Shown here: positions 1-64,000 of the stretch, one piece after another
How positions within the stretch are numbered: the stretch's first letter is position 1
Layout of the letters: every line of letters starts with the position of its first letter
Origin: Anaeramoeba ignava BMAN
Taxonomy: Eukaryota; Protista; Anaeramoebae
DNA length: 64,000 nt
NCBI GenBank assembly: GCA_028826165.1
Contig: JAPDFW010000006.1
Coordinates: 35,936 to 99,935 of the forward strand
Reading direction: 5' to 3'
Position numbers and translations under genes: made by a program
The notes under the pieces: generated by a model
Told to the model about the DNA's origin: nothing
Seen by the model: only the letters and a program-made list of their open reading frames with translations
Database searches by the model: none

Positions 1-973
1 TAATTTAATAAATAAATTAATAAATAAATTAATAAATAAATTAATAAATAATTTAATAAATAAATTAATAAATAAATTAATAAATAAATTTTTAATAAAT
101 AAATAATAAAAATTTAATAAATAAATTAATAAATAAATTAATAAATAAATTAATAAATAAATTAATAAATAAAATAAATAAATTAATAAATAAATTAATA
201 AATAAATAAATTAATAAATAAATTAATAAATAAATAAATTAATAAATAAATTAATAAATAAATTAATAAATAAATTAATAAATAATTTAATAAATAAATT
301 AATAAATAAATTAATAAATAAATTAATAAATAAAAATTTAAATAAAAATAAATTAAATAAATTAATAAATAAATTAATAAATAAATTAATAAATAATTTA
401 ATAAATAAATTAATAAATAAATTAATAAAAATAAATAAATTAATAAATAAATTAATAAATAAATTTAAATAAATTAATAAATAAATTAATAAATAAATTC
501 AATAAATAAAATTTAATAAATAAATTTCAATAAATAAATTAATAAATAAATTTAAATAAATAAATAAATTAATAAATAATTTAATAAATAATTAATAAAT
601 TAATAAATAAATTAATAAATAAATTAATAAATAATAAATAAATTAATAAATAAATTAATAAATAAATTAATAAATAAAAATAAATAAATTAATAAATAAA
701 TTAATAAATAAATTAATAAATAAATTAATAAATAAATTAATAAATAAATAATTTAATAAATAATTAATAAATAAATTAATAAATTAATAAATAAATTAAT
801 AAATAAATTAATAAATAAATTAATAAATAAAAATAAATAAATTAATAAAAAATTAATAAATAAATTAATAAATTAATAAATAAATTAATAAATAAATTAA
901 TAAATAAAAATAAATAAATAAATAAATTAATAAATAAATAAATAAATTAATAAATAAAATAAAAATAAATTAA

Positions 974-1008
<35 letters not shown>

Positions 1009-2000
1009 ATAAATAAATTAATAAATAAATTAATTAATAAATTAATAAATTAATAAATAAAAATTTAATAAATAAATTAATAAATAAATTAATAAATAAA
1101 TTAATAAATAAATTAATAAATAAATTAATTAATAAATAAATTAATAAATAAATTAATAAATAAATAAATTAATAAATAAATTAATAAATAAATTAATAAA
1201 TAAATTAATAAATAAATTAATAAATAAATTAATAAATAAATTAATAAATAAATTAATAAATAAATTAATAAATAAATAAATTAATAAATAAATTAATAAA
1301 TAAATAAATTAATAAAAATAAATAAAAAATAAATAAATAAATAAATAAATAATAAATTAATAAATAAATTAATAAAATAAATAAATAAATAAATTAATAA
1401 ATAAAATAAATAAATAAATTTAATAAAATAAAATTAATAAATAAATAAATAAATAAATTAAAAAAAAAAATTAATAAATAATAAATAAAAATAAATAAAT
1501 TAATAAATAAATAAAATAAATAAATTAATAAATAAATTAATAAATAAATTAATAAATAAATTAATAAATAAATAAATAAATAAATTAATAAATAATTTAA
1601 TAAATAAAAAAATAATAAATAAATTTAATAAATAAATTAATAAATAAATTAATAAATAAATTAATAAATAAATAAAAATAAATAATAAATAAATTAATAA
1701 ATAAATTAATAAATAAATTAATAAATAAATTAATAAATAATTTAATAAATAAATTAATAAATAAATTAATAAATAATTTAATAAATAAATAAATAAATTA
1801 ATAAATAAATTTAATAAATAAATTAATAAATAAATTAATAAATAAATTAATAAATAAATTAATAAATAATTTAATAAATAAATTAATAAATAAATTAATA
1901 AATAAATTAATAAATAATTTAATAAATAAATTAATAAATAAATTTAATAAATAAATTAATAAATAAATTAATAAATAAATAAATATTTAATAAATAATTT
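1..2000. repeat. Intronic tandem array of ~12-nt units (TAAATAAATTAA)n in the last VPS29 intron
   Basis: Almost pure A/T repeat ending at acceptor ttggaaatAG (2009-2010), directly before an in-frame exon. Confidence 0.9.
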
Positions 2001-2010
2001 TTGGAAATAG

Positions 2011-2376
2011 GAACTTGGATTTGAATTAGAAAATTCATTACAAATTGAATCATTTAAAATTGGATTAATTCATGGGCATCAAGTAGTTCCTTGGGATGAT
2101 TCAAAAACATTATCAATTTTCCAAAAAAAAATGGGAACTGATATTCTTATTTATGGAAATACACACGAAAGCAAAGTTTTTAAATTAGAAGAAAAACTTT
2201 ATATTAATCCAGGTTCTTTAACAGGAGCTTATCATCCAACTCAATTAGATACAATCCCTTCTTTTGTTGTTTTGGATATCCAAAAAGATTCTTTAACTTC
2301 TTATATTTACAAACTTAAAGATGGTGAAGTTAATGTTGAGAAATTTACTCACAAAAAAGAACCTTTAAATAATTAA
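2011..2376 (+). CDS. VPS29: Retromer subunit VPS29, final exon (5' part upstream of window)
   Basis: Exon reads ELGFELENSLQIESFKIGLIHGHQVVPWDD...DILIYGNTH...YINPGSLTGAY...PSFVVLDI; IGLxHGHQVVPW and INPGSxTGAY are VPS29 hallmarks. Confidence 0.93.
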   Translation, partial: ELGFELENSLQIESFKIGLIHGHQVVPWDDSKTLSIFQKKMGTDILIYGNTHESKVFKLEEKLYINPGSLTGAYHPTQLDTIPSFVVLDIQKDSLTSYIYKLKDGEVNVEKFTHKKEPLNN

Positions 2377-2600
2377 TTTCTTCTTTTTTTTTTTGCTTTT
2401 TTTTAATTCGATTTGATTTCTTTGCTTTTTTTTTTTTACAAATTCAAAAAATTTTTAAAAAATTTTAATTAATTAATTAATTAATAAATAAAAAAGAAAG
2501 ATTTGATGAAATAAAATTTTTTTCCATTTTTCTTTTTTTTTTTCTTTTTATCTTTTTTCTTTTTTTCTTTTCTTTTTGGCTTTTTAGGGATTTTTCTAAA

Positions 2601-5600
2601 ATGATAAAGTGTTGTGGAGTTCCATTGTATGATAAACGAAAAAAAAGGTGTAGAAGATTAAAATCACCAGTAAAATAAAAATCAAATTAAAAATTCAAAT
2701 TAAAAAATTCAAATTAAAAAATTAAAATTAAAAAAATCAAATTAAAAAATCAAATTAAAAAAATTTTTTTTTCTTCATCAAAAATCGATCAATTAAAAAA
2801 AAAAAAAACAAAATTAATTAATTAAAAAAAATAACACGTTGAAAAAATAGTATTTACTTGATTTAGTTAGTGATAGAGTAAAGAGTAGATTATTAACAAT
2901 TACTATTTTCCTTTCTGTGTTTACTTTTGCTGGTTATACTTTATTTTGGGAAGTTATGCATAGACCAACTAATTTAGCAACAGCTCCTTATAAACCAACA
3001 AAAGTATTTTCTAATTTCAATAAATTCAACATTTCAATAATTCAAAAATTTTTTCTTTTTTTTCCTTTTTTGATCATAGATTACAGTTTTAAAAAGTCCT
3101 TCTTCTCAAGCAACAGTAGGAGTTCCTTTTACCACTCAACCAAGTGTAAATTAAAATTAAAATCAAAATCAAAATCAAAATCAAAATTAAATTCAAAATC
3201 AAAATTAAAATCAAAATCAAAAATTAAAATCTAAATCAAATTCAAAATCAAAATCAAAATCAAAATCAAAATCAAAATCAAAATCAAAATCAAAATTAAA
3301 ATTAAAATTAAAATCAAAATTAAAATCAAAATTAAAATCAAAATTAAAATCAAATTCAAAATTAAAATCAAAATCAAAATCAAAATCAAAATTAAAATTC
3401 AAAATCAAAATTAAAATCAAAATCAAAATCAAAATCAAAATCAAAATCAAAATCAAAATTCAAATTCAAAATTAAAATTAAAATTAAAATAAAAATCAAA
3501 TTCAAAATCAAAATTAAAATTTAAAAAAATAGGTTCAAGTTTATGGCCAAGATGGAACAATGGGAGTTCAAGGAGTAGAAGTTATTGCGAAAGCATATTA
3601 TTATGATCCAAGTCTTACAAAAAGATTTGAAGGAGCTTCTTTAGATGATGTATTATCTCCTGATTATATTGAAGCAAATGTATCTTTATCAACAATGAAT
3701 CAACTTAAAATTTATCAACCCATTCTTTCAGGAGATACAGTTGCTTATTCAAATGAAGTATTTTTCAAACTGTTTTTTTTTAAAAAATAAATTGAAAAAA
3801 TAAATTGAAAAAAATAAATAGGAAGGAATTGTTAATTTTGATAACTTATCATTTGTTGCTGGATATCCTGGAATAAATACAATTTATTTTGAATCTGAAG
3901 GTATTTTATCAGCTACAGAAGTTCTTGTTACTCTTAAAGGATCTGGTATTTTATTTTAAATTGAAAAAATCATTCAATTGAATTAAATTAAATTATTTTT
4001 TTTTTTTTTTGATTCAAAAATTTAGTTTCTTCTATTGAATTTAGTTCTAATCCTCCTCAAAATATATCAATGGATGAAACAACTCAAGTTCAATCAATTT
4101 ATGCTACAATCAAAGATACTGTAGGTGAACCTTTATCAGGAAAATTTATGACTTTGTTTGCTTTAAATGATTTGGATATTTTTGGAGATTTTATGAACCA
4201 AAGATTTTGTAATTCAAATTAAAAAAAAAATCTTTTCAATTCAATTCTCAAAATTAAAAAAAAAACAATTTAGATTGGATGTCAACTCATATTTTAGGTC
4301 CATCTGATGAGGATGGAATTATTAATGTAGATTTGAATATAACAGGAACAAATACAAAAACTTTATTTTTTCAAGTTGCTTGTGAAGGAAATTTATTAAA
4401 TTGGGTTTATTCTGAAAATAATATTTATCAACCAACTAAAGTTATCTCAAATGGTTTATACAAAAAAAATTATAAAAATTAAAAAATTCAAAATCAAAAT
4501 TAAAATCAAAATCAAAATCAAAATTAAAATCAAATCAAAATCAAATTCAAAAATTTCCTTCTTTTTTTTCTAGTTGAATCTGTTTTGATTCTTCAACAAC
4601 CTTCTCCAAATATTATTTTCGAAAATGAAACATTTTCAATTCAACCAGTTGTCCAAGTTTTGGATTCAAATGGTAAAGAAAAATCATCCAAATCTAAAAT
4701 AAAATAAATTCATTTTTGATTTTTATTTGATTTTTATTTTAGGAACTGGAATTGCTGGAAAAAGAGTTTTTGCAATGATTTCAACTCAATTAGATTCAAC
4801 TCTTCCATATTTTATTTCTGATTTATCTGATCAAGAAACAAAAAGTTTAATCAATCCAATAAGTTCAGAAACTGATTCTGATGGAAAGTAAAAAAAATTT
4901 TAAAGGAAAAAAAATTAATAACAAGAAAGCAAAAAAAAATTTATTCTTTTCTTTTTTGATTTTATTTGATTTTATTTTAATTTAGAGCAACATTCCAAAA
5001 TCTTGCTTTTTCGATAGATGGAAAAACCAATGAAAATAAATCATTTGCAATTTCATTTGTTTGTGATGGAATTTCTTCAGATCCAACAAATGATATTACT
5101 GTTAAATCAAAAGTAGATCATCTTGAAGTTTTAGGGAATTCATTTAATTTTTCAGACTTATTTAATACAGATGAAGAATGGCCTCCTGGAGCTCAATTTA
5201 TAGGTCAAGTTGGCTTGATGAATCCTTCTTTACAAATTCGTGTTTTAGATTCTGATGGAAATGGTGTTTCTGGAAAAGTTCCTCATTTTAGAACTGTTAA
5301 TATTAATGATACAAATGATTCACTTATTGTTATCCAAACTATTGATACAGTCTCAGAGTAATCCAAAACCAAAAATAAAATTAAAATCAAAAATAAAATC
5401 AAAACCAAAAATAAAATCAAAATCAAAATTAAAATCAAAAATTAAAATTAAAATCAAAACCAAAAATAAAATCAAAATCAAAATTAAAATCAAAATTAAA
5501 ATCAAAAATCAAAATTAAAATTAAAACCAAAATTAAAATTAAAATTAAAATCAATTAAAAATCAAAATCAAAATTAAAATTAAAATCAATATTAAATTAA

Positions 5601-8600
5601 AATCAATATCAATATCAAAATTAAAATCAAAATCAAAATTAAAATTAAAATCAAAATCAAAATTAAAATTAAAATCAAAATCAAAATCAAAATTAATTTC
5701 CTGAATAGTTTGGATGGGATTTTTAGTACACAAGTTCTTGGTCGTTCTGGACCAAATGGAACAACTTATTTCAGAATAGAAGTTACTATTGATGATGTTC
5801 CACACATTCTTAATTTTACTTTTAATTTAACAGTTTTTGCTTGGAATGCAACAACAAGTGATCAAACATCATGCAGAATAGTTGAAATTTTAACAGAAAT
5901 TCCAACATCTATTGAATCAGGAACAGATATAGGACCAATAACAGTTCAAATTTTTGATTTTGCAAGAAGACCTGTGAGTGGAAATGATATGTATATTCTT
6001 TTAACAACTCCTGCCAATGTATTATTAACATATTTTCCTTATTGGTTTGATTCAGCAACTACTGATTCAACTGGAACTGCAGTTATTAGTAGTTTGATTA
6101 TTGAAGGGTATTTAAATTTTCAAAAGAATTATTCTTATTCTTATTCTTATTTTTATTCTTATTTTTATTCTTATTTTTATTCTTATTTTTATTCTTATTC
6201 TTATTCTTATTTTTATTCTTATTCTTATTCTTATTCTTATTTTTATTCTTATTTTTATTCTTATTCTTATTCTTATTTTTATTTTTATTTTTATTCTTAT
6301 TCTTATTTTTATTCTTATTTTTATTCTTATTCTTATTTTTATTTTTATTTTTATTTTTATTCTTATTCTTATTTTTATTCTTATTCTTATTCTTATTCTT
6401 ATTTTTATTCTTATTCTTATTTTTATTCTTATTCTTATTCTTATTCTTATTCTTATTCTTATTCTTATTCTTATTTTTATTCTTATTTTTATTTTTATTC
6501 TTATTCTTATTCTTATTTTTATTCTTATTCTTATTCTTATTCTTATTCTTATTCTTATTCTTATTCTTATTTTTATTTTCATTCTCATTCTTATTTTTAT
6601 ATAATATCACTGGAACATTTGCTATTTCAGCAGCTTATGATAGATATTATGAATGTTATTCAAATGAAATTAAAATTGATATAAGAACTCCTGTTACTCA
6701 AATGGAATTATTACAAGCTCCTCAACAATCTTATGCAACAGAATATTTCAAACATTCAAATTTTGAAGTAAAATTAAAATCAAAATCAAAATCAAAATTA
6801 AAATCAAAATTAAAATTAAAATTAAAATCAAAATCAAAAATTATAAATTTTAGTTAAAAGCTTTAGATAAATATGGAAATCCTGTTTCTGGAAAAACTGC
6901 AGTATTTTACCTTTATTCATATCCTACTTATGTTGCTCAAGAAATTTTAGATGCATTTTTAACATGGGGTTCAGAATCAGTTCAAGTTAATAATGCAATA
7001 ACAAATGGAAGACAATTTTTTGGAATTCAAACAGAATCAACAACAGATTCAAATGGTTTTATTGACAAAAAAAAAGAATAAAAGAAGAAATTTAATCAAA
7101 TATTTATTAGATCCCTTTATGAACCTTTCTTTTTCAGTTGATGGAAAATTTATGAAAAGGAATTGTTACATTTGAAAATTTTTATATTTACAAAAATTCA
7201 AAATCAAAATCAAAATTCTTTTTTTACAGTTGATGGAAAAATTAAAATTTGAAAATTAAAATTAAAATTAAAATTAAAATTGAAATTTTCAAAATCAAAA
7301 TTATTGGTAAGCAAAAATCAAAATCAAAATCAAAATCAAAATCAAAATCAAAATCATTTATTAAAATCAAAATCATTTATTAAAATCATTTATTAAAATC
7401 AAAATCAAAATTCAAAATTAAAATCAAAATTAAAATTAAAATTAAAATTAAAATTAAAATCAAAATTAAAATTAAAATTAAAATTAAAATTAAAATTAAA
7501 ATCAAAATCAAAATTAAAATCAAAATCAAAATTAAAATTAAAATTAAAATTAAAATTATGAAATAGCTGAATATCTTCTTGTTATTCAGAATGCCTCTTC
7601 TTCAACTATAACATTAAACGAACCTTGGGATTATGTTCCTCAACTTGTACTATTAGATAGCAAATACAACGAAATAGATCTTCAAAGAGTAAAATTAAAA
7701 ACATATATTGAAGGATTAAATGAAGATGAGTATATAATAACTTTTGATTGTGGAGATGAACACACAAGTGAATCACCAACAAATGATTGCTATTCATATT
7801 CATACACATCAAGTAGTGTCATGTATTTTTACAATTTCCAAATCATAGAATTTTCATCACCGAATCCTTGTTTCCAGATTTACTTTGTATTTGCGGAGGG
7901 AGAACCTTATGAATTGTATTCAGGATTAAGTGAAGTGTATTGTATCGAAAATTACATCACAAGTGTTACTGCTCTATCTGATGTTTCAGCTTATACAACT
8001 GTGGATACTTACACTCAATCAGCTTCTATTCTTCAAACTGAAACTCTTCTTGGAACTGCCATTCAAGGACTTGAACCTAATGTGGATGTTGTTGATAAAC
8101 CCCCTGGTTTTGCAGATTGCACTTTTCAATGGCAGTATTTCGCAACGGATTCTTTAGGACAATCTTACTTATGGATTGAATTGTTTGATGGATGTGTTAC
8201 AGGAAGATATAGTTTTATAGCTTCACTTGGAGGAGTTAATGCGTAAGAAATGATTAAAATCAAAATTAAAATCAAAATCAAAATCAAAATCAAAATCAAA
8301 ATTAAAATTGAAATCAAAATCAAAATCAAAATTAAAATTAAATAATTGAAATCAAAATAATTGAAATTAAAATAATTCAAATTAAAATTAAAATTAAAAT
8401 TAAAATTAAATAATTGAAATCAAAATAATTGAAATTAAAATCAAAATTAAAATAATTCAAATCAAAATCAAAATTCAAATTAAAAAATTCAAATCAAAAA
8501 ATCAAAATTAAAATAATTGGAATTAAAATTCTGTTTTTTTTTTAGTTCGACTCTTTTCTATATTGATTTAACAGATCAAGCTAAATATATCGAAATTGTT

Positions 8601-11313
8601 CAATACGAAAACAATACTTCAGTTGATGCAATAGTTGGTGAGTTTATTCCACAATCTTTTGAAGTTGTTGTGAAGATTTATACACTAGCAGCATTGAATG
8701 GAAAATCAGTTACAGCATTTATTTCTGGAGTAAATAAAAAATAAAAAAGAAAAAAGAATTTAGATTAAAAAATCCTTTCAAATTAATTGATATTTTTTCT
8801 TTTTTATTTTTGTGATTGGAATTCATTTCAATTAGTATAATAACTCGAGTTCTGAAAATGTTTGTTCTGATGAAGCAACAGTCCCTGATTATACAAATGT
8901 GACTCTTGACGCATATCATGCAACTGAAATTACAACCTCAAATCAATTTTTATTACTATTTCAATATTATGGAACAGAATCAAGCGTAGGAACTGCAGTG
9001 TTTAATCTATTGAAATTCACATCAGGAAAAAGTGGATTTTATTGTGTTAAATTCAAGGTGGAAGATATTGTAACTTCAAGTGGAATTGTAATGAATGTAA
9101 TCAATAATGTAACCGAAGTGGCAATAGTGAAACAACCATCAAATAAAGTAAAATATTTGAAAAAGAAAAGAAAAGAAAAAAAAATTTTTTTCAATAACAT
9201 GAAATGATTGAATTAAAATATTTTTCAAAAATGAAAAAAAAAAAAAAAGGTGAAAACAGGACATCGTTTTGATCAACAACCCTTAATCAAAATTTATGAT
9301 AATGGAATAGGATTAGCAAATCGATCAATAACTGTTGGATTTTATCATGAATGCATTGGAGCTTCAATTACATACAATGACAATCCGATAACAGATCCGA
9401 ACGGAGAATATCAATTTTGGGATCTAACAATATCAGGAACAGGAGGAACATGTCAACTTGTATTTATTTCACAAGGAATAGCATCTGATCCATCAAGCAA
9501 GTTCAACATCATCGGATTGTCAGAACCCTCATTCCAATATATTGGGAAATGGAAGTCAATCATTGCGTTGACTGTTCTTGCTTTTGTTCCCTTGTTCTTC
9601 TTCAACGAAGCAAATACTTCAACTTGGTTTTTGGTTGTTGGATTGTTGGCTTGCGCAATCCCAGAGTTTTTCGGTTATGTAGCATTGGAAAAGCTTTCTT
9701 TCCAACAGAATCAAGATGGCGAGAATTCATACTTGAGATTGATCACTTCAATGTTTATCATTTGCATCAATATTCTTGTTATTTTGTTTGCTTGGAATAT
9801 GGTGGAAGGATTTATGAAAAAAAAGAATTGGCAATTTTATGATAAAAAAAAACTTGCTTCGCAAAAATTTGTCAAATATTTGTTGCAAAAAAATGAGGAC
9901 ATGGTCTTTTCAGCTGAATTACCTGATGTGGATCTTTATGATTCTCCAAATGAAAGCAATTCAGAAATTGAACTTGATAATTTTGGAAACAAAGTGAAAA
10001 AAGAGAAGGAGTATATTACACACAAGAAAACAATCGAAATCAAAAACGAGGTCATGGATTCGTTCTCAGACATGATGTTGAGCTCAAGAAACCGATTCAT
10101 TTCTTGGATAATGCCAAAGCAAAAAACAGCACACTCAAAATTCGAACCTTCATTTTCATTCTTTTATCCACAAAGATTAATTCTTGCTGCATGTTTAACA
10201 ATTCTGCTGCTGATCTACTTCCTTGCAGGCGCGTTTCTTCTTGTCGAGTGGTTTGTGTTCTATCTGAAAAAATGGCGCGAGGACATTTTGGGCTATCAAA
10301 GTAGAATAGATTACATCATCGCGCTAATCAACGAATCCATTCTTGAGACAGTTACTCAATCAAGCTCCTTGAATCCTGCGAAGATCAATTACATCCCAGA
10401 CTCAATAGAAACCATCTTCAAGGCCTCTCAGACACAGGTTGACCGACTGATTAGCATTGTGAAGTTCTCTGGGAGGTTCACTGGCATCATGCTATTTTTG
10501 ATATTTTTATTTGTTTGGTGGTTGATTTTCAGATTATATCGCCGTAGAATCATGTGGCTTAGACAAGGAGTAAGATTTACTAAGAGAAAGCCAAATACAG
10601 GAAAGGCCACATCGTTTCCCGGTCTTACAGCGGCTACATTTATATACGGATTTGTGGCGCTTTGGGTGATCACAACTGCAATCATTATTGTTCTTCTTTT
10701 CTTCCCTTTTTTCAACGTTCTTTGGTTCGTTTTCAGATGGATTTTCTATACTTTTATGATCGGTTTTTTCGTGATGAAAATGTGGGAGTTTTTTCTCTTA
10801 CTCTTTATCAATAGAAACTCAGTTACAAAGCTAAGATGCTTTTCAACCGCAGAATTCATTTGGACTTTCCTCAATTTTGTTTATGGAGTCGCATTTGCTT
10901 CTGCACGCATCTTTAGGGTGCTCTACTTCACGCTATTCCATTTCATCAGAGTTGATCTCGATACTTTGCATAACATCTCCTTCCTTAAAAGAGCTTATAG
11001 ATCATATGTCGGAATGATTTATATGGACCATATTCATAATAACCCAATCCGTTTGTGTTTTGGAAATATGCTTGAAAGAAAAAATTTAAAAAAATCAATT
11101 GCAAAACTTGATCTAGCAAACAAAAGTTCTGATTTTTCTCCCGAATTCCCAAATGATAAACCTAAAAATAACCAAGATTTTGTTGAAGAAAAACAGGATT
11201 TGATTCTTCAACAAAAAGTAAAAAGTCGGTTTTTGTTTTTGATTACAATCTCAAGAAACAAAAATTTGATTAATTCTCGTCAAAGAAATCTTCAAATTTC
11301 TCAAAAAAATTGA
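2601..11313 (+). CDS. Giant multi-exon membrane protein: N-terminal TM anchor, ~10 Ig-like repeats, C-terminal STRA6/RBP-receptor-like multi-pass domain
   Basis: GT-AG exons chain in frame from ATG 2601 (MIKCCG...; 2601-2669, 2851-3003, 3080-3145, 3533-...) to the terminal exon 9250-11313. Repeated QPS..F..QP.V.V.D..G and TD..G.A.F.NL motifs; C-terminal FLNFVYG...RAYRSYVGMIYMDHIHNNPIRLCF...SRFLFLITISRN resembles STRA6. Structure unclear at 6600 and 7056-7566. Confidence 0.75.
6125..6600. repeat. Intronic hexamer microsatellite (TATTCT/TATTTT)n
   Basis: Follows donor GTATTT at ~6108; source of spurious YSYS/KNKN/RIRI ORFs. Confidence 0.9.
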
Positions 11314-11410
11314 ATTTCCAAAATTCATTTCTTTTTGTTGTTTTTTCTTTTCCTTTTTTTTTTTTTGTTCTCTTTTCAATCCAAAAAGAAAATCCAAAAA
11401 AAAAAAAATT

Positions 11411-11443
11411 TTTTTCATTTTTTTTCATTTTTTTTCATTTAAA
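11411..11443 (+). promoter_or_regulatory. Tandem TCATTT initiator (Inr)-like motifs
   Basis: Three copies at 10-nt spacing (11415, 11425, 11435) just before ATG 11444. Confidence 0.5.
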
Positions 11444-12946
11444 ATGGAAACTTATTCAAATTTAGAAAAACTCTCAAATGATTTAAAAAATTTATTCCAA
11501 AACCAAAAACAAAAACAAAGCAAAAACCAAAATCAAAACCAAGAAGAAAGTCATTTTGATTTTGAAATAATTTCTGAACAAGATCAAATTTCATTTAAAA
11601 CTCATAAATCAATTCTTTCTTCAAGAAGTGAATATTTTAAAACTCTTTTCAATTCAAAAATGTCAGAATATCAAGAAAAAATTACTTTAACTGATATTCC
11701 AAGTCCAACTCTATTTGCAATTCTGAATTATTTTTATTCAGGAAAAATTGAAATTAATTTAGAAAATGCGATTGAAATTTTAATTTTTGCTTCAAGATAT
11801 TTAATTGATGAATTAATAGAAACTTCTTCTTACTTTATCAAAAACAATTTGCAAATGCAAACTATTGTTGATGTTCTTAATTTATCTGAGGAAATGAGTT
11901 TAAATCAATTATTGGAATTTTGTTATCAATTTATTTCAGAAAATTTTTACGAATTTATCAAAACTTCATTTTTTCTTGAACTTGAAGAAAATCATCTAAA
12001 TTCAATTCTATCAAATGATAAAATTTTCACAAACGAATTTGAAACTTTCCAATCAATAATCAAATGGGGAAAACATAAATCAAATATCAATAAAGAAAAA
12101 GAGAATCAAAAACTTGATAATCAAGAAAGAGAGCAATTACAAGATAAAATTTCAAGTCTTGTTGATAAAATCAGATTTATTGACTTCTCAAAAAAGGAAA
12201 TTGCCAAAACTTTGAAAGAAGAATTAATTCCAAAACAAATTTCACAAAAATTAATGAACTTTCTCATTCTGAAAAACGAAAAAGATCAAGGAGAATTGAG
12301 TCAATTTATTCAAAAAGAAACTGAAGATCCGAAATCATTGATCTTCAAAGAAAGATATAAATTTGATTCAGAAATTATTCAAGAAAAAGGATATGTGAAC
12401 AAATTAAAAAAATGGATAAATGATAATCGTTTTTTTTTCAAAATGAAAAAAGGATTTTCAGCAAAAAAAGATGGATTTGATTGCAAAAAATGGCATGATA
12501 TTTGTGATAATAAAGGAAAAACATTAGTTATTATCAAAACAAAAGATAATTTTATTTTTGGAGGATTTACTCAAATTGGATTTACAACTGATAAATCAAA
12601 ATGGAGAGAAGATTCTCACTATTTTGAAGATGGATGGATTACTGATCCAAATTCCTTTATTTTTTCATTAAGAAATGACAAGAACGATAGAAAATCAGAA
12701 AAATTTTCAATTAAACAAACCCAAGATAACTTTGCTGTTTATTATAACTACTCAAATAAAGGTCCAACATTTGGAAAGGGAAATGATTTTATTTTAAATT
12801 CTAATCTACAACATGGTTATTCAAATTTTGGTTATACTTACAATCTTCCTAAGGGATTTGATTATGATACAAAAGAATCAAGAGGTTATTTAGCTGGTTC
12901 TTATGATTCTTGGGAAGTTGATGAACTTGAAACTTATTTCATTTAA
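11444..12946 (+). CDS. BTB/POZ-BACK-TLDc domain protein (intronless, 500 aa)
   Basis: DFEII...FKTHKSILSSRSEYFKTLF (BTB); NEFETFQSIIKWG (BACK); GFSAKKDGFDCKKWHDICDNKGKTLVIIKTKDNFIFGGFT...GPTFG...WEVDELETY (TLDc). Confidence 0.92.
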   Translation: METYSNLEKLSNDLKNLFQNQKQKQSKNQNQNQEESHFDFEIISEQDQISFKTHKSILSSRSEYFKTLFNSKMSEYQEKITLTDIPSPTLFAILNYFYSGKIEINLENAIEILIFASRYLIDELIETSSYFIKNNLQMQTIVDVLNLSEEMSLNQLLEFCYQFISENFYEFIKTSFFLELEENHLNSILSNDKIFTNEFETFQSIIKWGKHKSNINKEKENQKLDNQEREQLQDKISSLVDKIRFIDFSKKEIAKTLKEELIPKQISQKLMNFLILKNEKDQGELSQFIQKETEDPKSLIFKERYKFDSEIIQEKGYVNKLKKWINDNRFFFKMKKGFSAKKDGFDCKKWHDICDNKGKTLVIIKTKDNFIFGGFTQIGFTTDKSKWREDSHYFEDGWITDPNSFIFSLRNDKNDRKSEKFSIKQTQDNFAVYYNYSNKGPTFGKGNDFILNSNLQHGYSNFGYTYNLPKGFDYDTKESRGYLAGSYDSWEVDELETYFI

Positions 12947-13041
12947 TTTCAAATTTTTTAAATCAAATTAAAAAATTTTTCAATTTCATTCCAATTTTAT
13001 TTTTTGAAATGAAAAAAAAAAAATCAAATAAAATTTTTGGA

Positions 13042-15958
13042 TTAATTTTCTCTTATTCTTTTTAAAGTTTCAAATGCATTTTGAGATAAAATATATTTTT
13101 GTGCATCTTCACCATTTGATTCTAAAGTAAGAAAAGGATTTGTTCTACGTTTTCTTTCCTTATTATTAATAGGTATTTTCTTTTGAGAATTTTGATTAAT
13201 TAATTGAGATAATTTTGGATTTGCAAAAGATCTTCGAGATTTATTTTTTTCATTCTGAGGAAAAAAGGTTTGAATTTTGATTTAAATTTTCATTTTCATT
13301 TAAATTTTCATTTGAATTTTGATTTTGATTTTGATTTGGATTTTCATTTAAAATTTGATTTGAATTTTGATTTAAATTTTGATTTGAATTTTGATTTGAA
13401 TTTTGATTTAAAATTTGCTTTTCTTCATTCTTCTTTTTTAAAATCAATTTTTCTATTTTTTCTGCTAATTCATTTAATCCAGTTTTAGAAGCTATTAGTA
13501 ATGCAATTCCTAACGATTTTTGGAAATGAAACTCTTTGCAAACTTCCCAAGCTTTTATATTGTTTCGAGTTTTACAATAAATATCATATTGGCGAACTAA
13601 TAATGAATCCGTTTCAATCCATCTTGTTTTTTGCTTTTGTGGATCTGAGTTAAATTGTTCCTTTGATTCCATTACTTTTTCAAGAATCAGTTCTTGAAGT
13701 AAATCTGAATCCTCCATTTGGCCGGAAATTGGAACAGATAGTTTCAAAGATGTGATTATTGGTTTTTTCATTGCTGAAGGAAAGGTATCTTTTGCAGAAA
13801 GAAGAATTCCATAAAATTCATTAGATGAAAGTCCAATTGGCCAATATTTCCCACCATCTTTTTGATCAATAAATTTACGGGAATCCAAAACAGGAATAAA
13901 TTGATATCCGAACCAATTATTTGACAAAACTCGCAATATTCCCAAACTATCGAAAGTAGAGAAAAGATTGCTTGAGGAAAACCCAATCCATGCAAGTTTT
14001 GACTTTGGTGATATTGAAATAAGTGATTCATGAATTTTGGATCTTGTTTCCATATCAAGGAGTTGAAATTTCAAATTATGAGTTTCATTTCCATAAACAA
14101 CGCTGAGAAGATTTTCACCGTTTGAAACAATAGAGAGAATTGGGCCAGGAATTGATAAAACAAAGAACTCTCGTCCTGTTGAAGAAAACAGACGAAGAAA
14201 GTTCAAATTAGTTGCAACCGCAATAAATTTTTTGGCACAAGCAATAGAAACTGCCGATTCTGGAGAATCCAAGCTCAATCTCCATTCCTCATTTGTCGGC
14301 CACTGATTCAAAGGTTTGTATTGAATAAGATCCATTCTTGAGTCTTCTTGATCGTTCTGAGAAGAAGAACCTGCAAAAAGCACTCCATAATGAGAAAGAG
14401 TTGCAAGTCCAACATTGTTTCTATTATTCAATCGAAAAGAACGATGTCTTGTTTGGTCATTAAATTCAACATCCAAAATTGAGAGTTCTTCTTCGTCAAT
14501 TGAGATGATTGATCCTGTCATGTTCCAGGCAAGATAACGTCTTGTATTCGATTCAAACGGAGTAGAACTTGTTTGGAATGGTTTCATTATTTGTGAGATA
14601 TCTTGTGAATTTTGCCATTCTTTCCATTTCTTTGTATTTGTAATCTGGTGAATTCTTTTGAATATTTCATGCATATTATCATTTGTAACTTCTTCAAAAT
14701 CATATTCACCTCCACCATTGTTATCACTATCCATTTCAATATCATCGATATCATCAATATCATCACCATCAGATAAAACGTTGACAGTCTCATCTTCTGA
14801 TACATTAATTGCATCCAAATCAGCATATTCATTATCACTATCTTCAACAACTTCTTCCTCAATATTCTTTTCTATTTCTTTTTCCTTTTTCTTTTCTATT
14901 TCTTTTTCCTTCTTTTTCTTCTTTTTCTTGTTTTCTTTTTTTTTTTCTAATACATTTTTCCAAGTTCCAAGTTTTCCATTACAATCCAAAATATAACAAG
15001 TTTTACTTTTGGGTGTGCCCCATCCAAATCCTACAATCTTTGTGTTATGAGCAAAATGATTAATCTCTTTCCCTGATCTTATCTTCCAAATTGTGATTTC
15101 TTTTTGATCCTCGCTTAAGGTTGCAATATATTTTGAATCAATTGAAATTCCCAGAATCAAAAAAGTATGTTTTGAAGGCTTCTTGATTGTCTTTATTTTT
15201 TCCCAAGAATCTCTTGACACAATATTTACGCAGTTGTTTTCTAGATCAGGTACGCAAATAAAGTCTCCTGTTGGGCTCCAAATTGCTCCAAATTTTCCGT
15301 TACTTGAAAATTGATGTTTTGAATTGTTTTCAAATTTTTGGATACTTTTTAAATCATTTTCAGTGAAGATTTGAGTTGTTCCATTGAATTCTGTTGTTGA
15401 AAAATATTTTCCTTTTGGATCGTAAGCAACTTTTGAAACAATTGATTCAAAAGAAGAAATTTCTTTGAATTCTTTTGGATTTTCAATGTTAATAATTCTA
15501 ATTTTAGTTTCATTAAAACTCATTATAATATTTTGAGAATTTGAATCAAAATCAATAGAATTTATTGGAAGATTTTTTCTTGCTAAAGTTGAATGATAAG
15601 AAAGGTCTTTTGAATTATAAAGATGAACTTCTGAATTTTTTGTTCCACAAGCAATAATTTGAGACTTTATTTTATTTCATTTTCAAAAATATTATTTTTT
15701 TAATTTAAATTTTATAATTGAATAATTTTATATTTATTTTACATTTTTTGATAAAGCAAAACATTGAATTCCACTTTGAAGTTTAATTTGATTTGTTGAA
15801 TTTTTTAAATTTTTTAAATGAAAACTTTTTAAAGAACCATCTAAATTACAAGTTAAAATATGTTTTTGAGAAATATTTAATAGAATATCTGAAGCATTTT
15901 TTTCATGAACATTATTCCATTCAATTTGAGAATTAAGATTAAAATTTTGATTTAACAT
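13042..15958 (-). CDS. WDHD1: WDHD1/AND-1/Ctf4 replisome WD40-SepB protein (exons 15958-15743 and 15664-13042; probable 1-nt error near 13265)
   Basis: N-terminal WD40 repeats, acidic linker, FQTSSTPFESNTRRYLAWNMTG (SepB/Mcl1_mid), LAWIGFS...FDSLGILR, YWPIG. A coding-like tail continues in another frame to TAA at 13042. Confidence 0.88.
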
Positions 15959-16149
15959 TTTAAAAGAAAAAATAAAAATTAAAAAAGAAAAAAATAATAA
16001 AATAATTATTTCTTTTTGTTTTGTTGTTTTTTTTTTTATAAACGTTAAATTTTTAATTTTTAATTAAAAAGAAAAAAATTAATTAAAAAAAAATTAACGA
16101 ATCATTATTAAAAAAGAAAAAAAGAAAAAAATAATTTTTGGATTTGATT

Positions 16150-17717
16150 TTGTTCCACTTTTTGATTTTGATTTTAATTTTAATTTTAAATTTGTTTTTA
16201 ATTTTGAATTTGAATTTAATTTTAATTTTGATTTTGATTTAGATTTTGATTTTGATTTTGATTTTGATTTTGATTTTGATTTTGATTTTGGTTTTGATTT
16301 TGATTTTGATTTGATTTTTATTTTTGATTTTGATTTTGATTTTGATTTTGTTCCACTTTTTGAATTTAATTTTGATTTTGAAATAAATTTTGATTTTGAA
16401 ATAAATTTTGATTTTAATTTTGATTTTAATTTTGATTTTAATTTTGAATTTAGATTTAGATTTTGATTTTGATTTTGATTTTGATTTTGATTTTGATTTT
16501 GATTTTGAATTTTGATTTTGATTTTGATTTTGATTTTGATTTTGATTTTGATTTTGAATTTGATTTTGATTTTGATTTTGAATTTGATTTTGATTTTGAT
16601 TTTGTTCGACTTTTTGAATTTGATTTGATTTTGAATTTGAATTTGATTTTGAATTTGATTTTGATTTTCATTTTCAATTTGATTTTGAATTTAGATTTAG
16701 ATTTTGATTTTGATTTTGATTTTGATTTTGATTTTGATTTTGATTTTGATTTTGATTTTGATTTTGATTTTGATTTTGAATTTGATTTTGATTTTGATTT
16801 TAAATTTGATTTTGAATTTGAATTTGAATTTGATTTTGATTTTGATTTTAAATTTGATTTTGATTTTATTTTTAATTTGATTTTGATTTTGATTTTGTTC
16901 CACTTTTTGAATTTAATTTTGATTTTGAAATAAATTTTGATTTTAATTTTGATTTTAATTTTGATTTTAATTTTAATTTTAATTTTGATTTTGATTTTGA
17001 TTTTGATTTTGATTTTGATTTTGAATTTGATTTTGAATTTAATTTTGATTTTGATTTTGAATTTGAATTTGATTTTGATTTTGAATTTGAATTTGATTTT
17101 GATTTTAGTTTTGATTTTAATTTTTGATTTTGATTTTGATTTTGATTTTTGATTTTGATTTTGAATTTTAAATTTTAATTTTGAATTTTAATTTTTGAAT
17201 TTAATTTTGATTTTGAATTTTCAATTTGATTTTAATTTTAATTTTGATTTTGAATTTAAATTTAATTTTGAAATTTTAATTTTGAATTTGAATTTTGATT
17301 TTGATTTTGAATTTGAATTTGATTTTGAATTTTGATTTTTGAATTTGATTTTAATTTTAATTTTGAATTTTGATTTTGATTTTGATTTTGATTTTGATTT
17401 TTTGATTTTGATTTTAATTTTGATTTTTGATTTTTGATTTTTAATTTTGATTTTGATTTTGATTTTGATTTTGATTTTTAATTTTGATTTTGATTTTGAT
17501 TTTGATTTTGATTTTGAATTTTGATTTTGATTTTGATTTTAATTTTGATTTTGATTTTGATTTTGATTTTGAATTTTGATTTTGATTTTGATTTTGAATT
17601 TTGATTTTGATTTTGATTTTGAATTTTAATTTTGATTTTGATTTTGATTTTGATTTTGATTTTGAATTTTGATTTTGATTTTAATTTTAATTTTGATTTT
17701 GATTTTTAATTTTGATT
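16150..17717. repeat. Intergenic (TTTTGA/TTTTAA)n hexamer array with four GTTC(C/G)ACTTTTTGA islands
   Basis: Read directly; islands near 16151, 16350, 16603 and 16897. Confidence 0.85.
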
Positions 17718-20700
17718 TTAGAAAATTGATATTTTTCCAGGAACTAAAGAAGTAGAATCATAACTTGAAAGAAAAGAAAAAATACAACAATTTCCAAAAA
17801 TTGGATCAAAATCTTCAAATTCATAAAGAAGAACAGTAGAATGAGGAACTCTTGGAATACAATATTTACTTTCAAAAACAACAACATTTTGGGAAGAAGT
17901 GATTTGAAGAGAAACTTCATGAGCTTGAGAATTACAACCATCATCTCCATGTTGAACAACATAATAAAAACCGGATAATTTTGATTCTTCAAACATAATT
18001 TTCAATTCCTTTTGTTCTTGTTTGTATTCCAATGAATTTGTTTTAATAAGTCCTTTTTTTGGAACTGCTTTCATTGTGAATTCTTGTTGAATACTTAATT
18101 GTTGAGTATTTTCAATTGGAATTTTGTTAAATAATTTAACTCCTGTTATTACAATTCGACCCAAATGGAGTTTTGCATTTTTTGCTAATTTATTTGTTTG
18201 TCTTTGTTTTTCATTAACAGGAATTGTTAATATTAATGAGACAATTTGGAAAGGTTTTTTCGTTTCAAATGTATAAACAAAACGTGAAAATGGCTCAATA
18301 AATCCAATTTCTGATTCTGATAATTCATTTCCAATTTTATCTTCATTTTCTTTTAAATTTACTTCTTGATTTGATTTGGATTTGGATTTGTATTTAAGAT
18401 TTTTATCTAAATCCCAAACACCAATCGGGAAAATATCAGGGAAATTATTTCCACACACAATATCAATTTTGGGAACATCAAAAGAATTATATCCAAGTGA
18501 ATCAACATCCAAATAAATTTTTTTCAGAATTGTTTGAGTTTCCAATGCAATCATAATTTCAACTTTTTGCTCATTAATTGGAGCATACCAAAATTCATTT
18601 TCAAATGAGTTTATATCAAATAAAATTGATTGAATTGGAAGTGAATCTAAATCTGTTGGAACATGTGATAAAATAAATGCTCTTGGAAATTTTGTTACAA
18701 TTTCTATATTTTCATTTTCATTTTGATCTTCATTTTGATTTTGATTTTCATTTAATTTTTGATTTTCATTTTCATTTTCATTTTCTAAAATTTCTTTTCT
18801 CATTAAATCAATTCCATTTTCTTTTCCTTCCTTCTTTTCATTCCATGTTTTTTTTTGAAGATCTTCCATTGTACTTGCGAGAAATTGAATTGATTGTCTT
18901 TTTTTTCTTATTCTCGAATTTTTTTTTGATTGGAATATTTTCACTTTTTCATAAATTTTGTTTTGTTTTTTTAAAATTGATTCACATGAATCACATACTT
19001 TAAAAGAAGAATCATCAAAATATTCAAGAATCTTTGTTTTTTTTTTTTTAAAATGAATAAATAAAAATAAAAATAAATAAAATAAAGATGTTTAAATTTG
19101 AAATTATTATTCATACTTTTTGATTAGTTTGAGAAACGCAATTTCCACAAAATAATTTCCCACAATATTCACATTGAAAATTAATATTTAAGTCTTGTTT
19201 TTCACATTTTCGATTTGCACATTTCCTTTGATTTTTTGAATCAATTTCAGAATATTTATTATATAATTCTTGCAATTTTTTTTTAATTTCCTCCTTATTA
19301 AATCTTTTAATATGATTTTCCACATCAAATTGTCTCAATTCTTCTTCATCAACTTCACAACAATGAAGAATTAATCTATTTCTTTCTTTTTTTGTTAATT
19401 CAAATGTGTATCTAATTTCCTCCAATTTTAAACAATCTAAAAATGAAATTTGTGATTCTTTGCTTTTTTTTAAGTGATCTATTTTTTCATTTACTGATTT
19501 TTGATAAAATTTCATTTGGATAATTTGGTTTGTTGGTTTCAATTTTGCAAGTTCATCTTTTGCTTGTTTTTTTCTTTTTTTTTTTGATTTTTTTTTCGCT
19601 TCATTTTGATTTTGATTTTGAATTTCAATTTGATTTTGATTTTGATTTTGATTTTTATCAAGAAATTGAAAATCATCATTTTTATCAAGAAATTGAAAAT
19701 CATCATTTTCATCAAATGAAGGCTTATCTTTATTTTGATTTTGATTTTCAATTTGATTTTGATTTTCAATTTGATTTTCATTTTCAATTTTAATTTGATT
19801 TTTATTTTCATTTTCATTTTCATTTTCATTTTCAATTTGATTTTGATTTTTATTTTGATTTTTATTTTGATTTTGATTTTCAATTTGATTTTCAATTTGA
19901 TTTTCAATTTGATTTTCAATTTCATTTTTAATTTCATTTTTAATTTGATTTTCATTTTCATTTTCATTTTCATTTTCATTTTCATTTTCATTTTCATTTT
20001 CATTTTCGGAATAATTCAAATTTTCATTGTTTTCAATTTTTTCATCAAATAAATCATCTGAAGTAATTTGATCTTCACTTTCTGATTCTGAAAGAAAATC
20101 ATTTGAATCAGTAAATTCAAATTTGGGTTCATCTAAAATTTCATCTTGGTTTTTATTGTGCATTTTTTCTACATAATCATCTTCAAATTGATTTCTTTCA
20201 ATATTTAGAAGAGTTTCTTCACTAATTTTTCTGTTTCTAAAAGTATTCAATGTAATCATCTTGATTTTCTCTGCATTTGGGTTTTTCTCAAATAAAAAGA
20301 TGTTATTGAAATAATTTTCAGGATGAACAACTTCTTCAAGATGTTGAATATAATTTTCTGTTTCCTTTTCTCTCAACTTTTTTTCTGATTGTTTTGGTGA
20401 TCCAAAATTAGGCATTTTTCCAAAAATATCAATTTTTCCAATCGCTAATTTTTTTGATTCCTTTCTTTGTATTTGTTCTGAAAATTTTATATAAACCAAA
20501 CGTTGAATTTTTTGTTTTTTTGTATTATTTGTTTGATTTTCTTTCATAGATTGCGAATAAGAATCTATTCTATAATATAATTTTGTTCCGTTATTGCATT
20601 TTGGAATTGGTTGATGATGATAAACAATATTCATTTTTTTAATATAATTCCCAGTATAAACATCAATAAAAGAAGGATAATGAGCATTTGCTTCATTTCT

Positions 20701-23700
20701 TATTGTTAAGCATATTTCTGTGATTATAATTGGTTTACTGAGACAGATTTGGATCTAATTATTATAGTAATTATCATAAATATTATAAATATTCAAATTT
20801 TTTAAATATATTTTTATTTTTCAATATTTAATTGTACATCAATAAAAGGAAGATCAGCTGGAAAATAACAAATTGAAAATGGATCATAAAGAATTTGCTC
20901 AATATTACCATCAGGATCTGGAAATATTTTTTCATAAGATGGACTACTTAAACACCATGTTGGATAATCAGAAACCAATTGAATTTTTTCAAATTCACCT
21001 GAATCATTAGTTAAAGAAGTAAAAAACTTTTTCTTTTTCAAACCAAGAAAAAGTTCATATTGAGATTGTCTTGTTTTATCATGAGCCACATTTTGATACC
21101 TTCTCATTAAAACAATAAGTTTGTTGTTTGGAGCACTTGATAAACTTGTAGAATAGTCTCTAATCATTGCTGTATGCATAGCTTGTGAAGATGTATAAAG
21201 AAATGATGAAATATCCCCAAGATTCACAAACAGTTTTGCTAAATATTCCAAAATTGAAGAAGAAATTAATTCCCGAATTTGCTTTAAATCCATTTTGAAA
21301 CATTGCCATTTTTGTGAATCTAAATTCTTTGTTAATCCCCATCCTAATCTTCTACACATTTCTGCTACAACTTGATTTATAATAACTATTTTTTTTTTGA
21401 ATTTTTTTTGTTAAGCAAAAAATCTTTTTTTTTAATTTGAATTATCAATTATAAATTATACAAAAAGTTCCTAAATTTGTTCTATCTAAAGAATCTGCAC
21501 AATTATATCTATGAATTCCTGTTTGTTTTGTAATTGATTTAAAGAAAGCAAATTGTCCATTTGGACAAAACACTGAATTTATTTCAAAATTATCAACTTC
21601 ATTATCATTTTCATTATCATTATCATTTTCATTATCATTTTCATTATCAAGATCAATTTCAATATCATTATCATTAAAACCAGTTGAATCAATTAAAATA
21701 ATTTCTCCAGAATTCAAATCGTAAGTTTGAAAAGATTTATAAACCTTTTCCCATAATTTCTCAATTGTTTTTGTTTTTCCTTTTGATTTCAATTTATGAT
21801 GCCAATCAAAACTAATAATTGAAAGATCACTATCAACGAAATTTTTGACGTACTCAATACCTTTTTCATAATATTGGCTTAATTGAACTTCAACATCACT
21901 TGGTTGAGATTTAAGAAAATTAACGCATGTTATATTTTTGACTTGTAATCTTTCAATTACTCTCTGAAAATAAACATCTGATAAACTAAATGGATCTTCT
22001 TTAATTATAAATTGTGGTTCTGATAATGAACTTTTCAAAGAAGTTTTCCATTTTAAAGGAACAGTTCCTCTTCTAAATAAATAAGAATACCAACTTGTAA
22101 TTCCGTTGTTTGTTTTCATCATTATAATATCGCATTCCATTTCATTTCCAGCTTCTGTTATAATTTAAATTAATATATTTAAATCAATATTTAAATCAAT
22201 TTTTAAATCAATATTTAAATCAATTTTTAAATCAATATTTTAAATCAATTTTTAAATCAATTTTTAAATCAATTTTTAAATCAATATTTAAATCAATATT
22301 TAAATCAATATTAAATCAATATTTAAATTAATATTTAAATTAATATTTAAATCAATATTTTAATCAATATTTTAAATTAATATTTAAATTAATATTTAAA
22401 TCAATTTTTAAATCAATATTTAAATTAATTATTTAAATCAATATTTAAATCAAATATTTAAATCAATATTTAAATCAAATATTTAAATCAATATTTAAAT
22501 CAATATTTTAAATCAATATTTTTAATCAATATTTTAAATCAATATTTTAAATCAATATTTTAAATCAATATTTAAATCAATATTTAAATCAATATTTAAA
22601 TCAATATTTAAATCAATATTTAAATCAATATTTAAATAAATATATTTAAATCAATATTTAAATCAATTTTTAAATCAATTTTTAAAATAATATTTAAATC
22701 AATATTTTAAATAAATATTTAAATTAATATTTAAATTAATATTTAAATCAATATTTAAATCAATATTTAAAATCAATATTTAAATCAATATTTAAATCAA
22801 TATTTAAATCAATATTTAAAATCAATATTTAAAAAATATTTAAATCAATATTTAAATAAATATTTAAATCAATTTTTAAATCAATATTTAAATCAATATT
22901 TAAATCAAATATATTTAAATCAATATTTAAATCAATATTTAAATCAAATATTTAAATCAATATTTAAATCAATATTTTAAATCAATATTTAAATCAATAT
23001 TTAAATCAATATTTAAATCAATATTTAAATCAATATTTAAATCAATATTTAAATCAATATTTAAATCAATATTTAAATCAATATTTTTAAATCAATATTT
23101 TAAATCAATATTTTAAATCAATTTTTAAATCAATATTTAAATCAATATTTTAAATCAATATATTTAAATCAATATTTAAATCAATATTTAAATAAATATT
23201 TAAATCAATATTTAAATCAATATTTAAATCAATATTTAAATCAAATATTTAAATCAAATATTTAAATCAAATATTTAAATCAATATTAAAATCAATATTT
23301 AAATCAATATTTTAAATCAATATTTTAAATTAATATTTAAATTAATATTTAAATAAATATTTTAAATAAATATTTAATCAATATTTAAATCAATATTTAA
23401 ATTAATATTTAAATTAATATTTTAAATCAATATTTAAATCAATATTTAAATCAATATTTTTAAATCAATATTTAAATCAATATTTAAATCAATATTTAAA
23501 TCAATATTTAAATCAATATTTAAATCAATATTTAAATTAATATTTAAATTAATATTTAAATCAATATTTAAATCAATATTTAAATTAATATTTTAAATCA
23601 ATATTTAAATTAATATTTAAATTAATATTTTAAATCAATATTTTAAATCAATATTAAATCAATATTTTTAAATCAATATTTAAATCAATAATTAAATCAA

Positions 23701-25468
23701 TATTTATATGATTCAAACCTCCTTTTTCATTTAATCCTCTTGCATAATATCTTGTTCCTGGATTTAAATTTGTTTTTTTAGATAATAAAATCATATTCAT
23801 TTCTTCTTGATTTTTTTTTGATTGATCTCCATTTTGATTTGCTAAAACAAATGAACTTTGAGCAAATCCTTGAAGCATAACAATACACCAACGACCTAAA
23901 CCTAATTCTTCAAAACTTTTTCTGAAAGGAAGATTCCAACAAAAATTTGGATCATAACTAGAATAATATTTATTTTAATATTTATTTGAATAATATTATT
24001 TTGAATATTATTTATTTGAATATTTATTTTGAATATTTATTTTGAATATTTAATATTTATTTGAATATTTATTAATTTGAATATTTATTTTGAATATTTA
24101 TTTGAATATTTATTTTGAATATTTAATTTGAATATTTATTTTGAATATTTATTTGAATATTTATTTGAATATTAATTTGAATATTTTTTATTATTTGAAT
24201 ATTATTTATTTTGAATATTTATTAATTTGAATATTTATTTTGAATATTATTTATTTGAATATTTATTTGAATATTTTTTATTATTTGAATATTATTTATT
24301 ATTTGAATATTTATTTTGAATATTATTAATTTGAATATTTATTTATTTGATTATTTATTTTGAATATTTTTTATTTTTACTCTTCAATAGAATAAGGAGA
24401 TGGGAATGGATGAGTAACATCTAACGTTTCTGAAAAATAATGAAAATTATCTACTAAAAATCCCATCATTGTATCAACATTTTTTTGAGTATTTCTTTTT
24501 TTGAAAATTTTTTTAAATTTTGATTTTTTTGGATTTTTTTAAATTTATTGTTTACTTATTTTGTGGTGTAAGATAAGAAAGTGGAACTTTAATCCAATGA
24601 GTTGATTCAATTACTGATATTTGATGTCCACCATAAAATTGAGCATTTGGTTGTATCTTTTTAATTTTAATTTATATTTTAATTTTAATTTTAGTTTTAA
24701 TTTTAATTTTAATTTTAAATTTATATTTTTAATTTATATTTTAATTTTAATTTTGATTTTAATTTAATTTTTAATTTTAATTTGATTTTAATTTTAATTT
24801 TAATTTTAAATTTAATTTTTATTTTAATTTTAATTTTAATTTTAATTATAATTTTAATTTTAAATTTAATTTTGATTTTAATTTAATTTTAATTTGAATT
24901 TTAATTTTAAATTTTAATTTTAATTTGAATTTGATTTTTTCAATCACTTTTGTAGCAATAAGAATTAAACCAAGTGAACCAATAACAATATAACCAATTA
25001 AAGCATCTGCTCTATATGTTTGTTTAATTATATATTGATTTCGACGAACTAAAAAATCTTGTGCACTTTCTTCAGAAGAAAAAAGATCAAATCCTTGAAT
25101 TCCTGAATATTTTAAAGTTCCTACAATTGGGTCAATAGTTAAAATTTGTGTATCTTTTCTTGTAGATAAAGAAGATAAAATAAACTAAAAGAAAATTTTA
25201 ATTTATTTTAAATGGAAAATTTGTTTTAATTGAAAAAATTTTTTTTTTTTACATATTTATTTGATGTAGTTTGAATGACTAAATGAGTTGTTTTTCTTTC
25301 TATTTTCCAATTATTCTCTTGATTATTTTCTTTTTGATTTTGATTTCTTTTTTGCTTTTGAATTTCATTTTCATTTTGATTTTCATTTTCAATTTGAATT
25401 TCATTTTCAATTTCATTTTGATTTTGATTTTGATTTTCAATTAAATTTAAATCTTGATTTGGATTCAT
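17718..25468 (-). CDS. SAC9: SAC9-like phosphoinositide phosphatase, 9 exons, with a FYVE-like Cys8 finger
   Basis: Exons splice in frame: ILSSLSTRKDTQILTIDPIVGTLKY, NPGTRYYARGLN, GNEMEC, RRGTVPLKW, FDWH, catalytic RYNCADSLDRTN (SAC9-type CADSLDRT), LYTSSQAMH, RRYQNVAHDKTRQSQYELFLG, IPKCNNGTKLYY, LEEIRY. Confidence 0.88.
22165..23705. repeat. Intronic 12-nt array (TTTAAATCAATA)n
   Basis: Fills a SAC9 intron between GT and AG sites on the minus strand. Confidence 0.9.
23962..24378. repeat. Intronic ~12-nt array (TTTGAATATTTA)n
   Basis: Fills another SAC9 intron. Confidence 0.85.
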
Positions 25469-25514
25469 AATAAAAATTTTAAATAAAATTTTTTTGTTTA
25501 TTTTGTGTTTAAAA

Positions 25515-25542
25515 AAAAAATGAAAAAAATGAAAAATGAAAA
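25515..25542 (-). promoter_or_regulatory. Tandem TCATTT Inr-like motifs upstream of SAC9
   Basis: AAATGA three times on the plus strand, i.e. in sense orientation for the minus-strand gene. Confidence 0.45.
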
Positions 25543-25589
25543 AAATTAAAAAATTATTTTTTCCGTTTATTTTTTTTTAGTTTTATTAA

Positions 25590-28164
25590 ATGTGTTTATT
25601 TGGTAATTGTTGCGGTAAAAATGCAAGGGAAAAGAAAAAGAAAAAGAAAAAAAGAAAGAAGCTCTTTATATAAAACAAATTAAGAGTTCTATTCAACCAA
25701 AAACATCTAAAAAATTTGAACAACTTTTCAAAAAATCCAAATATAAAAGAATAATAATAAAATATTTTCTATCTTTCTTAAGATTATCGATTATAAATAA
25801 TTCACCAGATTGTTTTCAAATTATATTTGAAAATGTTCAAAATCAAAATAAATTTCAACCTCAATCAAAATTTGATAATAAAAATATTCTTGCATTTATT
25901 TGTAAACAAAAAAGAGTTTCTGTTTGTGAAAAATTTTTGGAAATTACAAAAAATCAAAATATCACAGACTTAATTTTTCAAAAAGATCATCAAGGGAAAT
26001 CAGCTTTATTTTATGCAATGGAATCAACAGAAATGAAAAATATTGTTAGTTATTTATTAAAGAGATTAGGAATTATGATAAATTTTCAGGAAAATGAAAA
26101 TGAAGATGAAAATCAAATTGAAAATCAAATTCAAATTGAAAATCAAAATGAAAATCAAAATCAAATTCAAATTGAAAATCAAATTGATAATCAAAATCAA
26201 AATCAAATTCAAAATGAAAATCAAATTGAAAATCAAAATCAAAATAATCAAAATCAAATTCAAATTGAAAATCAAAATAATCAAAATCAAAATCAAAATA
26301 ATCAAAATGAAAATCAAAATAATCAAAATAATCAAAATAATCAAAATCTCAAAGATTACATTTATGAAATCATAAACACTTCCATTTCTGTTAATAATAC
26401 TTTCTACTTGAAACAATTTATCAAAGAAAAATATACTTTATTAGGTTTTAATCCAAATCATTATCCTCCTCTTTATTTTGCTGCTTATCATGATTTACTT
26501 AATGAATTTATACTTCTTCGAACAAATAATACACCAGAAATTCAAGTAGGAAATACTTTAATTCCTGTTTTCCACTTTATTTGCTCAGATGGAGAGATAT
26601 TAAATTCTTTAATGAAAAATAAGAATTCTACAAAAAATATTCCTTCCAAAAAATCTGATTTAAAAATTATTGAATATCTTTATAAAGAGAACAAAGAAGT
26701 GATTAATCAAAAATTTAATTCTCAATTACCTTTGCATTTAGCAACTCAATTTGGAAGAGGAGATGTTATTAAATGGTTAATTTCTCATGAAGCTAATATA
26801 AATGATATTGATGATTATCAAAAAAAACCAAAAGATTATATCCAAGAATTTTGGAAAAATTGTGAAGATATTTCAAATTTTTCAAAAGTAAAAGCCATTT
26901 TAAACGATGAACAAGATTATGAAGAAGATGTAAATGATTTTTTAAAAGAAAGGGAAAATAGGGAGAAAGAATTATCAGAAATCATAAATGAATTACTCCA
27001 AAAAGTAATTTTCTTTTTCAAAATTCACAATAATTTCTCAATAGAAAAGAAAAAAAATTATTTTGGAAATTTATCTAATATTTTTCATCTTATTTTTAAT
27101 ATCATTTAATAGGAGAATATCAACCAATCATTAAAAAATAATCCACAATTCCAAACATTCCAAAAAATTAGAACAGTAAATTTATAATCATTTATTTTTT
27201 TCTTTTGAAAGAAAAAAACTCATTCAATTTAAAACAAAACAATTAATTTTTTTTTTTCAAAAAGGAATTTCAAGAAAAAGAAACAAATCAAAAAAATAAA
27301 TTTAATCCATTTTTGGAAGAAATTTTTTCATTCAAATCATTATTTCAAGATAGTTTATATATTCAAGAAGGAATTTTTGAAACTCAAAACCAAAAACCTC
27401 TTTGGTTAATTTGTTCAAAACCAAGAGATGATTTCGAAAATTATTTAGAAACTCTTTCTCAAGTTAATGAAATAACTGGAATATCAGAATTTGTTGTCTT
27501 TTTGTTCATTTCTTCAAATAAGAATTTAAAATCAAATGAAAATTTAGAAAATAATTCAGAAAATAATTTAGAAAATAATTTAGAAAATAATTCAGAAAAT
27601 AATTCAGAAAATAATTCAGAAAATGATTTAAATATTTGTTTAGCTTTTCGGAAAAACAAAACACTTAAATCATCTAAAACGAAAATTTTTTCAAAAAATT
27701 TCAAACAAAAAGTTTGCGAAAAATTAATAGATATTGTTGGTGAATTACATTCCAAAAATATTGTTTATGGATTTTTGAATCCTCATTCAATTTATCTTGA
27801 TTTGAAAAATTTTGGAGTTCAATTACAACCATTAATTTTTCCAAAAAACTTTATTGTTCCTGAATTTATTCGACTTAATCAAGCAGATTATAAAGCTCCA
27901 GAACTCTTAGTCCCGTTTCCTCAGATAAAAGCTTCATCAGATGTTTATTCATTAGGAAAAATATTTTTGGAACTTTTCTCTAAAATTCCACTTCCTGAAA
28001 AAATTGATACTCCTTTTATTAGAGAAGAAGTTCCTAAAAAATTTGTTGATGTTGTTTCTCAATGTTTAAAAAAAAATCCAGAAAGAGATATTATAAAAAT
28101 TAAGGAATTATTAAAAAAGAAAAAGAAAAAGAAAAAGAAAAAGAGAAATGCTTTTTTCTTTTAA
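25590..28164 (+). CDS. Ankyrin-repeat plus pseudokinase protein (exons ~25590-27004, 27113-27175, 27265-28164; start needs a 1-nt correction in an A-rich run)
   Basis: KDHQGKSALFYA and QLPLHLATQFGRGDVIKWLISHEANIN (ankyrin); LHSKNIVYGFLNPHSIYL, YKAPE, SDVYSLG (kinase C-lobe without HRD or DFG). Confidence 0.75.
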
Positions 28165-28276
28165 AAACGAAAAATTGGAATTTTAAATAAACTTAAACTG
28201 AAAAGGAAAAAAATTTTTTTTTCTTTCTTTTCTTTTCTTTTCTTTTTGGTTAAATCAAAATGTTTAAAAAAAATAA

Positions 28277-31200
28277 TCAATTTACTTTTTTTGAAGAATT
28301 TAAAATACTTTCAAACCATAATTGTTTCAATTCATCAGATTCTGCATAAATGACATAAACACGATAATCCACAGAAATTTGGAAACCATGTTTTTTCTTT
28401 GGAATATTACAGTACTCAATTTTAGCTCCACGCAAAGGAATCATTCCACAAAGATGAGTTGAAGTTTTACCTTTAAAATAATACAAAGATTCACCAGCTA
28501 AAACAAACCAACGTTTCCTCCAATTGGAAGTTATGCCTTTTCCACCCTTTTTTGTTAAGTATCCTTCTCTGACAACATTTTCTGGACGAAACTTTGTGAT
28601 GTCCATATTCTGTGTTTTTCTACGACTTGCTTTTGGTGTGATGTTTTCATTTGTATTTTCTCGATTTTCTTGCATAAGTGAGTATTTATCAACAACACTT
28701 GCTAAGTGTGCCAAATTCTGATTTATGGGTGGATTTGATTCTGTGGAGAAAAACTTGAATGTGCGTTTGAATTTCTTGAAAACTGACCACATTGCACTTT
28801 GTCGGAAAGTTTTTTCGGAAAATTTTAAACGAACAACAATTCCCTTGTTTTGAGGCTGAACGATCAACTGTAATTCTTGTGAAGATCGTGTGTAGAAGTT
28901 GAGATGAGAAAGGAATACTGAGCCTGATGTGAACAAGTCGAATGCGTTTTGTGAGAATTTGTAACAATCATGACCGCAGTCTTTGATTCCCAAAAAATCA
29001 TCGAATGGAAATTCTTCGATAACAACAACACCTCCTGAATACAAATTGCGTTCATCACTGGAGATCCATTTGGAAGCTTTTGATTCTGTGATTCCAGGAT
29101 GAGCCAAAATATCTCTGATTGTTTTCTGTATTTGAGTGATGTGAGAGAGAATTGAATCGTTTTTATTAAAGGAAAATACAAAAGGACGAGTTTGATTCAT
29201 TGCTCCAATCATATATTCAGGATGCTTGTTTTGTGGTGAATCTCTTTCGTTAATCGAAATTCCAAAATGAACAGTGGAAGACCCAGATTGTTGCATCAGA
29301 GCAAAAGCCCAAGAAAATAATATTAAATTTTGTAATGGTATTTTTTGGTTTTGAATGAAATTTAATATGAAAATGTATTTTTCTCCTTTGATTTTTGTTG
29401 TGATTTCTGATGTTGCTGTTGATTGAACAAAGGAATCTCTTTTTTCTTGCACTTGATTCTTTTCTTGTGTTTTGAGATTTACCTTTTGAAGATGATATGT
29501 TTCTTTTGGATTGATTTGATTTAGAATTTTGTTTTTGTAGAATTTTTTGGATCGTGAAAAATCCCTTTTTCTTTCATTGGAAATGTATTCTTTAAGAAGA
29601 TCTCCAGAATAGATATTTTTTGGAAAGCTTTCTTGGATCATATTTTCTGAAATAACATTCTTTTTTGCTATCAGTTTTTGCTGTGATTTGTTTTTATTGG
29701 GAATTTCAACTTTTTTTTCGCAATAATTGATAAAAAGACGTAATAATAAAATAAAGACTGACCACAAATCCATAACGACTGGAGAATAAGTTATAACAAA
29801 GCAGTGCTCACAAGAGTTGTTGAAAGAGAGAAGAACGAGATTATACAATGGAGCATTTGATATTTTCCAATCATATGAACGTTGATTGTCAAGAATATTT
29901 CCAAGATCTTCTTTTTCAATGTTTATGATTTGCATCATGAATGGAACTTCTTTGAGAATCACTTGAAGAACATCGTTATCATGATTTAGGTTGGGAATAA
30001 AATATGAGCGAAAAGCTACTTCTTGGGTCTTAAAAATTTTTTCACAAATATCAGAGAAATGGAGATGATCAAAATTTCCTGATGAAAAATAAACACAAAC
30101 TTGATTACAAAGTGGATTATCCTTTTGATTTTTTTCTGCGAATATGCAATCTTCTAAGTTTTTTCTTAAGCATCGAAGAGGTGATAAAATGTTCTCAATT
30201 TCTCCGTTTTTATCCATAATACTAACTATTTTTTCCTTAGAAATATGCTTAGCAAGATGTGATTGTTCGAATATTTCATTATATTTTTCATATTTTGATT
30301 TTTTAGAAAATTCAGCAAAGTTTTGCCAAGAAGAATTCAAAGAAATGATAAAATCTTTCATTTTTTCCACGATGATTTGAATAGTTTCCAATTTTAATTT
30401 TGAAGATTCAAAATTAACTCTAATATGAAATTGGTTATTTTTAATAAAACAAATGATCAAAATAAGATTATCTTGAGAAGCAAAATTATCAATAACTTTT
30501 GAGACAAGCTGTTTTTCATCAAGAATAGAAATATCAAGTTCAATGTTTGCAAGTTTTTGATTTGAATAAGATTGTTGAGGAATAAAATGAAAAGCAATTT
30601 GTGAATTTTTAAGAATAGAAGAAACTTCTTTTAATGAAGAAAAGGAAGAATGAGATTCTTTTTCTTTTTCTTTTTGTTTCTTTTCTTTATAATATAAAAT
30701 TTTTTCTAAAAATGGGATATTTTGTCTCAGAAGAGAAATTTGTTCTTGGATTGAAGCGAGATAATAATGGAATTGATTTTGATTTTGATTTAAATTTTCT
30801 TTTAGATTTTCTTTTAAATTTTGATTTAAATTTTCTTTTAAATTTTCTTTTAAATTTTGATTTAAATTTTCTTTTAAATTTTCTTTTAAATTTTCTTTTA
30901 AATTTTCTTTTGAATTTTCTTTTAAATTTTCAACACTCAAAAAGGTAGGAATTTCAAACTCAGTTGGACCAATTAAAGAAATAGAAGGAGATTCAAAAAC
31001 ATGAAGAAAAATTGATTTTTGTTTTGTCCATGTAGATAAAGAGTAATAAACTGCAGTTAGTGCAATATCTTCAATTCTAACTAATTTTTGAGAAATTATT
31101 TGTTTTGATTGTTGAATTGATAGAAATGAAGAGAAAGTTTTTCTTAGTTTTAATTGTGATTCTTCAATTAAATCAACTGGAATTTCCTTGATTTGTAATT

Positions 31201-34200
31201 TAATATTTTCAGCTACTTTTTTCCAAAAATCAATTAATCTTTTGGGGATTCTTGTTTCCATTTGATCCAAAATCCATTCTTGAAATTTTATTGAATCATT
31301 TTGAATTTTTGAAAAAGAATGAGATAAAAGAAGACGGTTGTAATTTGACAATAAATTATCTACAAATGAAGTAATTGAATTAGTATCTGCTATGATTTTA
31401 TGGAATAGACATATGAGAGTATCTTGATTTATGATATTTATTGTGTCCGTTTTAATATTAGTTTTCGATTTTAAATCGACGTTTTTGTGATGAAAAAGAA
31501 AGCATTTGAAACAAAACCCTTCTTTGTTCTTTTCTACAAGACTCTGTATTACATCCGGAATCATAAATTTGGATATTTCAAGTTCTTCTGGTTCAATAAT
31601 CTGGAGTAAAGGCTTTGTTTTATCTTCTTCATCTTCAGGGAAATTGATCTCGTTCAAATGATTGTTGAGTAAAGTAACTGTTAATACCTTGTTTTCGAGA
31701 AGAACAAGATTAAGCGAATCTTTGAGAACAGAAATTTGTATTGGTTGAGCAAAGGGAATTACGACAAAACGCTGGAAAAATTGGTTTTGATTTTTGGAAT
31801 TTTGAATTTTTTCCAAAATACGTTTTTGAGCGCCTGATAACAATTTTAAAGAGGCTTTTTTGTGTTGTATCCCATCAATATAAACGCATAAATCTGTGAC
31901 AACCGGATTTGTAAATATATCCGATGAAGTAGAGTTGATATTGAAGTAATTATTTATTAAAGACGAAATCATAATAGCATCCAAATGATTTCCTCCAATT
32001 GCAAAAAAATTTGAGTTAATACCAACATCTTCACACATTAAAAACTGGTTATAAATTGAGCACACAATTTCTTCTGTCTTGTTTCTCGGATGGATCGCCT
32101 CTTTCTGTTTTTGGTGATTTTGCAGAGCTTTGTGTATTTGATTCCTCATTTCGCAATGTCTTTTCTCATTTTCAATTAATTTACCAATTATGAATGAATT
32201 GAAAAAATTAGAAGAAATTAAACGGAAATTTTGAGGAATAAAATCTAAAGGCAATCTTTTTTGCAAAAATGATCGCAAATCTGAATTAGAAGGAAAATCA
32301 TCGTTTTTCACAATAGCATAAACAACAATTTTGTGAATAGAAATAAAGCCTGAAATTGAGCGACGCAAAACAACTTTTGCTTGTGCTACTTGAGGGTGTT
32401 TTTCAAGTACAAAAGCTATTGATTTCAAATTGACTTTTTGGTCATTAATAATCACTTTGCATTCCTTGTTTTCTTCTTTTTGAAGATCTAAATGTACATT
32501 TCCAGATCGCAAAATACATCCATGAAAGCCTGTATTCGCCATTCTTTTTCTGCTTTGGTTTTGTTCTTGTTTGATAAATGGATTTATTGGAAAAAGTTTG
32601 TTGATTTCTTGTTTCAAATTTTGATTTTCGGGACTGTTTTCTGGATAATGGCCTTCAGAAACACAATTTCCATAAACAAAAATAGTTCCATAAACACCAA
32701 GAGGAACTGGTTTGAGATTCTTGTCTAAAACATACAATTGAGTACCTGAAATTGGGATCCCTACTGAATGATAATCGTCAAGTTTTTCCACTTTTTGGTA
32801 CAAATCAAATGTTTTATCCTGAGAAAATTCTTGTGTTTGTTTACTTTCATGCAGAGTTGATTTCTGTTTTGGTTGTTTCAAATTTTTTTGGTTGGCATTT
32901 TCTTGCGAATTCATGGGATAATTTTTCTTGTTATGAAGAACCAAATGAGTGATGAGTGAAGTATTTTCAACACCTCCAAAACAATAAACAAGTTTTTGAG
33001 GGAATAAATTGAATTTTTGGATCGATTCCAAAACTGAGAATGATAACGGTTCACCATATATAACAACCAAATCAAGAGTGGAAATTGTTGGAACATTTTT
33101 GGATTGCTTGTTGGTTTCGTTATTAGTTATCATAGCTGATAATTCTTGCGTTAAAATGTGCTGAAACAAAAGAGTCGGCAGGATTATTGTTTTGATGTGC
33201 CGACGTTTAACAAGTTTTGCGAAAGAGTGAGTGGTTGTTAATTGCTCCTCTTCTTTGACAACAACAAAACGACCTCCATTTAAAAGTGTTCCCCAAAACT
33301 CTATCAAAGATATCTCCTTAAAAATTGGAGAGTGCAAAACAACAACGCTGCATAAATCAATTTGATTTTCCCGTAAACTAAGCGCTCTTGAAATTATATT
33401 TGAATGAGTGATGCGAATTGGATGAATTTTCCCGCAATCAGCTATACTGTGGAATACACAAGCAACACTCGAACCTTTTGTATTTGTTTTTTTCTGTTTG
33501 TGTTTTGTCCAGTTCTTTGCAACCCAGTTGTTTGTTTTTTCTGTGAAATCTGATTCAATTACTTCAACTAAAAAATCCATTTTTGGATCCTTTTTTTTAA
33601 TTTTATGGAAAATTTCTTCATTTTCTGGATCTGTTAAAACATATTTGATTTTCCTTTTCTTCAGAATATTGCCCAATAATTTACGAGGAAGCATTTCATC
33701 CAAAGGAACATATATGCAATCAGCCTTCAATATTGCTAGCAATAAGACTGGAGTTAAAAACGAGTTTTGGATTAAAATTGCAATGTGAGATTTTGGTTGA
33801 ATTCCGATTTTATCTTGGATATAAATTGAAAATGCTCTTGATTGGTTTTGGAGTTCTTGATAAGTGATTGTTTTTTCTTGCGATTTAATAGCTATTGCAT
33901 TTCCTCTTTGCTTTGCGATTCCTCTAAACAGAGAAGGAATTGAAATGGAAACGAGATTGTGGAATTTTTCAATTTTTTGATTTTGTTGATTCCATTGAAT
34001 GATAATTTGATTTTTTTCGTGTTGATTGATTTTAGGAATTGAGGTTAATGGATTTTTTATCAATGATTTATTTGAGAGATGTCCAACAATATCATTAAAA
34101 TGGGACGAAAGATTCATAATGAAATTAGGATGGAATTTGTTTGGGTTGAAGAGGATTTTGTGGAATAAGCTTGAATGGATGGTATTTTTTGGAATTTGAT

Positions 34201-35018
34201 TTCCATCCTTTAAATCTTGAACAGAAAATCCAAAAACAATATCAAATAAATCACAAATCAGAACCTTATCCCTAGATTTTGTTTTAAATAATAAAGGGAA
34301 ATCACTTATACAATTGATAATTTCTGAGCTACCAAATAAAATCAATGTTTTGATTCCTTTTTGAATTTGGTTTTGAATTTGATTTTGATTTTTATTAATT
34401 TTTGATTTTTTAAAATATTCTTGCAATTGAACCGATTGCCAAATATCATTTCCACCAATTTTTTCAACTTGCTTTGTTTGATTTTGAACACTTTGAATCA
34501 AATTTGAAAAATTATAATTGGATTTTTCAGTTGGAATTGTTGCAAAAAAGGGAAAAACTAAAATATAAACTTGATTTTCTTTTTTATCAAAAATAGCTTC
34601 TAATTGATGAGAAAAGGGTAATGTTATTGCATTTTTTGGGGAAGAAAAATGTCTAAAAAGTAAATGAACCAATGATAAAATGATATCATATGATTGAAAC
34701 TGTGGGAATTCTTCAAATAATTCATTAAGTTTATGTGAAAAGAAAGGAAAACTTCTAAATTGTTTATTGTTTTCAATTTTTTCATTCAATTCATTTTCAT
34801 TTTCATTTCCATTATAAATAATTTCACTTCCTTTAAATATTATTTCTTGAGTATTTGAAGTTTCATTTTTAAAGAATTCATCTGATTTTGATAAACTTTT
34901 TGTTGTTATTTTTTTTTAAATTTAATTTTTAAAAAAAAAATTTTTTTGAATTAAAATCAAAATTAAAATCAAATTAGAAATCAAAATTAAAAATAAAAAT
35001 AACAAACTTTTGGTTCAT
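28277..35018 (-). CDS. NRPS-derived C-A-T-E-C(DCL) protein with degenerate active sites, fused to a C-terminal PH domain
   Basis: Single 2170-aa ORF, open upstream to ~34910, with a probable mini-exon MNQK at 35018. A-domain TITYQEL..LLAILKADCIYVPLD, VGIPISGTQLYVLDKNLKPVPLGVYG; T-domain PRNKTEE..FFAIGGNHL; FHKIIAD; YSPVVMDLWS; PH domain VVREGYLTKKGG...NWRKRWFVL...YAESDELKQLW. Confidence 0.9.
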
Positions 35019-35061
35019 TTTTTATAAATTTTTAAGAAAAAAGAAAAAATGAAAAAAAATG

Positions 35062-36908
35062 GAAAAATGAAAATTAATTTAATTTAATATTTAATTTAAT
35101 TTAAATTTTAAAATTAAAAAATAAAACATTTTATAAATTAAATTTAATTTAAATTAATTTTAGAAAATAATATAAATTTATTAAAATTATTGAATAATTT
35201 TGATTATAAAAATATTTAAATATAAAAAAGTAAAATATTATTTTAAACATTAAATTAAATTTAAAATTATATTTTTAAATAATTTTTAAAATTAATTTAT
35301 TTATTAATTTTTATTCCATTTTCTTTATTTTTAATTAATTTTAATTTTAATTTTGAATAATTTTTAATAATTTTAAATAGAAAAATGAAAATTAATTTAA
35401 TTTAATATTTAATTTAATTTCAATTTTAAAATTAAAATATAAAACATTTTATAAATTAAATTTAATTTAATTCTATTTTAGAAAATAATATAAATTTATT
35501 AAAATTATTGAATAATTTTAATTATAAAAATATTTAAATTTAAAAAGTAAAATATTATTTTAAACATTAAATTAAATTTAAAATTATATTTTTAAATAAT
35601 TTTTAAAATTAATTTATTTATTAATTTTTATTCCATTTTCTTTATTTTTAAATAATTTTAATTTTAATTTTGAATAATTTTTAATAATTTTAAATAGAAA
35701 AATGAAAATTAATTTAATTTAATACTTAATTTAATTTAAATTTTAAAATTAAAATATAAAACATTTTATAAATTAAATTTAATTTAAATTAATTTTAGAA
35801 AATAATATAAATTTATTAAAATTATTGAATAATTTTGATTATAAAAATATTTAAATATAAAAAGTAAAATATTATTTTAAACATTAAATTAAATTTAAAA
35901 TTATATTTTTAAATAATTTTTAAAATTAATTTATTTATTAATTTTTATTCCATTTTCTTTATTTTTAATTAATTTTAATTTTAATTTTGAATAATTTTTA
36001 ATAATTTTAAATAGAAAAATGAAAATTAATTTAATTTAATATTTAATTTAATTTCAATTTTAAAATTAAAATATAAAACATTTTATAAATTAAATTTAAA
36101 TTTAAATTAATTTTAGAAAATAATATAAATTTATTAAAATTATTGAATAATTTTGATTATAAAAATATTTAAATTTAAAAAGTAAAATATTATTTTTAAA
36201 CATTAAATTAAATTTAAAATTATATTTTTAAATAATTTTTAAAATTAATTTATTTATTAATTTTCATTCCATTTTCTTTATTTTTAAATTAATTTTAATT
36301 TTAATTTTGAATAATTTTTAATAATTTTAAATAGAAAAATGAAAATTAATTTAATTTAATATTTAATTTAATTTCAATTTTAAAATTAAAATATAAAACA
36401 TTTTATAAATTAAATTTAATTTAATTCTATTTTAGAAAATAATATAAATTTATTAAAATTATTGAATAATTTTGATTATAAAAATATTTAAATTTAAAAA
36501 AGTAAAATATTATTTTAAACATTAAATTAAATTTAAAATTATATTTTTAAATAATTTTTAAAATTAATTTATTTATTAATTTTTATTCCATTTTCTTTAT
36601 TTTTAATTAATTTTAATTTTAATTTTGAATAATTTTTAATAATTTTAAATAGAAAAATGAAAATTAATTTAATTTAATATTTAATTTAATTTCAATTTTA
36701 AAATTAAAAATAAAACATTTTATAAATTAAATTTAAATTTAAATTAATTTTAGAAAATAATATAAATTTATTAAAATTATTGAATAATTTTGATTATAAA
36801 AATATTTAAATTTAAAAAAGTAAAATATTATTTTAAACATTAAATTAAATTTAAAATTATATTTTTAAATAATTTTTAAAATTAATTTATTTATTAATTT
36901 TTATTCCA
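35062..36908. repeat. Complex tandem array, ~318-bp unit, ~5.8 near-identical copies, almost pure A/T
   Basis: Unit start GAAAAATGAAAATTAATT recurs at 35062, 35380, 35697, 36014, 36334 and 36652. Confidence 0.92.
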
Positions 36909-37315
36909 AAAAATAAAAAGATTAAAAAAAAAAAAAAATTTTTTTTTCTTGTTTTTTCTTCTTATCTATTTATTTTATCTATTTAACCATTTATTTATTT
37001 ATTTATTCTATTATTGTATTTTTGTTTTTTGGATTAAAATCCTCTTTCTGAATAATTTCTTTTAGGAATTTTCTTTTATTTTTATTTTTATTTTTATTTT
37101 TATTTTTTATTATTTTTTTTTAATTTAAAAAAAAAAAATTTTTTTTTTAATTTAATTTTTTTCATTTTTTCTTTTTCTTTTTTTTTTTTGATTTTGTTCA
37201 TATTTTAAAAAGAAAAAAAATTTTTTTTCTATTTGCTTTGTTTTTTTTTTTCTTTCAACTTTCATTTTTTTAATTTACAAAAATAAAATCAACAAAAAAA
37301 AAAATAATAATCCAA

Positions 37316-40300
37316 ATGAAATCACAAAAAAATCAAGAAAACGGTCATAAAAAAAGCACTTCAATTAATTTTAAAGAAGAAAAAATTGAAATAGGAAATC
37401 AATCTATAAATAATAAAGAAAAATCAAATGGATATCAACCACCTCAAATAAAAATAAATGGAGATAGTATTTCTAGACCAATAAGTGCTCCTCCAAATAC
37501 TTTTGTAAAATTTTAAATTTCCAAAAAATTTTTCTCATTTTCTTTTAATTAATTAATTAATTTATTTAATAAAATTTTTTTTTTTTTCTACTTTTCTGTT
37601 TTCTTTTATTGGCTTTTTTTTTTAGGCTAATATTTCCCGAATATCTTCTTTATTTCCAATTAAAAAAGATGATTCAATAAATAAATCAACCACTTTAAGA
37701 CCAAAAGAATTTGATTTTCGACCTTTACCTAAATTTTTTTTAGAAGAAGGTGAGTTTTATTTTTCCATTATTTTTTTTTGAGTAAAATTTATGATAAATA
37801 ATTTGAAATTTCTCACTTTAATAAAAAAAAATTTTTTTTTGTAAAAATATAAAATAAAGATGAAGTGAATAGGTTTATGAAACAACTAAAAATGAATAGT
37901 GAAGCAAAAGAAGAATCAAATGATAATTTGGAAAACAAAGAAAATTATTTGAGAGAAATAACAAAAAATAACAACAAGACAACAAACACAAGTTTTGATT
38001 CAAAATTAAATTTTGGCATGAAAGACAGAAATTCAAACTTAACGCCATCACCTTTTAAGCCAAAAGAAAACACAAGTACAAAACAGAATATTTTAATGGA
38101 TAATTCAACGGAACAAAGAAACGAACAGACATTTAAAACACAAAATCCACTTTCGCTTTTTTCAAAACAAGATGTTGAAAGATTTCCAAAAATTCCACAA
38201 ACCAAAAAAAGTAATTCAACATTATCACCATTAAAACCATCATTTTCAATGCCAACTTGGGCGCAACCGCCTCAACCAGTAATGTCCCAAACAAAAACAA
38301 ACTTGCCTCCTCCTAAGTTTACGAAATTGAGAAAGTCTCATAGTACAAATGAACCTCAGAATATTACTTTTTTCAAACCTACGAATCAATTTCCTCCTTT
38401 TGAATCAAATGTAAATTTAAATCAAGAATATCCTCCTTTTCAACTATCATATCAAAAATCATATGAGCAATCATATCATCCAAGTAATTAAAAATAATTT
38501 AAAAAAAAATAATTCAAATAAATAAAAATTCAAAAATGTCAAATTAATTCAAATAATTTAAAAAAAATAAAATTCAAAATAGATTATACTAATACAAACT
38601 CTTTTTCTTCAGATCAAGGAAATCAATCTCCTTATTTTTATAATCCATATCAAAATAACACTCAAGATTTCAATCAATTTAATAATCTAACATGGACACC
38701 TCAATATCCACCCCAAATGAATGACCCTATTCAAAATAATTATTTTAATGGCCTTTATCCCCAATTACCATATACAAGAAATACAGGATTGGAACAATCA
38801 CAACCTCAACAAAATATTTTTAGTCACAACATCAATCAACTTAGCCTTTCTTTCTTTTTTGGTCATATTGCTGAGCTTAGTTTTGATCAACACGGATCTA
38901 AATTAATCCAACAAAAATTGGAAAGTGCGACTGAATTTGAAAGAGAACAAGTTTTTAAAGAAATTAAATCAAGTTTTATGGAACTGATTAAAAACACATT
39001 TGGAAATTATGTTATTCAAAAATTTCTCTTAATTGGTAAAAATCAAAAGTGTCAAATTAATTCAAAAAAATTCACCAAAAAAAAAAATGAAAAAAAAATT
39101 TTCATCTTCTTTTTTTCTAAATAGCATTACCAACACATATTACTTCTTTTCTTTCGATTATGAAAGGAAAATTTTACGAAATATCAACACATATTTATGG
39201 ATGTAGAGTTATTCAAAAATTAATTGAAATTTCAAACCAAGAACAACAAATATTGATTGCTTCTGAATTAAAAGAATCAGTAATTCAATGTGTTCATGAT
39301 CAAAATGGGAATCATGTTATTCAAAAATGTGTTGAATTTATTCCTCAACAAATTATTCAATTTATTGTTGATGTTTTTGCAGATGATGTTCTTGAATTAT
39401 CCAAACATCAATATGGATGTAGAGTTGTTCAAAGAATTTTAACTTATTGCAGTGGATCTAAAGTTGTATGTTTTATATTAATCAATTTTAAAATTAATTA
39501 AAAAATTAATTTTTTTTTTGTTTTGAATTATTTTTAGGATTTTATGATAAGTCAATTAATTCAAGTTGTTCCTACTTTTGTTTTTGAACAGTTTGGAAAT
39601 TATGTTATTCAAAATCTTCTTGAAAATGGAACAACTGAACAACGTGTTGAAATTGTATCAAGAGTTTTTGGAAAGGTTTTAGAAATGAGTCAACATAAAT
39701 ATGCATCAAATGTTATGGAAAAATGTATTGAATATGGATCACAAGAACAAAGAAAAAAATTATTAGAAGAAATTTTAGATAATGAAGGGTAAATTAAATA
39801 TAAAATTATTTATAAAATTAATATAAAATTAAATATAAAATTATTTATAAAATTAAATATAAAATTAAATATAAAATTATTTATAAAATTATTTATAAAA
39901 TTAATTATAAAATTAAATATAAAATTATTTATAAAATTATTTATAAAATCTTTATAAAATTAAATATAAAATTATTTATAAAATTAATTATAAAATTAAT
40001 TATAAAATTAAATATAAAATTAAATATAAAATTAATTATAAAATTAATTATAAAATTAAATATAAAATTAAATATAAAATTATTTATAAAATTATTTATA
40101 AAATTATTTATAAAATTATTTATAAAATTAATTATAAAATTAAATATAAAATTAATTATAAAATTATTTATTAAATTAAATATAAAATTAATTATAAAAT
40201 TAATTATTAAATTAAATATAAAATTAATTATAAAATTATTTATAAAATTAATTATTAAATTAAATATAAAATTATTTATAAAATTAATTATAAAATTAAA

Positions 40301-41880
40301 TATAAAATTATTTATAAAATTAATTATAAAATCATTTATAAAATTATTTATAAAATTATTTATAAAATTATATATAAAATTAAATATAAAATTATTTATA
40401 AAATTAAATATAAAAATTAAATATAAAATTATTTATAAAATTATTTATAAAATTATTTATAAAATTAAATATAAAATTATTTATAAAATTATTTATAAAA
40501 TTAAATATAAAATTATTTATAAAATTATTTATAAAATTATTTATAAAATTATTTATAAAATTATTTATAAAATTATTTATAAAATTATTTATAAAATTAT
40601 TTATTAAATTATTTATAAAATTATTTATAAAAATTAAATATAAAATTAAATATAAAATTATTTATAAAATTATTTATAAAATTAAATATAATTATTTATA
40701 AAATTAAATATAAAATTATTTATAAAATTATTTATAAAATTATTTATAAAATTATTTATAAAATTATTTATAAAATTATTTTATAAAATTATTTATAAAA
40801 TTATTTATAAAATTATTTATAAAATTATTTATAAAATTATTTATAAAATTATTTATAAAATTATTTATAAAATTATTTGGAAAATTATTTATAAAAATTA
40901 AATATAAAATTATTTATAAAATTATTTATAAAATTGTTTATAAAATTATTTATTAAATTAAATATAAAATTATTTATAAAATTATTTATAAAATTATTTA
41001 TAAAAATTAAATATAAAATTATTTATAAAATTATTTATAAAATTATTTATAAAATTAAATATAAAAATTAATTATAAAATTAAATATAAAATTATTTATT
41101 AAATTAATTATAAAATTATTTATAAAATTATTTATAAAATTATTTATAAAATTATTTATTAAATTAAATATAAAATTATTTATTAAAATTATTTATAAAA
41201 TTATTTATAAAATTATTTATAAAATTAATTATAAAATTAATTATAAAATTAATTATAAAATTAAATATAAAATTAAATATAAAATTAATTATAAAATTAA
41301 ATATAAAATTAATTATAAAATTAATTATAAAATTAAATATAAAATTAAATATAAAATTAATTATAAAATTAATTATAAAATTAAATATAAAATTAAATAT
41401 AAAATTAAATATAAAATTATTTATAAAATTATTTATAAAATTATTTATAAAATTATTTATAAAATTATTTATAAAATTATTTATAAAATTATTTATAAAA
41501 TTAAATATAAAATTATTTATAAAATTATTTATAAAATTATTTATAAAATTAAATATAAAATTATTTATAAAATTATTTATAAAATTATTTATAAAATTAA
41601 ATATAAAATTAAATATAAAATTATTTATAAAATTAAATATAAAATTATTTATAAAATTATTTATAATATTATTTATAAAATTATTTATCAATTTAGTGCT
41701 GCTTTAAAAATTATGATGAAAGACCAATATGCAAATTATGTTGTTCAAAGATTTTTAAACAAATTAAAAGGAAAAGAACAACAAAAAATTATTCAATTTC
41801 TTACTCCTTATATTGAAACACTGGAAAAAGCTTCATATGGAAAACATATTGCAGCTAAATTGAAAACTTTTCAACAATAA
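37316..41880 (+). CDS. Pumilio/PUF RNA-binding protein, 7 exons, 8 PUF repeats
   Basis: DQHGSKLIQQ, NTFGNYVIQK, HIYGCRVIQK, DQNGNHVIQK, HQYGCRVVQR, EQFGNYVIQN, HKYASNVMEK, DQYANYVVQR...YGKHI; last exon 41697-41880. Confidence 0.93.
39790..41690. repeat. Intronic 12-nt array (ATAAAATTATTT/ATAAAATTAAAT)n
   Basis: Fills the 1.9-kb last intron of the PUF gene. Confidence 0.92.
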
Positions 41881-42297
41881 CAATAACAATAACAATAACA
41901 ATTACAATAACAAAAAATTTCATTTCACATTTAATTTTACTCTTTAAAATTTCTAAATTACAATTTCAACTTTTTTAAAAAAAAAAAACAACAAAAAAAG
42001 GAAAATAGAGTTTTGAAAACTTTTATGCAAATACAAATCAAAAAAATTTAATTTTTTTTACATTGAAAAATTCAAAACTGTTATTTCCAAAATTAAATAT
42101 TTTTTTTTCTTTATTTCTTTATTTCTTTATTCACTTAATTGATGAAATCCATTTAGGAAAAAGAAAAAGAAAAAGAAAAAAGAGGAAGAAATTGGATTTT
42201 CTTTTTCTTTTCTTTTCTTTTCTTTTCTTTTTTTCTTTTGAAAAAATTTTTTTTAGTGAAAATCAAATAAAAAAAAAAAATTAAAAACAAAATTTTT

Positions 42298-42332
42298 TTT
42301 TCATTTTTTTCATTTTTCATTTTTCATTTTTT
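42298..42332 (+). promoter_or_regulatory. Tandem TCATTT Inr-like motifs upstream of U1-C
   Basis: Four copies at 42301-42329, 25-55 nt before the ATG. Confidence 0.5.
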
Positions 42333-42355
42333 TTTAAAATAATAAAAAATACAAA

Positions 42356-44611
42356 ATGCCAAAATATTATTGTGATTATTGTGACGTTTTTTTAACTCAT
42401 GACAGTCCTTCAGGTAAATAAAAATAAAATATAAAAAATAAAAAAATAAAAAAATAAAAAAATAAAATATAAAAAATAAAAAAATAAAATATATAAAATA
42501 AAAATAGTTAGGAGATCTCATAGCAAAGGATGGAAACATAAATATGCTGTTCGAAAATATTATACACAATTTTCATATTATTGTAAGTTATTTTTAATAA
42601 TAATTTTAATAATAATTTTATTTATAATTTTATTTATAATTTTATTTATAATTTTATTTATAATTATTTTATAATTTTATTTACAATTTTATTTATAATT
42701 TTATTTATAATTTTATTTATAATTTGATTTATAATTTTATTTATAATTTTAATAATAATTTAATTTATAATTTATTTATAATTTAATTTATAATTTTAAT
42801 AATAATTTTATTTATAATTTTATTTATAATTTTATTTATAATTTTATTTATAATTTAATTTATAATTTTTATTTATAATTTTATTTATAATTTTATTTAT
42901 AATTTTATTTATAATTTTATTTATAATTTTAATAACAATTTTATTTATAATTTTATTTATAATTTTTATTTATAATTTTATTTATAATTTAATTTATAAT
43001 TTTATTTATAATTTTATTTATAATTTTAATTTATAATTTTATTTATAATTTTATTTATAATTTTATTTATAATTTTATTTATAATTTTAATTTATAATTT
43101 TATTTATAATTTTATTTTATAATTTTATTTATAATTTTATTTATAATAATTTTAATTTATAATTTTATTTACAATTTTATTTATAATTTTATTTATAATT
43201 TTATTTTATAATTTTAATAACAATTTTATTTATAATTTTATTTATAATTTTATTTATAATTTTATTTATAATTTTATTTATAATTTTATTTATAATTTTA
43301 TTTATTTATAATTTTATTTATAATTTTATTTATAATTTTAATAATAATTTTATTTATAATTTTATTTATAATTTTTAATAATAATTTTATTAATAATTTT
43401 AATAATAATTTTATTTATAATTTTATTTTATAATTTGATTTATAATTTTATTTATAATTTAATTTATAATTTAATTTATAATTTAATTTATAATTTTATT
43501 TATAATTTTATTTATAATTTTATTTTATAATTTTATTTATAATTTAATTTATAATTTAATTTATAATTTAATTTATAATTTAATTTATAATTTTAATAAC
43601 AATTTTAATAATAATTTTATTTATAATTTTATTTATAATTTTATTTATAATTTTATTTATAATTTTATTTATAATTTTATTTATAATTTTATTTATAATT
43701 TTAATAATAAATTTATTTATAATTTTATTTATAAATTTATTTATAATTTTAAATCTTTATTAGTGCCTTCATTACCTCCACAAAATAGTCGAGAATTTGT
43801 TCCAATTCCAGAACTTCCAGGACGTCTTCCTTCTGAATTATTTAAAGCACAAAACATACCACAAACACCAACACCTGTAAACACAGAAATACCAACGATA
43901 CCACTAATAAATCAACGATTACTCACACAAAAACCACCAACACAAGGACTCAATCCACAATATGATAACGCAGTCCTTCAGTCTCATAACCCACATCTTA
44001 ATATTAATTATCCACAAAACAATCAAAACATCATTCATCAAAAAAAAGATTTTCCTCAAAATATTGGAGGAGACACTGATAATAAGATATTTGTTTCAAA
44101 TCAATACTATCAAAACAGACAAATTCAACCTAATCCAATCCCTCAACACAATGACTATCTTCTAAACAGAAGATTTCCTAATGAAAATAATCTTAATCTT
44201 CATTCTAACTCAAACCAATTTGAAAATGTTAGGAGTAATATCCCTCCTCAACAGGGTTTTGTTCATCCTTTAAGACAATTTCCTCAAGGAACAGAAGCAG
44301 AGAAACCAAAATTCCCAGATGAAAGATTAACTTCAAGAAAACATACAAGAGATGAGTCTTATCAGAATCATTTTAATTCTTCAATTCCTCATTTTCAAAA
44401 TCAAAATCAAAATCAAAATCAAAATCAAAATCAAAATCAAAATCAAAATCAAAATCATAATCAAAATCAAAATCATAATCAAAATCATAATCAAAATCAT
44501 AATCAAAATCATAATCAAAATCATCAACACCAACACAAAAGTCATCAATATCAATCCCAAAAAACTGATTTTAATCATGGAAGAACAGAATCTCGTGGTT
44601 TCAGAATGTAA
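42356..44611 (+). CDS. SNRPC: U1 snRNP protein C (exons 42356-42413, 42508-42582, 43764-44611)
   Basis: [38 protein letters not shown] is the U1-C zinc finger; followed by a P/Q/N/H-rich tail. First two exons are missing from the ORF track. Confidence 0.93.
42590..43750. repeat. Intronic 12-nt array (TTTATAATTTTA)n
   Basis: Fills U1-C intron 2 (GTAAGT...TAG). Confidence 0.9.
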
Positions 44612-44741
44612 TACAAAAAATAAAATTTTTTTTTTAATTCTTCCAAATTTTATATTTTTTCTTTTTATTAAAAATAAAGAAATAAAAAAAAATTTTTATC
44701 CCAAAAAGTAAAAAAATTTTTTTTTTCTTTTTCTTCTTCAA

Positions 44742-46044
44742 TTATTTAAATTTAAATTTAAAAATTTCTTCTTCAATTTCTTGTAAAGTTGGTAATTGAA
44801 AATTTAATGTTCCAAGTTCTCCTCCATTTAAAGAATAAACAATAAATCCATCAAAAAAATTAAAAGAAACAATCCATTCACGTTCTTTATCTGATAAATT
44901 CAATAAATCTCTTGTTTCTTTGAATCCTCTTAAATCCCAAAACCTTAATTGAGGATCAAAACCAGAACTTATAATCAAATTATTTTGATTATCGAATTGA
45001 ATTGAACTAATTCCTCTTGGATTAGCAAAAATTTTTGAAGCTAATTTTTTTGATCGCAAATCCCACAAACAAATAAAACCAGAATATGAACTTGAAATGA
45101 CAGAATGAGGATCGGAAAATAGCACGCGAGAAATAGCAACTCCATCATCAATGAATTCGCAAACAGTATTTTGAGTTTGCAAATCAATAAATTCCAATTT
45201 TCCGTTTTTTGATCCAATTGAAGTTAATGAATCTAAATGATCTAAACACCAAATTGAATTTTGGCATTTTTTATTGAAAATTAAAGATTCCTTTTCAAGA
45301 TCCCAAAAGCAAAACATTTCATCATATGATCCACTAATTGCGAAATGATCCTCAACAATTTTAACTGAAGAAACTGGTTTTTGATGAAATTTTAAAACAG
45401 AATGATGAGTAATTTTTTCATCAAAATTATTCAAATTTATAAAATTATTATTAATTAAATTTTCTTTTTGTTTTTGTTTATAAAAATGGATTGTTGTATC
45501 TTTTCCTCCTGTGATAACATTTCCATGCACAGAATCTGCAGAAACAGACCAAACTGGGCCAATATGATCTTTACAAAGTTCAACAATTTTATTCCCTCGA
45601 ACTGAAAAAAGCAGAAGTGAACCATCAATAGATGCGCAGAGAACAGAGTCGGGAGAATAAAATTGAACACAAGTACTTGTCATATGGTTGTCAAAATCCT
45701 GGATATGGCGTTTTTTTGGATTTGATCTAAACCACTATTTTTAAAAGAGAAAAGAAAAAAATTCATTCAAAAAAAAAGTGAGAAAAAAAAGATCAAAAAA
45801 AATTCTCAACTTTAGAGTTCCAAATCAATCTCTTAGCAGCAAATAGACTCCAAGGAAGATTATCAGGAAAATTATAATCAAACCACGAAAAATAGGGAAA
45901 AGTGGAACGCAAACGAGATTTCCATAAAAAGCTATCATTTACATATTCATTAATTAATTTGCAAGTTTGAGAAAATTTTAATAAATCAAAAGGTGAAAGA
46001 AATTGAATTATATAAAAAACTAATTCAGGAGGTAATTTTTCCAT
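44742..46044 (-). CDS. F-box/WD40 protein (exons 46044-45811, 45734-44742)
   Basis: MEKLPPELVFYIIQFLSPFDLLKFSQTCK (F-box); HIGPVWSV..TGGKD, HQKPVSSV..SGSYD..WD, SSGFD..LRFWDLR (WD40). Confidence 0.9.
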
Positions 46045-46199
46045 ATTTCCTCAAAAAAATTCAATTAAAAAAGCTAATTTCTGTTAATTTCTTAATTTTG
46101 TTTTGTTTTTAAAATCTATTTTATTTATTAAAAAAAATTAAAAAATAAAATTAAAATTAAAAAAAATGGAAAATTATTTTTTTCTTTTTTTTTTTTTTA

Positions 46200-48063
46200 A
46201 TGAAATTTTTATTTAAAATATTGAATTCTAAAATTCAATTAAATATTAATCTGCTCAATGAAATAGATTTAAAAATAAAAGATGGTGTTGATTTATTGGA
46301 TGTTCGATGTCAAAAAGATTTTGAATTTTTGAATTTTAAAAATAGTGTTAATATTCCATTTTCACCAACAGAATGGAATTATTCGGTTCATCTTCTTCCA
46401 CCTCCAAGACATAAAATTATTTTAATTCTTCCTCCTTTTTTAGATTCTATTCATCATGATGAATTAGTTAAAGATATAAAAATAAGACGCAAAATAGAGA
46501 TTATTTTTGAAATTTGTTTTAATTTAAATCAGAATCAAAATGAAAATCAATTTGAAAATCAAAATGAAATTCAAAATCAAAATGAAAATCAAAATGAAAA
46601 TCAAATTCAAATTCAAATTCAAATTGAAAATCAAAATCAAAATCAAAATCAAAATCAAAATCAAAATCAATTTGAAAATCAAAATGAAATTCAAAATCAA
46701 AATGAAAATCAAAATGAAAATCAAATTCAAATTCAAATTCAAAATCAAATTCAAAATCAATTAGAAAATCAAAATCAAATTCAAATTCAAAATGAAAATG
46801 AAATTCAAAATGAAAATCAAAATCAAAATCAAAATCAAAATCAAAATCAAAATCAAAATCAAAATCAAAATGAAAATCAAAATGAAAATCTAAATAAAAA
46901 TCAAAATCAAAATCAAAATCAAATTGAAAATCAAAATCAAAATCAAAATCAATTTGAAAATCAAAATCAATTAGAAAATCAAAATCAAAATCAAAATCAA
47001 AATCAAAATCAAAATCAAATTGAAAATCAAAATCAAAATCAAATTGAAAATGAAATTCAAATTGAAAATCAAAATCAAAATCAATTTGAAAATCAAAATG
47101 AAAATCAAAATCAAAATCAAAATCAAATTGAAAATCAAAATCAAAATCAAAATCAAAAAATCAAAAATCAAAATCAAAATGAAATTGAAATTCAAAATCA
47201 ATTTGAAAATCAAAATCAAAATCAAAATCAAATTGAAAATGAAAATCAAAATCAAAATCAATTTGAAAATCAAAATGAAAATATAAATCAAAATCAAAAT
47301 CAAAATCAAAATCAAAATCAAAATCAAAATCAAAATCAAAATCAAAATCAAAATCAAAATCAAAATCAAAATTCAAAATGAAAATCAAAATCAAAATTGG
47401 ATTCAAAACTTAATCCAAAAATATCCCCAATTTGCAAATGGAAATAATCAAAATATTTTATGGAAACCAAATCAATTTTTAATAAAATTTATTGAACATA
47501 TTGAAAAATTTCTTGAATCAAAATTTATATCAAATACAAATTTAAATAAAACAAAAATACAAGAAACAACTGAAAGGAAAATATTTGAGGCAATTGATAT
47601 TGGATGTGGAAATGGAAGAGATGCAATTTATCTAGCATTGAGAAAGAAATGGAATGTTTGTTGCGTTGATTACAATTTAAATTCACTAAAAAATGTAAAT
47701 CAACTTTCAGTAAAATATCATCTAGAAAAAGAAATAAAAACAATTCAACTTGATATTTTGAAAGAACTAAACTCAATCACAACCAAATACCATATGGTTC
47801 ATGTAGGAAGATTGTTATATCGTGAAATTATTCCTGCTCTTAAAAATTTAGTTATTCAAAATGGCTTCTTTTTTTATTTCACTTTTTGTCAAGGTTGTTT
47901 AAAACCTAAAAAAAAGAAATTTCTTTTGAAACCTCAAGAACTTAAGGAATGGTTTTCAAATGAAAAAGAATGGAAAATTCATTATCATATCGAATCTGAA
48001 TTGATTTCTGATGGAAGATTTGTATCATTTATTCTTGTTGAAAAATTAAAAAAAGATGATTAA
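46200..48063 (+). CDS. Rhodanese-like plus class I SAM methyltransferase (TehB-like) fusion with a long N/Q insert; 1-nt frameshift near 47370
   Basis: LLDVRCQKDF...SVNIP...LLPPP (rhodanese-like); after the shift LWKPNQFL...AIDIGCGNGRDAIYLA...VDY...GRLLYRE...FFYFTF...FLLKPQEL. Confidence 0.8.
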
Positions 48064-48196
48064 AATTTTTAATTATTTTTTTTTAATTTTTTTTAAATTT
48101 TTGGAATTAGGGGAAAATTTTTTTTTTTTGAATTTAAAAAAAAAAATGAATTAATTAATTAATTAATTAAATGAATTTAAAAAAAAAATGGATTAA

Positions 48197-51100
48197 TTAA
48201 TTATCTGATTTAGAATCTTCTTGAGAAATTTTGGAATCAAAATTTTTAAGAGCATTTAAAGTATGTGTTCGAATGATATTTGCAGAAGTTTTTTGAACAG
48301 CCTTTCCATCATAAGAATTTTCATCTTGAAATTCATCTTGAATAGAATGATAAACTTCATTCATAATTTGGCGGATCAATTGCTTAGCTTGATCCTTTTC
48401 TTCTTTTCGAATTTTCTCTTCGAAAATCTTTTTTTTTGCTCTAATTTCTTTGATTTGATTTTCTAATAAAGAGATTTTTTTCTGTTGATCATCGATCTGT
48501 TTTGAATATAATTTTTTTGCTTCTTCCATTGCATTTTGGGGATTTTCTTGTTGATTTTCCGATTGTTTAACGGAAAATTGAGGAGATTGTATTTGGCCTG
48601 ATAAATGTTGTTCTAGTTCTTGAATTTTATTTTCTGCTGCAAATAGTTTTTCTTTCAGAACAATATTTTCTCTTGGAATTTGATTTGAGCTTTTTGGCTC
48701 AGTCGAAGACAATTTCAAATCAAGATTTTCTTGTTGCAAATGTTTGATCATTGCTTGGAGTTTATTATTTTGCCGCTCCAATTCAACGGCTTTTGGATTT
48801 TGTAAAGAATCACTCAAATGATCTTGATGAATCTTATTTTGTAGTTGTTCAATCGCATTTTTCATTTCCAAATTTTGCGATTTTAAAAGACCATTTTCTT
48901 TCATGATTAATTGCACCCTTTGCGAGTTATAATTCATTGGATCGTTCATTGTGAAATTGTGAGAATAATTTTCTGAACGCCCGAGATTTTCTAGTTTCAT
49001 AAGTGCCAATTCAACTGAAAAAGAAACGGAAGTTAGCATTTTTTTGATTTCTTTTGTGTCGTTTCTTTCATCAATTAATAAGGAAATCGCTTCGTTTTGA
49101 TTAAAAACTTGTGGGTTTTCTGAACGAATATTTTGCGATTGTTTTGCAAGAAAAAAATCCAAATTTTCAGGAAGTGAAGAAAATTCCGAAATGGAATTTG
49201 CACTAAAATTCTTTGCAAATGTTTCTATATTTTTTTGCTGTTTTGTTTGCGACTTTGTTTTTGGTGTTTTTTGCGGTGTTTCTGTTTTAACTTTGCGCAA
49301 TTTTTCGTTCTCATTTGTTTTCGGTTCATTTTCACTTTGTAATTTCTCTTCATCTTCTTTATTACTTATACTTGAACTTCTTTGTCTTGTTTGATTTTGC
49401 TCTTTTTTATTGCTTAAACTTGATGTTCTTGAACGAACTGAAACGTTGTTATTGTTTTTTTTATTCTTGTTTTTATTCTTATTCTCATTTGCTCTTTGTT
49501 GAAGTGGTTTTGATGCTAAAAATGGAATTGGAGCCTTTCCTAATTTCATCACTCTTTCTAATGGTGTTGATTTTGGTTGTTCTTTTTCTTTCTCACTTTC
49601 ATCATCACTTTCATCTTCATTTTCATCTTCATTTTCACTTTCATCATCACTTTCTTGATTTTGATTTTTGATTTTTATTTTGATTTTTATTTTTATTTTT
49701 ATTTTCATTTTTATTTTCATTTTCATTTTTATTTTCATTTTCATTTGATTCCTTTTTTTCTTTTTCTTCTTGTTTATCTTTTGTTTCTTCTTTTTCTTCT
49801 TGTTTTTCTTTTGTTTCTTCTTTTTCTTCTTGTTTTTCTTTTGTTTCTGTTGATTCATTTGTTTGTTTATCAGCAATTTTAATTTTATCAATTGAAATAT
49901 AAAATAAAAGTGTTGAATTTGGTGGAATTTTATCAACTGTATTATTTCCGTATGCAAGTGAAGGTGGAATTAATAATATTCTTTTGCCTCCTTTTAGCAT
50001 TTTCGGGATTCCTATATTCCAACCTTTTATAATTTTAAAATAAATTTTCAAATAAATTTTCAAATAAATTTTCAAATAAATTTTCAAATAAATTTTCAAA
50101 TAAATTTTCAAATAAATTTTCAAATAAATTTCCAAATAAATTTTCAAATAAATTTTGAAATGAATTTTCAAATAAATTTTCAAATAAATTTTCAAATAAA
50201 TTTTCAAATAAATTTTGAAATGAATTTTCAAATGAATTTTCAAATAAATTTTCAAATAAATTTTCAAATAAATTTTCAAATAAATTTTCAAATGAATTTC
50301 CAAATAAATTTTGAAATAAATTTTCAAATAAATTTTCAAATGAATTTTCAAATGAATTTTCAAATAAATTTTCAAATAAATTTCCAAATAAATTTTGAAA
50401 TAAATTTTCAAATAAATTTTCAAATGAATTTTCAAATGAATTTTCAAATAAATTTTCAAATAAATTTTCAAATGAATTTTCAAATTAATTTTCAAATGAA
50501 TTTTAATTTTAATTTTAATTTTAATTTTATATTTAATTATAATTTTTATTTTGATTTTAAATTTAATTTTAATTTTAATTTTAATTATAATTTTAATTTT
50601 AATTTTAATTTTAAATTTTAATTTTAATTTTAATTTTAAATTTTAATTAAATTTTAATTTTAATTTTAATTTTAATTTTAATTTTAAATTTAATTTTAAT
50701 TTTAATTTTAATTTTAATTTTAATTTTAATTATAATTTTGATTTTAAATTTAAACCTTTTATTATCTTTTGTGATCCTAATTCAAATCTAAATGGTTTTT
50801 TTTTATCAAAACTTGAATCAAATTTTGGACCAATTTTATATTGAATAGAAGAATCAATTAACCAACCAGAATAAGAAACTTGAATTTGAGTTCCTGTTAA
50901 AATTGGATCACCTTCTCCTTTACTTAAATCAAAAATTGAAACATCATCTTTTTTATAAATATCTGAATTAATTAAAATTTGAATAAGTGCTAATTGACTA
51001 ACAAATTGTATTAAATCAGTTTGATTTTGAAATTTCATTGAAATATTTTGTCGATTATCATCAACTAATGCTAAAAAAACCTCTTTTTGTATCTTTTATA

Positions 51101-52568
51101 TTTTTAGTATTAATTTTAATTTTATTTTTAATTTTAATTTTATTTTTAATTTTAATTTTAATTTTAATTTTAATTTTATTTTTAATTTTAATTTTAATTT
51201 TAATTTTGATTTTAAAATGAATTTTAAATTTAATTTTAATTTTAATTTTAATTTTAATTTTAATTTTATATTTTAATTTTAATTATAATTTTAATTTTAA
51301 TTTTAATTTTATATTAAATTTTAATTTTAATTTTAATTTTAATTTTAATTCTAATTATAATTTTAATTTTAATTTTAATTTTATTTTTAATTTTAATTTT
51401 GGTTTTAATTTTAATTTTAATATTAAATTTAATTTTAATTTTTAATTTTAATTTTAATTTTATATTTAATTTTAATTTAATATTAATTTTAATTTTAATT
51501 TTAATTTTAATTATAATTTTAATTTTAATTTTAATTTTAATTTAAATTTTAATTTTAATTATAATTTTAATTTTGAATTTGATTTTAATTTTAATTTTTA
51601 ATTTTAATTTTAATTTTTAATTTTAATTTTAATTTTATTTTTAAATTTTATTTTTAATTTTAATTTTAATTTTAATTTTAATTTTATTTTTAATTTTAAT
51701 TTTAATTTTGATTTTAAAATGAATTTTAAATTTAATTTTAATTTTAATTTTAATTTTAATTTTAATTTTATATTTAAATTTTAATTATAATTTTAATTTT
51801 AATTTTAATTTTATATTAAATTTTAATTTTAATTTTAATTTTAATTTTAATTCTAATTATAATTTTAATTTTTAATTTTAATTTTTATTTTTAATTTTAA
51901 TTTTGGTTTTAATTTTTAATTTTAATATTAAATTTAATTTTAATTTTTAATTTTAATTTTAATTTTATATTTAATTTTATATTTAATATTAATTTTAATT
52001 TTAATTTTAATTTTAATTTTAATTTTAATTTTAATTTTAATTTTAATTTTAATTTTAATTTTAATTTTAATTTTATTTTTAATTTTAATTTTAATTTTAA
52101 TATTGATTTTATTTTAATTTTGGTTTTATTTTTAATTTTAATTATAATTTTAATTTTAATTTTAATTTTAATTATAATTATAATTGATTTTATAAATGAA
52201 TTTTAATTTTATAAATAAAATACAGTATAAGAAATTGAAGGTTGAATTGAAATTCTAGAAACAGGAGGTTGATTTGGAGAATAAATTAAAATAAAAAAAT
52301 TCTTATAATTCAAAGAAGAAATAATTGAAGCAATTGTTTCACCGTATTCATCATATTTCTTTTTAGCGGGATTAAACCGATAAAATAGAATTCTAACGCC
52401 ATATAAAGTAATAATCTTTTCTTGAGGTTGAGGATTTTTTACTGGCTTTCTTATTTTTTTTTGATATGTAAATGATATATTTTCATTGCCAGTTTTCTTG
52501 GCTTGATCACTCATTCCAAAAAGATTTGATAATCGTTGACTAGACTTTGCAGTATTTGGATAATCCAT
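48197..52568 (-). CDS. FKBP15: FKBP15/WAFL-like protein (exons 52568-52224, 51092-50756, 50023-48197; frameshift in N/Q tract near 49670)
   Basis: RLSNLFG; VDDNRQNISMKF; FKBP domain YSGWL...FDSS..KKPFRFELG..IIKGWNIG..GGKRILLIPPSLAYG; ERVMKLG; coiled coil; IRQIMNEVYHSIQDEF...YDG..IIRTHTL. Confidence 0.82.
50030..50750. repeat. Intronic arrays (AAATAAATTTTC)n followed by (TTTTAA)n
   Basis: FKBP15 intron; source of spurious LKIY/NFQI ORFs. Confidence 0.88.
51110..52200. repeat. Intronic (TTTTAA)n array
   Basis: Fills FKBP15 intron 1. Confidence 0.88.
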
Positions 52569-52784
52569 TAAATTTTTTTTTGGTTTTTTTTTTTTTTAAA
52601 AAAGAAAAAAAATGAAAAATTAAAAATTGAAAAAAAAAATTTTTCGTTTTTAGAAAAGAAAATTTTGTTTGAATTTAAATTTGGAACTGAAATTCTTTCT
52701 CAAAAAAATTTCTTCTTTTCCTTCTTTTCCTTCTTTTCATTTTTTTTCATTTTTTTCATTTTTTTCCTTTTTACTTTTTTTTTA

Positions 52785-54728
52785 ATGGATTCTTTTCTTT
52801 TTGAATTAAAAATTTTTAAAGAAAAAGGTGTTTGTTTAATTTCAAAAAAAGAATTTCAATTATTAACACAAGGAAATTTTTTAAATACATCAAAAAAAAA
52901 TCAAATTTCACCAAAAGAAACTAATTTAATTCTTGATCAACTTCCTCCAGAAAGTAGATTCAATTCAATATTCAATATTCAATCAATTTAATATTCAATT
53001 TAATTCAATATTCAATCAATTCAATATTTAATATTCAATATTTAATTCAATATTCAATATTCAATTTAATATTTAATTCAATATTTAATTCAATTCAATA
53101 TTTAATATTCAATTTAATATTCAATATTCAATATTCAATTCAATATTTAATATTCAATATTCAATATTTAATTCAATTTAATATTTAATATTTAATTCAA
53201 TTCAATTTAATATTCAATTCAATATTCAATATTCAATATTCAATATTCAATATTAAATATTCAATATTCAATTCAATATTCAATTTAATATTCAATATTC
53301 AATATTCAATATTTAATTCAATATTTAATTTATTTAATATATTTTTTATTTTTTATTTTAATTACAAAAAAAAATAATATAGTTTTAATTATGATTTGTC
53401 AATATTTATCTCCTGGAGCATTTACTAGATTGGGAATTACTTGCAAAGATTTTTACAATATTTTTAATGATCAAGAAACTTGGAGAAAAATTGCAAAAAT
53501 TTATCAAAATTTTTTCGTTTTTGATCGCTTTGAATTAGTACTTAATAATGATCCATTTTTCTTGGATAAAGAAAATTGCTTTGATTTAATTGGATTCCAA
53601 ACAAATATTAACGAGGAAATTGAAAATATTTCAATCAGAAATCAAAATATAAATTTTCCAAATTTAGATCAAAAACATTTTAAAGAAATAATCCAAAAAA
53701 GAGAAAAAAGAATTGAAAAATATTCTAATAATAATCAAACGGATAATTCAACAATTCTTGATGAAAAATTACATTATAGAGTTCCATTAATAAATTCAAC
53801 AGAAGAAGAAAGAATTAAATTTATTAATTTATTAGAAAATCCAAAAGAAGAAATGCTTGAAAAGGCAAGAAAAATATTCGCTTTATTTTCTGAAGCAAAA
53901 ATCAAATCAAAAAAAGAAAAAATCAGAAAAATACGAAATATAAGAGTTTCCAAATTTGAATCAAAAACATATTTATATTTCAGTTTTTCCAAAATGTGTA
54001 TTAGTTTTGGAGCTTCAATTTATTTGATCTTGATTACTTTGAAAATTGAAAACAAAATCAATACAAAATTAAGTTATTTGACTCTTTCCGTTTTGATTCC
54101 TTTGTTTCCTTTGATAGTTCTATTCTTAATTAATTTTGTGTTTGTGACTCTTGCAAAATTTGGATTGGATATTTATAATTTTTTTGTTTTATCTTTTACT
54201 TCAATTATGGTTTTTATTCAATTTCTTTTGATTGCTTTAAAAGTGGATGATTTTCTTAAAACTTCTTGGATTGTGATTTTTATCCCAATTCTCCTCGTCT
54301 TCGTGAACTTTGTAATTTATACAATTGTTATTCCAATAATCGAAGCTCATTTACAAAGAGAAGATTTTCTTTTGAGCATTTTTTTCTTTTTTTGGATCGT
54401 TTTCTTCATTTTCTTAGGTTTAAAAATTGATGAAAAAATCAAATGGAATTTTGGAATTATTTTTATTCCACTTTTTCTTCAAATTGTCGCTTATTTAATT
54501 TCACTTTTTCGACCTAGAACTTTGAGACAAATGAATATTTTTGCAATCATTTTATATTCTGTTATTTTTCCTTTTATTTGGATTGTAATTTCAATTTTGT
54601 TTATTCTTTATTTGGAAAAAATTGGAATTAATCATGTTTATTATCCTTTGATTCCTTTTTATTTTGCTTGTTTGATTCTTGATATTGGTTTTGTTATTCT
54701 TATTAAAAGAGAAATTCAAGAATTTTAA
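52785..54728 (+). CDS. F-box plus TMEM185/FAM11-like multi-pass membrane protein (exons 52785-52953, 53383-54728)
   Basis: Spliced junction gives LDQLPPEILIMICQYLSPGAFTRLGITCK...W (F-box); repeated LIALKVDDFLKTSWIVIFIPI and LGLKIDEKIKWNFGIIFIPL TM hairpins. Confidence 0.78.
52960..53340. repeat. Intronic ~7-nt array (AATATTC)n
   Basis: Read directly; lies inside the F-box intron. Confidence 0.8.
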
Positions 54729-54857
54729 TTCAAAATAAATAATAATTAATAATTGAATTTTGATTTTGATTTTGATTTTTATTTTGAAAGAAAAAGAAAA
54801 ATCTTTTTTTTTTTGAAAATTTGATTAAAAAAAAAAAGTTTCATTGATTAATGAAAA

Positions 54858-57800
54858 TTAATTTGAAACGATATTTTTTTGGAAATAATCAATGAATAAA
54901 AGAAGAAAACTTTTATCTTCTGATTTAAAAGTAGCATTTAAAAAATTTTGATTTAAATCAACTATAATTTCAATAAGAACAAAATAATTTGTTTGAGATT
55001 TTTGAGAATAAGTATAAATTTTAAGTTGATTTCCAACAACACCAGAAGCCATAACAAAAATACGGTTAGAAATTAATTTCTTTTCAAAATCAGATTTGTT
55101 TTGTATTTTTGATTGAAGTTGGAATTTATGAGTTTTTTGATTTTGAATATTGACCCATTTTTGTTGATAAGATTGTGGGTTAATTTCAGCTACTTTTTCA
55201 AGAATATGTTCTTGAGTAGTTTTTTTAGGAGGTTCTGAATAAAGATCTCCAAGTAAATCTTGTTTTTTTGTTGGTGAAACAAATTGATTTTGATTTTGAT
55301 TTTGATTTTGATTTAAATTTTGATTTTGGTTTTGAAGTAAATTATCATCTTCACTTGAATCTTCGTTTGAATCTTCATTTGAATTTTCATTTTCATTTTC
55401 ATTTGAATTTTCATCTTCATTTTCATTTGAATTTTCATCTTCATCTTCATCTTCATCTTCATCTTCATCTTCATCATCTTCATATTCATCTTCAATTTTC
55501 TTTTTTTGTAAATTAATTTGATCATATGGTTTTCCATAAATAACAGAAAGTGTATTGAATTCAAACATCAATTTTTCATGAAGTTCAGTTAAATCTTCTT
55601 CAACAAAATTTCGAAGTTCTTCTTTTTGACTCAAAACAATTTTTTTTGCCTTTTCAAAATCTGTACTTAATAATCTATAATAAAAAATAGCTTTATCATG
55701 AACATCAACATGTGAAAAATCATTTGTTGCTAAATCAAGCAATTTGCCAAGAATTTTTTGGCATTCAGGAGGTCTTTTAAAAAATAATTTCATAAGAGCG
55801 TTTAATAATTGAATTTTAACAAAATAAGATTGTTCCGATTTGTAATCCTCGACAAAAGCCTCGAGAACATATGGAGCGTCAAGGAAATTCTGGCCAAACT
55901 CGCCAAGCATCCAAATCAAAGAAGCCTTTGCTTCTGGATCTTTGATTGTTTGGATGTCGATTCTTTTGAATTCGTTGAAAAATTCTTGCGCAGAATCGGG
56001 ATGGATTCTGATAATATCCTTAAGAATAGAAAGGACACTTTCCGTTAAATAACTGATTTCAAGTTCTATAAAGGAAAACAATTGAACCACAACAATGTCA
56101 GTCCAAAGAGGGAGTTTGATTGTGATTCTTCCGATCACTGTTATTCCATATTTCGCAATCTCAGGCGAATTATTTGGATCGGTTACATAATGAGATAATT
56201 CAACAATAATTTCTTTGAAATTTTTCTGTGTTGTCAAAACACTTAAAATATCCATCTTGATTTTTTTTGTATAATCTGGATCGTTCATTCTCAAATAAAA
56301 TTTCTTAAAATCATCTTGCCAAATTGTGGGGAATTGAGTTGCAATTAAAAAAATGTGTTTGAGAACTGAGAAAGAAGATTCTTTATGAGATCCAAGAGAA
56401 AGCGTTAATAACGGAATTTTGAGTCTTTCATAAATTTGCTGTTTGAGTTGTGGCAGATCCTCAGTCATATTTAAAAACACTTTTTGCTGCCGCAAGCGAC
56501 AATGCACTGTTGACATTCTGCAGCGAATTTTCTAGGAGATTCATGATATCAAAAGCATTCTTGTTCGGATTCTGGAGCATATTTAGCTGCCAATTGAAGA
56601 ACTATTATTTTTCCCCATTCAGTGAAGTCATCCAATCGATTCAATAAATGTATCATTATTTGTCTGTTTAGTGACATTCCTCCTTCATCCATTAATATTT
56701 CATTCAGTGCAACTATAGAATTTATTACAACTTGTGCGTCGATATCTCGAAGCATTTCGTATAATTTTGTGATGATATCGCTCCCTTTTACAAGTGTTTC
56801 TTTGATTTTGTATAATTTGATTGTGGATATTACTGCTACTCTTCGTACATATGCTGCTTTGTCAACAAGTCCAGCTCTGATTGGTGTTGGCAAGTATTCA
56901 ATCAATTTTGGGTGTTGTCTAAATAATTTCCAAATAATTTTTCAAATATTTTAATTTTGATTTTAATTTTAATTTCAATTTTAATTTTATTTTAAATATA
57001 ATTTTAATTATAATTTTAATTTTAATTTTGATTTTAATTATAATTTTAATTTTAATTATTTTGATTTTAATATTAATTTTAATTTTAATTTTAATTTTAA
57101 TTTTAATTTTAAATATAATTTTAATTTTAATTTTAATTTTAATTTTAATTTTAATTTTAATTTTAATTTTAATTTTAATTTTATAAATGAATTTTAATTT
57201 TAATTTTAATTTTAATTTTAATTTTAATATTAATTTTAATATTAATTTTAATTTTGATTTTAATTTTAATTTTAATTTTAAATTTAAATTTAATTTTAAT
57301 TTTAATTTTAATTTTAATTTTAAATATAATTTTAATTTTAATTTCAATTTAATTTTTAATTTTAATTTTAATATTAATTTTAATTTTAATATTAATATTA
57401 ATTTTAATTTTATAAATGAATTTTAATTTTAATTTTAAATTTAAATTTAATTTTAATTTTATAAATGAATTTTAATTTTTTACAAAGATGATAAAGAACG
57501 TAAAGCTAATCCTCTAATCATAGGATCACTGTTATTACAGTCATTATGCAAAGTATTAATAGCCAGAAGTGATAATGAAGGTTTTTTTCTAGCATAAGTT
57601 GCAAGATATAGATAAATCATTTTCTTTTGAACAATATCAGTTGTTTGACAAGCCTAATACATAAAATCAAAACCAATTTTTTATTGACATTCATTTTTAT
57701 GAAATGGAATATTTAATTAATATTTATTTTCATTATCAATTTTTTATTAATTTTTTATCAATTTTTTAATTTTTACAGAAACAACATCAGTAAATAAACT

Positions 57801-57926
57801 AGAAACATCAACTCCAAGTGTCATTGCGCCTATTATTTTTTGTAGAACATCTCTTCTTTTAGTAAGATCATTGGATGAAGTACTTTGAAGTAGTTGTCTA
57901 TAATCATATGGATCTGGTTTTGACAT
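54858..57926 (-). CDS. AP4B1: Beta-adaptin, AP-4 beta subunit type (3 exons; two homopolymer frameshifts near 56552 and 56482)
   Basis: [97 protein letters not shown]; short C-terminal appendage platform. Confidence 0.88.
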
Positions 57927-58096
57927 TTAAAAAAGAAGAAAAAAATTTCTTTTAATTTCTTTTAATTTCTTTTTTTTATTATTGTTTTTAAAATGAAAGA
58001 AAAAAAATGAAAAAAAAAATTGAAAAAAAAAAATTAAAAAAAAAAAGCAAAAATTTTTCATTTTTCCTTTTTAAAAAGTAAAAAATATAAATAAAA

Positions 58097-61000
58097 ATGA
58101 ATCAAATACTTTATTCAATTATTCCTGGAACTATTACAAAAATTAATGAAAGTAATTAATCAAATTTTCTCCTTATTTAAAATTAAAAGAAAAATATAAA
58201 TTAAAATCATTTAAAAATTGATTAAAAAAAAAAATTACACACATACAAAAAAAAAAGATGCAATTAATTGGGGTTTACAAGGATTGATTTGCATTTGAAT
58301 ACATTCTGCAATTGTAATTTTTGATCCAGTATCATTTTCAATTTTACAAGTTCTTGATGGACATGATTCTGAAGTTGTTTTGTGTTCAATGGTAAATTTA
58401 ACAATTAAATTATAAATAAAAATATAAATTAAATTATAAATTAAATTATAAATTAAATTATAAATAAAATTATAAATAAAATTATAAATTAAATTATAAA
58501 TAAAAATATAAATAAAATTATAAATTAAAATTATAAATTAAATTATAAATAAAATTATAAATAAAATTATAAACAAAATAATAAATTAAATAATAAATAA
58601 AATTATAAATTAAATAATAAATTAAATTATAAAATAAAATTATAAATAAAAATTATAAATTAAATTATAAATTAAAAATATAAATTAAATTATAAATAAA
58701 ATTATAAATAAAAATTATAAATAAAATTATAAATTAAAATTATAAATTAAATTATAAATTAAATTATAAATAAAATTATAAACAAAATTATAAATAAAAT
58801 TATAAATTAAATTATAAAATAAAAATATAAATTATAAATTAAATTATAAATAAAATTATAAATAAAATTATAAATAAAATTATAAATAAAATTATAAATA
58901 AAATTATAAATAAAAATTATAAATAAAATAATAAATTAAATTATAAATAAAATTATAAATAAAATTATAAATAAAAATTATAAATAAAAATTATAAATTA
59001 AAATTATAAATAAAATTATAAATAAAAATTATAAATAAAAATATAAATAAAAATTATAAATTAAAATTATAAATTAAATTATAAATAAAATTATAAATAA
59101 AATTATAAATAAAATTATAAATTAAATTATAAATTAAATTATAAATAAAATTATAAATTAAAATAATAAATTAAAATTATAAATAAAATTATAAACAAAA
59201 ATATAAATAAAAATTATAAATAAAATTATATAAATTAAATTATAAATAAAATTATAAATAAAATTATAAATTAAATTATAAATAAAATTATAAATAAAAA
59301 AAATAATAAATTAAATAAATAAAAAAAATATAAATAAAATAATAAAATTAAATTATAAATAAAAATAGCAACAAAAAATAAATAAAAATAATAATTAAAA
59401 TTATAAATTAAAATTATAAATTAAATTATAAATAAAAATTATAAATAAAATTATAAAATAAAATTATAAATAAAAATTATAAATAAAATTATAAATAAAA
59501 TTATAAATAAAATTATAAATAAAAATTATAAATTAAATTATAAATTAAAATTATAAATAAAATTATAAATTAAAATTATAAATAAAAATATAAATTAAAT
59601 TATAAATTAAATTATAAATAAAATTATAAATAAAATTATAAAATTAAATTATAAATTAAATTATAAATAAAAATATAAATAAAATAATAAATAAAATTAT
59701 AAATTAAATTATAAATTAAATTATAAATTAAATTATAAATTAAATTATAAATTAAATTATAAATAAAAATATAAATTAAATTATAAATTAAATTATAAAT
59801 AAAATTATAAATTAAATTATAAATTAAATTATAAATTAAATTATAAATAAAATTATAAATAAAATTGTAAATTAAATTATAAATAAAATTATAAATAAAA
59901 ATATAAATTAAATTATAAATAAAATTATAAATTAAATTATAAATCTATTTTAGGTCACCTTTACTTAATGAAAATGATTTAGAAAATCCTTATCATTCAA
60001 TTCTTGCTTCTGGTGATGTTCTTGGTCAATTAATTATTTGGGATCCAATAAATGCTAAAATTATTACAAAACTTCCTGATATTAAAAAAAGAAAACAAAG
60101 AAGAAAAATTTTAGAAATTAAATGGATTGAACAAAATAAAAATTATCTTTTAACTTTGCAAACACCATCAATTATTACTTTATGGAATATTAATTTAAAT
60201 TCAACTAATTCTGAAATTATTGAAATATGGCAATTAGATTTGGAAAAAACAAATGATATTCATGAATCTTGTTTATTTTTTGAATTGAATACATCACAAA
60301 ATTATTCAATGATAATTGGTTCTGATACTGGAAATTTATTTTTCACAAAATGGTAATTAAAATTAAAAATGAAATTAAAATTTAAATTATAAATAAAATT
60401 AATATTAATATTAAAATTAAATTTAAAATTAAAAATTAAAATTATAAATAAAATTACAAATTAAAATTAAAATTATAATTAATATTAAAATTAAATTTAT
60501 AAAATTATAAATTAAAAGAATTCAAAATCCACAAAAAGACCACCAAAAATTCTTCGGAAAATTAAAACAGAAAGTCATGAAACAACAAAATTTTTCAGAA
60601 GAGATTTACACACCATCACCACAGGATTTAACAATTAAACAAATTCAATTTGATCCATTTCAAAAAGACATATTATATATTGTTTATGCAAGAGACATTA
60701 CAATTTTAGATTTAAGAATCAACATGGCAATTTCAAGAATAATTTTAAATGAAGCAAGATCATCATTTATTCAATTAGTTTTGACAAAAGCTCAAAATCA
60801 TTTATTTTGTTTTCATGAAGATGGAAGTTTAAGTATTTGGGTTCAACGTGTTACTAATAAAGTTATTAAATATGAACCAATTACTTTTTGTGAACAACTT
60901 AGAATTATTAAAAAGAAAAATGATGGTTTTATTATTTCAAAATTAGTAGCTTCTCCTTTTAAACCTAATAATTTTATTTTTGTTTCTGAAAATGAAATGT

Positions 61001-64000
61001 AATTAAAATATAAATTAAAAATTAATATTAAAATTCATTTATAAAATTTAAATTATAATTATATAAATTTTTCGTTTTAGTTGGAAATTAACTTACAAAA
61101 ACTAAAGAAAAAGAATGCAAAAAGAATATGAACCTAAAATTTTATTAACAGGTTTATTTGAATTAATTAATTCCCAATAACTTGTATGAGTGTTTCAGAA
61201 TATAATCGTAATTTAATTGGAATTGGAACAGAAAAAGGAAATATTCAAGTAAAAACCAACTTAAATTCTTTTAAAATTCACAAAATAAAATAATATTTTT
61301 AATTTTTAGATCTTTAGTTTAGAGAAGTTTTTAATTAAATCATCATTTTTCATTTTAAATTCTCCTATTCGTGGTTTAAAAATGGATTAGTGAAGATAAA
61401 ATAATATGTTTTGGATACAAAATGTAAATTTATATTCATTTCATTTAAAAAAAATAATAAAGTTTTTATATTCCTTTTTAGGGAAGAAAATTCTTATAAA
61501 AATCAAATTTTATTCTTGAGTATTCAATCAGGATTTTTAAAAGAAATTCAAATTAAATTAGCAGAAAATGATTTTATTAGAAAAATTAAATTATCACCAA
61601 AACAACGTTATTTAGCAATTCTTTTTATAATAATTTGTTAGTGTTTTTTTTTATTCATTTCATAAAATATTTATATTTATATTTATATTTATATTTATAT
61701 TTATATTTATAATAATAACAAAGAAAACCGGAAATTTGGGATCTTTTATTTTCAGAAAAATTTGAACCAATTTATAAAAAGATTTCAGATTTTTATGGAA
61801 AGCAAAATGAAAGATCAGATAAAGAAACATTTGTTTTTGCAACTAGAAAAGAAGGTTTTTAAAAATAATTTTTAAAAATTAAATGAAAAACAAAATAATT
61901 TTTAATAATAATAAAAATAAAAGCAACTGGATTTCTTTTTGTTCAATTGAAGATCAAACATTATCACCTATTAGTAATATTTCTTTCCCAAAACCAATGA
62001 CAAAAACAAGTTGTATAGATTGGAACCGATTGTAAATATTAAAATTAAATTAATTCAAAAATATTTATATTAAAAACCATTTTTTTTTTACTTTTGTTTC
62101 TATTATTTAAAAATTCAAAAGAGTTTTTAATATTTGGAAATTATTCAGGAAATTTATATTATAGCTTTTATTAAACCAGAATTTAAAACTACAATTATTC
62201 CAGTTGGAGTAACTAGAATTGATCAAATCAAATTATCACCAAATCCAAATTCATTTTTATTGCTTGTTTTATTTATTGATGGAGAAATGTCAATTATAAA
62301 TTTGAAAAATTATCAAAAAATTACATCAAATACTTCAAAATTGCAATTTAAGTATAGGATTACAAATGCAGATTGGATTTCTGAAACAAAAATAGTTGCA
62401 AGTAAGATATAATTTTAATAATAATTTTATAAATAATTTTAAATATAATTTTAAATAATAATTTTAATAATAATTTTAATAATAATTTAAAATATAATTT
62501 TAATAATAATTTTAATAATAATTTAATAAATAATTTTAATAATTTTAATAATAATTTTATTAATAATTTTATTAATAATTTTAATAATAATTTTAAATAA
62601 TAATTTTAAATATATTTTTAATAATAATTTTATTAATAATTTTATTAATAATTTTAATAATAATTTTAATAATAATTTTAAATAATAATTTTAAATAATA
62701 ATTTTATTAATAATTTTAATAATAATTTTATTAATAATTTTAAATAGTGTGTAGTGATGGATTTTTAAGAATATTTGATGATAAACTAATTTGTCAAAAT
62801 ACAATTATTAATATTAATAATTTTACCAAAAACCTCAAGCACCTTATTTATTTCCTTATAAAACAACATTAAGTTTAAAAACTGCCTTTCAATACGGATT
62901 AAAAATCATTGAGAACTCAAATGAAATTGAAGATGAAGAAATATTTTATATTATAAAAGATGATGAAAACGAAGTTAATAAACAATTGATTGAAATAAAT
63001 AGTTCAATTTCAAACAAAACAAAGAAAGGAATTTCCAAATGTGATAATATTCCTGAATTATGTATTTTTACATCATTGTTTTTTGGAGATCAAAAAGAAG
63101 AAAGATTCTGGAAATTAGTTCTTCATTACCTTCAGTTTTTTTCGAACAATCAAGAACTATTAAAAGAAATAGAAAATCAAAATGAAAATCAAAATGAAAA
63201 TCAAAATAAAAAAGAAAATCAAAATCAAAATCAAAATATAAATCAAAATCAAAATCAAAATCAAAATCAAAATCAAAATCAAAATCAAAATCAAAATCAA
63301 GATGAAAAAGAAAATGAAAAAGAAAATGAAAAAGAAAATATTATTGAACATTATGATGATGATGATGAAACAGAAATCCAAAAACAAATATTAGAAGATG
63401 AATATTTTTCAAAACCCAAAAAAGAAAGACTTTTTTCACTTTCAAGGAATTTTGGATTATTTCAAGAAACAGAGAAACTCAAACAAGACAGACTTCAAAC
63501 AGCAGATTTCCACCAAACTTTCAGAGGGAATTTATATCCACTTGGGAAAATGATTATTGATGATTATAATTTATTAAATCAACATTCAAAATCATTACCA
63601 ATATTGATGGAAACACAAATGAAGAATCCAAGTTTTTTCCGAGATATGATGTTTGCAATAGCGATATCTTCGCAAATTTCAAAAGATCAAACAATTCAAA
63701 CAATCAAACAAATTTGAAGTAATTAATTTCTCAATGGAAATTATTATGATGGAGCTGAACTTTTATGTTGTTCTTGGATTGCATGAAGAAGCTTGTAATT
63801 TTATTACAAAATATTGGTAAATGGAACTATTCTTGTCGAATTGGTAAAGTTTCATTTACCGTTTGAAAAAGCAAATTAATTTTCCAAAAATATGCAAATC
63901 ATTTACTTGTTCAAAAAGAATCAAGAAAAAGCAATTGAAATTTTTGATGATTGGAGATTTTCATTCTGTTTTTACAATTTTTAGTTGAATTGAAAAATTT
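58097..64000 (+). CDS. WDR11: WDR11-like WD40 protein, multi-exon, truncated by window end; several apparent frameshifts
   Basis: IIPGTITKINE..AINWGLQGLI..HSAIVIFDP...LQVLDGHDSEV..NPYHSILASGDVLGQLIIWD; VYARDITILDL; LFCFHEDGSLSIW; FFGDQKEERFWKLV; ILMET..NPSFFRDMMFA. Confidence 0.85.
58400..59945. repeat. Intronic 12-nt array (TAAATAAAATTA/TAAATTAAATTA)n
   Basis: Fills a WDR11 intron ending ttttAG near 59952. Confidence 0.9.
62410..62745. repeat. Intronic 12-nt array (TAATAATTTTAA)n
   Basis: Fills a WDR11 intron. Confidence 0.85.

Follow-up and report, generated by a model that had tools for sequence, protein, structure and literature searches.

The gene at 28277-35018 on the reverse strand of the window, the 64,000-nucleotide stretch of Anaeramoeba ignava BMAN DNA analysed here (contig JAPDFW010000006.1, positions 35,936 to 99,935), was found to join an NRPS module to a eukaryotic PH domain in the order half-C, A, T, E, DCL-type C, PH. 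Judged by their sequences, this protein and its paralogues are apparently NRPS pseudoenzymes that have retained their folds, and the family is apparently undescribed. The domains are all known; their combination, the loss of catalysis and the expansion of the family are the new part. As catalytic motifs have been lost and a PH domain has been fused on, the proteins resemble repurposed membrane scaffolds more than enzymes that make peptides, although they were catalogued as the latter.

On the contig the gene occupies positions 64,212-70,953. The published antiSMASH region 105.1 (44,212-90,953) corresponded exactly to this gene plus and minus 20 kb; the published gene model therefore starts and stops at these positions, which are also the limits given in an earlier note on this DNA. 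ORF analysis of the window showed that one frame of the minus strand runs for 2212 codons without a stop, between 34915 and 28280. The single uninterrupted ORF of >2170 amino acids that the earlier note described was therefore largely borne out, but the ATG, at 35018, lies in a separate probable first exon of 11 nt (35008-35018, minus strand), which encodes M-N-Q and a split codon and whose outer end is that of region 105.1 minus 20 kb. This exon is followed by a probable spliceosomal GT-AG intron (34896-35007, minus strand), predicted from the sequence only, of 112 nt and in phase 2, which would put exon 1 in frame with the long coding exon (28277-34895, minus strand) to give a protein of about 2209 amino acids including exon 1. 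The gene is thus not strictly one uninterrupted ORF. The transcript of the C68 paralogue also has a short first exon.

Pfam analysis of the window protein, numbered from the TTG at 34789, revealed AMP-binding (amino acids 292-715, E 1e-42), PP-binding (amino acids 911-970, over the cut-off) and PH (PF00169, amino acids 2072-2164, E 1e-18) domains, and a six-frame search placed Condensation (PF00668) over the cut-off in the last C domain, so that every profile expected of an NRPS-PH fusion was matched. The AlphaFold2 model of the N-terminal half (mean pLDDT 78) matched C-A-T modules in Foldseek, e.g. EntF (E 4e-49), and that of the C-terminal half (mean pLDDT 71) matched E-C didomains, e.g. PvdL E2-C3 (E 2e-37), which agreed with the domains assigned in the earlier note; as the AlphaFold2 alignments included bacterial NRPSs, the models indicate fold compatibility and are not fully independent.

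Alignment showed the family to be collinear with a bacterial C-A-T-E-C module. All of the following features are on the minus strand. The N-terminus starts at the C-terminal lobe of a condensation domain (34016-34753), assigned by alignment and folded in the model, with HMM scores that alone were very weak; the catalytic N-lobe with HHxxxDG is therefore missing. In NRPS structures the C-lobe of the C domain packs on the A domain, and that lobe is the one kept here. A pseudo-adenylation domain, comprising core and sub-domain (32201-33943; Pfam, alignment), is followed by a carrier (T/PCP) domain of the kind found ahead of E domains (31880-32059; Pfam, alignment), a pseudo-epimerization domain (30356-31828; alignment, HMM class of the paralogues, Foldseek) and a pseudo-condensation domain of DCL type (28736-30223; six-frame Pfam, alignment, HMM class). 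The epimerization domain contains an in-frame 12-bp tandem repeat (30782-30932) of about 12.6 copies, of the ENLK/QNLN type. The PH domain (28298-28576; Pfam, alignment, PDB matches) occupies the place of the next A domain.

The types of the C domains were assigned with HMMs labelled by domain context. The middle domain was classed as E in the five paralogues (88-145 bits versus at most 75), whereas that of the window gene alone scored 21 versus 23 bits and is too diverged to class. The last C domain was DCL in all six members, with 83 bits against 31 for LCL and 2 for E in the window gene. The order (degenerate C)-A-T-E/C-C-PH proposed in the earlier note thus stands by Pfam, AlphaFold2 and Foldseek, with the refinement that the first C is a C-lobe only, the middle domain is E and the last is of DCL type. 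NRPS lines end in TE, R, C or docking domains, and the PH domain is a eukaryotic membrane and phosphoinositide targeting module; Pfam and the model placed a PH domain at the C-terminus of the window protein and found no TE, R, CT or docking domain there.

Alignments revealed the A3 P-loop, the A8 Arg, EGHGRE and the catalytic His of the DCL domain to be absent from all six members. The ATP motifs of the A domain (A3 TSGxTGxPKG, A7 TGD and A8 GRxD) were found in none of them; the P-loop site of the window gene reads HSIADCGKIHP (33419-33454), and the A7 Asp, lost throughout, is replaced by Glu in C114 and C101. The equivalent of Asp235, the amino-group anchor, aligned with Glu in five of the six members, including the window gene. 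The A5 Glu and the A10 Lys were partly kept across the family, the latter in three or four members. The carrier Ser was replaced by His in the window gene (GGNH, 31985-31987) and by Glu in C115 (GGNE) and was kept in C68, C59, C101 and C114. In the E domain, HHxxxD was kept only in C114, the window gene having HKIIAD at this point (31385-31402), and where HHxxxDG is expected in the DCL domain the window gene encodes SPVVMDL (29765-29785) and the paralogues an ESF/EPF-type motif. The intact NRPS of the same genome (C47/C99), which served as an internal control, kept every motif. An active NRPS was rejected on the lost A-domain, E-domain and DCL motifs, and the degenerate module or "pseudo-NRPS" of the earlier note is an apt description of all six members.

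The genome (42,843,398 bases, 147 contigs) was searched for the same architecture. This revealed five paralogues with the C-PH ending, on contigs C68, C115, C114, C101 and C59; a GT-AG intron is present in the A domain of C114 and C101. Apparent frameshifts interrupt the A domain of the C59 paralogue (L016:3402-3648), which the published antiSMASH list does not include. The EukProt transcriptome protein for C68 is a complete ORF of 2334 amino acids that is 100% identical to the genome and carries the fusion, and EukProt proteins with the fusion also matched C115 and C114/C101, so that at least three loci are represented in total; at NCBI these proteins are named hypothetical protein or NRPS. 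The family is transcribed, by the records of its paralogues; database protein searches returned no transcript record for the window gene's own protein. A eukaryotic PH domain fused to an NRPS module, as the earlier note had read this gene, is thereby a stronger case, resting on a six-member family with transcript records.

The five PH domains in the genome nearest to that of the window gene were those of the five paralogues (E 1e-29 to 1e-21; the next was 1e-11), and the five A domains tested formed one clade with a support of 100 in three trees, which points to a single fusion followed by duplication. The dN/dS of C114 versus C101, calculated to check for selection as the earlier note had suggested, was 0.14 (0.07-0.27 per domain, with 0.075 for the T domain), which indicates purifying selection for this one paralogue pair, dS being near saturation in some domains. 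Within the window gene four of six variants were synonymous, a very small sample. The PH (48%) and T (44%) domains were the best conserved of the family, the others ranging from 23 to 33%.

The best matches of the family were bacterial NRPSs at 20-25% identity. A bacterial-type origin of the NRPS part is supported by alignment and fold, in line with the biosynthetic megaenzyme that the earlier note held to have been captured. The family shares with bacterial C-A-T-E-DCL modules (PvdL, tyrocidine and microcystin synthetases) its domain order, folds, GGDS-type T-before-E signature and E-DCL pairing. Unlike these modules it lacks the N-lobe of the first C, the P-loop, the A7 Asp, the A8 Arg, EGHGRE and the DCL His, it has a PH domain in place of a next module or release domain, and its members are nuclear genes with spliceosomal introns. 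The intact NRPS of A. ignava is likewise bacterial-type, with an intron and in the same genome, but all of its motifs are intact, its C domains are of LCL type, it has no E domain and it ends in a reductase. In one tree the pseudo A domains grouped with this enzyme at 99; the grouping was lost with composition-matched, AT-biased references or SR4 recoding and showed no robust sister relation. Given this, and the LCL type and missing E domain of the intact enzyme, the pseudo A domains may or may not descend from the intact NRPS, and the comparisons point to no particular donor.

Dead enzyme folds combined with a PH domain serve as scaffolds in PRIP/PLCL and MTMR5/13, where the dead folds are native lipid-signalling enzymes and not a captured assembly line. 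The X-domain of glycopeptide NRPSs (Tcp12, PDB 4TX2/4TX3), which was among the Foldseek matches, is like the family a dead C-fold, and it recruits partner proteins (PMC10510592). The X-domain is, however, one dead domain in an active bacterial line, whereas the family represents a whole dead module that is predicted to be membrane-targeted; its dead C domains were classed as E and DCL and lie in a dead module that lacks a TE, unlike the P450-recruiting terminal module of a glycopeptide NRPS. DIP2, an opisthokont FAAL-like protein, shares the bacterial PKS/NRPS-associated adenylation fold and acts in lipid regulation (PMC9342972). It combines FAAL-like domains in tandem with a DMAP1-binding domain and lacks T, E, C and PH, whereas the family has a single NRPS-type A domain followed by T-E-C-PH.

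The PH domain was closest to those of myosin X, cytohesin/GRP1 and PLEKHA, with PDB matches to myosin X, GRP1 and ARNO, and its AlphaFold2 model contained the strands and the C-terminal helix. In the beta1-beta2 region of the window PH a KXn(K/R)XR motif was found (K2080...R2091-K-R2093), which was also present in C68, C59 and C101; its first Lys was lost in C114 and C115. This motif marks the canonical phosphoinositide site of PH domains (PMC4975593), but it is common and does not by itself prove specificity. Together with the likeness of the PH domain and a PI3K Ras-binding domain present in the genome, it suggests recruitment to phosphoinositide membranes.

The reading that we favour, and consider somewhat probable on the sequence evidence, is that the family consists of domesticated NRPS pseudoenzymes acting as membrane-recruited scaffolds. 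The C-lobe, A, T, E and DCL domains of a bacterial-type NRPS, on this reading acquired by transfer, were evidently fused once to a eukaryotic PH domain that replaced the next A domain. The fused gene was duplicated and is now present in six copies, in which the adenylation, epimerase and condensation motifs are lost and the folds kept. The PH domain may dock the 250-kDa protein on phosphoinositide-rich membranes of the phagosome, the endosome or possibly the symbiosome, where the dead A, E and C folds would act as protein-binding surfaces, as does the inactive X-domain in glycopeptide NRPSs. Against this, the carrier Ser retained by four of the six members is not needed by a pure scaffold, some C domains are active without the second His (PMC10510592), and the loss of the first Lys in C114 and C115 counts against docking through the KXn(K/R)XR motif.

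The residues retained in the A domain could instead be those of a ligand sensor, in which an amino acid, an amine, a bacterial peptide or a peptidoglycan fragment would still be bound in the pocket of the dead A domain or in the tunnels of C and E, and a conformational change would be read at the phosphoinositide membrane. This would agree with the Glu at the amino-group anchor in five of the six members, with the A10 Lys in C114, C101, C59 and probably the window gene, and with the loss of the phosphate-binding residues but not, for the most part, of GE(P) and the A5 Glu. E-DCL units also handle D-residues, and the host lives with bacterial symbionts (PMC11550330). The pocket residues were, however, assigned from alignments of ~25% identity, C115 lacks both anchors and there is no output domain besides the PH, so a sensor is a possible but unlikely reading.

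The conservation of the T domain, with its low dN/dS and its Ser in four members, would be expected of a carrier or accessory module working in trans, phosphopantetheinylated and then loaded by the intact NRPS or a CAR-like enzyme for biosynthesis or for display of a product at the membrane. The genome encodes an Sfp/AASDHPPT-type transferase, an intact C-A-T-C-A-T-R NRPS and a ZZ-A-T-R enzyme, and the E domain of C114 keeps HHxxxD. Yet the window gene and C115 cannot bear the arm although their frames are open, the partner genes are on other contigs, and carriers and a terminal reductase are already part of the intact NRPS; we rate a role in trans as still less likely than a sensor.

A role as host receptors or scaffolds at the symbiosome or phagosome membrane, to which phosphoinositides would recruit them and in which the dead A, E and DCL pockets would bind bacterial peptides containing D-amino acids and so tell symbionts from prey, is distinctly doubtful. 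The family supplies six candidates for components of these membranes.

That the sites were remodelled for a new chemistry, such as a DIP2-like lipid acyl transfer at membranes, appears very unlikely. Every member of the family keeps the structural Asp of the C/E motifs and the Ser after it, and DIP2 shows that bacterial adenylation folds can be reused in eukaryotic lipid regulation (PMC9342972), but no invariant nucleophile or general base has taken the place of the lost His, and the P-loop remnants differ among all members, unlike a conserved new active site.

The C-PH fusion is real. A short-read Logan contig (28344-29975) crossed the C-PH junction, on which the earlier note had wanted reads, with 0 differences; it derives from run X1, whose type is not recorded and which may come from the same culture, and so is not proof of transcription. 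The genes neighbouring the window gene are eukaryotic (Ctf4, SAC9-like and beta-adaptin). Chimeric assembly or bacterial contamination was rejected on the evidence of these neighbours, the introns, the six loci and the junction-spanning contig. An assembly chimera or decaying pseudogenes, as the apparent frameshifts of the C59 copy and the position of the window gene as the most diverged member might suggest, is extremely improbable and largely refuted by the six independent contigs, the full fusions in transcript-derived proteins, the introns of the paralogues, the low dN/dS, the Logan contig and a frame that stays open over 6.6 kb at a GC content of about 28%.

A C-PH profile was compared with 1.84 billion representatives, a library without C59 and the window gene and possibly without A. 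flamelloides; among the matches listed to 284 bits only three were full-length, all from A. ignava. Leave-one-out scores of 379-625 bits lay above this 284-bit floor, which suggests that kin at family distance would have been listed. Homologue searches, with single exons or existing database proteins as queries, gave 117 and 52 matches, all plain NRPSs bar the A. ignava paralogues, although these searches were word-based and missed known paralogues, so that their blanks mean little. The ESM Atlas returned only bacterial condensation clusters. Literature searches found no relevant NRPS-PH fusion, as the earlier note had also held, and no description of a whole-module NRPS pseudoenzyme family was found.

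It has been suggested that Anaeramoeba NRPS products may select symbionts (PMC11550330); that paper treats these regions only as NRPSs, and its main text does not refer to PH domains. Five of the seven 'NRPS' regions published for A. ignava from antiSMASH (Supplementary Data 7, PMC11550330) were, by their coordinates, pseudo-NRPS-PH genes: 7.1 is C115, 27.1 is C68, 57.1 is C101, 69.1 is C114 and 105.1 is the window gene. Regions 55.1 and 140.1 were the two 98% identical copies of the intact NRPS. The published inference on symbiont selection is thus qualified, as five of the seven regions are motif-dead fusions, and antiSMASH counts in protists can include pseudoenzymes. If correct, the scaffold reading would mean that a megaenzyme of secondary metabolism was acquired by gene transfer and then recruited into the membrane biology of a eukaryote.

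The intact C-A-T-C-A-T-R NRPS, the only motif-complete multimodular NRPS found in the genome, is encoded on C99 (2.3-10.4 kb; L013, L024) and C47 (L012, L023) and has a spliceosomal intron in its second A domain. A carboxylic-acid-reductase-like A-T-R enzyme on contig C97 (L025:3037-6663, minus strand) has kept its P-loop and carries a ZZ zinc finger at the N-terminus, and is thus a second case of a eukaryotic domain fused to an NRPS-like enzyme. The single Sfp/AASDHPPT-type phosphopantetheinyl transferase found lies on contig C113 (L011:1186-1983, plus strand). Within the window, a 317-bp tandem repeat (35057-36908; 5.8 copies, 97% identity, ~5% GC) begins 39 bases upstream of the ATG of the pseudo-NRPS-PH gene. 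An ORF with ankyrin repeats and, after it, a degenerate kinase-like ORF (25937-28164, plus strand) are convergent with this gene and end ~110 bases from its stop. The protein encoded between 9250 and 11313 (plus strand) matched the STRA6-like retinol-binding-protein receptor (PF14752, E 2e-11), here in an anaerobic metamonad.
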